A stretch of 61,255 nt of DNA, filler included, from Alphaproteobacteria bacterium (GTDB lineage Bacteria > Pseudomonadota > Alphaproteobacteria > Caedimonadales > UBA9215): NCBI GenBank assembly GCA_024280495.1. It is 9 parts of 9 records of this genome, joined end to end, with 100 filler letters (N's around TTAATTAATTAA, not from the genome) between each part and the next. Parts side by side here need not be neighbours in the genome. Positions count along the whole stretch, not along the records: positions 10,234 to 13,182 come from JAJRPZ010000066.1; 8 more parts are not named here. One strand, written 5' to 3'. Position numbers and translations under genes: made by a program. Under the pieces are notes generated by a model. The model made no database searches. It saw only the letters and a list, made by a program, of their open reading frames with translations, and was not told where the DNA came from. This document shows, one piece after another, positions 1 to 61,255 of the stretch (position 1 is its first letter; every line of letters starts with the position of its first letter).

Positions 1-218
1 GCTCCACAGGGGCAACTTCATTGAGATAAACCTCTTGGGGTTCAATTCCGCATCAGGGAGACTTTGCTCTCCCTTGATAATCCCATCAACCAACCGTACG
101 CCGTTTGGATGCCGCCAGCTTGTCGAATCTGAACCACGACCAAAGGGCTATCGCGCCCTTGAAACCACTCGTAACCGTTGGCCGCACCCACACATATGGA
201 AAAGCGAAAAATAATCCC

Positions 219-243
219 TACACAACCGTGCATCCATTGTGTA
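219..243. promoter_or_regulatory. Inverted repeat TACACAA-N11-TTGTGTA, candidate operator upstream of the RHH gene
   Basis: Perfect 7-bp arms ending 10 nt before the ATG at 254; the function is inferred. Confidence 0.35.
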
Positions 244-253
244 CCGTAGCGCC

Positions 254-469
254 ATGAAAAAAGATTCTGGCTTTCGTATTCGCGTTCAAAATGAATTGCG
301 CGAAAAATTCGTTGAGATTTGCCGCGCACAGGACAAACCCGCAGCACAAGTCTTGCGCGAATATATGCGTGAGTATGTAGCTGAGTATGAAGCCGCGAAT
401 GACCGCGACTCTTCCGCCCTTTCGGATGCTCATAACAAAGCTGGTATACGACGGCCTAAAGATAAATGA
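254..469 (+). CDS. Ribbon-helix-helix (CopG/Arc-like) small regulator
   Basis: MKKDSGFRIRVQNELREKFVEICRAQDKPAAQVLREYMREYV has a beta-strand (FRIRV) followed by two helices; ATG 254 preferred over TTG 239. Confidence 0.7.
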   Translation: MKKDSGFRIRVQNELREKFVEICRAQDKPAAQVLREYMREYVAEYEAANDRDSSALSDAHNKAGIRRPKDK

Positions 470-524
470 CAAATCGTCTGTACGTTCTTTCAAAAAGTAG
501 ATAAGTGGGCAGGGAAATAAAAAT

Positions 525-1172
525 ATGACTCAGGTCAAAACAAAAAAACGTGTCATGGATCACGGTGAAGTATTTACTTCCCAGCGTGAAGTCGATGCTA
601 TGTTGGATTTAGTAAAGCAAGAAACCCAACGCATAGATTCCCGTTTTTTAGAACCTGCCTGCGGTAACGGAAATTTTTTGGCCGAGATATTACGCCGAAA
701 ACTTGAGATCGTTGAAAGCCGGTATAAAAAAAGCCAGCTTGAATTTGAGAGATACGTTATCACCGCTATTTCCAGCATTTATGGCATAGATATTCTGGAA
801 GATAATGTACAGGAATGCCGCGAAAGATTATTTGAAATCTTTGATAAAAAATACTCCCGAATTTTTAAAGATAAATGCAAGCAAGCGTGCCGAGATAGCG
901 CATGGTTTATTTTAAGTAGAAATATTTTGTGGGGCGATGCTCTGACTCTAAAAACAGTTTGCGGCAAGGAAGACCCAATTGTCTTTTCGGAATGGTCTGC
1001 GGTTAACGGCAGCATGATAAAAAGAAGAGATTATATCTTAGCCAATTTGCTGGCTTATCAACCGATGGGCGCAGGAACTCTATTTTCTGATCTTGGAGAA
1101 GAAGCGTTTATCCCTACACCAGTAAAAGATTTTCCTGTCATACATTTTTTGGAGTTGAAGGATCATGCTTGA
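525..1172 (+). CDS. Short N6-adenine DNA methyltransferase-like protein (SAM-binding half only)
   Basis: Motif X (GEVFT), motif I ([12 protein letters not shown]), IYGIDI and GDAL are present; no NPPY/DPPY motif. Confidence 0.8.
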
Positions 1173-2661
1173 TACAAATTATAATCCAGATGTACTGACT
1201 TGCCTGGCCAATCTAAGCAATGATGAAGTCTTTACCCCACCGAAAATGGCAAATGAAATGCTGGATTTATTGCCAGAGGAAATTTGGAAAGATACGGCTG
1301 TTACATTTCTTGACCCTGTTTCCAAATCCGGTGTGTTTTTGCGGGAAATTGCCAAGCGTTTAATGACGGGATTAGAAGAAGAAATTCCCGATCAGCAAGA
1401 GCGCATCAATCATATTTTCAAAAACCAGCTTTACGGCCTTGCCATTACCGAACTCACATCTTTGCTTTCACGGCGCAGTGTTTACTGCTCAAAAATAGCC
1501 AACGGGGAATATTCCATTTGTGAAGTTTTTGATGGTGAACAGGGCAATATTTTACACAGCAGAATAGAGCATAATTGGAAAAGCGGTAAGTGCCAATATT
1601 GTGGGGCAAGCCAAGAAGTCTATGACAGAGAAGATAGTTTGGAAACGCACGCATACCAATTTATCCATACAGAAAACCCAAAGGAGATATTTAATATGAG
1701 ATTTGACGTTATTGTTGGAAATCCACCATATCAGCTTGGCGATGGTGGAGCGCAGGCGAGCGCAATGCCGATTTATCACAAATTTGTACAACAAGCTAAA
1801 AAGCTTAATCCACGCTATTTGACCATGATTATTCCTTCCCGTTGGTTTTCCGGTGGGAAAGGATTGGATGAGTTTAGAAAAGATATGCTGAATGATACAA
1901 AATTAACAAAATTAGTAGATTATTTTGATTCTAACGAATGTTTCCCCGGTGTCGATATATCGGGTGGAGTTTGTTATTTTTTGTGGGACAAAGGAGCTAA
2001 TACAACTTGTGAAGTCACAACTATACGCAACGACATAAAATCTGTTATGAAACGTCCTCTTCTTGAACAAGGCAATGACTCCTTTATTCGCTTTAACGAA
2101 GCAATTGATGTTTTACACAAAGTTAGGAATTTAAAAGAAAAGCCATTCTACAAAATAATAAGCGCTCGTAAGCCTTTTGGAATCCCTTCTAACGCAAAAG
2201 TTGTTAAAAAACACATTCAAGACAGCCTGAGAATATATGCATTCCCTAATAATGGGTTTATAAAAAAAGAAGAAATAAAACAAAATGTTTCTCTTATAGA
2301 TCAGTACAAGGTTTTAATTTCATATGCTTACGGAGAGAGAGGATCTTTCCCATATCTTGTGATAGGCAAGCCATTTATTGGTGAACCTGATACTTGCTGT
2401 ACAGAAACTTATTTAGCTATTGGACCTTTCGATAGCCCCCAAAAATGTAAGAATGTAATTTCTTATATGAAAACCAGGTTTTTTAGATTCCTTGTTTTAC
2501 TAAAAAAGAATACTCAGCACGCAACCAGTAAGGTCTATTCTTTTGTTCCCATGCAAGACTTTAACGAAGTTTGGACAGATGAAAAACTTTACAAAAAATA
2601 CGGACTTACAGAGGACGAGATTGCCTTTATTGAATCTATGATCCGCCCGATGGAGTTGTAA
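1165..2661 (+). CDS. Eco57I-type (gamma) DNA methyltransferase with C-terminal target recognition region
   Basis: [28 protein letters not shown] and IIPSRW motifs; overlaps the upstream gene by 8 nt. Confidence 0.88.
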
Positions 2662-3538
2662 ATGAGCCAAGAGTTTTTCCCAGCGCGCCCAGAGGCTAAT
2701 CCAACCATTTATGCCTATCAGGATACAAACCCACAATATAAGGGATTATTAAAGGTGGGATTCACAAATGTGGATGTGGAAAAAAGGGTTGCTCAACAAT
2801 ACCCAACCAAACGCCCTGGCGAATTGCCCTATAAAATAGCTCTGATTGCGCCTGCTATGCGTAATGATGGCAGTGCTTTTACAGACCATGAAGTCCACAG
2901 ATTACTCCGCAAAGACGGCGTACTTAATCCTGAAGGTGAATGGTTCAAATGTGATGTCGATAAAGTAAAGGCGGCTGTACTTGCCCTGAAAGAAGGCAAA
3001 GGACATATATCTGATCGTACGCTTGATTTTAAAATGCGCCCTGAACAAGAGGCTGCCGTTAATAAAACCATTACTTATTTTAAGAGTTACAATCAGGAAA
3101 ACCCTGATCAAACGCCGCATTTTTTGTGGAATGCCAAAATGCGCTTTGGGAAAACCTTTGCCACCTATCAGCTTGCAAAAAAGAAGGGCTGGAAAAAGAT
3201 ACTGGTTCTTACCTTTAAGCCAGCGGTGCAAAGTGCATGGGAAGAGGATTTGCTTTCCCATGTTGATTTTGAAGGTTGGCAGTTTTTTTCTCGTTCTACG
3301 GGACAAGATTTTACAGAGCTGGATATGGATAAGCCCATTGTCTGTTTTGGATCATTTCAAGATTATCTCGGCAAAAATTCTGCTGGCGGTATCAAAGCAA
3401 GAAATGAATGGGTTCACAGCACCAATTGGGATTGCGTGGTGTTTGATGAATATCATTACGGCGCATGGCGAGAAAATGCCAAAGACCTGTTTGAAGCAGA
3501 AGATAAAAAAGAAATCAAACAGGCCGAAGGCGAATGGA
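2662..3538 (+). CDS. GIY-YIG-like nuclease fused to SF2 helicase (restriction subunit), 3' truncated at contig end
   Basis: N-terminal IYAY...LKVGFT...RVAQQ...EWF; Walker A variant NAKMRFGKT; Walker B VFDEYH. Confidence 0.82.
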
Positions 3539-3638
3539 NNNNNNNNNNNNNNNNNNNNNNNNNNNNNNNNNNNNNNNNNNNNTTAATTAATTAANNNNNN
3601 NNNNNNNNNNNNNNNNNNNNNNNNNNNNNNNNNNNNNN
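3539..3638. other. Artificial contig linker (also at 6843-6942, 10134-10233, 13183-13282, 29222-29321, 37247-37346, 44679-44778, 57593-57692)
   Basis: Identical N44-TTAATTAATTAA-N44 spacer with stops in all six frames. Confidence 0.99.
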
Positions 3639-4184
3639 CCAACGTTCCAGCTTGGCAAGGGGGCGCGCCAAAATATCGGGTAATAAACCAACGGCAACCC
3701 GCCCTCCATCAAGGGGGGGGAGAGGCAGCATATTAAAAACGGCCAGCAACACATTAATATTTAAAGAAAAAGAAAGGGCTTTTGCCAGCAATGGCGTCAT
3801 GATAGCGGGAAAAAATACCAGGGAGTGAAAAAGTATTGCTGAGATAAAAGCCAGTAAAATATTTGTAGCTGGTCCCGCAATGGCCACAAAAACCATATCA
3901 AGACGGGGATTTCTGAGACGGTCAAAACGGACAGGAACTGGTTTAGCATACCCAAAAACAAAAGGAGAATTTACAAAAACCAAAATGGTAGGCAGGACAA
4001 AAGTGCCCATAGGGTCAACATGACGAAAGGGATTTAAGGACAGGCGCCCTTGTTCTTTTGCTGTGGTGTCACCTTTCAAAAGAGCTGCATAACCATGTGC
4101 AGCCTCATGTAACGTGATGGCCAAAATTGCTGGCACACCATAAATAACTAAATTAGTTAGAATTTCAAAAATTTCAATATCCAT
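3639..4184 (-). CDS. Site-2 protease (peptidase M50), 3' truncated
   Basis: HEAAH zinc motif, AGPATN and FNMLPLPPLDG. Confidence 0.93.
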
Positions 4185-5086
4185 TAATTTTTAACCACCA
4201 AGCAATTGATTCGCTCTTGACCCTTAAGATTTTTACATTTTTGAATGGCCGTTGATCTCTCATAGGGACCAAAGTGGACTCGATATTTTACGCCCTTGGG
4301 CTTGCCAAGATCAACACGAACCGTGCGAAAGCTTTCAGATTTAAGCTCTTTTTTGGATTTACGTTGCAATCGCTTACTTTCAATAAGAGCGGCATTTTCC
4401 GTTGAAAGGGAGGCAACCTGAATCCAATAACTTCCCTTTGATTTTTTTTTAAGGGATATTTTTTTCAAAAAAACTTTTTTATTTAAGGTCGTTTTATGCC
4501 TCATCTTTTTTTTTGTTTCTTGGATAGTCATTTCTAAAGTTTTGCGGAATTTCTTTGCTTTCTGAGAATTTTTTTGAGGTGTGTATGACATTATTTCCGT
4601 TAGTGCTGTTGGTGTTTCCACAATGGAAATGTTTTCTTGACTGCTTATAGTTTCTATTTTTGATATTTTTTCTGGTTTTGAAATTTCTTCTATTATAGGC
4701 GTTTTCTCTGTAAATTTTTCCGTTAAAAGAGCTTCTTGAGATACTTGTTTGCTGGGACGCTCTTCTTTTATTCGTAATTGCCCCGGGGGTGTTTTTTTCT
4801 GGTCCCTATCTAATTCAGCATAAAATTCTTTATCGCTGTGGGGGGAGATAATAATATCTTCCTGGCCAGGGGCTTCTTTAAATAAATGTGGATTCATATC
4901 CAAAGTTGTTAGAAGGGGGATATTCATATCATTTAAGGGGGCATTTAGTGTTTTTATGGTCCAAATTCCCATGACAACACCCGTAAAAATAACGGAAATG
5001 ATCGCTATTTTTTTACGAAGAGAGAAAAACGACCCTTGTTTTATCCTTTTTTTGTGACGTTGAGGGGAAGTGATGGGGTTAGACAT
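4184..5086 (-). CDS. SPOR-domain cell division protein (FtsN-like)
   Basis: N-terminal TM helix; C-terminal YWIQVASL...YRVHFGPY...C..L....NCLVV; lies downstream of argS as in alphaproteobacteria. Confidence 0.85.
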   Translation of the reverse strand: MSNPITSPQRHKKRIKQGSFFSLRKKIAIISVIFTGVVMGIWTIKTLNAPLNDMNIPLLTTLDMNPHLFKEAPGQEDIIISPHSDKEFYAELDRDQKKTPPGQLRIKEERPSKQVSQEALLTEKFTEKTPIIEEISKPEKISKIETISSQENISIVETPTALTEIMSYTPQKNSQKAKKFRKTLEMTIQETKKKMRHKTTLNKKVFLKKISLKKKSKGSYWIQVASLSTENAALIESKRLQRKSKKELKSESFRTVRVDLGKPKGVKYRVHFGPYERSTAIQKCKNLKGQERINCLVVKN

Positions 5087-5103
5087 GAGAATTTCCTATT
5101 TTT

Positions 5104-6842
5104 TTACATCTTTTCGGGTGCTGAAACACCTAAAAGGGTTAATCCTGATTTGATAACTGTAGCAACTGCTTGGACAATGGCAATATTTTTTTCTGTCACC
5201 TTCTGATTCTCGGTATCAATAAAACGAAGATCCAGATTATCTTTTCCTTTATTCCAAAGGCCGTGAAATTCTGCGGCCACTTCACCAAGATAATAAGTAA
5301 TACGGTGTGGTTCGTTGGTTCGAGCTGCCATTTCAATAATACGTTGCCATTCAGCAAGTTTTCTAATCATAGTGATAAATTCTGGCGCATTCATATGACT
5401 AAAGTCAATCTTTGAAAGAGAAGCACCTGAAACATCAATATCAGGAAAAGCTTTTTGGACATGACGTTTAATAGAATGACACCTTGCGTGGGCGTATTGA
5501 ACATAAAAAACAGGGTTGTCTTTACTTTGTTCAACGGCTTTTTCAAAATCAAAATCAAGGAAGGCATCATTTTTGCGAGATACCATCAAAAAACGCATGG
5601 CATCCAATCCGACTTTTGAAATAGCTTCATGGACGGTAATAAAATTACCATCTCGTTTTGACATTTTAAGGGCAACGCCATTTTGCATAAACCGAACCAT
5701 TTGGCAAAGGATACAATGGACCTCGGCTTTATTATCACTTAAAGCTTTTGTTGCAGCCGTTAGACGTTTTACGTAGCCACCGTGGTCGGCCCCCCAAACA
5801 TTGATAAGTTTTGGAGCTCCACGCTGAAGTTTATCGAGATGATAGGCCATATCACTTGCGAAATAAGTCCAAGATCCATCGGATTTTTTAACGGCACGAT
5901 CGACGTCATCACCAAATTGTTCGGACTTAAAAAGCGTTTGAACACGGGGTTCCCAGTCATCAATTTTCTTGCCTTTGGGTTGCTCAAGCACCCCTTCATA
6001 AATGAGGTTTTTTGCTTGCAAATCAGCAATGGCTTCATTGACTTTACCTGCTTTGACAAGGGTCAATTCCGACGAAAAAACATCTTGATGGATGTTCAAA
6101 GTCGCAAGATCACGCTTAATTAAGGCCATCATAGCATCAATGGCATAGGCCCTAATATCCGCAAGCCAGATGCTTTCATCTTTACCTTCGTATTTAGTGC
6201 CAACTTTTTTAGCCAGGCTTTCCCCAACGGGAATTAAATAATCACCACCATAAGAGCCGAGATCATCAATGCCATGACCCAAAGCTTGTAAATAACGTTT
6301 ATAGGTAGATCGAGAAAGATCATTAGCCTGCCCACCAGCATCATTTATGTAGTACTCGCGTGTCACTTCATGCCCTACTTTTTCCATGAGATTTGCTAGA
6401 ATATCTCCCACGACAGCCACACGACAGTGCCCAATATGAAGGGGGCCCGTTGGATTGGTTGATACATATTCAATATTGACCTTTTGAGGTACCCCTTTGT
6501 CGTTATGACCCATGGTGCTCTTGCCTATATTCGTGCCAGAGGACAGAACGGTTTTAAGCTCTCGGTGCCACACAGAAGACTGAAGACGAATATTTAAAAA
6601 TCCAGGTCCCGCAATCTCAATGGAAGTAATATCAGGGTGTGCTTCTAATTTTTCTTTATAAATTTCCGCAAGGGTACGTGGCGGCATGCCAGCCTCTTTG
6701 CATAAAACCATGGCAATGTTTGTGGCGAGGTCGCCATGTTCTGGATCCTTTGGAGGCTCAACCACAAATCGGCTTAGATCAGCCCCTTTTTTTATGGTGC
6801 CCTCTTTCATAAAAGTTCTTGTTTGTTCTTTCAAAACATCCA
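5104..6842 (-). CDS. argS: Arginine-tRNA ligase, 5' truncated
   Basis: EYVSTNPTGPLHIGH, KMSKR, YVQYAHAR and C-terminal GVSAPEKM. Confidence 0.98.
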
Positions 6843-6942
6843 NNNNNNNNNNNNNNNNNNNNNNNNNNNNNNNNNNNNNNNNNNNNTTAATTAATTAANN
6901 NNNNNNNNNNNNNNNNNNNNNNNNNNNNNNNNNNNNNNNNNN

Positions 6943-7509
6943 ACAGCTTACCCAAGTATGTCTTTCCAAGAAGATGGCGTAAGTATTTGTAATAACGATA
7001 CAGGCGGTCTCTCGCTTCACCCTGCCTTTAACCTTGATACGAAAAAACTGAAGCAAGGGGAAGACTTTGGCAATGAATTGGATCGCGTGATGGCACGTTC
7101 TGCACGCAGTCATGGCTGGACTTATGTTGATGAACATAGACAAAGTTTTAAAGGCCATGGTTTTTGTGCCACCAATTCAAATGGTCGTTATGTCGATGAA
7201 GAAAATATGAGCTTCCCGCTTTATGCCAATGGCCGCTGGAGCAGTTTTAACCCTGCTGATTTCCGTGCCTATGCTTCACGGCAACGCTGGTTTCGCACTC
7301 CTAATGATGCTTACTTAGCTGTGCATTATCAAGCCGCTGGCAATATTGTAAAGCGTATTTTCCGTAATAAAAAACTATCATGGTTGCAAGTTTTGTTGGC
7401 TGGCACATATAGCGGCGCATTTCATCCGACGGCTGAAGGCCATGCCGCAATTGCTGATTCTGTGGCCGCGCAAGCCCATACCATTTTAAAACGCTATGAC
7501 GAGCAATAA
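6943..7509 (+). CDS. SGNH/GDSL-like hydrolase, C-terminal part (5' truncated)
   Basis: F.GHG.CA and GAFHPTAEGHAAIAD (SGNH block V-like); the frame is open to the contig start. Confidence 0.65.
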   Translation, partial: TAYPSMSFQEDGVSICNNDTGGLSLHPAFNLDTKKLKQGEDFGNELDRVMARSARSHGWTYVDEHRQSFKGHGFCATNSNGRYVDEENMSFPLYANGRWSSFNPADFRAYASRQRWFRTPNDAYLAVHYQAAGNIVKRIFRNKKLSWLQVLLAGTYSGAFHPTAEGHAAIADSVAAQAHTILKRYDEQ

Positions 7510-7525
7510 TAGAAAGTGAAACCCC

Positions 7526-9427
7526 GTGGCAGATCAAGAACAGCAAGCAGACAATCGGCTTTCACAGGCACTTCATGCTTTTGAAGGATATAGTGTTCTA
7601 ACACGTTTTTTTGTGCCGTTAAACCTTGCTTTAATATTCTCTCTGCACATGATTTGGGTTATTAATAAGTTATTACCTTTTCCAGATAATATTCAAAAGG
7701 CTCTAGCCTTTTTTTTGGGCATAGGATTTTTTTGGTCTGTCAGTCTCATATTATGGTGTGAAAGCCGCAGCTGTAGCAAACGTTCTCAAAAGATAGTTTT
7801 GGGTATAGGGCTGGGCATAATCGCGGCTTTAACCTTTTTTTCCTCGTTTTTTTCAACCAATGTTTTTCTTCTACTCGCTACTAGCGTGGTAATGGTGGCC
7901 ACTGCCGCTTACACAAAAGCAAAAACAGATAACGCCGCTTATTGGCTGTTTAATCATAATTTGTGGCTTGCCGCAGGGTTTGCCATTATTGTTGGTTTAC
8001 TCCTAATGGCTGGTTTTTCCCTTATCCTTGGCACACTTGATTATCTGTTTGGTGGGCGGGTAGGTCGCCAATTTTTCTCGTTTTTTAATGTCATTGCGAT
8101 GGGCGTGATTGCGCCTATTTACTGGCTGTCTTTGATTGGTAAAGACTTTACGCTGCAAGTGGAAGAAGGCGGCGTGTATGATTTTACCTCTGGCGCAGTC
8201 GCCACGATTATTAAATATATTCTTGTACCATTATTGCTATTTTATACTGTTATTCTTTATGGTTATAGCCTCAAAATCCTGTTTACGATGAACATGCCAA
8301 AGGGACAACTTGGCTGGATGGTACTGGCTTATGGTGCGATTGGCACATTGACGGCAACAATGGCGTGGCCTTCACGCAAGACAGGGGGGAGACTCGTCTC
8401 CTTTTTTTGGCGATATTGGTTCTGGCTGTTGCTCGTGCCTTTAGCGCTGATGTTTTTGGCGGTTTATCAGCGTATTGCTCAATATGGGGTGACGTTTGAT
8501 CGCTATAATCTAACGGCGGCTGGTATTTGGCTGCTGACTGTGTCGCTTTATTTTATTGTGTACCGTGAAAAGGCTGACTTGCGCGTCATTCCTGCTTGGC
8601 TGGCTTTCTTTTTCTTTGTCAGTTCTTTTGGTTTTTGGGGGGCAACAGGGCTTTCGAATAAGCATCAGCAAAACATTCTTACGCAGCTGTTAGAAGATCG
8701 CGGTTTTTTAAAAAATAAGGTTCTTGTTAAAGCAAAAGAGCGCAAAAAAGACCTCTCTACAGATGACCAAGCACGGGTTTTTTCTATCGTGCGCTATCTT
8801 GATGATCATGATGGATTAAAACCCCTTAAGCCGTGGTTTAAAAACTCCAAATCGGCTTGGTTTAAAAAAATTGATGTCACGGACGATCAGAAAATATTAA
8901 AAGCTCTGGGGGCTGAAAATGGTTATAAATATGGGCGGCGTGGGCGCTCTGGGAGTGTAGATAGCGGTCTAGCTTTTCGTTATACTGCTACAGATGGTAA
9001 AAGCATGTTTCAAGCCGTTGAGAATATCAAAAATTATGACGAGATGATGGGGCCTATTGCTCTGCATCATTATACGTCAGAGGCAAAGTTACCTAAGATG
9101 CTTAAAAAGGCTGTAAAGGGACAAAATAATTTCTATATTGCGCTGTACCAAAATATTTTGATGCTGCGCGATAAAGATGGTAACGAATTCTCTTTTGACT
9201 TTTTACCCGTAGCCTTAAAATTTTCTAATCACTTTCCTGCACCTTCGCCCACAGCTGAAGAAAGCGATAAGCTTTCAAAACACGCGCCGCTCTGGCTAAA
9301 GAAAACGGTTAATGGCATCGAAATCGCCCTAAAAATCACAGCATTAAACGGTCTGATTTCAAAAGATAAAAAAGAACTAAATTATCTTAATGTGACGTTT
9401 CTGATTTTTAGAGGCAAGGCGGAGTAG
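7526..9427 (+). CDS. DUF4153-like multi-pass membrane protein
   Basis: About 11 TM helices, RIAQYGVTFDRY motif and a soluble C-terminus. Confidence 0.75.
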   Translation: MADQEQQADNRLSQALHAFEGYSVLTRFFVPLNLALIFSLHMIWVINKLLPFPDNIQKALAFFLGIGFFWSVSLILWCESRSCSKRSQKIVLGIGLGIIAALTFFSSFFSTNVFLLLATSVVMVATAAYTKAKTDNAAYWLFNHNLWLAAGFAIIVGLLLMAGFSLILGTLDYLFGGRVGRQFFSFFNVIAMGVIAPIYWLSLIGKDFTLQVEEGGVYDFTSGAVATIIKYILVPLLLFYTVILYGYSLKILFTMNMPKGQLGWMVLAYGAIGTLTATMAWPSRKTGGRLVSFFWRYWFWLLLVPLALMFLAVYQRIAQYGVTFDRYNLTAAGIWLLTVSLYFIVYREKADLRVIPAWLAFFFFVSSFGFWGATGLSNKHQQNILTQLLEDRGFLKNKVLVKAKERKKDLSTDDQARVFSIVRYLDDHDGLKPLKPWFKNSKSAWFKKIDVTDDQKILKALGAENGYKYGRRGRSGSVDSGLAFRYTATDGKSMFQAVENIKNYDEMMGPIALHHYTSEAKLPKMLKKAVKGQNNFYIALYQNILMLRDKDGNEFSFDFLPVALKFSNHFPAPSPTAEESDKLSKHAPLWLKKTVNGIEIALKITALNGLISKDKKELNYLNVTFLIFRGKAE

Positions 9428-9550
9428 GGGAGAGGGGGCGTGTTGTAAGGTCTTGATCAGGAGCAGAAGTCTTTGACCGACAAGTGTGTTTCTTTTAAAG
9501 ATGTGTGCATTCCATGGTGAGATGCAGATTTCAGCAGTGGAAACAGTCTC

Positions 9551-10133
9551 TTAATTTCGATTATATCCGAACTTTCTTGTAAGAAGTGTTTCCTTCCACC
9601 AAGATTCCCTCTTTATAATAACTTCATCTTCAACAGTCGACTTATAAATATCAAGAATAGAGTAATGAAAATTATCTTGAATATAATCCAGCTTCAGATC
9701 TTTTAATCCCTCATTTCCTCCATGCCCGTTTTTAAGGTATGCAGACCAGCGACCATATATCATATTTTCCCCATAAGCAGACCCCACATACATTTTTCCA
9801 GTCCCCTTATCTGTAATCAAATATACTCCTTTTTGATTTTCTAATGCCGTTTTCCATGTTCCTCTATCAATCACTCTTTTCAATTCCATCCATGAAATAT
9901 TTACTCTTTCATACCCTGGAAAAATATCATTATCGAAAGTGTCTTCCAATATTTGCAGAATTTTACAATTATTTATGACGCTATCTGCTCTACGAACCAT
10001 ATTTTGAGATTTGTTCTTAAATTCAATAATGACTCGACCAAAATATTTTTCAAATTTATTTATTGCTTCATATTCGTATCCAAGACCATTAAATACATTC
10101 AAATCTTTTGTTATTTTACTAATATCAAATAGT
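9551..10133 (-). CDS. GIY-YIG nuclease family protein, 5' truncated
   Basis: KGVYLITDKGTGKMYVGSAYG...RW..Y...RESWWKETLLTRKFGYNRN. Confidence 0.9.
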
Positions 10134-10233
10134 NNNNNNNNNNNNNNNNNNNNNNNNNNNNNNNNNNNNNNNNNNNNTTAATTAATTAANNNNNNNNNNN
10201 NNNNNNNNNNNNNNNNNNNNNNNNNNNNNNNNN

Positions 10234-10357
10234 AGAGCCGAAACGCCTTTGCCATTCCAACAAACTTATTCTTGGTGTTTTCATTATGAACTCCTTGCTT
10301 AAATATTTGAGTTCATTATAACATAATTAATATCGGCTGAAAATAGTTTATAAGCAT
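10234..10357 (-). mobile_element. Left end of an IS1595-family element; transposase start at 10284
   Basis: AAGGAG followed by ATG gives MKTPRISLLEWQRRFGS, like the IS1595 N-terminus; it begins exactly where the receiver gene diverges from its paralogue and runs into the contig end. Confidence 0.65.
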
Positions 10358-10696
10358 ATTAATTTTTTGATAGAGATTGTCAATGGAATAAGGTTTTTCT
10401 AAAAAATCATCCATTCCTATTGCCAAATATGCTTCTTTGGCCCTTAAATTACCCGTTAATGCCATAATGGGGAAATATTTCAAGTTTTGGCGGATGATTT
10501 TTGTGGCTTCCAAACCATTCATTATGGGCATGTCAATATCCATCAGGCAAAGATCGTATTTTCCTTCATTTCTTTGGGCTTGATCAACAGCCTCCTGGCC
10601 ATTCGAAGCCATGTCAAATTCAAATCCCCATCGCCCCATTAACCTTCCAGCCATCAACTGGAGGATCGCATCATCTTCTGCTATTAAAATTCTCAT
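10316..10696 (-). CDS. Response regulator receiver domain (cassette C), probably truncated by the IS insertion
   Basis: EDD, LMDIDMP, ALTG and EKP motifs; 96/113 aa identical to the 10895-11635 paralogue by manual count; the last 13 aa are unrelated. Confidence 0.9.
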   Translation of the reverse strand: MRILIAEDDAILQLMAGRLMGRWGFEFDMASNGQEAVDQAQRNEGKYDLCLMDIDMPIMNGLEATKIIRQNLKYFPIMALTGNLRAKEAYLAIGMDDFLEKPYSIDNLYQKINMLINYFQPILIML

Positions 10697-10712
10697 AGTG
10701 AAATTACCTCCA

Positions 10713-10839
10713 GCCGAACGCCAAGCTAACCAGAAAAAATGGGGTGACTGGGATTTGTAGCTGACTGCGTAAACACCCAGCTTGAAAAATACTCCGAAAA
10801 ACCGCGCCCCTTTTTTTCTGGTTAAGCGTTTTGTTCGGC
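10713..10839 (-). repeat. Integron attC site 3 (127 bp)
   Basis: Minus strand GCCGAAC-aaaac-GCTTAACCAGAAAAAA...TTTTTTCTGGTTAGC-ttggc-GTTCGGC, with one unpaired base in the left arm. Confidence 0.85.
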
Positions 10840-10894
10840 GATTTATGCCGTTTGATTCATTGATGGCGAGGAATTAAATAAATCTGGTTTTCTA

Positions 10895-11635
10895 TTACTC
10901 ATCCTCAATACGTTTAAAAGCTGGTTCTGGGTATTTTTCTAATTCCGCATCTTCCGATTGTATTAAATTGTTACTTTCCTCTTCTGTAATATATGTTTGA
11001 GGCATAAGGTAATTGCTCTCTTTGTATAGTTCACAACGAGTCGGCTTGTCTGGGTCTCGATTGATGAATGTCGCCATCAATTGTCTTTTCACATTAAAGT
11101 CATGTGATATCTTATTTGTAACATTCTTATGGACGATTAAGGAACTTCCTGGGCCGTCAAAAAATTTGACTCTACGCAAGTTCTTTTTTGCGAGTTCCCT
11201 CAATTCCTGTGCGTGCTGCTGATCCATCGGCATCTCCTTTTTGATAAAAATATCTTTACCGTTAATTTTAAACTTGTAAAACTTTACTGTTAATTCATTA
11301 ATTTTTTGATAAAGATTGTCAATGGAATAAGGTTTTTCTAAATAATCATCCATTCCTATTGCCAAATATACTTCTTTGGCTCTTAAGTTACCCGTTAATG
11401 CCATAATGGGAAAGTAATTCAAATTGCGGCGGATGATTTTTGTTGCTTCAAAACCATTCATTATGGGCATGTCGATATCCATAAGGCACAGGTCATATTC
11501 GCCTTCATGCATTTGAGCTTGTTCAACAGCTTCCTGGCCGTTAGCAGCAATGTCAAAATCAAATCCCCAGCGCCTCATTAACTTTCCGGCTATTCCTTGA
11601 AGGGCAGCATCATCTTCTGCTATTAGAATTCTCAT
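10895..11635 (-). CDS. Response regulator receiver fused to an unrecognised ~130-aa C-terminal domain (cassette B)
   Basis: AGGAGG RBS directly after attC2, then MRILIAEDD; phosphoacceptor residues intact. Confidence 0.9.
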   Translation of the reverse strand: MRILIAEDDAALQGIAGKLMRRWGFDFDIAANGQEAVEQAQMHEGEYDLCLMDIDMPIMNGFEATKIIRRNLNYFPIMALTGNLRAKEVYLAIGMDDYLEKPYSIDNLYQKINELTVKFYKFKINGKDIFIKKEMPMDQQHAQELRELAKKNLRRVKFFDGPGSSLIVHKNVTNKISHDFNVKRQLMATFINRDPDKPTRCELYKESNYLMPQTYITEEESNNLIQSEDAELEKYPEPAFKRIEDE

Positions 11636-11651
11636 ATTAAACTTTCCTCCT

Positions 11652-11784
11652 GCCGAACGCTGCGGCTCAGGGGCGGCAAACAATGCGGGGCAATCAACTA
11701 CGAATTACCACCAGACTTTATGCGGAGCACTGACTTGAGAAAACCGCTGTGCTGTTTGCCGTCCCTTGCAGCCGATTGTTATGT
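11652..11784 (-). repeat. Integron attC site 2 (133 bp)
   Basis: Minus strand ACATAAC-aat-CGGCTGCAAGGGACGGCAAACA...TGTTTGCCGCCCCTGAGCCG-cagc-GTTCGGC; the methyltransferase stop TAA lies in the R'' box. Confidence 0.9.
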
Positions 11785-12363
11785 GCATTGATGTTCTTTT
11801 TTCCCTACTACTAAAAAATGCTTTGGTAATTTATTAATAATTTTTACATGTTTAAATCCAGAATTCACCATTTGTTTATTGACTTGCTCAGGCAAGCATC
11901 TGATTTGCATTGGAGGTCCTTCATCCATATCTTTCTTTTTCCAATCAACAATAAAAATATTTCCCCTAGGTTTCAATATCCTATACGACTCTTCAAGTAT
12001 CAGAGTTGGATTGTCTATTTCATGATGAAGGTTGATCATAAACACTAAGTCTGCGATTTCATCATCAAGTGGTATGGAATCTTCTTCAGTTTTCACAGGA
12101 ATTATATTAGGATGCTTTGGAACAACATTTGCCTCTATCCAGTCGATCATTATTTCCGATACATCACAAGCGTAAATTTTTGAAGGTTTTGCATGCTGGA
12201 GAAATGCAATACTGAAAAATGCCGTTCCTGCACCTATTTCAACAAGTACGTCTGTTTTTTCTATGCTCAATTTGTCCCAAACATAATCAGGAGGGATGTC
12301 TTCCAATCTTTGGGGATTATTCAACTTATGCAATTTTTTGGGGTCAAACTTTTTTTCGTTCAT
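11779..12363 (-). CDS. Class I SAM-dependent methyltransferase (cassette A, gene 2)
   Basis: LVEIGAGTAFF, IYACDVS, NLHHEI and RILKPRGNIFIVDW. Confidence 0.92.
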   Translation of the reverse strand: MNEKKFDPKKLHKLNNPQRLEDIPPDYVWDKLSIEKTDVLVEIGAGTAFFSIAFLQHAKPSKIYACDVSEIMIDWIEANVVPKHPNIIPVKTEEDSIPLDDEIADLVFMINLHHEIDNPTLILEESYRILKPRGNIFIVDWKKKDMDEGPPMQIRCLPEQVNKQMVNSGFKHVKIINKLPKHFLVVGKKEHQCT

Positions 12364-12404
12364 ATGAAGACCTTGAATTTTTTAAATATTATTGTTCACA
12401 TTCA

Positions 12405-12755
12405 TTACCATAAACAAAAAACTTTTTTATCACCTTTCATGGTTGCTCTTATTTTTTCCATGTGCCTTAATGTGGCGATTTCCCGCTGTAAATCACTCAA
12501 CTTTATACCAATTTTTTTTGTCAAAAGTTCTAGTTCGATACCACCTGTTTCTTTTAGTACACCCAAAATATTTTCTTGCATTTTTGTTAAGGTAGAACCA
12601 TTATCAGTCATTGATTTTGCAGTATAAACAGCCCAAGGATCACAAGTTTTCACAGGAGAAAGTACATCCATATAACAATCTTCACACAATATCTGTCCCA
12701 TATATTCCGTTTCGCCGCTTCTCTCGATTTGACAGCTACATTTATCACACTTCAT
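12405..12755 (-). CDS. Cys4 zinc-finger plus winged-HTH-like small protein (cassette A, gene 1)
   Basis: CDKC...CEDC, CDPWAV and a C-terminal HTH-like segment (LELLTKKIGIKLSDLQREIATLRHM); GAGGAG RBS. Confidence 0.7.
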   Translation of the reverse strand: MKCDKCSCQIERSGETEYMGQILCEDCYMDVLSPVKTCDPWAVYTAKSMTDNGSTLTKMQENILGVLKETGGIELELLTKKIGIKLSDLQREIATLRHMEKIRATMKGDKKVFCLW

Positions 12756-12806
12756 TTTTCTCCTCCTCGAATAAAATTTATTTCTTCAAACAGCTATTTT
12801 GCTAGC

Positions 12807-12866
12807 ACATAACACTGCTAATCAGCCGCGCGGTTTTTTGCGTCGGCTGAATTAGCCTTGTTAGAA
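12807..12866 (-). repeat. Integron attC site 1 (60 bp, classic 59-base-element type)
   Basis: Minus strand TTCTAAC-aag-GCTAATTCAGCCGACGC-aaaaaacc-GCGCGGCTGATTAGC-agt-GTTATGT, with two unpaired bases in the left arm. Confidence 0.92.
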
Positions 12867-13182
12867 GTTAAACCTTTTTCGTCTACATGTTCAGGAACCC
12901 GAATAATCCCTTTTAATAGGCTTTTAAGGCCAGACTCGTAGTCATCTGAAAAATCGGCCCACATTCTTTCCTTAAATACGTCAGGAATTTTCCCTTCCCT
13001 CATCTTGAGTGGAATAATAAATGGTCGGGACCGCTCTTTTTCCTGTTCATATGCTATTTCAATCTCTTTATATACCCAACTATTACCTCTATCTTCGGAG
13101 GTTGGAACTAATATCACCCATTGGCTTTCCTTAAGGGCTTCCTCGATTTTTGGCTTTATGCTATCACCCGGCTTAAGTTCAT
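12818..13182 (-). CDS. TIR-domain protein, 5' truncated (cassette gene)
   Basis: Open to the contig end: ELKPGDSIKPKIEEALKESQWVILVPTSEDRGNSWVYKEIEIA...IIPL...WADF; reads into attC1. Confidence 0.85.
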
Positions 13183-13282
13183 NNNNNNNNNNNNNNNNNN
13201 NNNNNNNNNNNNNNNNNNNNNNNNNNTTAATTAATTAANNNNNNNNNNNNNNNNNNNNNNNNNNNNNNNNNNNNNNNNNNNN

Positions 13283-13894
13283 TGGTATATGGTGAAAAGC
13301 GGTCTCAGTCAGGATCCAGAAGTAAGCCCATATCGTCTTTGTGCCCATTTATTATTAGCTTTTTTAACAGCAGCATTGTTATTATGGTCGACTCTTAAAA
13401 TGCGTCACCCTCACTATAAATCTTACTTTTGGCGGCATGTAAAAGTCCCCCTAAATATGTTTTTTTTCGTCCTTATTATAATGACTATTATTTATGGATC
13501 TTTTGTTGCTGGGATGAAAGCTGGGCTCTTATATAATACGTTTCCCTTGATGGGAGATTCCTTTGTTCCTTCGGAAACTTTTTACCATGACCCTTGGTAC
13601 ATGAATTTTATTATGAATCCTGTGACAGTGCAGCTTACCCACCGAGTCTTAGCAATTTTGACATTTGTCTTTGCTTGGTTGTATGTATTGCGCGATTTCA
13701 AAGGGTCTCAGTCAGAGGTTCAAAAAAAATGGCTCATTATTTTATTGGGATGGTCTCTCGTTCAAGTAAGCTTGGGTATTGTGACGCTTTTAAGTATGGT
13801 ACAACATGACCTTGCCGTTTTACACCAAGTAGGGGCTCTTGTATTTGTCTTATTATTTTTAGGAACGTTGTTTTTTAGAAGGCTGACACCTTAA
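13283..13894 (+). CDS. ctaA: Heme A synthase (COX15/CtaA), 5' truncated
   Basis: WYMVKSGL, VSPYRLCAH, YNTFPLMG, QLTHR and HQVGA. Confidence 0.93.
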   Translation, partial: WYMVKSGLSQDPEVSPYRLCAHLLLAFLTAALLLWSTLKMRHPHYKSYFWRHVKVPLNMFFFVLIIMTIIYGSFVAGMKAGLLYNTFPLMGDSFVPSETFYHDPWYMNFIMNPVTVQLTHRVLAILTFVFAWLYVLRDFKGSQSEVQKKWLIILLGWSLVQVSLGIVTLLSMVQHDLAVLHQVGALVFVLLFLGTLFFRRLTP

Positions 13895-14565
13895 AATTGA
13901 ACCTGAATGGATTTAGCGCCAACAATATTTCTTGGATAAGAGGTTTCAAACGCCACACGTTCACCAGGATATATCTTAGATTCTGATGGCGCATACTCCC
14001 ATTTGGCGAGCTTGCACTGATGGGCGCCTTTAGATTTTAGAGTCTGCGTCATTAATTTTTCGTACCATGTTGCTTTATCACAGTCCCCCTTAACAACAAT
14101 AGTCAGCGATGCCATGTTACGCACTTCGGTTCCTATGTTCACCACGGTCCCAGTGAGCATGAGACGCTGACCTGATTTTGTTTTTTCAATGAGGGGACGT
14201 AGATTTTCAAAAGTTAGTCCTTCAAGGGTGGGTTTTGGACCAAGCCCCACCATTTGATAACCCTGGCGCGTAGAGGGCCATAATTCCATGATATAAGGCC
14301 TGGCAAAAACCAACCCTAGAGTAATGGAAATGAACGTAATTATCATCAAGACCCAACCAAGATTCAGACCAGATTTTGGGGACGCTTTAGAAGACTCAAT
14401 GCCAATGAGGTCAAGGTGAACTTGCTCTAATTCCTTAGCACCAGGCGCGGGTTTAAAAAACCAATTGTGCTGGCAGGCAACGCATTGAACTTGGCGCCCA
14501 GAAGGCTCAATGGAAGAATCTTCAACGAGATAACGTTTTGAACAAGAGGGACAGGTGATAATCAT
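13891..14565 (-). CDS. MJ0042-type zinc-ribbon / DUF3426-like membrane-anchored protein
   Basis: MIITCPSCSKRY...GRQVQCVACQHNW, one TM helix and a beta-rich C-terminus. Confidence 0.85.
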   Translation of the reverse strand: MIITCPSCSKRYLVEDSSIEPSGRQVQCVACQHNWFFKPAPGAKELEQVHLDLIGIESSKASPKSGLNLGWVLMIITFISITLGLVFARPYIMELWPSTRQGYQMVGLGPKPTLEGLTFENLRPLIEKTKSGQRLMLTGTVVNIGTEVRNMASLTIVVKGDCDKATWYEKLMTQTLKSKGAHQCKLAKWEYAPSESKIYPGERVAFETSYPRNIVGAKSIQVQF

Positions 14566-14609
14566 TGATATTTAAGCCTTAAATGTACTTATTGATTATA
14601 GAAGCTTCT

Positions 14610-15188
14610 TTATATATAGGCAAGGAGAACAAAACCTAAAAGAATAACGATTAAAACAACACTGGTGATTAGGCCAAGGTTTTTTTCAATATAAAGTCTA
14701 AGCTGCGGTCCCGCATAACGAAGAACTGCCGCAACCATGTAGAACCTAAAAGAGCGTGCCACAACAGAGGCTGCCAAAAAAATACCCATGTCTAATTTTG
14801 CAACGCCACTAAAAATTGTAACTACTTTATAAGGAATGGGAGTTAAGCCTTTGGCAGCAATAATCCAAAATCCCCATTTATTAAAACTATCTTGAAACTT
14901 ATCAAAGGCACTTTGCATGTGATAGGTTTCGATAATCCATTCGCCAACGGATTCATAAAGGGCATAGCCAATATAATACCCCAGGATTCCCCCGATAACA
15001 GAGCTCGCTGTGCAAATAAAGGCGAGTTTCCACGCATCTTCAACGCGCGCTAAAATCATTGCCATATAAAGAGGGTCAGGTGGCAGCGGGAAAAAAGAAC
15101 TTTCTGCGAAAGAAACGGCAACAAGCATCCAACGTGCCTTTGACGTGCCTGCATGAGCCATGATCCAGTTGTAACTTTTTTTCAACAT
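14610..15188 (-). CDS. YqaA/DedA family membrane protein
   Basis: SFAESSFFPLPPD and TPIPYKV. Confidence 0.92.
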   Translation of the reverse strand: MLKKSYNWIMAHAGTSKARWMLVAVSFAESSFFPLPPDPLYMAMILARVEDAWKLAFICTASSVIGGILGYYIGYALYESVGEWIIETYHMQSAFDKFQDSFNKWGFWIIAAKGLTPIPYKVVTIFSGVAKLDMGIFLAASVVARSFRFYMVAAVLRYAGPQLRLYIEKNLGLITSVVLIVILLGFVLLAYI

Positions 15189-15208
15189 CGTTTTTCACCT
15201 ATAGATAG

Positions 15209-15313
15209 TATAGTTGATTAGTTTTTTGTTTACACGAGGCGTAAGGAACGACGGCTATATTTATAGTCAAGGAGCGTAGCAACAAAGTGTAAACGTAAAA
15301 ATGATTAGCTATA
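15209..15313. repeat. Palindromic repeat family A, copy 1 (105 bp)
   Basis: 96/105 identical to 22351-22455; TATAG...CTATA ends; GTTTACAC/GTGTAAAC arms. Confidence 0.9.
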
Positions 15314-15365
15314 TCTTCTTTTCTAACATATTTTTTTTAATATATGGGCATGAATAAAAAAAGAT

Positions 15366-15387
15366 GCACTTCACATGTGAAGGGACC
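15366..15387. mobile_element. Solo IS30-type terminal inverted repeat
   Basis: GCACTTCACATGTGAAGGGACC matches the IS30 ends at 29413-29434 and 57792-57813 at 21/22 positions. Confidence 0.75.
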
Positions 15388-15390
15388 CTA

Positions 15391-15448
15391 TATAAGTTAT
15401 AGACGTTGGTCCTTCGCTCCTAGACTGAAACTTCTTGGAGCGACTATA
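15391..15448 (-). repeat. Palindromic repeat family B, half copy
   Basis: Its reverse complement aligns with the first half of 31391-31497. Confidence 0.8.
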
Positions 15449-15469
15449 AAAAACCCTTTACAGAGGGTT

Positions 15470-15946
15470 TTATACAAATATAGAAGAGCTTATTTTTAAA
15501 GCTTCAGTGACGTGCCCCATGATTTTTACTTTGGACCATACGTATTGAATTTCTCCTCTTTCATCCAGCAGAAAAGTAGATCTCTCAATGCCTAAGTATT
15601 TTTTTCCAAACATATTTTTTTCTTTTATAACACCAAAAGCGTCACAAAAAATACTTTCGGTATCGGCGATCAAGGGAAAAGGGAGGTTATGTTTTTTTGT
15701 AAAATTTTTATGTTTTTGAACGGAATCACGTGAAATGCCGATTATTTGGATGTTTATAGCTTTAAAATCATCAGATACTTCCCTGAATCCACAAGATTCA
15801 ATTGTACATCCAGGCGTGTTGTCTTTAGGATAGAAAAAAAGAATAAGTTTTTGTCCCAGAAATTGCACCAATGAAATGTCATTGCCATTTTGATCAAGGG
15901 CTTTAAGATCTTTAAATCCAGGAATATCTTGATGAGCCTCAAGCAT
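15470..15946 (-). CDS. bcp: Peroxiredoxin Bcp/PrxQ
   Basis: FYPKDNTPGCTIESC and GIERSTF. Confidence 0.95.
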   Translation of the reverse strand: MLEAHQDIPGFKDLKALDQNGNDISLVQFLGQKLILFFYPKDNTPGCTIESCGFREVSDDFKAINIQIIGISRDSVQKHKNFTKKHNLPFPLIADTESIFCDAFGVIKEKNMFGKKYLGIERSTFLLDERGEIQYVWSKVKIMGHVTEALKISSSIFV

Positions 15947-16013
15947 TTTTTTCTCCTTTTAGGGTTCAGCTATGCTAGTATTCTAAGGAACTACATGATG
16001 AAAGAATACTCCT

Positions 16014-19000
16014 TTGCGCGAAATACTTAAACGCTTTTCGAAACTCTTTTTTCTTTTTGTTGCAGGATTGTTCTCCTTAACCCTTTCTTTTTTCTTTGTC
16101 TTGGTATTGGTTGTTGGGTTTCAAACATCCAAAGGCCCCTTGGATCTAACATTTGTAAAACCCCACCTTCAAAATATTTTAAAGCATACATCTTATGATT
16201 TTACCTATGATGCCCTTAAGGTTATATGGCCGACTCTTGATGACCCTATTATTTTGCGGGCACATAAAGTTACGGCGCAAAAACAGAATAAGGCGGGTCA
16301 TCCTGTTTGGGCTATTGATATAAAAAACATTGAGCTTGTTTATCCTTTCTCTTCTATTTGGCATACAAAAGGGGTGCCGTCTCATGTGAGTGTTCAAGGC
16401 GCGATCACCACGGTCAATAAATCATTCTTTAAGTCCATTGAAACTGAGGGACAAAAAGAAAAACTTGATATTAATTTTAAATCCATAAATAAAGTTTTGC
16501 GTTCTGTTGTGCATTTGAAAAAAATGGACCTTTTGGATTGTAAAGTGTCTTTAATACAGAAAAATCAAAGAACTACTTTTGATATTTCAGGGAATCTAGC
16601 GCAGGACTCAGAAAAACTTTTTGGAAATATTAATGTTGAAAACACCCAGGATAGTGGACTTGTGACCTTAGAAATTTCCTATCCTTTTGTAAAAAATATT
16701 TTAACTTTGAAAGTTAATTCACAGGGCTTTGATAGCCACTCTGTGAAGACTTTTTTTTCATCTGATATTTTAGACAAAATATTTTTTCAAGATTCAAAGG
16801 TCAAGCTGGTTTACGACTATTTTTTAAAAACAAGAAAGCATGAAGGGCGTGTGACTTTCTCCGTCATTGGCCTTGTGGTAAGTGATGCTTGTCTTTGGAA
16901 AGAACCCCTTTCTTTTCCTGAAGTGACTTTTAACGCCCTTTTAAAAGACAGTCGTCTTTCTGTGAAAACATTTAAAACCGACATTCATGGCGTGCCCGTT
17001 TATATGAAAATGACAGGGGACATTGACTCAGAAACAGATAGAATTTCATCAACGGTATCTGTATTTGTCGAAAACCTTACCTTCCAAGATGTCCCTAAAC
17101 TTTGGCCTCGAAAGGCGGCTCCTGATCCCCGTGAATGGATTACTGAAAACATTCAAAAGGGCAAAGTTCCCAAAGCAGCATTTGTTTTAGAAAGTATATT
17201 AGATTTTTCGGGAAAGGGGCCTTTTTTTCAGCTCGTGAAATTGGGCGGTGAAATTAACCTGACTGAAACCATTTTAACCTATCAAAAAACCATGCCAGCC
17301 ATTACTGACATTAAAGCCAAGGCAATATATGATCAGGAGCATTTTGATATTAAAATTGAAAGTGCCAATCATAATGGATTACAACTTAAGGATGCTCATG
17401 TTTTCATCGGGAAATTTTCTGATCCTGTGCCACACATTGATATTAAAGCTAAAATCGTGGGTGATTTAGGTCGGGCCCTTTCTATTATTGACCGTCCTCC
17501 GTTGAGTTATGGTAAGGATATTGGTCTGGATCCAATGCTTGCCCGTGGACGCTTATCTGGAAACTTCAAAATGAGTTTCCCCCTATCAAGCCCTTTTGAT
17601 TCTAGTGCTATTCAAACTTATTTTAAGGGAACAGTGGCAAAAGCAGGCCTTGGTAATATAGTGAATCTTAACTTAAATCTCACAAAGGGCGACATAGGTA
17701 TTGATTTAACTCCTGATGGCATTCAAGTTATGGCCCATGGACTTGTAAATAAACAGATTTCAAAGATATCCGTTCATCAAAACTTTAAAAAAGAACTTTT
17801 GAAAATATCTGCAAAAACATTTCTTTCCAATGACTTTTTAGAAGATTATAAAAAAGGTATCAGCGCCCTTTTTAAAGGTAGTGCACAAACGACTATCACC
17901 TACGAGCAACATAAAAAAAAACCTGGGTCTTTGGTGATGATTTCTGATTTGAAAAATGTCGCTATCAATACATTGATCATGAAAAAACAACGGAATATTC
18001 CTGGTTCTTTGCGTTTTGAAGGCAGATTTAATGAAGGAAAGCTTCTTTCATTTTCCCCTCTTTCTTATGAAGATAAAAATGGATGGAAAATTCTAATATC
18101 TGGGTTTAAAGATAAAAATAACAGCCCTAAAACAATTGTTGATGGTTTTGATGTGCGGGCAAAACACCATGGTAAACCCATTCTAAATTTGACGTTCTGG
18201 CCCAATAAATACGGCTCTCAGGTTCTGGATATTCAAGGTGAAGATGTAAATTTAAAAACATATTTTGAGACAGATTTGTCTAACTCTGGCCTGGTGAGTG
18301 AGAAAATTAAATCTATGCCATTGCATTTGGTATTTAAAGCAAAAAGAATTACTGTAAATTCACCACTGGGGATTGTAAATCCTTACCTTGATGTGCATTT
18401 TGAAAATAGTGCCATTAAGCTCTTGCAGTTTCGAGGACAAACAGAAGAAGGCGTTGGGGGAAATCGTGATATTTTTGCAGAAATTCATAATCAGGTAACT
18501 GGACCAAATAAAGGTATGCGCAAATTGCGTCTACAAACGGAACAGGGGGGGGCTTTTCTGAGGGCACTTGATATTTTTAAAAATATTAGAGGTGGACAGC
18601 TTAAAATAATTGCTTTTAATGACCAGCGTTTTCAGAAAAAAACATGGATCGGTAAGGTTCGTATGCGTTCTTTTTCTTTGTTAGATACACCTTTTATAAC
18701 AAGGCTTTTGGCATTAATTCCTTCGGGAGGAGCGGAACTAACACCTGGAAACGGTATTAAAATGGCGACTTTAAAAATGCGTTTTGGTATTTCAGATACT
18801 TATTTTGAAATCCATGGGTTGCGTGCCTATGGAATGGCATTGGGTGTGAATTTATCTGGGTTCATCGAAAAGGCACGCTCTAAATCTATCAATATTAAAG
18901 GATCAATTATTCCAATGAGGGGACTCAATACGGCTATCTCTCATATTCCTATAGTGGGACCTTTGATCACAGGTGGCCAAAATGGAAGCCTTTTTTCCGT

Positions 19001-19190
19001 TGCCTTTGGTGTTGGTGGGACAACAACAAACCCAAAAATTACCTCCAATCCCTTAAGTGTTTTAACCCCTGGTATTTTGAAACATTTTTTTGGAGGAAAA
19101 GAAAACAAATTCACCATTTCCGATAAATGGTTAAATGAAAAAGATGGTGGAAAAAGAGATGTATTCGATGAAGAATTTGATAATTTCTAG
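16014..19190 (+). CDS. AsmA-like / DUF3971 (YhdP-like) protein
   Basis: N-terminal TM helix, LWP..AAPDPREWITENIQKG and C-terminal NPLSVLTPGILK; divergent from bcp as in alphaproteobacteria. Confidence 0.82.
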   Translation: MREILKRFSKLFFLFVAGLFSLTLSFFFVLVLVVGFQTSKGPLDLTFVKPHLQNILKHTSYDFTYDALKVIWPTLDDPIILRAHKVTAQKQNKAGHPVWAIDIKNIELVYPFSSIWHTKGVPSHVSVQGAITTVNKSFFKSIETEGQKEKLDINFKSINKVLRSVVHLKKMDLLDCKVSLIQKNQRTTFDISGNLAQDSEKLFGNINVENTQDSGLVTLEISYPFVKNILTLKVNSQGFDSHSVKTFFSSDILDKIFFQDSKVKLVYDYFLKTRKHEGRVTFSVIGLVVSDACLWKEPLSFPEVTFNALLKDSRLSVKTFKTDIHGVPVYMKMTGDIDSETDRISSTVSVFVENLTFQDVPKLWPRKAAPDPREWITENIQKGKVPKAAFVLESILDFSGKGPFFQLVKLGGEINLTETILTYQKTMPAITDIKAKAIYDQEHFDIKIESANHNGLQLKDAHVFIGKFSDPVPHIDIKAKIVGDLGRALSIIDRPPLSYGKDIGLDPMLARGRLSGNFKMSFPLSSPFDSSAIQTYFKGTVAKAGLGNIVNLNLNLTKGDIGIDLTPDGIQVMAHGLVNKQISKISVHQNFKKELLKISAKTFLSNDFLEDYKKGISALFKGSAQTTITYEQHKKKPGSLVMISDLKNVAINTLIMKKQRNIPGSLRFEGRFNEGKLLSFSPLSYEDKNGWKILISGFKDKNNSPKTIVDGFDVRAKHHGKPILNLTFWPNKYGSQVLDIQGEDVNLKTYFETDLSNSGLVSEKIKSMPLHLVFKAKRITVNSPLGIVNPYLDVHFENSAIKLLQFRGQTEEGVGGNRDIFAEIHNQVTGPNKGMRKLRLQTEQGGAFLRALDIFKNIRGGQLKIIAFNDQRFQKKTWIGKVRMRSFSLLDTPFITRLLALIPSGGAELTPGNGIKMATLKMRFGISDTYFEIHGLRAYGMALGVNLSGFIEKARSKSINIKGSIIPMRGLNTAISHIPIVGPLITGGQNGSLFSVAFGVGGTTTNPKITSNPLSVLTPGILKHFFGGKENKFTISDKWLNEKDGGKRDVFDEEFDNF

Positions 19191-19849
19191 ATCTGTTTAA
19201 TGAGTTTTTGGATCACAAAAAGGCTTAATAAAGTTAGAATAAAACCACTCAGACCAAGGGCTATGATGCCTTGGTTTTTTGCGGCATTTTCAAGTGTCCA
19301 TATGGATATAATAAAAAGTGGGAGGATAAGGGGTGATATGACAATAAGGCCAATTCCAACTGTCTGTGTCCCCCTTAATGAAAGAGCTTCAACCGTTAGT
19401 AATAAAGACGTTAAGGGGACGACAAGACTTATAAAAATGAGAAAATTTCTTATGCTCATAACATCAAAAAAACCCCAAAGGACTGTTGCCGATATAATCC
19501 AAGGCAGACTGTATAAAACTATTTTTGATACAATATAAGGTGTTATATTTTTTGCTCTTCCAATGATCTCATCCAAAAAACCAGAATTTTCATCCTCTAA
19601 GATAAGGTGTTTGGATCCATTGGATAAGCCCATGAAGAGAAATATAATAAAAAGAGAAAAGGATTGTGTCGTCTTTTGAGTCTCCATATATCCTGCACTT
19701 AAAAATGAAAATAAAAAAAGAACTAGGGCAAAAATAAAGAGAGGAACAAGAATAACGTGGGTTGAAGCCCATAAGTGTCTCGTATCTTTCCTTAGAAAAA
19801 GAAAAAATAAATGCAAAAATGATAGACCATTTTTCCTTATGGAGGTCAT
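19187..19849 (-). CDS. ccmB: Heme exporter protein B (diverged)
   Basis: Six TM helices, EDENSGFLD and PLILPLFI; coupled to ccmA. Confidence 0.7.
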   Translation of the reverse strand: MTSIRKNGLSFLHLFFLFLRKDTRHLWASTHVILVPLFIFALVLFLFSFLSAGYMETQKTTQSFSLFIIFLFMGLSNGSKHLILEDENSGFLDEIIGRAKNITPYIVSKIVLYSLPWIISATVLWGFFDVMSIRNFLIFISLVVPLTSLLLTVEALSLRGTQTVGIGLIVISPLILPLFIISIWTLENAAKNQGIIALGLSGFILTLLSLFVIQKLIKQI

Positions 19850-20496
19850 AGTGCAACCCTTTTTTGAAAAACTGGAAAATGGTTTAACTTTTTGAAAACC
19901 ATGCGCGTTTTGAGGTTTTTTGAAAAAAGAGACTCAATTTCAAAATGGTGATGAACAAGACAGCAAATTCCCCCGTTGTTTAGGTGGTTTTCAATATGGC
20001 TCCAAAGTAGCTTGCAATTCTTTGCATCCAAAAAAGAAAAAGGTTCGTCTAAAAGCCATAAATCAGAATGAGCCAAAGAGAGCCGTGCAAGATTAAGGCG
20101 TTGCTGCTGACCTTCTGATAATTTTTTAAAAGGGACATCCTTGAGGAAAGTGAGATACCAATCCTTCAATAACATTTTTAAGGTAAAATTGTTTTTTTTA
20201 CCATAATAAGATTGCCAAAATTGAAGATTTTTCAGGACTGTTCTTTCTGCTTCAAAAGGGCGCTTTGATTGAATAAAGATACTGTTTTGTGACTGTTTTA
20301 TTTGCCCTGAAAAATCCTGGGAAAGACCTTGTATAGAACGCAAAAGAGTTGTTTTTCCAATGCCATTTTCACCAGAAATTAAAAGGCATTGCCCTGAATT
20401 TACCGTTAAGGATAGGGGTTGAAAAAGAGGGATACCTTCAATGTGACAGGAGGTATCTTTAAAAACTAATGAAGTGGGGAAAGTATTTTTTTGCAT
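19846..20496 (-). CDS. ccmA: Heme ABC exporter ATP-binding protein
   Basis: GENGIGKTT, LSEGQQQRLNLARL, LWLLDEPF and H...GG. Confidence 0.85.
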   Translation of the reverse strand: MQKNTFPTSLVFKDTSCHIEGIPLFQPLSLTVNSGQCLLISGENGIGKTTLLRSIQGLSQDFSGQIKQSQNSIFIQSKRPFEAERTVLKNLQFWQSYYGKKNNFTLKMLLKDWYLTFLKDVPFKKLSEGQQQRLNLARLSLAHSDLWLLDEPFSFLDAKNCKLLWSHIENHLNNGGICCLVHHHFEIESLFSKNLKTRMVFKKLNHFPVFQKRVAL

Positions 20497-20540
20497 AGGG
20501 CTAGTTTAATGCAAATTCACATAAGAGTCTCATTAAAACA

Positions 20541-21545
20541 TCATGTTGGTTTTGTCTTGTTTTTAAGTCGAACTTCACCCCAGGTGATGACCATGACGCT
20601 GGTGATAATAAAAAGAACGGCAAAGATAAGCCCTTCATTTTTGGGGAACTCGCCAAAAAGGGTAAACCCTAAAATACTTGTCAATATCAGACGCGTAAAA
20701 CCAAAGGGGGTGAGAAAAAGAACTTCGGCGTGGGCATAAGCTTTTGCCGTTGCATAATGGGCAAGGCACCCGCTTCCCCCAAGGGCAATCATCATAAGGA
20801 GCTGGTTATTGGTGGGCGTAACCCAGGTTGATGCCGCGTATATGGCACTCACAGGGATCATAAAAAAAAGTAAATAGAGGGCTAAAAGTTGTGGTTTTTC
20901 ACCAGCTTTTCCAAGCTTTCTAACGGAAAGTTTTGCCACCACAAAAAGGGCGGCTGAAATAAGAGGAAGAAAAACAACCAATTGGTCCATATCAAGCTGG
21001 CCTGAGGTTAAAGCTTTATCAGGTCGGGTCAGGACAAAGGCTCCAACCATACCAAGAAATATCCCCAATAATCGCAGCTTACCAACGTGTTCACTCAGAT
21101 AAAGTTTTGCCCCAATAACCGTGAAAATAGGCCCCGTAAACTGAAGAGCAACCACTTGGGTCATGGGCATCTTTGAGAAGGCTGTATAAAGGCTGATAAT
21201 GCCAAAAACAGCTGCAATAATGCGGATTCCATGGATCAGGGGGTGCTGTGTTTTAAGGCTGCTAAATCCATTTTTTAAGACAAAAGGTAGCATGATAAGG
21301 CACCCAAAAATATTCTGAAAAAGAACCACGACACCAGGAGTCAGAGGGTTTTCAATACCGCCTGCGCCACCAGTAAGGTAACGTACAAAGGAATTTACCA
21401 AAGCAAAGCCAACACAGGCCGTTAATTTCCAGAAAATTCCACAGATGTTCTCTCGAACAGAATTACGTTGCCAAAAAGAAGTGGGGGCTCGAGGAGGGGT
21501 GCCAAGTGAGTCTGGGATCTCTACCATAGAAGGATTTACAGTCAT
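20541..21545 (-). CDS. DMT/EamA family transporter
   Basis: About 10 TM helices; FTGPIF...LSEHVG repeat architecture. Confidence 0.9.
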   Translation of the reverse strand: MTVNPSMVEIPDSLGTPPRAPTSFWQRNSVRENICGIFWKLTACVGFALVNSFVRYLTGGAGGIENPLTPGVVVLFQNIFGCLIMLPFVLKNGFSSLKTQHPLIHGIRIIAAVFGIISLYTAFSKMPMTQVVALQFTGPIFTVIGAKLYLSEHVGKLRLLGIFLGMVGAFVLTRPDKALTSGQLDMDQLVVFLPLISAALFVVAKLSVRKLGKAGEKPQLLALYLLFFMIPVSAIYAASTWVTPTNNQLLMMIALGGSGCLAHYATAKAYAHAEVLFLTPFGFTRLILTSILGFTLFGEFPKNEGLIFAVLFIITSVMVITWGEVRLKNKTKPT

Positions 21546-21571
21546 TAATCACCTTTTTAAGAAATATAAAG

Positions 21572-22264
21572 TTAAGATTTTTTTTTGTCCCAAATAGGAT
21601 CTTTCAATTTTTCTAGGAGAAGTTTATGTTGAGCAATTTCATCATCGGTGAGTTTAAATTCACGGGCTTTGCGCAATTGGCGTTCTATGACTGTTGTAAG
21701 ATCTTTTTTCTTAAGGTCTCGTTCCTTTGATGAGGATGATATAAAATCAGGTTGAGCCCCCCCAATAAGCTCAAGGTAAACTTCCGCTAAAAGTTCAGAG
21801 TCCAAAAGAGCCCCGTGCAAAGTTCGGTTCGAGTTATCAATTTTAAAACGCTTACACAGAGCATCTAAACTTGCGGGGGATCCTGGAAATTTTTCACGGG
21901 CCATACGCAACGTATCAAGGGCTTGGGTGAAAGGAAGAGGCTTTCGATTTGCCCATTCTAATTCTGCATTAAGAAATTTCATGTCAAAACGGGCGTTATG
22001 AATGATTAAACGATCTTTTTTGATGAACTCAAGGAAAGAATCAATGTGATCTTCAAAGGGGGGATGTTCTTTTAAAAATTCAGTGCTAAGACCATGAATA
22101 TTAAAGGCTTCTTCGGTCATATCACGCCTTGGATTTACATAAACGTGAAATTTTTCACCAGTGGCGATATGATTTTTAAGTTCGATACACCCAATTTCAA
22201 CAATTCGATGTCCGAGATTAGGGTCCAAGCCCGTTGTTTCAGTATCGAGGACAATTTCACGCAT
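21572..22264 (-). CDS. dnaQ: DNA polymerase III epsilon subunit
   Basis: MREIVLDTETTG, HNARFD and HGALLDSELLAEVY. Confidence 0.98.
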   Translation of the reverse strand: MREIVLDTETTGLDPNLGHRIVEIGCIELKNHIATGEKFHVYVNPRRDMTEEAFNIHGLSTEFLKEHPPFEDHIDSFLEFIKKDRLIIHNARFDMKFLNAELEWANRKPLPFTQALDTLRMAREKFPGSPASLDALCKRFKIDNSNRTLHGALLDSELLAEVYLELIGGAQPDFISSSSKERDLKKKDLTTVIERQLRKAREFKLTDDEIAQHKLLLEKLKDPIWDKKKS

Positions 22265-22350
22265 GAGTATCTTTCTGAAAAATAAAGGTTTCTTTCACCA
22301 TATCGGAAAATCCCCTTTATATTCAAGAAAATAGTGAAAAATTAAAGTTT

Positions 22351-22455
22351 TATAGGTGACTAGTTTTTTGTTTACACTAGGCGTAAGGGACGACGGCTAT
22401 ATTTATAGCCAAGGAGCGCAACAACAAAGTGTAAACGTAAAAATAATTAGCTATG
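22351..22455. repeat. Palindromic repeat family A, copy 2 (105 bp); overlaps the rnj stop codon
   Basis: 96/105 identical to 15209-15313; central GGCTATA-TT-TATAGCC hairpin. Confidence 0.9.
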
Positions 22456-24105
22456 CCTAACAATATGGATGGAAACTATAGGTTTCTTAGCAAGAATACC
22501 ATTGATAAACTTTTTAACGCTTTGTTCGAGTCTCTCTTGAAGGTAATCATCATCCTTTGGTTTTTTAGATGTGATCGTATTAACATCTTCTTGAACAATA
22601 TATTGTAAATCAGATAATAGAGACCCTTTTTGGCCAATATCAGGTAACCCCACGATAGTGATATCAATGGGGATTAATACATTGTTTTTTTTATTAAAAA
22701 CAAGGGTTATAAAAATAGCACCGTTACTAGCAAGTTTCTCACGATTTTTAATATGTTCCCCTTTAACATGAACGATGGCAGTGCCATCAACGGCAAGTCG
22801 ACCATGCTCAACGGTCCCTTCGGCAACGGGCCCCCCTTTAATGGATAAATTAATAAGCATGCCATTGCGAGGTGCGAGAGCACGGGGAATGCCATGCGCT
22901 AAACCAAAGGCCATATGTTCACGTAGATGCGCGCGTTCACCATGAACAGGAATCAAAATTTGAGGTTTGACCCAATCGTACATATCTTTTAATTCATCTT
23001 GATTGGGATGACCTGATACATGGGTCATATCATCATAATCTGTAATAACATTAATACCTTGGTCCAAAAGACTTTCTTGGCCCTGATGAATGGCCGCTTC
23101 ATTCCCAGGAATTTCCCGTGAAGAATAAATGACGGTGTCACCAGCTTCTAACTTAATTTTTGGGTGGGTACCATTTGCAATACGCGAAAGAGCCGCACGG
23201 GATTCTCCCTGTGACCCCGTACACACAAGCAAAACCTTATGGCGATCTAGGTTGCGAAATTGAGCATCCTTTAAGAAGTTTTTATTGGATTGAAAATATC
23301 CACTGTGCACAGCTGCATCGGACATATTCCAGAGGGAACGGCCAGCGAGAACTATTTTGCGTCCAGTTTCTTCGGCGGCTTCAAGACAGGTTTGTAATCT
23401 CGCAACATTACTGGCAAAACATGCAACAATAACACGTTTTTTCTGACCTTTGATAAGCTCAATAAGGCTATCTTTGACTTCTCCCTCGGATCCTGAGCGG
23501 CCTTCAGAGAAAATATTGGTGGAATCACAAATAAGCGCCAAGGGCTTTTCATTACCAATACTTTTCAATAAGTCAACATCAGTGGCTGCTCCAATACGAG
23601 GGTCTGTATCAAGCTTCCAGTCCCCTGTATGAACAATAACACCAGCTGGTGTTGATATACGTAAAGCATTGGCTTCGGGAATAGAGTGGGTAATGGGAAT
23701 AAAAGTCACATCAAAATCACCAAGTATTACATCGTCTCCTGGATCAATTTCGATGATTTGTGCTTGGGAAAGAAGGCCTGCTTCGCGGAGTTTACCACGA
23801 ATTAAAAAAGCCGTAAAAGGCGTTGCGTAAATAGGACAACGCAGCAAATGCCAAATATAAGGGATAGCGCCAATATGATCTTCGTGACCGTGTGTGATAA
23901 CAAGGCCCAAAAGATCTTTTTTACGCTCTTCGATAAAAGAAGGATCTGGCATAATTACATCCATACCAAGGGTGCGTTCGAAGGAAACGCCAAGGTCAAC
24001 CATTAACCATTTTCCATTATAGTGGTAAAGGTTAAGGTTCATCCCAATTTCACCCGCCCCACCAAGGGGAAGAAAATAAAGATCGTTATTTTTTAATTTA
24101 GGCAA
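22447..24105 (-). CDS. rnj: Ribonuclease J
   Basis: PLGGAGEIGMN, THGHEDHIG, TGSQGE, HVSGH and PVHGE. Confidence 0.97.
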   Translation of the reverse strand: MPKLKNNDLYFLPLGGAGEIGMNLNLYHYNGKWLMVDLGVSFERTLGMDVIMPDPSFIEERKKDLLGLVITHGHEDHIGAIPYIWHLLRCPIYATPFTAFLIRGKLREAGLLSQAQIIEIDPGDDVILGDFDVTFIPITHSIPEANALRISTPAGVIVHTGDWKLDTDPRIGAATDVDLLKSIGNEKPLALICDSTNIFSEGRSGSEGEVKDSLIELIKGQKKRVIVACFASNVARLQTCLEAAEETGRKIVLAGRSLWNMSDAAVHSGYFQSNKNFLKDAQFRNLDRHKVLLVCTGSQGESRAALSRIANGTHPKIKLEAGDTVIYSSREIPGNEAAIHQGQESLLDQGINVITDYDDMTHVSGHPNQDELKDMYDWVKPQILIPVHGERAHLREHMAFGLAHGIPRALAPRNGMLINLSIKGGPVAEGTVEHGRLAVDGTAIVHVKGEHIKNREKLASNGAIFITLVFNKKNNVLIPIDITIVGLPDIGQKGSLLSDLQYIVQEDVNTITSKKPKDDDYLQERLEQSVKKFINGILAKKPIVSIHIVRHS

Positions 24106-24183
24106 GGTGGTCGTCCCTTTAATATTTTAGTTGTTTTATAAATAACGTGACTACCCCCTAAAAACCAGGAAAAAATTAATTCT

Positions 24184-24855
24184 TTAATAATCAAAATCAC
24201 CATCTTCGCTATCATCGTCGTCATCATCATTAAATTTATATTCTTTATCTTTATCACTTGCTGGGTTTGGATCAACCTTGTGAAGGTCCCATTGCTGATT
24301 TACATGAAATTTTTGCTTTAACATATCTGTTGTTTGCTCTTCTGCGACATGACAGAGAGCAGCAATGGAAGGAACAATTGTATGGAGTTTAAGAAGCCCC
24401 TTAGTTTCTTTGATACGGCCAAATTGACGTAAACGTTTTGATATTTCAGCTTTTGCAATATCTGCACGTACTTCTGGTTGAATGGAACGTATATCAACAC
24501 CAAGTAAAGCCAGCTGAACCAAAATAAGAAGTTCTAGTTCTTCTAAAACATCATAGGGGTCCTCATCATAACGATCCATAATATGCTGACAATTGAAAGA
24601 TATAATAGATTTCAGTGTTACAACGTGGGCATTGCGTCCCTTATAGGAGAAATATTGATTTTGTTTTAATACAGGCCAGTTTACGTTCAAGCCATTTTCA
24701 GGAATGGTGCGCATTGAGTAAGGGGCTGCATCTATAATGCTTGGAACAGTTACACTAAAAAGAGAAAAGAGAAAAATAGTTTTCTTGATGAATTGAAATG
24801 TCTTTTTTTGATTTATAATATTTTGGCCCATAAAAGGTGTTTTGATAGTCATCAC
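24184..24855 (-). CDS. Hypothetical exported protein with acidic C-terminal tail
   Basis: 223-aa ORF in operon context, with a hydrophobic N-terminal segment and a DDDDDDSEDGDFDY tail; no family recognised. Confidence 0.55.
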   Translation of the reverse strand: MMTIKTPFMGQNIINQKKTFQFIKKTIFLFSLFSVTVPSIIDAAPYSMRTIPENGLNVNWPVLKQNQYFSYKGRNAHVVTLKSIISFNCQHIMDRYDEDPYDVLEELELLILVQLALLGVDIRSIQPEVRADIAKAEISKRLRQFGRIKETKGLLKLHTIVPSIAALCHVAEEQTTDMLKQKFHVNQQWDLHKVDPNPASDKDKEYKFNDDDDDDSEDGDFDY

Positions 24856-25931
24856 GCGCTTTTTTCCTTATTTTGTGCATGGGATCCTTTTTGCTTACGA
24901 TTCATTTTATCATCGGCAATACGGCGTTTACCAGCTTTTTTTATTGAGGGGCGTTTAATATTGGATTGACTTTTTTGAGTACTGTTTAAGGCAGTTTCAG
25001 CCCCTCTGATATTTTGCATATCAAAAAGACTTTGTTCTGCTTGCTTAATAATAGATAAGGGCTCGATATCATCCCTAAAAGAAGCGCCTCCAACTGATAC
25101 CAGTGGGGAAAATTTCTCAGTGAGTGTGTCTATGGATATTTTGCTACAAGCATTTGCAAGGCGATCTGCTGATTTAAAAACCCCCCATTCATCTGCATCT
25201 TTAATGGCAACGCCAAAAGTACAGCCGCTTGTTCGCCCGATAACATCGTTGAAACGTATGAATTTATTTAAGGTATTCGCAACATTAAGGAGAGTATCCC
25301 GCATAGCATTTAAGCCATGTAAAAAATAAATCAAAGATAGCTTATCAATGCAAAAGGTTAAATAACCGCCAGGAGCTCCTTCTCCTTTTGTCTGAGTCAG
25401 AAGGCACGCAAGTGCCTCATACACGACTTCTTGTGATGGAAATCCAGTGAGTTGATCATAGCCGCTTAAATTTTGAATGATAGTTTGGGTGGTCGTGGTG
25501 TTTTTTTCAACCACACGAATCGTACCTTCAAGGCGTTCTGGAAAATTCTTCGATGTTTTTATCAGAATACCTTCTTCGATAATATGGCATTTCAGTTGAT
25601 TGGGTAAAGTTACTGTGTAATGGGCCTCGTAGTTTTCAACAATTTTACCTTTAAGGTGCCCCTCTTTAAGGGAGTCTTTCTTTTTTTCGCGCTTATCAAT
25701 AGCCATAAAACGTTGCCAAAAACTTTCAGGACTAAGGCGACTCAGAAAGCTGCTGCCGCTTGAAAGGGGAATGTCGGAGTCAAAAAGTTTATGAATGGGA
25801 CCATTCCAAGCTAAATGGTCTGTGCGTAAATTCCAAGTAAAATGAATGCGACCATAAAGCTTCATCAAATCAACGACACCAAGGGGGGTAGCGCAAGCAG
25901 TAACCATATTTATTAACTCCCTGTCATTCAC
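24852..25931 (-). CDS. Degenerate GGDEF-domain protein
   Basis: YDQLTGFP, RFNDVIGRTSGCTFGV (SGCTF at the GGDEF position), VSVGGA and AEQSL. Confidence 0.75.
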   Translation of the reverse strand: MNDRELINMVTACATPLGVVDLMKLYGRIHFTWNLRTDHLAWNGPIHKLFDSDIPLSSGSSFLSRLSPESFWQRFMAIDKREKKKDSLKEGHLKGKIVENYEAHYTVTLPNQLKCHIIEEGILIKTSKNFPERLEGTIRVVEKNTTTTQTIIQNLSGYDQLTGFPSQEVVYEALACLLTQTKGEGAPGGYLTFCIDKLSLIYFLHGLNAMRDTLLNVANTLNKFIRFNDVIGRTSGCTFGVAIKDADEWGVFKSADRLANACSKISIDTLTEKFSPLVSVGGASFRDDIEPLSIIKQAEQSLFDMQNIRGAETALNSTQKSQSNIKRPSIKKAGKRRIADDKMNRKQKGSHAQNKEKSA

Positions 25932-25950
25932 TTATTTTAACGGCATTAAA

Positions 25951-27237
25951 TTATGAACGCCTTTGTTTCTTTAGTCTAGCGTGAATTTCCTCTCCATAGA
26001 AGCCAATAAAAGCTAAAAATAGCCCCGCTGGAATAATCATCAATCCATTTGTGTAGGCTTCCATAGGATAAATACGAACGTTATCAATTACTTCACCAGC
26101 CCAAGAATCATTGACAGTACGACCAATAAAGTGATGAAAAACATAACCAAAAGACATGATTATCATGTTAGTGATTGCGGTAACAATGCCAGAATATTTC
26201 GCTTCAACACGCATACCATTAATGTGCATAACAAGAACTTGATAGGCACAAAAAATCCCGATCACAAATAAAGAAATTTTTGATCCAGTTAAAGAAACGT
26301 TCCCTTTTAATAAAAAGACAAAAAGAACTCCCATAATAAGCGCGCTGAATTTAACGATTTTTTTATGGGCATTTGTGCGGTCACCAATATAGGCAAGAAA
26401 GGGGGCGCCAAAACCCATACCAAAGAAAATAAGACTGGGAAGGTAAGAGGCAATTTCCTTTGGGAAATTATAGACATGGGTGAAAAATGGTGTGCCCCAT
26501 ACATCTGCAAAGCCTTCATTGGGGCCAACCATAAGAGCCGCTAGGAAAGCAGTTGAAAGCACATATGGCGTTTTAAAGGCAATACGAAGATCTTTTGCTA
26601 TGCTCCCAGTGGCCGTTGATTCTCTTGGTTTAGTGCGTTTTGGAATAAAAAATAACGTAATGAATGCAAGAATAAAGCCAAAAATAGTAAAGCCATAAAG
26701 AACCTGTTGCCAGCCGAGTATTGAGACAAGATCTTGTACAGGGCCTCCCCCATAAATAGCGCCAATTAATCCCACCATAACGGAAAATCCAAGCATGGTA
26801 CCCGTTTTGTTTGTTGGGAAATTCAAACGGATAATCTTAAAAACGCCTAAAATAGCGGTGGAGGAACCAGCCCCCAAAAGAAAGCGCCCCGCAACGGCCA
26901 ACTCCCACGAATCCGAGAGAAATAGAGGAAGAATACCAATACTACAAAGGCCCATACTAAGAGCCACAATCCATCTGGGGCTTTTATGGTCTAGTAAAAG
27001 TCCCACAGGGATATGCATGATGGCGTATCCTAAATAATAGGCTCCAGAAAAGTCGCCAAATTGCTGGGCATCCAGAGCATATTTGAGGCGAATATCATCA
27101 ATCATAATACTGGGAAAAACCCGTAGAACATATTGAAATGCATAGAAAAACGTTACGATACTCCATGCAATCCAGGCTTGAATGGCAATGGGGGCGGTGT
27201 TTTTTAGGTCTGTTTTCGGTCTTGTTTTTTGGGTCAT
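25951..27237 (-). CDS. MFS transporter
   Basis: About 12 TM helices; FFYAFQYVLRVFPS and IPVGLLLD. Confidence 0.93.
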   Translation of the reverse strand: MTQKTRPKTDLKNTAPIAIQAWIAWSIVTFFYAFQYVLRVFPSIMIDDIRLKYALDAQQFGDFSGAYYLGYAIMHIPVGLLLDHKSPRWIVALSMGLCSIGILPLFLSDSWELAVAGRFLLGAGSSTAILGVFKIIRLNFPTNKTGTMLGFSVMVGLIGAIYGGGPVQDLVSILGWQQVLYGFTIFGFILAFITLFFIPKRTKPRESTATGSIAKDLRIAFKTPYVLSTAFLAALMVGPNEGFADVWGTPFFTHVYNFPKEIASYLPSLIFFGMGFGAPFLAYIGDRTNAHKKIVKFSALIMGVLFVFLLKGNVSLTGSKISLFVIGIFCAYQVLVMHINGMRVEAKYSGIVTAITNMIIMSFGYVFHHFIGRTVNDSWAGEVIDNVRIYPMEAYTNGLMIIPAGLFLAFIGFYGEEIHARLKKQRRS

Positions 27238-27335
27238 ATTTGAAGTCTTAAATTTTTATTAATGTTTTCCATGTTAGTATTGACAAAAGTTGATCATAAA
27301 AACAAGTTATTAAAGCGTAAGTTTTGGAATAATAA

Positions 27336-28508
27336 ATGGAAAAAGACCAAAATATTCTTGATAAGTCCCGTGTAAAAGACCTCGATGATAAAGGGATAGA
27401 TCTTTTGGTGTCATCAAAAGATCTAACTGATGAACGCGACTCAATAGAAGAATTTCCTGAATTTCCCAATCCCAATGGACAAGCTCAAGAAATAGATTTT
27501 GATGATCCAGAAACGGTTTCTGTTTTAAAAGCTGAAAGAAAAACGCAACTTCCTGGGAATGACGTCGACGTCGCTGAAGAAAATCTTGAAATTGACAAGA
27601 TTTTTTTGGAAACTAATGTTAAGGGACTTGCGAGAGATCCCCGTAGACGGGACTCATTAAGCACTTATCTTAAAAACACTAAACGCTTTCCAATGTTGGC
27701 GGCCCATGAGGAAATTGAGTTGGCAAGGCGATGGATTGAAACGGGAGATGAGACAGCTAAAGAAAAAATTGTGGGCGCACATTTGCGTTTGATTGCCAAA
27801 ATTGCCCAGGGTTATCGAGGTTACAGCATGTCTATGCTAGATTTGATTTCAGAAGGCCATATAGGTATGATGAGGGCCTTTGATAAGTTTGATCCCGAAA
27901 AAGGTGTGCGTTTTTCAACTTATGCCATGTGGTGGGTTAAAGCTTCCATGAGAGATTATGTTATGCGTAATTGGTCCCTTGTCAAAACGGGGACGACGGC
28001 TGCTCAAAAGAAACTCTTTTTTAATTTGCGCACCATGCGCAGCAAGATGCTAAAAGAAGGTCAAAACTATCTTTCAAAAGTGCAAATCAATCAAATAGCA
28101 AAAGAACTCAACGTTCCCGTAAAGGCTGTTCGTGAAATGGCAAAGCGCATGAATGGAAATGATTATTCGTTAAACTCACCCATTGGCGGGGATAATGAGG
28201 GAAGTTGGCAAGATTGGCTGGAAGACGAAACTCAAAATCATGAGGCAGAGATTGCCCAAAAAGATGAATTTAAAAAACATTACCATATTGTCGAAGAAGC
28301 TTTCGAACATTTAAAACCCCGTGAACTGAAAGTTATGAAGCTAAGGCGCTTGGCAGACCCTCCTAAAACCCTACAAGAAATTTCCGTGAAATTAAACTTA
28401 TCTCGGGAACGTATCCGTCAAATTGAGATGAAAGCTTTTCTGAAATTGCAAAAAAAAGTTAGAGAAACAGTTGGTTCAAACTATCAGGGTTCAGAAATAA
28501 TAAGATAA
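27336..28508 (+). CDS. rpoH: RNA polymerase sigma-32 with a long acidic N-terminal extension
   Basis: RpoH box WSLVKTGTTAAQKKLFFNLR, DLISEG, RFSTYAMWW and SRERIRQIE. Confidence 0.92.
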   Translation: MEKDQNILDKSRVKDLDDKGIDLLVSSKDLTDERDSIEEFPEFPNPNGQAQEIDFDDPETVSVLKAERKTQLPGNDVDVAEENLEIDKIFLETNVKGLARDPRRRDSLSTYLKNTKRFPMLAAHEEIELARRWIETGDETAKEKIVGAHLRLIAKIAQGYRGYSMSMLDLISEGHIGMMRAFDKFDPEKGVRFSTYAMWWVKASMRDYVMRNWSLVKTGTTAAQKKLFFNLRTMRSKMLKEGQNYLSKVQINQIAKELNVPVKAVREMAKRMNGNDYSLNSPIGGDNEGSWQDWLEDETQNHEAEIAQKDEFKKHYHIVEEAFEHLKPRELKVMKLRRLADPPKTLQEISVKLNLSRERIRQIEMKAFLKLQKKVRETVGSNYQGSEIIR

Positions 28509-28749
28509 ATCTGGCGAAAAAAATCATGAAAATATATTCTGAAATCACTTGTCCACGTTGCGGTGTATCTAAAAGAGAAGAAATGTCGACTAATTCATGT
28601 CAGTATTTTTATAAGTGCAATCAGTGTGGCGCCCTATTGAAACCAGAAAAAGGTGATTGCTGTGTTTATTGCTCTTATGGTGATACGCCTTGCCCATCAA
28701 TGCAGAAAAAATAAAATAAATTTGGCGAGAAAAATCATGAAAATATATT
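28506..28749 (+). repeat. 33-bp direct repeat pair (28506-28538 and 28717-28749) bracketing the GDCCVxC gene
   Basis: TAAATcTGGCGAaAAAAATCATGAAAATATATT vs TAAATtTGGCGAgAAAAATCATGAAAATATATT, 31/33 identical. Confidence 0.9.
28526..28714 (+). CDS. GDCCVxC-domain small cysteine-rich protein
   Basis: ITCPRCG...CQYFYKCNQCGALLKPEKGDCCVYCSYG. Confidence 0.92.
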   Translation: MKIYSEITCPRCGVSKREEMSTNSCQYFYKCNQCGALLKPEKGDCCVYCSYGDTPCPSMQKK

Positions 28750-29102
28750 GGCTACCCCCTCAAAAGAAATGTAATGAACTGAGTGATTTTAGTTGTTAGT
28801 TTGCGTTTAAAATGGCAGTTTTCCATTTGTTTTGCCATTCTTCAGTGCTATTCAAAGCTGCCCTGAGTTGTAGCAATGGATTTAGGCTGTCTCTTGACCA
28901 TCTCATGTGTTGCTGCCCTTTGCACCTCTGATTAATAAAACTCTCTAGCGTGCTTTCTGCCAAGTTACTGGTAAAGACATTTGCTAACTTTTGACGCTCA
29001 CGATAATTGACTACACGAGAAGAATTATTGGAAATATAAGTGTGGAACTTATTGATTTTATCAATAGTTTTCTTACTATTTTTTTCTTCCGCTAACTCAG
29101 TT
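28750..29102 (-). mobile_element. ISKra4-family transposase 3' fragment (coding 28796-29102), interrupted by IS3
   Basis: TYISNN...VNYRER...TSNLAESTLESFINQRCKGQQHMRWSR...LLQLRAA; the element end near 28750 is approximate. Confidence 0.75.
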
Positions 29103-29221
29103 TGAGGTGGTCCTAAATAATCGGACAGGGTGCTAAGCTTCATTGATTGATACAAAAGGAATCAAGAAGAATGACTCCACCCGCAAGAATTACCCTGCTA
29201 CCTTAAAGGCAAAAGATCACA
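29103..29221 (+). mobile_element. IS3-family left end with a 150-bp internal deletion
   Basis: Begins TGAGGTGGTCCTAAATAATCGGACAG, identical to 36851 and 44628. Confidence 0.9.
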
Positions 29222-29321
29222 NNNNNNNNNNNNNNNNNNNNNNNNNNNNNNNNNNNNNNNNNNNNTTAATTAATTAANNNNNNNNNNNNNNNNNNNNNNN
29301 NNNNNNNNNNNNNNNNNNNNN

Positions 29322-29434
29322 AATGTTACTCAACACAAGACCAAGACGCATCCTTAATTTTAAAACGCCAACTGAAGTGTTTTACGAAGACCAGACCAAA
29401 AACTCAAATGACGCACTTCACATGTGAAGGGGCC
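29322..29434 (+). mobile_element. IS30-family right end
   Basis: Encodes LLNTRPRRILNFKTPTEVF...ALHM*; identical to 57701-57813. Confidence 0.9.
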
Positions 29435-29488
29435 GGTTTTAAAGTATTTTATTGGTTTTAAAGTATTTAATGTGTTATATGTCTTTCT

Positions 29489-29917
29489 ATGACTTTATTT
29501 TCTGACACTTCTTCTTTAGGTTCTTCGAAAGGACCCTCGCAACGCCAGTTGAAAGTTGGTGAGCAAATTCGCCAGATCCTGAGCGAAATCATTGCTCGTA
29601 ATGATTTTCATAGCGATGTTTTAGAACGTACCCATGTGTGTATTTCTGACGTGCGCATGAGTCCTGATTTACGTCATGGCAAAGCCTACATCACTTCATT
29701 GATGGGAAAATCAATGGTTGATGCCGTTGACGCACTCAATGAAAATGAATTCCATTTTCGTAAAAAACTTTCCCGTGAGTTGACCATGAAATTCCTCCCA
29801 AAAATCAGATTTCTTGAGGACGATACCTTTCATGAAGCCAATAAAATAGAATCTTTATTGTCAGAAAAACGCGTGGCCCAGGACACGAAAGAGTCAGGCA
29901 TTAAAGAGTCCGCTTAA
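29489..29917 (+). CDS. rbfA: 30S ribosome-binding factor A
   Basis: SQRQLKVGEQIR, VRMSPDLRH and PKIRFLED. Confidence 0.96.
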   Translation: MTLFSDTSSLGSSKGPSQRQLKVGEQIRQILSEIIARNDFHSDVLERTHVCISDVRMSPDLRHGKAYITSLMGKSMVDAVDALNENEFHFRKKLSRELTMKFLPKIRFLEDDTFHEANKIESLLSEKRVAQDTKESGIKESA

Positions 29918-29923
29918 TCCATC

Positions 29924-30934
29924 ATGGTAAAAAAAATAATTCCTCCTCTCCCACCTGAATTTCATGGTTGGATATGCCTTCATAAACCCATTGGTCCCAC
30001 GTCTTTCGATATGGTTCGTCAGGTAAAACGTTTATTACCCCGCAAAACAAAGATTGGTCACGGGGGGACTTTGGACCCCTTGGCCAGTGGTGTTTTACCC
30101 ATTGCCATTGGTGAAGCAACTAAAACTGTTGATTACCTAATGCACGAAAAAAAAGAATATATTTTTGAGGTTGCCTGGGGGACTCAAACCAACACGGATG
30201 ATGTAGAGTTTATTAAAAATAAAAACTCAAAAAGCGACATTGAAGATGGTGTGATTCTTTTTCGATCTGATAATCGCCCAAGCCTTGAGGATATTGAGAA
30301 AATTATTCCTCAATTTCTCGGGCCTTTGGATCAAATACCACCCCTTTATTCTGCCAAAAAAATCAACGGTAAGCGCGCCTGTGATTTAATGCGTGAAGGT
30401 GTTGACGTTGAACTCAAAAGCTCCCATATTACGATTTTTAACCTTGAAATTATTTCCCATACATCTGAAATAACAAAATTCAAAACCCTTGTGTCGAAGG
30501 GGACTTATGTGCGTTCTTTGGCGCGAGATATGGGGCAAGCACTTGGGTGCTATGGTCATACAGCTTCAATTTTACGCTCAAAGGTAGGAGGGATGCTTCT
30601 TGAAAGTGGTCATTTATTGGAAAAGCTTGTAAAATTTGAAAATGAGGCTATATTATCAAGAGCAATTCTACCCATCCAGGCAGTTCTGGCCGACATCCCG
30701 GCTGTTTTGGTGATACCTGATCAAGAGCGTTTACTGCGATATGGTCAGGTTGTGGAGAGTTGTGATATGGCCCTGAAAGCCCTTGGGAAATTTGGATCAA
30801 ATAAGATGTATGCCTTATGTGTTTCCAATGATGAAGACGCCAAAAAAAGACGAGCCATAGCTATTGTTGAGGTTTTAAAAGTGGATAATAATGCATCCTA
30901 TAGTTTAAAACCAAAACGTGTTTTTAATATTTAA
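29924..30934 (+). CDS. truB: tRNA pseudouridine(55) synthase
   Basis: [22 protein letters not shown] and [12 protein letters not shown]. Confidence 0.97.
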
Positions 30935-30950
30935 ATCGAAAGGATATATG

Positions 30951-31220
30951 ATGTCGATTGAAGCTACGCGCAAAAGCGCTTTGATTAAAGAATACGCTAC
31001 AAAAGAAGGGGATACAGGTTCCCCAGAAGTACAAGTTGCCGTTCTAACGGAACACATCCTCAATTTAACGGAGCACATGAAAGAACATAAAAAAGATGTT
31101 CACTCACGTCGTGGGCTGTTGATGAAGGTTAACAAACGCCGTAAATTACTTGATTACCTGAAACGTACCGAAGAAACACGCTACAAAGACTTGATTAAGT
31201 CCCTTGGTTTGCGTCGATAA
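30951..31220 (+). CDS. rpsO: 30S ribosomal protein S15
   Basis: [10 protein letters not shown] and [12 protein letters not shown]; 89 aa from ATG 30951 with an AAGGA RBS. Confidence 0.98.
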
Positions 31221-31238
31221 GTACCCAAAATTTTAGAC

Positions 31239-31332
31239 TATAGTATTTTAAAAAAAGTCTCAGTCTAAACGCAAAGACCAGTATTTATAACTTATAGGTG
31301 CTGGAGTAATTGGAATATTTTGGGAGTTAATA
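31239..31332 (+). repeat. Palindromic repeat family B, degenerate copy
   Basis: TATAGT...GACCAG...TATAACTTATAGGTGC...GAGTAATTG...TTTTTGGGAG aligns loosely with 31391-31497. Confidence 0.6.
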
Positions 31333-31390
31333 TATTAAGCGCAACCCTGGGGTTTGATCTTTAAAGGTCTCTACTGCAGGGTTTTCTTTG

Positions 31391-31497
31391 TATAGTCATT
31401 CCCAAAAGGTTCCAATCTAGGAGCGAGGGACCAATGCCTATAACGTATAGGTTCGAGAGTGATTGACGACGTCTGGGATGTTTTTGGAATGACTATA
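31391..31497 (+). repeat. Palindromic repeat family B, full copy (107 bp)
   Basis: Perfect 12-bp terminal IR TATAGTCATTCC/GGAATGACTATA and central CCTATA-ACG-TATAGG hairpin. Confidence 0.88.
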
Positions 31498-31568
31498 TAA
31501 GGGGGGAAGGCAATTTAAATTTCCCTCAGCTGTTGATAATAGAAAAATATATATGAAAGGATCTTTGA

Positions 31569-33683
31569 ATGTTCAAAGTTCACAAAGAAGAAATACAATG
31601 GGGCGGTCGTACGCTGACCATCGAAACAGGTAAAATTGCTCGTCAAGCTGACGGCGCTGTTATTATTACATACGGAGATACTTCAGTTCTCTGTGCTGCA
31701 GTTTGTTCAAAACAGCCAAAATCCAATTGTGATTTTTTCCCAATGTCCATTCACCACGTTGAAAAATATTATGCGGCGGGTCGCATTCCTGGTGGTTTTT
31801 TTAAAAGAGAAGGAAAACCAACGGAACGCGAAGTTCTGATCTCACGTTTGATTGATCGTCCCATTCGTCCGCTATTCCCAGCAAACTTCCACCACGAAAC
31901 ACAAATCATCACAAATCTTTTGAGCCATGACATGGAAAATGATCCTGATGTCATCGCCTTGATTGGTGCGTCTGCTGCTTTGTCTATTTCAGGGGCACCT
32001 TTTGCGGGGCCAGTGGCTGCTGCGAAAGTTGCACTTGATTGCGAAGGAGCCTTCATTTTAAACCCAACAGTTTCTGAAACCAAAAAGTCTGACCTCGAAT
32101 TGGTTGTTGCTGGTACATCAGAAGGCGTTTTGATGGTCGAATCCGAAGCCTCCGAACTTTCCGAAGAAAAAATGCTCGACGCCTTGATGTTTGCCCATGA
32201 AAGCTTCCAACCTGTGATCGAGATGATCAACAAGTTGAAAAAAGCTGTTGGCAAAGAATCTTGGACAGTGGAAGATACCTCCAAAGATCAAAAAACTGTT
32301 TTCGATGCTGTTAAAAAACAAGGGGAAGACGCTGTTCGCTCTGCTTATCAAATCCAAATTAAGCAAGATCGCGTAACAGCAATTTCCCATGCTAAATCTG
32401 CAGCTCTTGAATCTTTGGTTAAAGAAGATGATCTTTTATTCACAGAAAGCCAAGTTCTTGCACAATTCAAAAAACTTGAAAAATCTGTTGTGCGTGGTGA
32501 TATTATCAAAACGAAAAAGCGTATTGATGGGCGTGATCTTAGCACTGTACGTGCCATTGAGTGTGAGGTAAACGTTGTACCTCGCGCCCACGGAAGTGCC
32601 CTGTTTACCCGCGGTGAAACACAGGCTTTGGTTATAATGACCCTTGGAACCTCTTCCGATGAGCAAATCATCGACAGTATTCAAGGTGAATATCGTGAAC
32701 GCTTTATGTTGCACTATAATTTTCCTCCTTATTCCGTTGGTGAAGCTGGTCGTTTCGGCCCTCCAGGGCGCCGAGAAATAGGTCATGGTAAACTTGCTTG
32801 GCGGGCCTTAAATCCAATGATCCCAACAAAAGCAGAATTTCCGTATACCATGCGCGCCGTTTCTGAAATCACAGAATCCAATGGATCATCTTCTATGGCG
32901 ACGGTTTGTGGTACGTCTTTGGCCATGATGGATGCGGGTGTAACCTTGAAAAAACCTGTTGCTGGTATTGCCATGGGATTGATTCAAGAAGGTGATGATT
33001 TTGCCGTTTTGAGTGATATCTTGGGTGACGAAGATCATTTGGGCGATATGGATTTTAAGGTTGCGGGCACAAAAGACGGTATCACTTCCTTGCAAATGGA
33101 TATCAAAGTGACTTCCATCACAAAAGACATCATGCAGCAAGCCTTGACCCAAGCCAATGCAAACCGTTTACATATCCTTGATGAAATGGCAAAAGCATTA
33201 AATTCTGCTAGGGAAGAACTCAGCGATTCAGCGCCTAAAATGCATAAAATGACCATCAAAAAAGAAAAAATCCGTGATTTGATTGGTCCAGGCGGTAAAA
33301 TGATTCGTCAGATTTGTGAAGAGGCAGATGTTAAAATTGATATTTCTGAAGATGGCGAAGTAGAAATTGCTGGTAACTCTACGGAAGCATTGGATAAAGC
33401 CATTGACATGATCAAATCCGTTTGTGTTGATCCAGAAGTTGGTTCTATATTCCAAGGTAAAGTCATTAAGTTGATGGACTTTGGCGCTATCGTAAGCTTC
33501 ATGGGTGACAAAACAGGTCTGGTTCACATTAGCCAACTCAAGAACGAACGTGTTGAAAAAGTTGCTGATGTTGTGAAAGATGGCGATTCCGTATGGGTCA
33601 AAATCCTTGAAGTTGATCCAAAAGGCAAGGTACGCCTCAGCATGAAAACCTTGGATCAAAAAACAGGTAAAGAAGTTAAATAA
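31569..33683 (+). CDS. pnp: Polyribonucleotide nucleotidyltransferase
   Basis: RLIDRPIRPLF, RREIGHG, DEDHLGDMDFKVAGT, and KH and S1 domains. Confidence 0.99.
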   Translation: MFKVHKEEIQWGGRTLTIETGKIARQADGAVIITYGDTSVLCAAVCSKQPKSNCDFFPMSIHHVEKYYAAGRIPGGFFKREGKPTEREVLISRLIDRPIRPLFPANFHHETQIITNLLSHDMENDPDVIALIGASAALSISGAPFAGPVAAAKVALDCEGAFILNPTVSETKKSDLELVVAGTSEGVLMVESEASELSEEKMLDALMFAHESFQPVIEMINKLKKAVGKESWTVEDTSKDQKTVFDAVKKQGEDAVRSAYQIQIKQDRVTAISHAKSAALESLVKEDDLLFTESQVLAQFKKLEKSVVRGDIIKTKKRIDGRDLSTVRAIECEVNVVPRAHGSALFTRGETQALVIMTLGTSSDEQIIDSIQGEYRERFMLHYNFPPYSVGEAGRFGPPGRREIGHGKLAWRALNPMIPTKAEFPYTMRAVSEITESNGSSSMATVCGTSLAMMDAGVTLKKPVAGIAMGLIQEGDDFAVLSDILGDEDHLGDMDFKVAGTKDGITSLQMDIKVTSITKDIMQQALTQANANRLHILDEMAKALNSAREELSDSAPKMHKMTIKKEKIRDLIGPGGKMIRQICEEADVKIDISEDGEVEIAGNSTEALDKAIDMIKSVCVDPEVGSIFQGKVIKLMDFGAIVSFMGDKTGLVHISQLKNERVEKVADVVKDGDSVWVKILEVDPKGKVRLSMKTLDQKTGKEVK

Positions 33684-33765
33684 GCATAAAGAGCTGAGTC
33701 GAAAACTCTTTAATGATTGATGTTTTTTTGTCAATCAACTATGGTTGATTTAATCAAATAATAAT

Positions 33766-33793
33766 AATGGTGGGTTTTATGCCCACCATTTTT
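33766..33793 (+). terminator. Intrinsic terminator after pnp
   Basis: AATGGTGGG-ttttatg-CCCACCATT followed by a T-run. Confidence 0.65.
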
Positions 33794-33816
33794 GTGAAAA
33801 GAGTAAAGGTGTACAT

Positions 33817-35214
33817 ATGAAAGCATTAAATTCAATTCTTATTGGAGCTAAAGAGTATCTTCCCCTTATCGAAGGTGGAAAAGGCATTTCCATTTCCACA
33901 GGAAAAACAACTGGTGCTTGGGCTGCGACTGGCGGTATTGGGACATTTTCTGCTGTGAATGCTGATACTTATGATGCAAATGGTAATTTCATTCCCCCTG
34001 AATACAAGGGGAAAACCCGCAGCGAACGTCAAAAAGAACTCATCCAAATGTCTATCAAGGGCGGTATTGAACAGGCGAAAATTGCTTATGAAACGGCCAT
34101 GGGCAAAGGGCGCATCCACATGAATGTGCTATGGGAAATGGGCGGTTGTGAAGAAATTCTTCACGGTGTTTTGGATAAGGTGCAAAATCTAGTTGAAGGC
34201 GTAACATGTGGGGCAGGTATGCCTTATAAAGTTGCTGAAATTTGTGCTAAATACAAATCTCATTATCTACCTATTGTTTCTTCTGCTCGAGCTTTCAGAG
34301 CTCTTTGGAAACGTTCTTATCACAAAGTCCCAGAGTGGCTCGGAGGCGTCGTCTATGAAGACCCATGGCTTGCTGGTGGTCACAATGGTCTAACCAATAG
34401 TGAAAATCCTCTGGAGCCTCAATCTCCTTATAATCGTGTGAAGCAACTTCGCTCTCTTATGCAGGACCTTGGCTTAGGAATGGTGCCTATTATTATGGCT
34501 GGTGGTGTTTGGTGTTTATCTGAATGGCAAGATTGGATTGATAATCCAGAACTTGGACCCATTGCTTTTCAATTTGGAACAAGACCTCTTTTAACCCAAG
34601 AAAGCCCCCTTTCCGATGAGTGGAAAAAAAGGCTTTTAACTTTGAAGGATGGCGACGTGATGTTAAATAAATTCAGTCCTACTGGGTTTTATTCTTCAGC
34701 AGTCTTGAACCCTTTTTTAAAAGATTTAGTTGGACGTTCAGAGCGTCAGGTTGTCTATGCCACCAAAATGACGGATCTATTAAAAGCAGAATACCTCATT
34801 GGTGTCCGCCAACGTTCTGTTTATATGACACCAGGAGATCGCGCCAAAATATCCCAATGGGAGCAAATAGGTTTTACTGAACCCATGCGTACCCCCGATG
34901 GCACCCTTGTTTTTGTTACCCCTGATCAAGCTAAACAAATCCATCAAGATCAAGTGGATTGCATGGGGTGCTTAAGTGCATGTGGTTTTAGTAACTGGGC
35001 ACAAAATAAAGAAGGAACCACTGGACATAAAGCTGATCCAAGATCTTTTTGCATTCAAAAAAGCTTGCAGGATATTTCCCATGGAGGATCCATTGACGCA
35101 AACCTTATGTTTGCAGGACATCAAGCCTACCGTTTTGCAACGGATCCTTTTTATGATAATGGAAATATTCCAACGGTAGCAGAATTGGTTGAAGGAATAA
35201 CCGCAGGCTGCTAG
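33817..35214 (+). CDS. Nitronate monooxygenase-family FMN-dependent oxidoreductase
   Basis: PLIEGGKG, CGAGMPY, EDPWLAGGHNG, MAGGVW and FQFGTRP. Confidence 0.9.
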   Translation: MKALNSILIGAKEYLPLIEGGKGISISTGKTTGAWAATGGIGTFSAVNADTYDANGNFIPPEYKGKTRSERQKELIQMSIKGGIEQAKIAYETAMGKGRIHMNVLWEMGGCEEILHGVLDKVQNLVEGVTCGAGMPYKVAEICAKYKSHYLPIVSSARAFRALWKRSYHKVPEWLGGVVYEDPWLAGGHNGLTNSENPLEPQSPYNRVKQLRSLMQDLGLGMVPIIMAGGVWCLSEWQDWIDNPELGPIAFQFGTRPLLTQESPLSDEWKKRLLTLKDGDVMLNKFSPTGFYSSAVLNPFLKDLVGRSERQVVYATKMTDLLKAEYLIGVRQRSVYMTPGDRAKISQWEQIGFTEPMRTPDGTLVFVTPDQAKQIHQDQVDCMGCLSACGFSNWAQNKEGTTGHKADPRSFCIQKSLQDISHGGSIDANLMFAGHQAYRFATDPFYDNGNIPTVAELVEGITAGC

Positions 35215-35244
35215 ACTCACTATGAATATTTAAAGGAGAAAAAT

Positions 35245-35781
35245 ATGTTAACAATTGGTTCTAAATTTCCTGATTATGATCTAACGGGTGTAACAACAAA
35301 CGAAATGTCGGGTTTTAAAAACTTTACCTCCAAAACCCATGAAGGTAAGTGGAAGGTTTATTTCTTCTGGCCAAAGGATTTTACATTCGTTTGTCCAACG
35401 GAAATCGAAGAATTTGCTCGTTTAATGCCTGATTTCAAAGCAGCAGACACAGCCGTATACGGCGTAAGCACAGATTCTGAATTTGTTCACATGGCATGGC
35501 GTAATGCCCATCCAGGTTTGAACGCGTTGCCTTTCCCAATGCTTTCTGATATCACACGTGATTTGTCTTTTGAACTTGGCATAATTCACCGTGATGAAGG
35601 TGTGTGCTTGCGTGCAACTTATATCGTTGATCCAGAAGGTATCGTCCGTCATGTTTCAGTGAATGACTTGAATGTTGGCCGTAATCCAGAGGAAACATTG
35701 CGTATTTTGAAAGGTTTTCAAGATGGGGGATTAATGCCTTGTAATTGGCACCCAGGTCAAAAAGCTTTGGAAATATCCTAG
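35245..35781 (+). CDS. ahpC: 2-Cys peroxiredoxin
   Basis: WPKDFTFVCPTEI, VGRNPEE and PCNW. Confidence 0.95.
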   Translation: MLTIGSKFPDYDLTGVTTNEMSGFKNFTSKTHEGKWKVYFFWPKDFTFVCPTEIEEFARLMPDFKAADTAVYGVSTDSEFVHMAWRNAHPGLNALPFPMLSDITRDLSFELGIIHRDEGVCLRATYIVDPEGIVRHVSVNDLNVGRNPEETLRILKGFQDGGLMPCNWHPGQKALEIS

Positions 35782-35839
35782 GCACATTATTATATGTAAC
35801 AATCAAAAGCGATTAAGATAAAAAAACAGGTGTACGGTC

Positions 35840-36679
35840 ATGGGTAAAATATTAGTTATTATATTTTGTGCAATAATTCTCATGGCTTTAAGCCTTATTC
35901 TTATTTATCGCTTTTTTTACTTACCTCCCACTCCTGATTCTTGGGTGAAAAAAATCCCCATTGCCCATCGCGGCTATTTTGACCATAAACGGGGTATACC
36001 TGAAAATTCCTTAAGGGCATTTCAACGTGCTGTTGATTATGGATACGCCATGGAATTGGATGTATGGCTCACTAAAGATGGTGACGTTATCGTGTACCAT
36101 GATGAAGATTTTAAACGTTTATCAAATAATGAGGCGCGTCTCGAAGATCTAACTCTCAAAGAAATTCAAAGCATTCCTTTAATGGAAACCAAAGAGGTCG
36201 CCCCAACATTAAAACAAGTTTTTGACCTTGTGGCAGGACAGACACCTATTTACGTTGAAATAAAAACAAAAGGACACCGAAAAGCAGGGGTATTAGAAGA
36301 AAAAGTGGGGGCACTTGTCGATGAATATCAAAAAAAATATGGTAAAAATGCCCGTATTGCCATGCTGTCTTTTAATCCAGAATCCCTTGAATGGTTTGTG
36401 GAAAACCGTCCTCGACTTCCAAGGGGGCAAAGCTATGACGTTAGGCTCCATCAAAAATTTTCTTTAATACAGATTGTCCAAGAAATAATCACATTTTCAT
36501 TTAGAGCGCGCCCTCATTTTTTTGATATTGACCATGAACTTCTTTCCAAAAATGCCCAAAAAATGCTTTCTTATTTGCGCCCTCTTGTTAGTTATAATGT
36601 GAAAAATGAGGCACAATTCCTAGAGGCAAAAAAACATGTTTCCAATGTTATATTTGAAAATATACAGCCCAAAATTTAG
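35840..36679 (+). CDS. Glycerophosphodiester phosphodiesterase
   Basis: IAHRG, PENSL, ELDV, VYHD and VEIK; N-terminal TM helix. Confidence 0.93.
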   Translation: MGKILVIIFCAIILMALSLILIYRFFYLPPTPDSWVKKIPIAHRGYFDHKRGIPENSLRAFQRAVDYGYAMELDVWLTKDGDVIVYHDEDFKRLSNNEARLEDLTLKEIQSIPLMETKEVAPTLKQVFDLVAGQTPIYVEIKTKGHRKAGVLEEKVGALVDEYQKKYGKNARIAMLSFNPESLEWFVENRPRLPRGQSYDVRLHQKFSLIQIVQEIITFSFRARPHFFDIDHELLSKNAQKMLSYLRPLVSYNVKNEAQFLEAKKHVSNVIFENIQPKI

Positions 36680-36753
36680 ATTTTAACCTGGGCATACAGG
36701 GCTAAGGCGTAGAAGTTAGATCATCAAGATATCATTCCCGAGTAAGTTTTTAA

Positions 36754-36792
36754 TATAGTCATTCCAGAAAGGTTTCATATGATTTGACGATG
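36754..36792 (+). repeat. Palindromic repeat family B, short remnant
   Basis: TATAGTCATTCCAGAAAGGTTTCA matches the left end of 31391. Confidence 0.7.
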
Positions 36793-36850
36793 TGATCAAT
36801 AGTGGTATTTAAGGGCGCATTCTGCCTTATTTTCTTGAGAATAGCGAAAT

Positions 36851-37246
36851 TGAGGTGGTCCTAAATAATCGGACAGGGTGCTAAGCTTCATTGATTGATA
36901 AAAAAGGAATCAAGAAGAATGACTCCACCCGCAAGAATTACCCTGCTACCTTAAAGGCAAAAATCGCCTTGGTAGCGCTCCGAGAAGATGCTCCAATTTC
37001 GGATCTTTCCGTGAAATTTGCTGTCCACGCAGCTGTTATAAGTCGTTGGAAACGCGCGGCACTTCAAAGCTTAGAAGAGGGCTTTAAAGGGAAGACGGAG
37101 CGCATGGCAAAAGATCACACATCAGAACTCAAAGAGCTCCACGCAAAATAGGGGAGCTGGTCATCGAAAGGGATTTTTTAGAACAAGCCTGGGGACGCTC
37201 GGGCATAAAAGGCGTCAAGAAATGATAGATCATGCTAATGATAATC
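36851..37246 (+). mobile_element. IS3-family element (left end plus frameshifted orfA), truncated at contig end
   Basis: TG-starting IR; TRKNYPATLKAKIAL...VHAAVISRWKR...LHAK, then a frameshift to IGELVIERDFLEQA. Confidence 0.9.
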
Positions 37247-37347
37247 NNNNNNNNNNNNNNNNNNNNNNNNNNNNNNNNNNNNNNNNNNNNTTAATTAATT
37301 AANNNNNNNNNNNNNNNNNNNNNNNNNNNNNNNNNNNNNNNNNNNNA

Positions 37348-37500
37348 GTCTTACAAGTAAATAATGCGACAACACAGGCCTTATACAGAAATTGTGCTTC
37401 TTCGCCTGATCATGCATATCAGCCTAATAATATAAGTAACCTTTATGATGATTTTGAAAAAATCGCCAAGAGTCTCAATCGAATTCGTATTGTTAAGTAA
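37348..37500 (+). CDS. C-terminal 50 aa of a TadG-like (vWA) pilus assembly protein, 5' truncated
   Basis: Manual translation VLQVNNATTQALYRNCASSPDHAYQPNNISNLYDDFEKIAKSLNRIRIVK*; not in the ORF track. Confidence 0.6.
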   Translation, partial: VLQVNNATTQALYRNCASSPDHAYQPNNISNLYDDFEKIAKSLNRIRIVK

Positions 37501-37586
37501 CATAAACATTGCTTTTAAAGCCATTTATTCATAGGATCAACACATATCTTTGAACCCTGAATGCAACCTTTGAGAAATGTTTTAAA

Positions 37587-38930
37587 ATGAAGCTCCGTTT
37601 TGCCCCAAGTCCCACTGGCTATCTCCATGTTGGTAACGCTAGAACTCTTTTATTAAATTGGTTCCAGGCCAAAAAAAATAATGCCGAATTTGTTTTACGT
37701 TTTGATGACACTGATCAAGAACGCTCTGAAGATAAATATGTAGATCAAATCCGTACAGATCTTCATTGGCTTGGCATTGATTATAGCAATGAGCTCAAAC
37801 AATCTGACCGTCTAGATTTATATGCGCGGGCTGCTAAAACCCTTAAAGATTCTGGGCGTCTTTATCCCTGTTATGAAACAAAAAATGAGTTGGATTTTAA
37901 ACGTAAACGTCAGTTATCGCAAGGTCGCCCTCCCGTTTATGATAGGGCTGCCCTTCGACTTTCCCAGGAAGAAATTAAAGAATTTGAGGCAGAAGGCAGC
38001 ACTCCCCATTGGCGCTTTAAGTTGGATCAAGAGGCAAGCATTACGTGGGAAGATGCAGCCCATGGCACTTTAACATTTGAAGCCAAGCATTTTAGTGATC
38101 CCATTTTACTCCGTGAAAATGGAGCACCTGTTTACACATTATCAGGTGTTGTGGATGACCTTGACATGGGCATTACGCATATTATTCGTGGTGATGATCA
38201 TATCTCGAACACTGCCATACAAATTCAATTGATGGAGGCTCTTGGTGGATCGGGAAATGATTTCATCTTTGCTCACATGCCCTTGCTCACAGGTTCCGAT
38301 GGCGGTGGCTTATCAAAACGTCTTGGCAGCCTTGGGCTCAAAGATTTGAAAGAACAGCAAGTGGAACCCATGTCTATTCTCAGCTATCTTGGGACCCTTG
38401 GAAATTCTTCCGATGCAGAAACTTATACGTCCACAGAAGCTTTCCTTGAAAAATTTGACCTTAAAAACTTTGGGAAGTCTGCCCCAAAATTCTCCATGGA
38501 GGATCTGGAGCGTACCAATGAAAAGTTTCTTCAATTGGTATCTTTTGACCAAATAAAAGAACGTCTAAACCAATTGGGATTCACCAATATAACCCCTGAA
38601 TTTTGGTTAACCATTCAAGGGAATTTGAAATACCTTACCGATGTCAAAGAGCTTTATGATATTTGTTACAATAACATTACCCCCCACGTTGAAGATCAAG
38701 ACTATATGGCGACGGCCCTTAACCTTCTACCTGAAACACCTTGGACGACGGATACCTGGAAAGAGTGGACTTGTGCCCTAAAAGAAAAAACAGGGCGTAA
38801 GGGGCGCGAACTTTTTATGCCTTTGCGTCAAGCGTTAACAGCAGCTAATCATGGGCCGGAAATGAAAAATATTCTGCCTTTTATTGGCCCAGAAAAAACA
38901 ATGAAACGCCTTAAAGGTGAGACAGCTTAA
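37587..38930 (+). CDS. gltX: Glutamate-tRNA ligase
   Basis: RFAPSPTGYLHVGN, IRGDDH and LSKR. Confidence 0.97.
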   Translation: MKLRFAPSPTGYLHVGNARTLLLNWFQAKKNNAEFVLRFDDTDQERSEDKYVDQIRTDLHWLGIDYSNELKQSDRLDLYARAAKTLKDSGRLYPCYETKNELDFKRKRQLSQGRPPVYDRAALRLSQEEIKEFEAEGSTPHWRFKLDQEASITWEDAAHGTLTFEAKHFSDPILLRENGAPVYTLSGVVDDLDMGITHIIRGDDHISNTAIQIQLMEALGGSGNDFIFAHMPLLTGSDGGGLSKRLGSLGLKDLKEQQVEPMSILSYLGTLGNSSDAETYTSTEAFLEKFDLKNFGKSAPKFSMEDLERTNEKFLQLVSFDQIKERLNQLGFTNITPEFWLTIQGNLKYLTDVKELYDICYNNITPHVEDQDYMATALNLLPETPWTTDTWKEWTCALKEKTGRKGRELFMPLRQALTAANHGPEMKNILPFIGPEKTMKRLKGETA

Positions 38931-40339
38931 TGACTTCTTTAACACACAATACCCTCCATATTTATAATACGTTAACACGTACTCTCGAAGAATTTACCCC
39001 CCGCAAACCTGGCCGCGTTGGCCTTTATGTTTGTGGTCCCACAGTTTATGACAGGGCTCATATTGGCAATGCAAGGCCCGTTGTGGTTTTTGACACTTTA
39101 TATCGTATATTATCCCTTGAAAATAAAGTGACTTACGTTAAAAATATCACGGATATTGATGATAAAATTATCAAAGCTGCCCAGGAGCAAAAGGTCCAAA
39201 TTTCTGAAATTACAGAAAAATTCACAAAACTTTATCAAAAAGATATGGCTGCTTTAAATGCCTTACCACCATCAAAAGAACCCCGTGCAACGGACAATGT
39301 GCCAGAGATGATTTCAATGATCAAAAGTCTTATTGAAAAAAAACATGCTTATGTTGCTGATGGTCATGTTCTTTTTGACACAACAAGTGATGAAAATTAT
39401 GGCTGCCTTTCCCATCAACCTCTGGATGACATGATTGCTGGTGCCCGCGTTGAGGTTGCCCCTTATAAAAAAAATCCCCAGGATTTCGTCCTCTGGAAAC
39501 CATCAAATGATGGTGATCCTGGCTGGGAAAGTCCTTGGAACCTTAATGGGAAATTAGGACGCCCTGGTTGGCATATTGAATGTTCTGCCATGGGATTAGC
39601 ACACCTAGGAGCTACATTTGATATCCATGGCGGTGGCTTGGATCTTTCTTTTCCCCATCATGAAAATGAAATTGCCCAAAGTACTTGCGCCCTTGGCAGA
39701 GGAACCTTTGCACGATATTGGATGCATAATGGTATGCTGATGGTTAATGGTGCCAAAATGTCAAAATCCCTTGGTAATTTTTATACCGTTGCAGATCTTT
39801 TTGAACAAGCCAACGGAGAGACTATCCGTTTTGCCATTCTTTCTTGTCAGTATCGTCAGCCTTTGGATTGGCAGAAAACGACTCTTCCCCAAGCAAAAGC
39901 AGCACTTGACGGTTTGTATACGGCCCTTGAAGGCTTTGGTTTGGATGAGGATTCTCCCCTTGCCATCGATGATATCGTTTTAACGGCTCTCTATGATGAT
40001 CTCAATACGCCAAAAGCTATTGCAAGGTTGCATGAGCTTGCCAAAGAAGCCAATAAAGCTAAAACAGAAACAGAAAAACGGGATCTTCAAAAAGTTTTGC
40101 GTGACAGTGGATCCCTTTTAGGTATCCTTCAACAAGAAGCAATCAATTGGTTTCAAGGTCCCCTTACGACAACTTCTAATGGACTCTCATCGGATGAAAT
40201 CCAAGATTTTATCAACAAGCGTACTCAAGCTCGTTTACATAAGGATTTTGCGGAATCCGATCGCATTCGGGATTATTTACTGGAACACCATATTTCCCTC
40301 GAGGATTCTGCCACGGGAACACTATGGAAACGTCGTTAA
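38930..40339 (+). CDS. cysS: Cysteine-tRNA ligase
   Basis: YVCGPTVY, HIGN, GRPGWHIECSAM and KMSKS. Confidence 0.99.
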   Translation: MTSLTHNTLHIYNTLTRTLEEFTPRKPGRVGLYVCGPTVYDRAHIGNARPVVVFDTLYRILSLENKVTYVKNITDIDDKIIKAAQEQKVQISEITEKFTKLYQKDMAALNALPPSKEPRATDNVPEMISMIKSLIEKKHAYVADGHVLFDTTSDENYGCLSHQPLDDMIAGARVEVAPYKKNPQDFVLWKPSNDGDPGWESPWNLNGKLGRPGWHIECSAMGLAHLGATFDIHGGGLDLSFPHHENEIAQSTCALGRGTFARYWMHNGMLMVNGAKMSKSLGNFYTVADLFEQANGETIRFAILSCQYRQPLDWQKTTLPQAKAALDGLYTALEGFGLDEDSPLAIDDIVLTALYDDLNTPKAIARLHELAKEANKAKTETEKRDLQKVLRDSGSLLGILQQEAINWFQGPLTTTSNGLSSDEIQDFINKRTQARLHKDFAESDRIRDYLLEHHISLEDSATGTLWKRR

Positions 40340-40375
40340 CCTGAAAATGCCATTAATTTTATAAAGGATTGGATT

Positions 40376-41461
40376 ATGACAAAAATGGAAAGTCGCCCTC
40401 ACTTAAAACCTGGCGTTGTAACGGGTGAGGCTTATAAACTTTTTGTAGAGCAAGCAAAAAAAGAGGGGTATGCCCTTCCTGCCGTTAATGTTATTGGTAC
40501 CAACAGTATAAATGCTGTTCTAGAGGCTGCTTCTAAAAATAAATCCGACGTGATTATTCAATTATCCAGCGGTGGCGCGCAATTCTTTGGCGGAAAAGGA
40601 CACGAAGATTCAGAAAACACCCGCATTCTTGGGGCAGTCTCAGCTGCACAACACGTACACCTTATGGCCCAACATTATGGAATTTGCGTTGCCCTTCATA
40701 CGGATCATGCTCACAAGGATCTCATTCCTTGGTTGGATGCCCTCATTGATTACAGTGAAGACCTTTATAAAGCCGAGGGAGTTCCTTTGTTTTCATCCCA
40801 TATGTTGGACCTTTCAGCAGAACCCATCGAAGAAAATATAGCAGAATCAAAACGCCTCTTAAAACGTATGACACCCTTGGGTATGTCCCTTGAGATTGAA
40901 CTTGGCATCACTGGCGGCGAAGAAGACGGAGTTGGTTCCGAGGATAACCTTAATAATCCAAGCCTTTATACCCAACCCAAAGAATGTCTTTATGCTTATG
41001 AGGAACTGTCACACCTTGGGCATTTTTCTTTGGCTGCATCCTTTGGAAATGTGCATGGTGTTTACAAACCAGGTAACGTTCAATTGCGTCCTGAAATTTT
41101 AAAATCCGCTCAAGACCTCATCCAAGAAAAATATAACACAAGCCATAATCCTCTGCATCTTGTGTTTCACGGTGGATCAGGCTCCCAAGACCGTCACATC
41201 AAAGCTGCTCTGTCTTATGGTGTTTTTAAAATGAATATTGATACGGATTTACAATTTGCTTTTGCCAAAAAAGTTGGCGATGCCATAAAAGAAACACCTC
41301 AGGCATTCATACATCAGGTTGATCCAGAAACAGGTAAACCTTATAAAAAGTTTTATGATCCCCGTACATTCTTACGAAATGGCGAAAAAGGTATCATCGA
41401 GCGCCTTGGAGAAGCCTTTGAAATTCTTGGCTCAAAAGGAAAAACTTTGGCATGTCAATAA
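40376..41461 (+). CDS. fbaA: Class II fructose-bisphosphate aldolase (E. coli FbaA type)
   Basis: HTDH, LFSSHMLDLS, EIELGITGGEEDGV, FGNVHGVYKPGNV and KKFYDPR. Confidence 0.96.
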   Translation: MTKMESRPHLKPGVVTGEAYKLFVEQAKKEGYALPAVNVIGTNSINAVLEAASKNKSDVIIQLSSGGAQFFGGKGHEDSENTRILGAVSAAQHVHLMAQHYGICVALHTDHAHKDLIPWLDALIDYSEDLYKAEGVPLFSSHMLDLSAEPIEENIAESKRLLKRMTPLGMSLEIELGITGGEEDGVGSEDNLNNPSLYTQPKECLYAYEELSHLGHFSLAASFGNVHGVYKPGNVQLRPEILKSAQDLIQEKYNTSHNPLHLVFHGGSGSQDRHIKAALSYGVFKMNIDTDLQFAFAKKVGDAIKETPQAFIHQVDPETGKPYKKFYDPRTFLRNGEKGIIERLGEAFEILGSKGKTLACQ

Positions 41462-41553
41462 CGCCATAAGTATAGAACCCTCTGCAAAAAGTGTGTTTTT
41501 TTTTAGAAAATAAGATTTAAAAATAGTTTTTCACCTTTTTTTCAGAGGTGCTT

Positions 41554-44298
41554 TTAGTTACTTTTTCCACAGCAATGTTTAAATCTTTTTTCAGAACCGC
41601 AGGGGCAAAGAGCATTTCGAGGCGTTTTTCCGTTAGAGTCAGTAAGGTTATTAGGACCCTTTTTTACTTTTTTTGATGGATTAGATCTTGCTAAACGTTG
41701 AGCAATGCTTTGAGGTCCCCCAGGCTTTTTAGACATATCAGTGGCTGTTTTCTGAGGGCCGCTATAATCAAGTTCTGATGTATCTGTTCCCATGCCATCA
41801 AGAGCCGCAGCCTCCAATTCATCTTCATTTTGAGTGCTGATTTCAAGGTGAGACATTGTTGAGATTGTCGTCTCACATATACTTGTCATCATGTCCTCGA
41901 ACATGATAAAGGCCTCTTGTTTGTATTCGTTCAAAGGATCACGTTGCGCAATGGCACGCAGGTTAATTCCTTGTCGTAAATGGTCCAGATTGTGAAGGTG
42001 ATCTTTCCAGGCACTGTCAAGAACACGCAATAAGATGCTTTTTTCGCCCATGCGCATAAGAGCGGCAGAGTATTTATTTTCTTTCTCTAACATATGTTTT
42101 TTATAAGAACTTTCAATGCGACCACGAAGTTCTTTTTCTGCAATACCATCTTCTTGACTCCAGCTTTTAAGAGGAAGGTCAATGCCGTAAAGTCGTAAAA
42201 CTTCTTCGTGTAAGGTTTCAATATTCCATTGATCGGCAAAACTATTTTCAGGAATGCAGCGGTTAATAAGATTATCCAGAGCCTCTTGGCGCATTTCTTC
42301 AACAAGGGCACTGCTGTCGTGTTTTTCCATAAGATTGCGACGTTGTTCATAGACAACTTTACGTTGGGCGTTCATCACATCATCATATTTTAAAAGTTGT
42401 TTTCGCATGTCATAGTTGCGAGCTTCAACTTTTCTTTGTGCATTTTCAAGGGCTTTGTTAACCCAGGGATGGGTGATAGCTTCACCTTCTTCTAGACCCA
42501 ATTTTTGCAACATGGAGTCCAGGCGATCTGATCCAAAAATACGCATTAAGTCATCTTCGAGAGACAAGTAAAATCTGGACATACCAGGATCTCCTTGACG
42601 TCCAGAACGACCGCGCAATTGGTTATCCACACGGCGACTTTCATGACGCTCGGTTCCGATAACACAAAGACCACCAGCTTTTTTCACAACTTCAGCAGCT
42701 TCTTTTATTTCGGTCCTTATTTTCTTTTCTAAATCTTTTTTATCCTTGGCGCCGTCCAATTCTTGTTCAAGGCGGGCTTCTAAATTACCACCAAGTTTAA
42801 TGTCCGTTCCACGACCTGCCATATTTGTGGCAATGGTAATGTTGCCAGGACGCCCGGCATCTTCGATAATACCAGCTTCTTGTTCATGGAATCGTGCATT
42901 CAAAATATTGTGTTTGATCTTGTTTTTAGTCAGGTGTGATGATATTAGCTCTGATTTTTCAATGCTCGCCGTTCCCACAAGAACGGGTTGATTTCGCTCT
43001 TGGCATTCTTTTACTTGTTTGACAATGGCATCCATTTTTTCGCGTTCAGTGCGGTAAACTTCATCATCGTTGTCTTTGCGAACAACAGGAAGTTTTGTGC
43101 GAATTTGGACGACATCAAGATTGTAAATATCATGGAGTTCTGCTGCTTCTGTCTTGGCCGTTCCCGTCATTCCAGAAAGTTTGTCATAAAGCCTAAAATA
43201 ATTTTGAAATGTAATGGAAGCAAGGGTTTGGTTTTCCATTTGTATGGCAACATGTTCTTTTGCTTCCAAAGCCTGGTGGAGACCATCGGAATAGCGTCTT
43301 CCATCCATCATGCGTCCTGTAAATTCATCAATGATAATGACTTGGTCATCTTTAACGATATAATCAACATCTTTTCTAAACATAAGGTGCGCACGCAGAG
43401 CTTGATTTATATGGTGCACAAGGGCAATATTTTGAATCTCGTAAAGAGACCCTTCTTTGATGAGGCCATGTTTTTCGAGAAGATCTTCAACATGCTGGTT
43501 ACCTTCTTCAGTCAGTGTTATTGACTTATTTTTTTCCTCCATTTCATAATCTTCTGGTTTCAAGAGAGGAATAATTTTATCAACGTCCATATATGTTTCA
43601 GAAGAATCTTCCGTTGGTCCTGAAATAATAAGGGGAGTTCTGGCTTCATCAATTAAAATACTATCCACCTCGTCAACGATGGCATAAGCAAGAGGGCGTT
43701 GAGCAACTTCTTCTTTTCTAAACTTCATATTGTCGCGTAAATAATCAAAACCAAGTTCGTTGTTAGTGGCATAGATGACATCACACCCATAGGCTGCCTG
43801 GCGCTGTTCATCATTCATATCGTTGATCACACAATCCACGGTCAAGCCGAGAAATTTATACAAATGCCCCATGGAATGAGAATCGCGCTCCGCAAGGTAA
43901 TCGTTGACGGTCACCACGTGAACGCCTTTTTCACTCAAGGCATTTAAGTAAACAGGTAAGGTAGCCACAAGGGTTTTTCCCTCACCAGTTGCCATTTCTG
44001 CAACCATGCCACGATGAAGAATAATAGCGCCTAGAATCTGAACATCATAAGGGCGCATTTCAAGGACGCGTTTAGAGGCCTCTCGGACAACGGCAAAGGC
44101 TTCTGGTAGAATGTCCTCAAGGGAAGAACCTGCCTTAAGACGTTTTTTAAACTCTATGGTTTTTTCTTTAAGAGCAGCATCGGAAAGGGTTTCTAATGAA
44201 GACTCAAAACCATTAACTTGCGCAAGAATAGGATCAAGTTTCTTAAGAAGTCTTTCGTCTCGTGAACCAAAGAATTTATTCAAAGCATTTAAAAACAT
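41554..44298 (-). CDS. secA: Preprotein translocase subunit SecA
   Basis: [27 protein letters not shown] and C-terminal CPCGS..FKHCCG. Confidence 0.99.
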
Positions 44299-44460
44299 AT
44301 TTTGTATCTGGCCTTAATATTTCACTAAAAAATCTATAAACTGGATACTTTTCTATGGGGTAAGCTACATAGATGCGCCAGTATCTCATAAAAACACTAC
44401 CATAAAAATCTTTTTTTATTTAGGAAAAAAGATTTTTCTAAATATCTTTTATGTGAGTTA

Positions 44461-44489
44461 TTGACAGAAGGGAGGCTGCTTTGTATATC
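44461..44489 (+). promoter_or_regulatory. Sigma70 promoter of tRNA-Ser
   Basis: TTGACA-17nt-TATATC. Confidence 0.6.
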
Positions 44490-44505
44490 TAAGAGAGATC
44501 TACCT

Positions 44506-44595
44506 GGAGAGGTGGCCGAGTGGCTGAAGGCGCACGCTTGGAAAGCGTGTATGCAGGCAACTGTATCGCGGGTTCGAATCCCGCTCTCTCCGCCA
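44506..44595 (+). tRNA. tRNA-Ser(GGA)
   Basis: Cloverleaf with long variable arm, CACGC-TTGGAAA-GCGTG and encoded CCA. Confidence 0.97.
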
Positions 44596-44627
44596 GATTT
44601 TTTCTCTTTTTTATTTTTTAAGTGGAG

Positions 44628-44678
44628 TGAGGTGGTCCTAAATAATCGGACAGGGTGCTAAGCTTCATTGATTGATAC
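44628..44678 (+). mobile_element. IS3-family left end (contig break)
   Basis: Identical to 29103 onward. Confidence 0.9.
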
Positions 44679-44778
44679 NNNNNNNNNNNNNNNNNNNNNN
44701 NNNNNNNNNNNNNNNNNNNNNNTTAATTAATTAANNNNNNNNNNNNNNNNNNNNNNNNNNNNNNNNNNNNNNNNNNNN

Positions 44779-45491
44779 GCTGCTCGCGCTAAAGGTTCAA
44801 CAAAACGACGATCACCGCCAGATGTATTACCATTTCCGCCTGGTTGCTGTACGGAGTGAGTCGCATCAAAAATCACAGGACAGCCCGTTTGAGCCATGGT
44901 TGGAAGACCGCGCATATCACTCACGAGGGTATTGTACCCAAAGGAAGCGCCGCGCTCACAAAGCATAACTTTATCATTACCTGCATCAATAACTTTTTGC
45001 GCAACATTAGCCATGTCCCAAGGTGCTAAAAACTGACCTTTTTTAATATTGATGGCTTTACCAGTTTTAGCAGCCGCCACAAGGAGATCCGTTTGACGGC
45101 AAAGAAATGCTGGAATTTGCAACATATCCACAACTTGTCCCACAAGACGACATTGCTCTTCGGTATGCACATCGGTGATCACAGGCAGACCTGTTTTTGC
45201 ACGCACTTCCTCCATGATTTCAAGACCTTTATCCATACCAACACCACGGTAACTTCTGTTACTCGTGCGATTAGCTTTATCAAAGGATGATTTATAAACA
45301 ATGGAAACGCCTTTTTTCTCGGCAATTTCCTTGAGGGCGTGGCTCATTTCAAGGGCGTGTTCACGGCTTTCCATGGCACAGGGGCCCAAAATTAAGGAAA
45401 TGGGTTTGGCATTTGAAAAGAGGACTTCTTTTACGTCTCCCCCACCAACAGTTACATTTTTTGCTTTTTTTGCAATAATATCCTGAGTCAT
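44779..45491 (-). CDS. kdsA: KDO8P synthase, 3' truncated
   Basis: KSSFDKANRTS, QIPAFLCRQT and FDATHSVQ. Confidence 0.98.
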
Positions 45492-45497
45492 TTTAGT

Positions 45498-47225
45498 CTA
45501 ATTTCCCTGTTTTATATTTTCTGCGGCTTGAACAAAGTCCTTAAAGGCTGGGTGTGGCGCCATGGGTTTTGATTTAAATTCTGGGTGAAATTGCATGGCA
45601 AGAAACCAAGGATGATCTTTAATTTCAATAATTTCAGGCAATGCCCCATCAGGGCTAGCGCCCGTGATTTGCATACCTGCCTTTTTAAGAGCTTCCTCAT
45701 AGGAGAAATCCATTTCATAACGATGGCGGTGACGTTCAGAAATTTTACTGTTCCCATAAATCTTTTGTACCAAAGACCCTTCCGTTAAGGCACAAGGATA
45801 AGCCCCAAGACGCATGGTACCACCAAGGCCCGTATCCGTTGAACGCCGCTCCATCTTTTCACGGTTTTGCCACTTTGTAATGAGTTTAACAATAGGATCT
45901 GGCGTTTGGGGATCAAATTCCGTAGAATCAGCCTCCTTAAGACCCAAAACATTTCTTGCAAATTCAATGACCGCTAACTGCATTCCCAAACAAATCCCCA
46001 TATAAGGAATTTTATTCTCTCGAGCATAAGTAATTGCGCGCATTTTACCACGGGTTCCACGTTCACCATGACCACCAGGCACAAGGATACCCTGCATACC
46101 TAACATCGCCTTTTCAACGGCAGCCCTATCAACAAGGTCTTCTGCATTCAACCAAGTTACTTTCACTTTTACCTGGTTTGCAATTCCTGCATGTTCAAAG
46201 GATTCAGCAATGGATTTATAAGCATCCTGAAGGCCCGTATATTTCCCAACGACGGCAATATTAACGGTATTTTTAGGCGAATGAACCCGCTCAACAATAT
46301 TTTGCCATATTGACAGGTCTGGCGATGGTGCTTCCATGGAAAAGTGTTTAAGAACTTGATCATCTAATCCTTGTTCTGCATAGGCCAAAGGCACCTTATA
46401 AATGGTATCAACATCTGCTGCTTCAATGACACAGTCAGGTTTAATATTGCAAAAAAGGGCAAGTTTACGTTTAGCTTCCTCGGGCAAGGGCATTTCCGTA
46501 CGACACATCAAAACATCGGGCTGAATCCCCATACTTTGCAATTCTTTCACGGAATGCTGAGAGGGTTTTGTTTTAAGTTCACCCGCAGTTTTGATATAAG
46601 GGAGCAAAGTCAAATGCATAAATAAAACATTTTCACGACCCACATCATTGGCATATTGACGAATGGCTTCCAAAAATGGCAACCCTTCGATATCTCCCAC
46701 TGTCCCTCCAATTTCACATATAAGAAAATCCACATCATCTTCTATGTCTGAAACAAGGTGATCTTTGATTTCATTGGTAATATGGGGAATAATTTGAATG
46801 GTCGCGCCTAAATAAACACCGCGTCGCTCTTTTGAAATTACTTTTGAATAAATTTGACCCGTTGAAACTGCATCGCTGCGCCTGGTATAAAGGGACGTAA
46901 AACGTTCATAATGACCAAGATCCAAGTCCGTCTCGCCACCGTCTTCAGTCACATAGACTTCTCCATGTTGAAAGGGGCTCATGGTCCCTGGGTCAACATT
47001 CAAATAAGGTTCAAATTTACGAAGGCGCACTTTGAAACCACGGGCCTCCATCAAGGCACCAAGGCTCGCAGCAGAAATCCCTTTACCAAGGGAAGAAAGA
47101 ACGCCGCCCGTTACAAAAATAACCTTAGCTTTTAGTTGTTTTTTTACCTGGGAATTTATTTGGGCTTTCATGAAAACTTCCTCTTCTGCAACATTAATCA
47201 AATCCATTTCAATGGCTGATTTCAC
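45498..47225 (-). CDS. pyrG: CTP synthase (start may be 47171)
   Basis: [21 protein letters not shown] and QFHPE. Confidence 0.98.
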
Positions 47226-47286
47226 GCATTTTTATGAAAAAGAACGAATGATAATCCCCACTACTTAACTTTACTATTAATAAAAA

Positions 47287-47643
47287 TTATTTCGCCAATG
47301 GCTTTTGTACGGGCACTTTTGACGTCGAAGGAGCAACTGGCAAGGAAGGTTTTGACGTATCTTTTTCAACGTTAACCACAGAAGAATCTCCAGAAACGTC
47401 ATCCAAAATAGATTGACTACTTTTGGAACCCTTAAAAGAAATTGCCAACAAAATAGTTGATACAAAGAAAAGTGTCGCCATAACGCCCGTTGAACGCGTC
47501 AACAGGTTGGCACTACCACGGGCACTCATCAAATTACCTCCTCCCATGCCAAGGGCACCGCCCTCGCTTTTTTGAATGAGAATCAAACCAATCATAATAG
47601 CAACAAAGATAATATGGGCCACAAGTAAAACAGTACTAATCAT
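47287..47643 (-). CDS. secG: Preprotein translocase subunit SecG
   Basis: ILIQKSEGGALG...RGSANLLTRST. Confidence 0.95.
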   Translation of the reverse strand: MISTVLLVAHIIFVAIMIGLILIQKSEGGALGMGGGNLMSARGSANLLTRSTGVMATLFFVSTILLAISFKGSKSSQSILDDVSGDSSVVNVEKDTSKPSLPVAPSTSKVPVQKPLAK

Positions 47644-47732
47644 GAGATCCTCTTATAATTTCAAATTTTTAAAACACTTAATCGCACAATATCAAATTTT
47701 GGAGCTATTGCACAGCGATTTTTCTGCCAATG

Positions 47733-49355
47733 CTAGTTTGTAAAATATTTTTTATTAATTTCTACTTTATAACGAGAAAGGAGGTCTGCCGTCAACAATT
47801 GGAACATGTCATTTGCCGATTGTGCTTGAAGGTGATCTTTAAAAAACTTAAATTCTTTGGGGTTTTTCCCAGCATTCCCATTTTTAATGTCAGTAATTTG
47901 CGCTAGGGCGTAAACAACGCCGTGACCTTCTCTTACATATTGCAATAACGCATACCCTTTATGAGGAACTACAAACAAGCGATTCGGTTGCATTTTGAGC
48001 ATAAACGCTGGTGTCGGCGGCAACATCTTTTGTCGATCAGCACGCAAAGAAACTGTTTTCAAAGCATATTGCTTGGCAATAACAGTAAAATTTGCCCCTC
48101 CTCTTAAAGAAGTTTCAATTTTTTGAATCATTTCAAAAGTGTTTTTTTGTTGTTCTTGTGCTTTATAAGCTTCCATGACCTCATGTTTTGCATCTGATAA
48201 GGAAAGCTGTTTTGGATCTTTACGATCTTCAACGTAAATGACTGCATATTTGGCAGGGAGGTCACCAGGAACGACAACTTCTTCCAAAGGTGATAAATCC
48301 CCCTCTTCCGCAGCAAATGCCATTTCAATCAAAACTTGATCAAAAGTGGATCGTTCGCTCTTTTTGTCTTGGAGTGTTACTTCAAGCAAGTCAACAAATT
48401 CAGCCTTTGACTTTGAGGCTATATTTTTCAAAGAAGCCCCCTCTTCAAAGGATTCTTGAATTTTGTTAGCACGGGCAAGCATCAACTCTTGAACTGCATC
48501 ATGACGCAACTGAGCACGTACCAATATTTTAGCTTTATCCTCTTTCATACCTTGGTATTTTTTAGTCCGTTCCAGGTCATAAATTGTTTTAACATCATTT
48601 TCGCTAATACTAACATCCATGTCCTTAGATGAAACAATAATGGCCTTAAAAGTACGCCTCTCTGGAGCGAGAAATTGCCGTTGATTTTTCCCATAAAACT
48701 CACGAAGATCACCTTCTGAAGGGGTAGTTGTGAATTTTGCTTTTTTGGGATCAATGAGCATGGCCGTTGCAAAACGCACTTGCTTATCCCAAGCAAACAA
48801 AGGCTTTTCAGAAACCAATGGTAATGAAGCATTTAATGATAAAACCCGCGCAACACGGTTTTTTAGAATATCAGACTTCAAAAAAGCAATATAATCCTTT
48901 TCCATACCAAAGCCGTAATTGTTGATAAAACGTATAAAAGCTTCCTTTGAAAAAGAACCATCGGGGCGCAGAAAGGATTTTTGTGTTTTCAATTGCGCTA
49001 CCACATAATCATCGGAAACGGCAATACCTAACTTAGTGGCCTCTTGGCGCACCAAAGAATCGGACACGAGTGTATCTAAAATTTGTCGATCCAAACCTGA
49101 TGAACGAATGTCTTTATCACTAATATCCTGACCTGCATTCACGCGAAGCATTACACGAAATCTCTCAATGGCAAGGACCAAATCACGATTTGAAATTATT
49201 TCAGAACCAACCTTAGCAACGGTAGCATCACGGCTGATGCCCATCATGCGTAAACCTTCCTGCCCTCCCCACATAAAGGCAAAGCTAATGGCCAGGAAAC
49301 CAAAGAAAATTCTGGCAATAATACTGCCGCTGGCACGTCTAAAAAACTCGATCAT
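47733..49355 (-). CDS. PpiD/SurA-like periplasmic folding chaperone
   Basis: SFAFMWG, VAKVG..I and FLAPERR; start moved to MIEFFRR. Confidence 0.85.
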   Translation of the reverse strand: MIEFFRRASGSIIARIFFGFLAISFAFMWGGQEGLRMMGISRDATVAKVGSEIISNRDLVLAIERFRVMLRVNAGQDISDKDIRSSGLDRQILDTLVSDSLVRQEATKLGIAVSDDYVVAQLKTQKSFLRPDGSFSKEAFIRFINNYGFGMEKDYIAFLKSDILKNRVARVLSLNASLPLVSEKPLFAWDKQVRFATAMLIDPKKAKFTTTPSEGDLREFYGKNQRQFLAPERRTFKAIIVSSKDMDVSISENDVKTIYDLERTKKYQGMKEDKAKILVRAQLRHDAVQELMLARANKIQESFEEGASLKNIASKSKAEFVDLLEVTLQDKKSERSTFDQVLIEMAFAAEEGDLSPLEEVVVPGDLPAKYAVIYVEDRKDPKQLSLSDAKHEVMEAYKAQEQQKNTFEMIQKIETSLRGGANFTVIAKQYALKTVSLRADRQKMLPPTPAFMLKMQPNRLFVVPHKGYALLQYVREGHGVVYALAQITDIKNGNAGKNPKEFKFFKDHLQAQSANDMFQLLTADLLSRYKVEINKKYFTN

Positions 49356-49508
49356 AAAAAAACTCTCATAAAGTAGGATCATTAATATAGCCACAGTCTA
49401 CAAAGACTATCCTTTCCACGCAAGCCCCAAAGAGGCTTTTGTATAAGTTCAAATATATGAGATTTTTTTAAAATGACAATCTTCTATTTATGAAGGGGGA
49501 CAACATAG

Positions 49509-49721
49509 TCAACAATAGTGTTGGTCTTCTTGGAGAGTGGCAAGACCTTCCTTTTCAAGGACATACAAAAGTTTTTTATAGGCGTTTTTTTTTAAATAAT
49601 CTTGAGTCACAAATTTTGATCCCATCATCATAACCTCACGCCCTGTTTCAACATCAACGGCAATAACACGAATAAAGTGTTCTTGAGGTATAAACTCAAA
49701 AATAACATCTCGTTTTAGCAT
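49509..49721 (-). CDS. Small alphaproteobacterial protein (DUF6898-like)
   Basis: VIFEF.....RVIAVD..TG.EV...G......L...A.KKL pattern. Confidence 0.6.
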   Translation of the reverse strand: MLKRDVIFEFIPQEHFIRVIAVDVETGREVMMMGSKFVTQDYLKKNAYKKLLYVLEKEGLATLQEDQHYC

Positions 49722-49740
49722 GAAAAAAGTCCTCTACCCC

Positions 49741-50208
49741 CTAAGATACATGGGCGTTAATCATCCACAATGTTTTTTCAAAGTTAGCAATGAGATCATC
49801 ATATAAAGAATGAGTTCCACTATCATTCTCGGGCACAGCTGAATTATTCTCACGCATCTGCTCAATAAGATAAGCATAATCAGAGGATAGCTCATGCATC
49901 ATTTCTGTTGCGGACAAATTTTTTCCATGGGACTCTTTCAAGGTTGCAAGGTCAAGAAATTCTCTCATAGAGCCTGGTGCCACCGCATCAAGAGTACGCA
50001 TACGTTCGGCTACTTGATCGGAAATTGTCGCAAGATAAGTATATTGCTCTTCAAGAAAAGCATGTAAAACAGCAAAGTTTTCGCCTTTGATATTCCAGTG
50101 AAATTTTAAGGATTTAACATAAACCACAAAAACATCGCCTAAAATTTTTGAAAGCCCTTCAATGGTTTCTATTTTTTTTTGCTCATTTAATCCAATTAGG
50201 TGTGACAT
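49741..50208 (-). CDS. dps: Dps ferritin-like protein
   Basis: FHWNIKG..F..LH..LEEQY......D.VAER and EKTLWM. Confidence 0.95.
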   Translation of the reverse strand: MSHLIGLNEQKKIETIEGLSKILGDVFVVYVKSLKFHWNIKGENFAVLHAFLEEQYTYLATISDQVAERMRTLDAVAPGSMREFLDLATLKESHGKNLSATEMMHELSSDYAYLIEQMRENNSAVPENDSGTHSLYDDLIANFEKTLWMINAHVS

Positions 50209-50301
50209 ATCTGATTCCTTTATATTTTTTTGCTCTACTATTTTATAAGACAGTATCAGAATGTCCTAAAATCCTTTTTAAAAGGTAAACGGCAAAATAA
50301 A

Positions 50302-51585
50302 CTAAGTTTTTGAAAGCTTGGGCACATCACTTTCTGTTTTTGGCGTAACCAATACAACAGCTGCACAATTGGTATAAACTGATGTTAATGTACGCATGGG
50401 ATCAATAATGGCATCAATGGCAATTATCAGCGGCATAATAGCACCAACGGGCAAATGAAGGGGAGTTAGCACAATAGACAACGCCACAAGAGTCAAAATT
50501 CCTGTTGCCCCCGCCGTGCTTAAGCCTGCTAATAACGACAATAGTCCAACAATAATAAATATAGAAAAAGTCATCTCTGTTTGATAAATTCCAGCAACAA
50601 AAACCGCAAGAAATGCAAAGTAAACGATATTACCAAAGCGCCCTAAAACTGCCCCTAAGGGCACTAATAATTTCGAGAGGCTTTTATCAATTTTGAACTC
50701 TTTCTCAAAAATATCAAGGATTGAGGGGATGGGCAAAATAGAAGATCTTGTCCCAAAAGCAATAATAATGGGGTCTTTCATCAAATGAATAACCTCAAAA
50801 AAACTGCGTTTTGTTTTAACCTGAATAATAATGGTACAGACAATAAAAATAACAAAAAATATAAAATAAATTTTCAAGATAAATCCACCCATCTGCACCA
50901 GCATATCAAAGCCGATGCGCCCTGCCCCACCTGCCATCAGGGCTATAATGGCAATGGGCAACCAAATAGTAATAGCCGAAATAATTTTTTTAAAAACAGA
51001 AAGGGTCGTCTCGAAAAAAGCCTCAATTTTTTTACGTTGAGGCGCCATCATATAAGCTGTTGCAATACCAAAAATAATGGAAAACAAAATAACCTGCAGC
51101 ATTTTACTTTCCGCAAGAGCATCAAAAATATTACGTGGTACCGATGCTTCAAGAAATTTAGAAACACTCCCTTTATCTGCAACAAAGACAGGCTGGGCTA
51201 TTTTGCGATCCACAAAGGAGGAAAATGTTGATATTTCTTTAATAGTAAGGCTTTCACTCTCAAGAAAATCAACGGCAGGATTCAAGACAATGGCCATTAA
51301 TGTTGCTAAAAAACTCACCAAAATGGTTATAGAAATCAGTACTCCAAGAATATTACCCAGCTTTATTTTTGGATGTTTAAAGGAAAAAAGGTTCGAAATA
51401 GACAGGATAACAGCACATACAATAATGGGAATTAAAGACATCTCCAAAAGTGACATAAATGCAAATCCAAAGGGCTCTAGCAAAAGACCAAGGCTTGGTG
51501 AATAAAACCCTATGCTTAAACCAATCAAGACAGTGGAGATAATCACAAAGGGATTTTGAAGAAAATAGACAATTTTTTGATACAA
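50302..51585 (-). CDS. Dicarboxylate/amino acid:cation symporter (DAACS)
   Basis: VPRNIF, LQVILFSIIFG, AFGTRSS and IDAIIDPMRT. Confidence 0.9.
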   Translation of the reverse strand: MYQKIVYFLQNPFVIISTVLIGLSIGFYSPSLGLLLEPFGFAFMSLLEMSLIPIIVCAVILSISNLFSFKHPKIKLGNILGVLISITILVSFLATLMAIVLNPAVDFLESESLTIKEISTFSSFVDRKIAQPVFVADKGSVSKFLEASVPRNIFDALAESKMLQVILFSIIFGIATAYMMAPQRKKIEAFFETTLSVFKKIISAITIWLPIAIIALMAGGAGRIGFDMLVQMGGFILKIYFIFFVIFIVCTIIIQVKTKRSFFEVIHLMKDPIIIAFGTRSSILPIPSILDIFEKEFKIDKSLSKLLVPLGAVLGRFGNIVYFAFLAVFVAGIYQTEMTFSIFIIVGLLSLLAGLSTAGATGILTLVALSIVLTPLHLPVGAIMPLIIAIDAIIDPMRTLTSVYTNCAAVVLVTPKTESDVPKLSKT

Positions 51586-51600
51586 AGTAACTTCCCAAAC

Positions 51601-52497
51601 TTATTTATAAACGTATTCTTTATAGCGTTCTATAGTTCCTGCCAACGTTTCTCCTTTATAGGCATACTTTAAAAAGAGGTTTATCCACTCTCTAAAATGT
51701 CGAGCTTCCTTATTAATAACCATCATCATAGGATCTCGTTCATCTTTCAAGTTCACCACCAACAAATGCAGAGACGCATCTTTTGTCAAAAACATAGCAC
51801 GGCGCACTTCAATTTCATCTCGAAAAGCTGCCCAGATCTCCCCTTTAATCAAACGAGGAATAATGTCGCCTTTCCAATTATTACTTCCATAAACTTGTGC
51901 CTTTGGAAAAACTCGTTCGGCAAATGCTTCATAGGAACTACCAGATAGGGCCCCGATAATGGCTTTTTCTTTCGAAAAAACATCCTTCACCGAAAGCCCT
52001 GGCCCCGCTTGCAGAAGCTTTATTCGATTAATTAAAATAGATTTTGTCATAGAAACATAGGGTTCTGAATAAAGAACATTTCGTGCCCGCACCAATGTGA
52101 GACTTATTTTCGAAATACCAATATCAGATTTATTATCCTGGACACGTTTTACGACGCCATTAAAGGTATTTTCACTGCGATCAAATTCAACTTTCACGCC
52201 TAATTGTTCTGCTATTTGATTGGCTAAAGTAACGTCCAAACCAATCAATTCACCTTTCTTAGAAATCATAAAAAAGGGTGGATGATCTTTTTTATGCATG
52301 GCAACACGTAATATACCACGCTTAAGAATACGTTTCATAAAAGACGCTGAGTTTTGACAGGCGTTCTCTTTTTTCTCTTTCAGTAATGACATCAGTTGCC
52401 CCCTGGTCAAAGCAGCATCAAAAGCCGTTACCTGAGAAACGTCCCAAATTAACAGAAAAAACAGAGAATAAACGAAGTAATGTTTCTTCAATTTCAA
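51601..52497 (-). CDS. Family 3 (amino acid) substrate-binding protein
   Basis: Signal peptide, GILRVAM, PPF, GLDVTLA and ISLTLVRA...YSEPY. Confidence 0.9.
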   Translation of the reverse strand: MKLKKHYFVYSLFFLLIWDVSQVTAFDAALTRGQLMSLLKEKKENACQNSASFMKRILKRGILRVAMHKKDHPPFFMISKKGELIGLDVTLANQIAEQLGVKVEFDRSENTFNGVVKRVQDNKSDIGISKISLTLVRARNVLYSEPYVSMTKSILINRIKLLQAGPGLSVKDVFSKEKAIIGALSGSSYEAFAERVFPKAQVYGSNNWKGDIIPRLIKGEIWAAFRDEIEVRRAMFLTKDASLHLLVVNLKDERDPMMMVINKEARHFREWINLFLKYAYKGETLAGTIERYKEYVYK

Positions 52498-52564
52498 CCT
52501 CCTTTTTTAATTATTATTAATGATTATGAGTTAATAAACAAGAAACAATCTTAAAGAAAGAAAT

Positions 52565-53359
52565 TCATTTATAAAAAATAGACTTATTCTGATCATTAAG
52601 GCGACGACGCATATAGAATATAAAACAAAAAACCCAAGCAATGGCCAATGAATACCAGGTAAAAATATACCCCAGATGTTGATTTCGAATTCTCACAACA
52701 AATGGTTCCTGGTGAGGGAATTTTTCAAAGGAAAGACCTTCAGTTACATGAGATACATAAAAAGGAAGGAGCGTAGGCCATTTTTTAGCCCCAGCAATTT
52801 CAAGGGGATCAACATCAAAAATTTCATTTTTACCATAGAGATTATCAGGGGTGTAGGGCGTGCGTCCCGAAATTGTTTTTAAGATACCCGCGAAGGTTAT
52901 TTCTTTTTGGGGGAGCTTGATGGCACGAGGGTCATTCTCCATAGGTACCCATCCTAAATCAACAAGAACAACCCCCCCAAAATTACATTTTAAAAGGGCC
53001 ATATAATGATAACCAAGTTTGCCATCGTGAGTTTGCATCAGCCACTTTAAATGTGTGTTTTTCTCAAAAACACCTTTAATTATCACGGGTTTATAATTAG
53101 CATTTTGTTTTTTTTCCATGATATTGTTCATCACTTCATCAAGGGGACGTGGTTTTTCTGACAAAGCTTTATCTACATTTGAGATAAGAATGTTTTTCTG
53201 CTCAAGACGTAAAACCTGCCACGTCCCAAGGTAAATAAGAATAGAAAATGTGATAATAAAAAAAACAGAAAAACTTCGAAATCCTGGTTGCAACAAAAGT
53301 TTTAGGTATGAAAAAACATCGGGATAACGTGGCGATGAAGAATGAAAAATTGTTGACAT
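52565..53359 (-). CDS. SURF1 family protein
   Basis: LGTWQVLRL, VDLGWVP and NQHLGYIFTWY. Confidence 0.93.
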   Translation of the reverse strand: MSTIFHSSSPRYPDVFSYLKLLLQPGFRSFSVFFIITFSILIYLGTWQVLRLEQKNILISNVDKALSEKPRPLDEVMNNIMEKKQNANYKPVIIKGVFEKNTHLKWLMQTHDGKLGYHYMALLKCNFGGVVLVDLGWVPMENDPRAIKLPQKEITFAGILKTISGRTPYTPDNLYGKNEIFDVDPLEIAGAKKWPTLLPFYVSHVTEGLSFEKFPHQEPFVVRIRNQHLGYIFTWYSLAIAWVFCFIFYMRRRLNDQNKSIFYK

Positions 53360-53561
53360 ATGGTTCGAATCAGCAAATAAAATAAATTATTAATAACTCA
53401 ACATTAACAGAACGCCACTTATTATTCAATCGGACAAAGAATATCTTTTTTCCTTGCGCTGAGGTATTTTTTTTGGTTTAAAGGGACTGTAGGTGTTAAT
53501 GACCTCAGATATTTTCATTTTAATTACTTTTATTTTGGAATAATCGACATTTACAATCAAT

Positions 53562-53648
53562 GCGGTCGTGGCGGAATTGGTAGACGCGCAGCGTTGAGGT
53601 CGCTGTGGGGGCAACCCTGTGGAAGTTCAAGTCTTCTCGACCGCACCA
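53562..53648 (+). tRNA. tRNA-Leu(GAG)
   Basis: CAGCG-TTGAGGT-CGCTG, variable arm and encoded CCA. Confidence 0.97.
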
Positions 53649-53695
53649 CCTTTTAAGACTTTTTGGTATATTTTCCTTTTTACTTTTTTTCACCA

Positions 53696-53725
53696 TTGAA
53701 TCCATTGATAAAACAATGGTATAAT
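53696..53725 (+). promoter_or_regulatory. Sigma70 promoter of ssrA
   Basis: TTGAAT-18nt-TATAAT. Confidence 0.6.
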
Positions 53726-53730
53726 AAGGT

Positions 53731-54110
53731 GTTACCTTCTGGTGACTATGGTGATAAACGCTTTATGTAATAGATGTTTTGGACCCGGGGGCGGTACCCG
53801 GCACCTCCACCATTTTTTTTGGTACCTTTTTTTGAATTATTTTTTGTTCTGATAATATACCAAAACTTATGGGGGTGAAATAGGATCGACATGCATTCAA
53901 AGATTTAGTTTTTACCCGGCATTGTACCACCGTATCGGGCTATTATAAATAAATGCAAAATCTTATGATGCATTAGTTGTAAACGCAACTGCCAGCTTGG
54001 CTACTAGTCAAGATCTAGCACCTGCTTATGAAACTGCTCGCGCAGCTTAGTAAGTTTGTAGCTTTACTTCGCGGTTCGAGGGGCACCGGGCAACAGAAGC
54101 CCCCTCACCC
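53731..54110 (+). ncRNA. ssrA: Circularly permuted two-piece tmRNA: acceptor piece ends CCA at 53812, intervening segment 53813-53870, coding piece starts at 53871
   Basis: GGACCCGGGGGCGGTACCCGGCACCTCCACCA precedes GGGGGTGAAATAGGATCGAC; acceptor stem has G3.U70; the tag frame ends ARAA TAG TAA; outer ends are approximate. Confidence 0.93.
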
Positions 54111-54149
54111 GTCTTTTCAAAAACTCTTGATTAAATACTCTTCCTCCTC

Positions 54150-54246
54150 TCTATTAAAAAATTTCAATACTGAGTAGGCCTGCATCTATAACTTATAGGT
54201 GCGGAAGTGATTGACGACGCATGGAACCTTTTTCGGAATAGCTATA
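54150..54246 (+). repeat. Palindromic repeat family B copy (right half well conserved); supplies the rpiB stop codon
   Basis: CTATAACTTATAGG...AGTGATTGACGACG...GGAACCTTTTTCGGAATAGCTATA; left boundary approximate. Confidence 0.8.
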
Positions 54247-54733
54247 ATTTAGAAACTCTTTGTTTGTGACGACTTCCTTTTGGGAGGTCGCCTTCAAAAT
54301 TTGTTTTTAAAAATATATTTATACTTTTTTTGACATCATCGAGGCTCAGGAACCTTGCTCCAAGGCATAAAACATTTGCATTATTATGACGACGTGAAAG
54401 GGATAATTTTTCAAGACCTTTTTCAGTAGGTGCTTCAGCCACGACAGCCCTTATCCAGGGGTGACGATTGGCTGCAATGCTCATTCCGATACCCGTTCCA
54501 CAAATTAGAATACCGGAAGAATCCTTGCCTAATTCTTTCATTTCAAAGGAAAGTTTATCTGCGTAATCTGGGTAATCTACAGACGTATTGGTATCAGTGC
54601 CTAAGTTTTTCAAATGGGCACCTAGGCTTTTGATATATTGAGATATCTCATTCTTAAGATCAATGGCAGTATGATCATTAGCAATAAATACCATTTTCTT
54701 AGTGAGGTCAATTGCCATGGTTAAAGACTCCAT
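54242..54733 (-). CDS. rpiB: Ribose-5-phosphate isomerase B (start may be 54718)
   Basis: DH, SVDYPDYA, GILICGTGIGMSIAANR and HNNANVLCLG. Confidence 0.95.
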   Translation of the reverse strand: MESLTMAIDLTKKMVFIANDHTAIDLKNEISQYIKSLGAHLKNLGTDTNTSVDYPDYADKLSFEMKELGKDSSGILICGTGIGMSIAANRHPWIRAVVAEAPTEKGLEKLSLSRRHNNANVLCLGARFLSLDDVKKSINIFLKTNFEGDLPKGSRHKQRVSKL

Positions 54734-54761
54734 CGAAGAAGTTTAATAAGCGAAGGAAAGG

Positions 54762-54838
54762 TGGTGGGCCCGGTAGGACTCGAACCTACGACGTCACCGT
54801 TATGAGCGGCGTGTTCTAACCAACTGAACTACAGGCCC
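54762..54838 (-). tRNA. tRNA with CAT anticodon, most likely tRNA-Ile2 (lysidine)
   Basis: GGGCCTGTAGTTCAG...CTCATAA...GGGCCCACCA; G1-C72 is paired (not initiator); C4-G69 and C5-G68 are TilS determinants. Confidence 0.88.
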
Positions 54839-55014
54839 TTTCCCCTATAAGATGCTATTTTTTAGAGGGAAGGTCAAGTGAGAATTGAAAGTCATAATAA
54901 TGACAATGTAACGCTTTTCAAATAAGAAAAAAGAAAGACTTTACTTGCATTCTAATTTTATATGGATTATACATGTTGAAAATATCGTAGTTTTTGATGG
55001 AAGTGAAATTCAAT

Positions 55015-56463
55015 ATGAATATTAAAAAAAAATCAATATTATCCCTAGTAGCACTCTCTATTTCATTGGGAAATGTCCATTCATCCTCTCATAATGAGAT
55101 TACTTATGTTCAGGAAATAAATGAATATGAAAACAATATCCTGACACCAGAAGTTTTTTTTCCAGAAATTGAAAACTTAAGAATGGACTTAAGGAAGGCG
55201 TTTTTAGAAACATCCTCTAAAAGATCTGTTAATATTTATGGATATAAATTTCAAAAGAATGGTGAAATTGAGGAGGGGACTTACCAAACTTTTTTACCTC
55301 TCTTGGATCATGATCCTTTGCAAAATAGCCGCCATTTGATTACTTATGATTCTGAGGTTAATTTTGGTTTCTTTAGATATAAAAGTTATACTTTTCCACG
55401 AGCTCACCTACCTCTCTATTTTGATCCAGAAACACCTCAAAATCAGGAGATAGAAGCATTTATTATGATGCCTTCTGAAATCCCAGAAGGCGGCTGCCCT
55501 CTAACGGTTATTATGCACGGTAGTTTTGGGGCAGATAATCAACATCTTTATATTGCTTCGGAAATCGTAAAAGGAGGTCGTGCCGTCATTTTACCACGCT
55601 CTTTTTTCTCAAGAAAGATTATCGAAGTTGCAACGAATCAAACTATTTTAACGCCCATTAGTCAGATAATGGATGTGATAAAAGGTATTGAATTTGCGTG
55701 TGACTCCTATGACATAAACAAACGAGATGTAAATCTTGTAGGTTTTTCACGCGGCGGAGATATCGTTAATTTCTTATCTTTGAAGAAATTTTCAATTTTA
55801 CTCTCAGAAGACGTGACTATTTCACAAATCATACCAGTTTATTGCAGTAATGTTTTCCAACCTAATAATCAGAGTCATTTTAATCAAATACCTGTCACTT
55901 ATATTCATGGTATTTTTGACAATTACACACCACCAAAAAATATCTTTTCTGCACTTTTAAATGCGTCGGAAGAAAGAGACGTTGATTTAGTTATGATTAA
56001 TGATGCCTATCATGGGTTTATTCCGACTACTTTAGAATCTGCAGATGAAGCCACTCTGTATCCCACCCCAGAGATAATGAAGTTTGATGGAATTATTTTC
56101 TTTGATCCAGAACAATTAGAGCCTATTAAGTTCAATGGTTTTTTAAGCTCAAAAAAGCCTGAGCTCCTTTTTTGGAATAAAGAAAATGTAACAGAAGAAA
56201 TGATAAACTCTTTTGGTTATGATAAAGCCACTAATTATACAGATATTCTCAATGAGTATGGAGAAAAATACTATGCAGTTTGTGGAGGTCCTTGGAAAGA
56301 CGGTGTCAATACAATAATAGATCTAGTACATTCTGATGAAGATAATAGAAAAGAAATAATAGAAGTTGCCAGTAAACGTGAAGCTTTAAAAGTTCTGATT
56401 ATTGAGACGGCAGATTCAACTCTGAAGTGCAATTCCTTCGGTGCTATAATCGGCACTGAATAA
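55015..56463 (+). CDS. Secreted alpha/beta hydrolase (dienelactone hydrolase-like), C-terminus replaced by IS30 sequence
   Basis: Signal peptide, MHGSFG, GFSRGG nucleophile, HG..DNYT and AYHGF. Confidence 0.78.
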   Translation: MNIKKKSILSLVALSISLGNVHSSSHNEITYVQEINEYENNILTPEVFFPEIENLRMDLRKAFLETSSKRSVNIYGYKFQKNGEIEEGTYQTFLPLLDHDPLQNSRHLITYDSEVNFGFFRYKSYTFPRAHLPLYFDPETPQNQEIEAFIMMPSEIPEGGCPLTVIMHGSFGADNQHLYIASEIVKGGRAVILPRSFFSRKIIEVATNQTILTPISQIMDVIKGIEFACDSYDINKRDVNLVGFSRGGDIVNFLSLKKFSILLSEDVTISQIIPVYCSNVFQPNNQSHFNQIPVTYIHGIFDNYTPPKNIFSALLNASEERDVDLVMINDAYHGFIPTTLESADEATLYPTPEIMKFDGIIFFDPEQLEPIKFNGFLSSKKPELLFWNKENVTEEMINSFGYDKATNYTDILNEYGEKYYAVCGGPWKDGVNTIIDLVHSDEDNRKEIIEVASKREALKVLIIETADSTLKCNSFGAIIGTE

Positions 56464-57322
56464 ACAAACGACAGCAAAAGGAATTGCCATGTCAAAATAC
56501 ACTCATCTAAATCTTGATGAAAGGTTATTATTGTCTTTTTACAAGGATCAAGGTCTTTTCCAAAATGAGATTTCCCGCCTAATGAAGCGTTCTGAGTCAA
56601 CGATTTCTCGAGAACTAAAGCGTAACTCCAATCAAACAGGCTATGTAGGTCCGACGGCTCAAAAGAGATCTCTAGCCAGATGTTCCAAGGCCTCTAAGAT
56701 TGACAAGAACCCACTTCTTAGGCAATTCATCATTGAAAAATTACAGGAAAATTGGACGCCAGAACAAATTTCAGGTCGCCTCAGGGCATTTCCAGAAAAA
56801 GATATCCCCTATGTGAATCATGAATCAATCTATCAATGGCTCTATAAACCCGCACAGAAAAAAAGGCACCTACACAAACTCTTACCTCAAGCACATAGCA
56901 AGCGTGGCAGACGATTACGCGTCAATCGGCCAAAAATTCCAAACAGAGTTTCTATTCACGAACGCCCTGAAAACATTTCTAAGAGAGATGAGGTGGGACA
57001 TTGGGAGGCTGATTTGATGAGCTGCATCAGAGGTTCTCAGCATTTGCTCGTTTTAGTGGAGCGTAAAACCCTTTATGGAATTGTAGTCAGATTGGACTCA
57101 AAAACGGCGATTCATACCATTGAAACCATTAAGAAAATTATGCTGACTCTTCCAGACGAATTGAAAAAGTCTATGACATTTGATAATGGTGGCGAGTTCA
57201 CCAATCATCAGGAACTTGTTGATAATATGGGAATGAGAACCTACTTCTGTGATCCGTATGCCTCATGGCAAAAGGGATCTGTCGAAAATACAAATGGCAG
57301 GTTAAGGAGAGACTTCCCAAAA
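56409..57322 (+). mobile_element. IS30-family element (left IR 56409-56432; transposase from 56489), 3' truncated
   Basis: YTHLNLDER, STISRELKRN, WTPEQISGRL, GHWEADL, TFDNGGEF and WQKGSVENTNG; stops at DFPK without the LN.RPR tail. Confidence 0.93.
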
Positions 57323-57592
57323 AACGCATAAAAGAAAGGCGATCACGGATTTGGAATTCGGTTTGGTCGTCAGAAAGATTGTAAAAGCTTTGCAAAATCA
57401 AGATCTTAAACATCAGGACAGAATCATATGCGGGGCGCCCTGTGGCTTGCTTTGAGGGGTCTAGACGTGCCTTTTCAAGGAGAGATCTAAAACTTTCCCA
57501 CGGCACGAGGTCTTTTATCTTCAGGAATGGATCACCACAAGAAGAGAGACTCTCTAATCGACTTGAAATATCAAAAAAACCATACTGAGACA
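57315..57592 (-). mobile_element. IS5-family transposase 5' fragment
   Basis: SQYGFFD...GDP...VPWESFR...GRPAYDSVLMFKILILQSFYNLSDDQTEFQIRDRLSFMRFLG. Confidence 0.9.
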
Positions 57593-57692
57593 NNNNNNNN
57601 NNNNNNNNNNNNNNNNNNNNNNNNNNNNNNNNNNNNTTAATTAATTAANNNNNNNNNNNNNNNNNNNNNNNNNNNNNNNNNNNNNNNNNNNN

Positions 57693-57813
57693 AAGATCGA
57701 AATGTTACTCAACACAAGACCAAGACGCATCCTTAATTTTAAAACGCCAACTGAAGTGTTTTACGAAGACCAGACCAAAAACTCAAATGACGCACTTCAC
57801 ATGTGAAGGGGCC
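57693..57813 (+). mobile_element. IS30-family right end
   Basis: Same sequence as 29322-29434. Confidence 0.9.
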
Positions 57814-57819
57814 TTATAT

Positions 57820-58374
57820 TTATTTGGAAAAATTATGAATAACACTATCCATATCCGCTGGTTTTTCAACGGAAGATAAGGCAGCATCTAACTCGCTTTG
57901 TTTACAAATGCCAAGGACAACGGGACAGCGTGGTTTGATGGTTGCTGAATTTCTATGGGTGCGATTTTTAATAGCTTCGACGGTTTTTGCCGTTGTTCCA
58001 ATCAATTTCATAATATGTTTGATGGTTAACTGCGGATGGTTTTTCAAAAGCCAAGCGATGGTATCTGGACGTTCACTACGTTTTGAAACAGGCGTGTATT
58101 TACGGCTGGCCTTTCGAGGAGGGAGATGGTTTTTTTGAGCCATCATTTGAAGAGATGCCTCTGAATCAGCCTCGCAACGTTTAATTTCTTCGACCGTCAA
58201 CTGTTGATTCACAATGGGATCAAATGGCACAACCGGTACATACAACTCACCATCAGCAATGGTTTGAACTTCGAGGATATGAATACCACTAAAAGTAGCA
58301 ATTTGCTCAAAGGTAAGCATTGTATTATCAATCAACCAAAGAGCCGTTGCCTTAGGCATAAGGGGAGCTGTCAT
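57820..58374 (-). CDS. trcR: DUF1013 family cell-cycle transcriptional regulator TrcR
   Basis: PLMPKATALWLIDNT.LTFEQIA, YTPVSKR and KLIGTT. Confidence 0.9.
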   Translation of the reverse strand: MTAPLMPKATALWLIDNTMLTFEQIATFSGIHILEVQTIADGELYVPVVPFDPIVNQQLTVEEIKRCEADSEASLQMMAQKNHLPPRKASRKYTPVSKRSERPDTIAWLLKNHPQLTIKHIMKLIGTTAKTVEAIKNRTHRNSATIKPRCPVVLGICKQSELDAALSSVEKPADMDSVIHNFSK

Positions 58375-58458
58375 TAAACAAACCTTTTTAAACTATATTT
58401 ATAGATGATTATATTTACTAATAATCTCTCTCTTACATATATGCAAGTCTTAAGTTTT

Positions 58459-59634
58459 TCATAGGAATTTTAGAGCGAGAGTTATAGTCATAACAATACC
58501 AAAAACGTAACCTGAAAACTGGGGTCTTTTTTGAAAAAACATTGTTTTACGGGATAAAATAGACAAAATAGTGTAGGCGATTAGGGCTGGATACACCAAC
58601 ACCAGTACAAAGGAAATCCAAGAGGCTAGCTCTGAAAAACCCATGAGTGATAATGCATAAGCTAGAACTACTGTCAGTATAAGAATAGAAGGGCGCGGCA
58701 CAGTTCTTCCAAGGATGTTTTTACAAAGGTCATCCTGAATAAAGTCCGTAAAAATAGAGGCTAAAATACCAGCCGTTGTCAGGCATGCGAGACCAATAAT
58801 ATTTGCAGCGAGAGGTAGCGCATAAGCACCTAAAGAAAATTGTGCAATGCTCACTAACATCTTTTCAGGGGGAATACCCATTAATTGCGGAGAGAATTTT
58901 GCGCCTAGCATTACAAATCCTATATAGACAAAGGACAGCAAAAACCCACCCATACAACAGGCCGTTAAACTCAATTTTTCAAGATTTTTCTTATGCTCAT
59001 GACCAACAAGGGCTTTGGCAATAAAAGCGACGGTTGTCGCTGAAAAGAAAAAAGCTGCTAGCAAATCCATGGTTTGATACCCTTGATCAAGGCCCAGAAA
59101 AAAAGCTTTTTTTGTGGAAAGATCGGTTTTTAAGACGTCTGGTCCAACACTTAAACCAACACCAATAATAAGAAGGATACCACCTAATAATAAGGGCGTT
59201 AAATAGGTACCTATTATTTCAATAATACGTGTTTTTTTCCAAGCAAGTGCCAAGGTAGCCACTAAAAAGAAAGCATTGAAAATAACGGGAGATGTTTCAG
59301 GTGAAATAAGAGAGAAACCGCCATGGGCAACAAGGGCGCACCTTGGTACAACGGCAAATGGCCCTAAAAGACTCAGCATAAAAAGAGTTATGATGAAAGC
59401 AACGGGTTTTCCAAGGGCAGAGAAGAAATGGGGGCGATTGCCACTAAAGTACAACATGCCCACAAGACCTAAAAAAGGAACAAAAACACCCGTAAACAAT
59501 AACCCCACAGCTGCCATATGAAAGGCACTTTGGGTTTGGGCACCAACCATCAATGGGAATACTAAATTTCCCGATCCAAAAAACATGGAAAACATGGCAA
59601 AGCCTGCGGTTAAAACGAGAGCTGCATATGACAT
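58459..59634 (-). CDS. brnQ: Branched-chain amino acid:cation symporter, copy 2
   Basis: FSMFFGSGNLVFP, GYQTMDLLAAFFF and LACLTT. Confidence 0.93.
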   Translation of the reverse strand: MSYAALVLTAGFAMFSMFFGSGNLVFPLMVGAQTQSAFHMAAVGLLFTGVFVPFLGLVGMLYFSGNRPHFFSALGKPVAFIITLFMLSLLGPFAVVPRCALVAHGGFSLISPETSPVIFNAFFLVATLALAWKKTRIIEIIGTYLTPLLLGGILLIIGVGLSVGPDVLKTDLSTKKAFFLGLDQGYQTMDLLAAFFFSATTVAFIAKALVGHEHKKNLEKLSLTACCMGGFLLSFVYIGFVMLGAKFSPQLMGIPPEKMLVSIAQFSLGAYALPLAANIIGLACLTTAGILASIFTDFIQDDLCKNILGRTVPRPSILILTVVLAYALSLMGFSELASWISFVLVLVYPALIAYTILSILSRKTMFFQKRPQFSGYVFGIVMTITLALKFL

Positions 59635-60824
59635 TAGATAACACCTATGATGTCGGCTGGAAGGGTATCAAGGGACATTAAAAAACGCAGTATAACTGAA
59701 ATACTTAACACGCCCCAAAAAGCAAATGCAGATAGTTGAATTTTTGTTTTAGCGGCAACAATTTTAAACACTGCATAGGTAATTAAAGCTGGGTATGTCA
59801 ACACAAGAACGTTTGAAATCCAGCCCGCCAGCCCGGAAAAACCAAGGAGGGAAAATGCATATCCAATAAGAAGCGTCACAATCAGGGTAAGGGACCTCGG
59901 TAATTTTTCATGAAGCATGTCTTTGTGAAGGAAATCAGCAAAAAGAACAGTAAGAATCGTAGACGTTGTTAAACACGCTAAGGCAATAACCACGGCTGCT
60001 AACGGAAGGGCAAAAGCCCCCAATGCCTGTTGGGCCACCACAACCAACAACTTTTCAGGGGAAACATCCGCAAGAAACGGCGCATATTTAGCCCCAAGAT
60101 AGACAAATCCCAAATAAACAGCTACCAATAAAAACGCCCCAAAAGAACAGGCTGTCAGACTTAATTTCTCAAGATTTTTTTTATCCTCATGGGTTGTTAA
60201 AGCCCCCGCGATATAAGCAACTGTGGTGGCAGAAAAGAAAAAAGCTGCCAATAAATCCATGGTTTGATAACCCTGGTTGATTCCAATGTGAAAAGCTCCC
60301 ATATCCGTTAGGGACGACGGTTTTGGGGTGTCGCCAAAAAATAAACCAAAAGTAATGAGGATAAAAATTCCAGCCAATAATAAAGGCGTCAAAAATGTCC
60401 CGATAATATCGATAACACGGGATTTATGCCAGGCAAGAAAACCCGTTAAAAAAGCAAAAATAGCATTAAATATAGGGGGAGAGAGCCCGCCAAAAACGAG
60501 ATCCACACCACCATGTGCGACAATGATGCAGCGTGGTAAAACGCCAAATGGTCCCATTAAAGACAGCATAGCAAAGGTCAAAATAAAGGCCGTTGGTGCC
60601 CCCAAAGTTTTAAAATATAAAACACGGTTTCCAGTATAGTAAATCATGGAAAGAAGACCTAGAAAGGGCAATAAAACGCCCGTTAAGATTAAACCAACGG
60701 AAGCGATATGAAATTGCGATAGGCTTTTAATGCCAACCATCAGTGGAAATACAAGGTTCCCCGATCCAAAAAACATGGAAAACATAGCAAAGCCAGCAAT
60801 CACAATAAGACGGGTATAGGGCAT
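59634..60824 (-). CDS. brnQ: Branched-chain amino acid:cation symporter, copy 1
   Basis: Same motifs; TAATG-coupled to copy 2. Confidence 0.93.
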   Translation of the reverse strand: MPYTRLIVIAGFAMFSMFFGSGNLVFPLMVGIKSLSQFHIASVGLILTGVLLPFLGLLSMIYYTGNRVLYFKTLGAPTAFILTFAMLSLMGPFGVLPRCIIVAHGGVDLVFGGLSPPIFNAIFAFLTGFLAWHKSRVIDIIGTFLTPLLLAGIFILITFGLFFGDTPKPSSLTDMGAFHIGINQGYQTMDLLAAFFFSATTVAYIAGALTTHEDKKNLEKLSLTACSFGAFLLVAVYLGFVYLGAKYAPFLADVSPEKLLVVVAQQALGAFALPLAAVVIALACLTTSTILTVLFADFLHKDMLHEKLPRSLTLIVTLLIGYAFSLLGFSGLAGWISNVLVLTYPALITYAVFKIVAAKTKIQLSAFAFWGVLSISVILRFLMSLDTLPADIIGVI

Positions 60825-60990
60825 TTATTTTAACTATTCATTGGAAATGAGCTATTTTGACATATTATTGAATATTTTGTCAACAAATCAATAGCAACCA
60901 TCCAGGACCACCTTATGAAAATTTGAACTTTATAAAAAGCCTCTTTGAGACCGTTTTACTCAGTCATCTTCACTCTATCATCAAAAAATT

Positions 60991-61255
60991 GGCTCTCCCT
61001 CAAATAATGTGGACCCTCTAATTCCTCTCAAACCCTTACCTAGAAAGGAATACATCATACCCCTCCGTGTCTAAGAAGAGGCGCCTAAATAGGCTTTTTC
61101 GTTATAAATTCCGTAGCATCTGCGCTTCATGGTCTTGATTTTGTTGTTAAACCCCTCAACAAATCCACTGGTATGTCGACCCTTAAAGTAGTTAGCAATG
61201 TGCTCTTGGTAGCGCGTCAATGTCTGGGCAAATCCATCAAAACAGAGAAGGTCAG
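60991..61255 (-). mobile_element. ISL3-family transposase 3' end (frameshifted) plus right IR
   Basis: Manual translation IANYFKGRHTSGFVEGFNNKIKTMKRRCYGIYNEK, then a shift to SLFRRLFLDTEGY; the element ends ...GGGAGAGCC. Confidence 0.85.

Follow-up and report, generated by a model that had tools for sequence, protein, structure and literature searches.

The question raised by this locus is whether two adjacent response-regulator genes, each apparently carried by an integron cassette, constitute a mobile signalling system. What is known of cassette functions chiefly concerns resistance, toxin-antitoxin systems and phage defence and, to our knowledge, most cassettes found beyond clinical integrons have not been assigned a function. 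Signal transduction is mentioned in passing among cassette functions in those parts of two cassette surveys that were available (PMC3146285, PMC10963911). No description of response-regulator cassettes as a family was found in the literature, where the supplementary tables of surveys could list such cassettes.

The window analyzed here, 61,255 nucleotides in all, consists of nine contigs of a metagenome-assembled genome (MAG) joined by N44-TTAATTAATTAA-N44 linkers, each piece matching one contig of a 1.14-Mb bin. The array is confined to a single contig of 2,949 bp (window 10234-13182), on which all five ORFs and all three attC sites lie on the minus strand. This contig probably represents part of an integron cassette array that holds one complete response-regulator cassette, RR2, together with a second member of the same family, RR1, truncated by an insertion sequence (IS). 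The earlier note on this DNA had proposed bare orphan receivers in tandem as a system, a proposal that is not supported, RR2 being a receiver joined to a C-terminal domain and RR1 an IS-truncated remnant.

The cassette array and its recombination sites

Read along the minus strand, the array runs from the end of a TIR-domain cassette through a two-gene cassette, encoding a Cys-rich, winged-helix-like protein and a methyltransferase, to the RR2 cassette and finally the RR1 cassette (Table 1).

Table 1. Features of the array contig, in window coordinates and in reading order
Feature	Position	Strand	Description
TIR-domain gene, 3' part	12818..13182	-	Pfam TIR_2 E 1.7e-12; PADLOC TIR models E down to 3e-11
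attC_a, 60 nt	12807..12866	-	R'' TTCTAAC ... R' GTTATGT; model R2 34.6 bits
ORF 1 of two-gene cassette, 116 aa	12405..12755	-	N-terminal Cys-rich motif, weak winged-helix-like C-terminus
ORF 2 of two-gene cassette, 194 aa	11779..12363	-	class I SAM-dependent methyltransferase; Pfam Methyltransf_11 E 6.8e-14
attC_b, 133 nt	11652..11784	-	R'' ACATAAC ... R' GTTCGGC; model R2 55.4 bits
RR2 cassette, 939 bp	10719..11657	-	complete, single-gene; TT after attC_b crossover to G of attC_c
RR2 gene, 246 aa	10895..11635	-	receiver (residues 1-115) and conserved C-terminal domain (about 118-246)
attC_c, 127 nt	10713..10839	-	R'' GCCGAAC ... R' GTTCGGC; model R2 57.1 bits
RR1 cassette remnant	10358..10718	-	cassette start, ribosome-binding site, codons 1-113; different allele, same family
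RR1 ORF, 126 aa	10316..10696	-	receiver only; final 13 codons and stop supplied by inserted element
Insertion-sequence-like repeat end	10234..10357	-	promoter-like site, ORF start (ATG at 10284; MKTPRISLLEWQRRFGS...); runs off contig

The TIR gene has lost its 5' end at the end of the contig, and its final codons overlap attC_a. The Cys-rich ORF that follows has only weak matches (NCBIfam cas_HTH, E 0.004; PADLOC CasR, E 2e-4), and its methyltransferase neighbor also matches the PADLOC model mad2 (E 1e-15).

All three attC sites fold as hairpins with paired R''/R' and L''/L' arms and an unpaired spacer. The attC_a hairpin, at -17 kcal/mol (z -5.7), has one extra base on its L'' arm and is a member of the seed of the covariance model used here (R2); that of attC_c reaches -27 kcal/mol (z -4.7). 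In both complete cassettes the R'' sequence complements the first bases of the same cassette at seven of seven positions (GTTATGT/ACATAAC and GTTCGGC/GCCGAAC), and complementarity of this kind also occurs at four homologous loci (L005, L007, L019 and L023). The attC_b sequence itself is found as many repeats with divergent flanks among contigs from vent metagenomes. In a MAFFT alignment of 15 sites that had been selected by a hairpin heuristic, 85.2% of the cells pair, compared with 67% in shuffles, a level that none of 500 shuffles reached; nine of the 14 pairs are changed on both sides, and slid controls pair at 24-47%.

R2 is a small attC model of our own, not that of IntegronFinder, with a seed chosen by hairpin heuristic that includes the three sites of this contig; it finds these three attC-type sites clustered in 2.9 kb while the rest of the 1.14-Mb bin yields no match, a concentration beyond chance. 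Two hairpin heuristics of our own were also tried as counters of attC sites; at the chosen score they gave 12 real and 12 decoy matches across the bin, missed attC sites visible by eye, and were retained for the picking of seeds alone. Exact complementarity of 7-mers was likewise rejected as a blind test, with matches in five of 42 family loci against about five decoy matches. Four of these five loci carry model-supported or eye-visible attC sites, and the match at the remaining one is probably due to chance.

The integron integrase was not found in the bin, where the best match to TIGR02249, on another contig, scores 59 bits against a cut-off of 265; the element is therefore classed as a fragment of the CALIN type and not as a complete integron. 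Neither integrase, attI nor Pc promoter is present on the 2.9-kb contig. Because the contig ends within its first cassette, attI and Pc could not be visible there, and the integron call is thus made from the attC sites. A scan for promoters and terminators gave no excess, with eight found and 9.4 expected.

The complete cassette and its two-domain response regulator

Read on the minus strand, the RR2 unit starts GTTCGGC-A-GGAGG-AAAGTTTAAT-ATGAGAATT, with its ATG at 11635, and the RR1 unit starts GTTCGGC-T-GGAGG-TAATTTCACT-ATGAGAATT, with its ATG at 10696, so that the shared start GTTCGGC-N-GGAGG-N10-ATGAGAATT reported in the earlier note is borne out. The span that the note had assigned to the pair runs from 11657, the TT of the G|TT crossover in the upstream attC, to 10316, the end of the downstream ORF. 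Both receivers cover the whole of Pfam Response_reg (PF00072), scoring 81.4 and 78.2 bits against a gathering cut-off of 30.2. As had been claimed, the phosphorylation residues are intact in the two copies: direct reading against the family alignment finds E7-D8-D9, D53, T81 and K101-P102 kept in each, and D53, P57, G61, P76 and K101 are invariant across 75 aligned sequences. No kinase lies on the array contig, again in agreement with that note; seven HisKA matches above cut-off are found on other contigs of the bin.

No promoter is evident within the RR2 cassette, although its GGAGG ribosome-binding site is strong, and on these grounds the cassette would be transcribed from upstream. The earlier note had proposed that such cassettes may plug into the phosphorelays of the host and may be expressed according to their position in the array. 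Since all of the phosphorylation residues are kept and the receiver is closest in likeness to those found in hybrid kinases signalling to Hpt domains, RR2 would be expected to accept phosphate from kinases of the host, from Hpt proteins or from acetyl phosphate, and the phosphorylated receiver would be expected to switch the C-terminal domain.

That C-terminal domain, confidently modeled within the whole protein (AF2 mean pLDDT 91.4), comprises about 130 residues and is conserved, including the polar residues H169, N171, D179, C201 and E228. Among 1.84 billion proteins it has 52 representative relatives, most of them fused to a receiver in proteins of about 245 aa; the remainder are shorter proteins that consist mainly of this domain. 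Searches with Pfam on 59 members of the C-terminal-domain alignment matched the receiver only, leaving the output domain unmatched, and NCBIfam and PADLOC searches with the domain were likewise without match. Foldseek against the PDB gave no match to the domain at E<=1e-3 (best E 0.35) and, with the whole RR2 protein, returned receivers only. A search of the ESM Atlas yielded no usable match, and the single match from a PDB sequence search, SSO2273, has an E value of 0.035. Our best guess is that the domain is a putative ligand- or partner-binding output.

The truncated second allele and the inserted element

BLASTP aligns RR1 and RR2 with 98 identities in 119 positions and confirms the 96/113 identity of the receivers given in the earlier note. 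At the DNA level an 86% match between the two extends over 364 nt, in register and at a spacing of 939 bp, and 22 of the 39 codons that differ are synonymous. In a tree of 53 rows, RR1 groups with P0027 (94.7% amino acid identity, support 90/86) and the RR2 receiver with P0041 (100/99). Each copy thus has a closer relative elsewhere, in accord with the note's view of them as distinct alleles and not a fresh duplication, and RR1 is a different allele, probably one acquired separately. The nearest relative of the RR1 remnant is found at locus L007 (94.8% nucleotide identity).

Matches of RR1 to 14 homologous loci all stop at 10357-10363. The 124 nt beyond this point are identical, 124 of 124, to two contig ends of a Deltaproteobacteria MAG (G041) whose flanks are unrelated; the copies share the boundary ATGCTTATAAAC, where the flanks diverge. 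An identical end in unrelated flanks marks this segment as the end of an insertion sequence, which may be IS1595-like. A third, partial copy at 83% (L254) has no adjacent transposase. The promoter-like site of the element lies at 10343-10315. The available sequences contain 22 aa of its ORF, and Pfam gave no match to this fragment. The IS would have inserted exactly at the junction between the receiver and the C-terminal domain of RR1, at codon 113, producing a receiver-only ORF of 126 aa that ends inside the IS. In a set of 5.8 billion proteins, no other protein of 69-221 aa covers the RR1 tail.

Distribution of the family and its association with attC sites

The best 120 of 695 matches to RR2 are about 245 aa long, are 50-90% identical to it and cover both domains. 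The distribution of the family is patchy, with members in Desulfobacterota, Bacteroidales, Spirochaetaceae, Nitrospinia, Gammaproteobacteria and Scalindua at 50-83% identity, and in several phyla its members are often flanked by attC sites. The receiver and C-terminal modules have been exchanged as mosaics. A scan of metagenomes was dominated by generic receivers, family members accounting for seven of 80 loci.

R2 matches at E<=1e-3 occur in 13 of 42 family loci and, in 10 of those 13, within 200 nt of the gene. The matches are co-oriented with the family gene in 28 of 29 cases, 20 of the 29 being training sequences of the model. Around other receiver genes, 100 control loci (537 kb) contain one R2 match, in L038, which is itself a fragment of the family. 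At six loci in other genomes (L003-L008), DNA homology to the window begins at 11657-11660, the G|TT crossover, and one locus (L015) carries a true IntI, at 447 bits against the cut-off of 265.

Under our own R2 model, with its heuristically picked seed, 24 of the 42 family loci are without an integron signature. Even with filters off, R2 found no attC in L003, L004, L006, L007, L008, L016, L017 or L026. Some copies are flanked by housekeeping genes, including gltX (L012/L013), cysS (L004) and arg genes (L006). Remnants of cassette ends are found at solitary copies, as GTTCGGC upstream (L003, L007, L008) and GCCGA(AC) downstream (L007, L008). Among 32 annotated homologue neighborhoods no kinase or Hpt partner is conserved; L010 is alone in having a PAS histidine kinase, on the opposite strand within about 3 kb, along with other receivers. 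The reading as an integron cassette family is supported by its attC-flanked recurrence in several phyla. The outcome that the earlier note would have taken as refuting it, homologues lying mostly in ordinary two-component operons without attC, is borne out in part by the 24 loci with no integron signature.

Taken more broadly, these data hint at, and allow us to propose only tentatively, a phylum-crossing family of two-domain response regulators carried as single-gene cassettes, with a phosphorylatable receiver and an unsolved output fold, with modules reshuffled at a conserved ELTVK linker, and with some members later fixed in chromosomes.

Alternative explanations and the uncertain host

Could the tandem be an artefact, either a chimeric join of alleles from two strains or a contig foreign to the genome of the bin? 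The contig is short (2.9 kb, from a MAG) and terminates in a repeat. No read run contains more than 21% of the words of the array contig, and cover is absent from 10630-10827 and 12907-13182 in each of the four runs mapped, so that the link from RR2 through attC to RR1 has no independent support; in run X2 the depth is about 1 on either side of the RR1/IS junction, a depth that need not imply a bridging read. Against a chimeric join, the RR1 and RR2 copies differ at 52 of 366 positions with a longest common exact run of 30 nt, the attC_c/RR1 and attC_b/RR2 junctions have only nine exact bases in common, and the complementarity of the cassette ends is consistent with a genuine array. As to binning, a PNPase-like protein of the bin (window 31569-33680) has its closest matches among Alphaproteobacteria (identity up to 63%); the family is present in none of 40 relatives and IntI in one of 40. 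In the MAG that shares the IS end at 100% identity there are also attC matches, an incomplete intI and sequences that match attC_a at 87-94%. The contig may thus be mis-binned, and its host appears uncertain, the bin being that of a small alphaproteobacterium and the mobile parts of the contig matching Deltaproteobacteria. Mis-binning would alter the host and not the nature of the element, and an artefact of either kind is judged unlikely. A quite different reading, in which the two genes are intact stand-alone orphan receivers acting jointly as a signalling system, draws on the completeness of both receivers in Pfam with their phosphorylation residues, and the family-derived part of RR1 stops close to where helix alpha5 ends and could fold as a single-domain receiver. 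That reading is highly improbable: RR2 has 246 aa and a conserved second domain, as have its 120 best relatives, RR1 leaves every relative at codon 113 to enter a repeat end found elsewhere, and the two are not each other's nearest relatives.

It is just as hard to sustain the view that RR2 is an ordinary chromosomal response regulator, with unrelated repeats or terminators as the nearby hairpins and a family that is not mobile cargo. The loci lacking an attC signature would fit such a view, as would the copies that sit between core genes on long contigs and the kinase and additional receivers within 3 kb at L010; the hairpins, however, have AAC/GTT cores, a nearly uniform strand bias relative to the gene and complementarity to the start of the next cassette, control loci are essentially free of such sites, the family is scattered over several groups at 50-83% identity, and solitary copies retain the remnants of cassette ends. 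Improbable too, if less extremely so, is the idea that RR2 is a phosphorylation-gated effector with a defence or toxin-like function. Here the neighboring cassettes encode a TIR protein and a mad2-like methyltransferase, the surroundings of homologues include RelE, Fic, BrnT, PIN, ParE, RadC, HEPN, nSTAND and Cas3/WYL, and His, Asn, Asp, Cys and Glu residues are conserved in the C-terminal domain. Yet RR2 matches no PADLOC family at E<=0.01 in a library from 2023, no conserved partner gene adjoins the homologues, and the structural searches brought up no fold of a nuclease, an NADase or any other effector. The preferred reading remains part of an integron cassette array with one complete response-regulator cassette and one IS-broken remnant.

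Implications for the exchange of signalling functions

If the broader proposal is true, bacteria could use site-specific recombination to pick up branches, or sinks, of His-Asp phosphorelays that are ready for use, and a recurring signalling cassette would extend the exchange mediated by integrons to regulation. Solitary copies that lie by housekeeping genes with remnants of cassette ends would exemplify cassettes settling outside integrons. With 246 aa, RR2 is a small and tractable target for studies of structure and phosphotransfer. The lesson of the present locus is more modest, a supposed tandem system having turned out to be one gene and an IS-broken remnant on a contig of doubtful host assignment.

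Comparison with known systems

PAS and LOV domains provide the top structural rows for the C-terminal domain, but the alignment to 3ulf_A, at Z 5.1, lies below the level typical of chance (rmsd 3.3 Å over 73 residues), and neither a Foldseek match at the threshold given above nor a sequence signal accompanies it. With the response regulators of PF00072, RR2 shares the full-length receiver, the acidic pocket, D53, T81 and K101, and the placement of an output C-terminal to helix alpha5. It differs from them in having an output domain that has no counterpart in Pfam, NCBIfam or PADLOC and no clear one in the PDB, no adjacent cognate kinase, and carriage as a single-gene integron cassette.

CALIN is the term used by IntegronFinder for a cluster of attC sites without a nearby integrase; in the paper describing these elements, 38% of CALIN have an IS neighbor and most cassettes are without database homologues. 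The array described here is similar, in that its attC sites, at least two in number, all point the same way, its ORFs are co-oriented and lack promoters, intI is missing from the vicinity and an IS borders it, although the absence of an integrase may reflect the 2.9-kb length of the contig and the attC sites were called by our own model instead of that of IntegronFinder.

Isolated cassettes in genomes, described as SALIN and attG insertion (bioRxiv 10.1101/2022.09.11.507474), offer a further parallel, in which an integrase may conceivably have inserted the solitary copies at attG sites. The five close relatives concerned (L003, L004, L006, L007 and L008) showed no intact attC alongside, and one of them, L008, terminates inside R''. 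Like the elements so described, all five are single copies, situated by core genes or on short contigs, and they start at the same G|TT boundary or a mutated form of it.

Contig Structure

The window consists of nine pieces set apart by eight linkers of the form N44-TTAATTAATTAA-N44, and every piece corresponds to one entire contig in a bin of 99 contigs (1.14 Mb). Because separate contigs have been joined, inferences from neighboring parts of the window do not apply to C91, the contig of 2,949 bp to which the finding is confined. All open reading frames (ORFs) of C91 lie on the minus strand, where the 3′ end of a TIR-domain gene is followed by attC_a, a two-gene cassette, attC_b, the complete response regulator gene RR2, attC_c, the broken allele RR1, and foreign DNA. 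In the two-gene cassette, the small Cys-rich ORF has a weak Csa3/CasR-like HTH match and the methyltransferase matches the PADLOC mad2 model (E 1e-15).

Coordinates of features in the window and in homologous loci (L0xx)
Feature	Coordinates	Strand	Remarks
Linkers	3539-3638, 6843-6942, 10134-10233, 13183-13282, 29222-29321, 37247-37346, 44679-44778, 57593-57692		neighbors across linkers not truly adjacent
C91	10234-13182
RR1	10316-10696	-
attC_c	10839-10713	-	imperfect palindrome, ..AAC and GTT.. cores
RR2	11635-10895	-	ATG at 11635; 246 aa
attC_b	11784-11652	-	imperfect palindrome, same cores
Two-gene cassette upstream of RR2	11779-12755	-	116-aa Cys-rich/wHTH-like ORF and SAM methyltransferase between one attC pair
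attC_a	12866-12807	-	imperfect palindrome, same cores
Solitary copy, L004	4001-4744		after cysS
Solitary copy, L006	4001-4738		among arg genes (argF/argH)
Solitary copy, L008	4001-4741		after tRNA and tadA-like deaminase
Solitary copies, L012, L013	4001-4750		after gltX
Broken copy, L029	3542-4347
Broken copy, L032	4004-4168
Broken copy, L035	4007-4459

Domain Architecture of RR2

The earlier note read this region as a tandem orphan receiver system, a description that must be given up, as RR2 is a two-domain protein and RR1 a truncated copy. The best 120 of 695 matches to RR2 in a search of 5.8 billion clusters are nearly all 242-250 aa long, with 50-90% identity and 75-100% query coverage. 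Residues ~118-246 alone retrieve just 52 proteins at E<=1e-3 among 1.84 billion representatives; most carry the domain at about 113-240 with a receiver before it, and the rest are shorter and mainly the domain itself. None of 59 family members has a Pfam match in this C-terminal (output) domain, and that of RR2 finds nothing in NCBIfam or PADLOC. The AlphaFold2 model is confident (pLDDT 91.4 for the whole of RR2, 85.5 for the C-terminal domain alone); Foldseek comparison of the domain with the PDB gives no match at E<=1e-3, and the top hit of a Foldseek-independent structure search, a LOV/PAS domain at Z 5.1, scores at background level. Polar positions conserved in a 75-sequence family alignment (His-169, Asn-171, Asp-179, Cys-201, and Glu-228) suggest a putative binding or catalytic site.

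Both receivers match Pfam Response_reg end to end, and the top matches of the RR2 receiver are hybrid-kinase receivers such as ArcB, LuxN, and BarA. Several particulars of the earlier note are borne out: the two units share the start GTTCGGC-N-GGAGG-N10-ATGAGAATT on the minus strand, their receivers are identical at 96 of 113 positions, the phosphorylation residues (E7-D8-D9, D53, T81, and K101-P102) are intact in both, and no kinase is present on C91. In the family alignment these residues are invariant or nearly so. At the DNA level the two copies share 364 nt at 86%, in register at 939-bp spacing.

Alleles, Module Exchange, and Truncation of RR1

That the two copies are distinct alleles rather than a fresh duplication, as had also been proposed, agrees with each being nearer to another relative than to its neighbor. 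RR1 is 94.7% identical to the family protein P0027 and 94.8% to the DNA of L007, versus 85% to RR2, and a receiver tree of 53 rows pairs RR1 with P0027 (support 90/86) and RR2 with P0041 (100/99). The copies differ at 39 codons, 22 of them synonymously. As judged from these comparisons, RR1 and RR2 are two alleles and no duplication is involved.

Across the family (proteins P0002-P0060 against window 10316-11635), receiver identities are not coupled to those of the C-terminal domain. The P0027 receiver is 88-95% identical to the C91 copies while its output domain is just 50% identical to that of RR2; P0016 presents the reverse case (receiver 58%, output 81%). This uncoupling points to exchange of receiver and output modules by recombination at a conserved ELTVK linker, which is also where the break in RR1 lies.

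Comparison of the contig with 35 homologue loci by BLASTN places that break precisely, as matches reaching the 3′ part of RR1 all end at 10357-10363 (14 loci), and in the same 14 loci the gene continues into the C-terminal domain. No other protein of 69-221 aa in the collection has the last 13 residues of RR1. The 124 nt that run from 10357 to the edge of C91 are 100% identical to two contig ends of a Deltaproteobacteria metagenome-assembled genome (MAG), G041; the flanks of the three contigs are unrelated, and identity starts at ATGCTTATAAAC in all of them. DNA that recurs without a difference in three contexts, and at which three assemblies break, is a mobile repeat, most simply the end of an insertion sequence. 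Beyond 10357, a promoter-like site (extended -10) precedes the start of an ORF, whose 22 aa have no Pfam match; its N-terminal peptide may resemble IS1595-type transposases. Receiver and output domain meet exactly at the break, which leaves a full receiver fold that could still be produced.

Integron Character of the C91 Element

Folded as single strands, the three C91 palindromes adopt the R″/R′ plus L″/L′ shape with an unpaired spacer. Two fold far better than shuffled sequences (z -5.7 and -4.8); attC_b is not clearly better (z -1.3). Each of the two complete cassettes begins with seven bases to which its own R″ core is exactly complementary (GTTATGT/ACATAAC and GTTCGGC/GCCGAAC), as expected of a unit passing through a circular form.

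Covariance models were built from 15 sites of C91 and homologue loci (R1) and then from 20 matches (R2). In the MAFFT alignment, 85% of L-stem cells pair versus 67% in shuffles, a level reached by 0 of 500 shuffles, but the seeds were chosen by a hairpin heuristic and pairing is thus partly built in. Fairer evidence comes from covariation, with both sides changed in 9 of 14 pairs, and from slid partners, with which 24-47% of the L stem pairs.

Throughout the 1.14-Mb bin, R2 matches the three C91 sites only, and no integron integrase is found (top match 59 bits versus a cut-off of 265). The C91 element is therefore a CALIN-type fragment, in the sense of the definition of CALIN in the IntegronFinder paper, although the absence of intI says little on a 2.9-kb contig.

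The Family as Cassette Cargo

The family was surveyed at 42 loci, L003-L037 from species genomes and L083-L089 from metagenomes. Over these and the window, R2 gives 29 matches at E<=1e-3 (20 from the training set, 8 new), 28 of them on the strand of the gene. At least one match is present in 13 of the 42 loci, and in 10 (L005, L011, L019, L022, L023, L025, L029, L083, L085, and L086) the gene has a match no more than 200 nt away. Represented among these 10 are Bacteroidales, Nitrospinia, Ca. Desulfatibia, Ectothiorhodospiraceae, Methylobacter, and the isolate Desulfobacter vibrioformis DSM 8776. L019 and L023 form clear arrays in which R′/R″ complementarity is chained. A control set of 100 loci surrounding other receiver genes (537 kb) yields a sole match at E<=0.01, in L038, itself a fragment of the family. 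Independently of any model, DNA homology of L003-L008 to the RR2 cassette begins at 11657-11660, the G|TT crossover, in six genomes labeled Desulfosalsimonadaceae, Desulfobulbia, Bacteroidales, Pseudomonadota, Spirochaetaceae, and Deltaproteobacteria. L015, from a Ca. Thiodiazotropha MAG, contains a true integron integrase (447 bits, 5480-6493). The family gene there (4013-4741) is convergent with the integrase, about 740 nt past its 3′ end; the other side of the integrase has a strong attC (8500-8619), and RelE/HTH and Fic genes lie upstream.

The earlier note is right to read these units as integron cassettes. Counter-evidence for the family as cassette cargo is that 24 of the 42 loci have no integron signature and that some copies sit among housekeeping genes. 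With filters off, R2 finds no site in L003, L004, L006, L007, L008, L016, L017, or L026. Several solitary copies retain the cassette start (GTTCGGC in L008, a mutated form in L004 and L006), and an R″ remnant is retained at L007 and L008, the latter ending inside it. Copies with such remnants look like cassettes settled outside integrons, resembling the SALIN/attG insertion described in bioRxiv 10.1101/2022.09.11.507474.

Across 32 annotated neighborhoods, there is no conserved partner gene and a kinase is nearby in one; the usual neighbors are toxin-antitoxin genes, Fic, RadC, HEPN, nSTAND, Cas3/WYL, and IS genes. Copies broken by frameshifts, stops, or truncation are common (table), and cassette copies seem often to decay.

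Host Assignment and Environmental Reads

The PNPase-like protein of the bin is nearest to Alphaproteobacteria (up to 63% identity), and the family is absent from all 40 relatives of the bin, one of which has IntI. That genome of the same order (G022, 67% complete) carries a full integrase (460 bits, C36:1467-2408) on a 3.9-kb contig, where R2 finds no attC site. G041 (3.6 Mb), with the identical insertion-sequence end, has three R2 matches, a partial intI, and 87-94% matches to attC_a; its integrase-like frame (C520:10219-10755, 238 bits, below the cut-off) covers profile positions 90-268 only, with one in-frame TAG, and may be a broken intI. Taken together, these observations put the chances that C91 is mis-binned at about even; mis-binning would leave the nature of the element unchanged.

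No public run contains more than 21% of the words of C91. In four hydrothermal-vent metagenome runs, attC_a and attC_b are spread over many contigs whose summed depth is very high, and these contigs diverge into different sequences at the site borders (11780-11785, 11652-11663, 12809-12820, and 12853-12863), so that the two sites belong to an attC family abundant in vent communities. The methyltransferase cassette is present at 94% identity on a 912-nt contig (X7), which ends at 12815; receiver pieces (X3) diverge toward the output domain, at 11229 and 11282. The pattern is consistent with shared attC sites, modular cassettes, and module exchange; the RR2-attC_c-RR1 link (10630-10827) has no cover in the four runs.

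Proposed Mechanism and Comparison with Known Cassettes

The RR2 cassette is a promoter-less single gene whose ATG is preceded, at 10 nt, by a strong GGAGG site; it would be transcribed from upstream, by Pc or by read-through. Asp-53 would then receive its phosphoryl group from host kinases, Hpt proteins, or acetyl phosphate, and phosphorylation would bring about a change in the output domain, perhaps a binder of a ligand or partner. Were RR1 expressed in its truncated form, it would be a receiver alone, able only to take or drain phosphoryl groups.

The literature searched holds no paper describing response-regulator cassettes as a family, and two cassette surveys (PMC3146285 and PMC10963911) touch on signal transduction in passing. 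Interest lies in the family itself: an uncharacterized response regulator, recurring as integron cargo and equipped with a new output domain.
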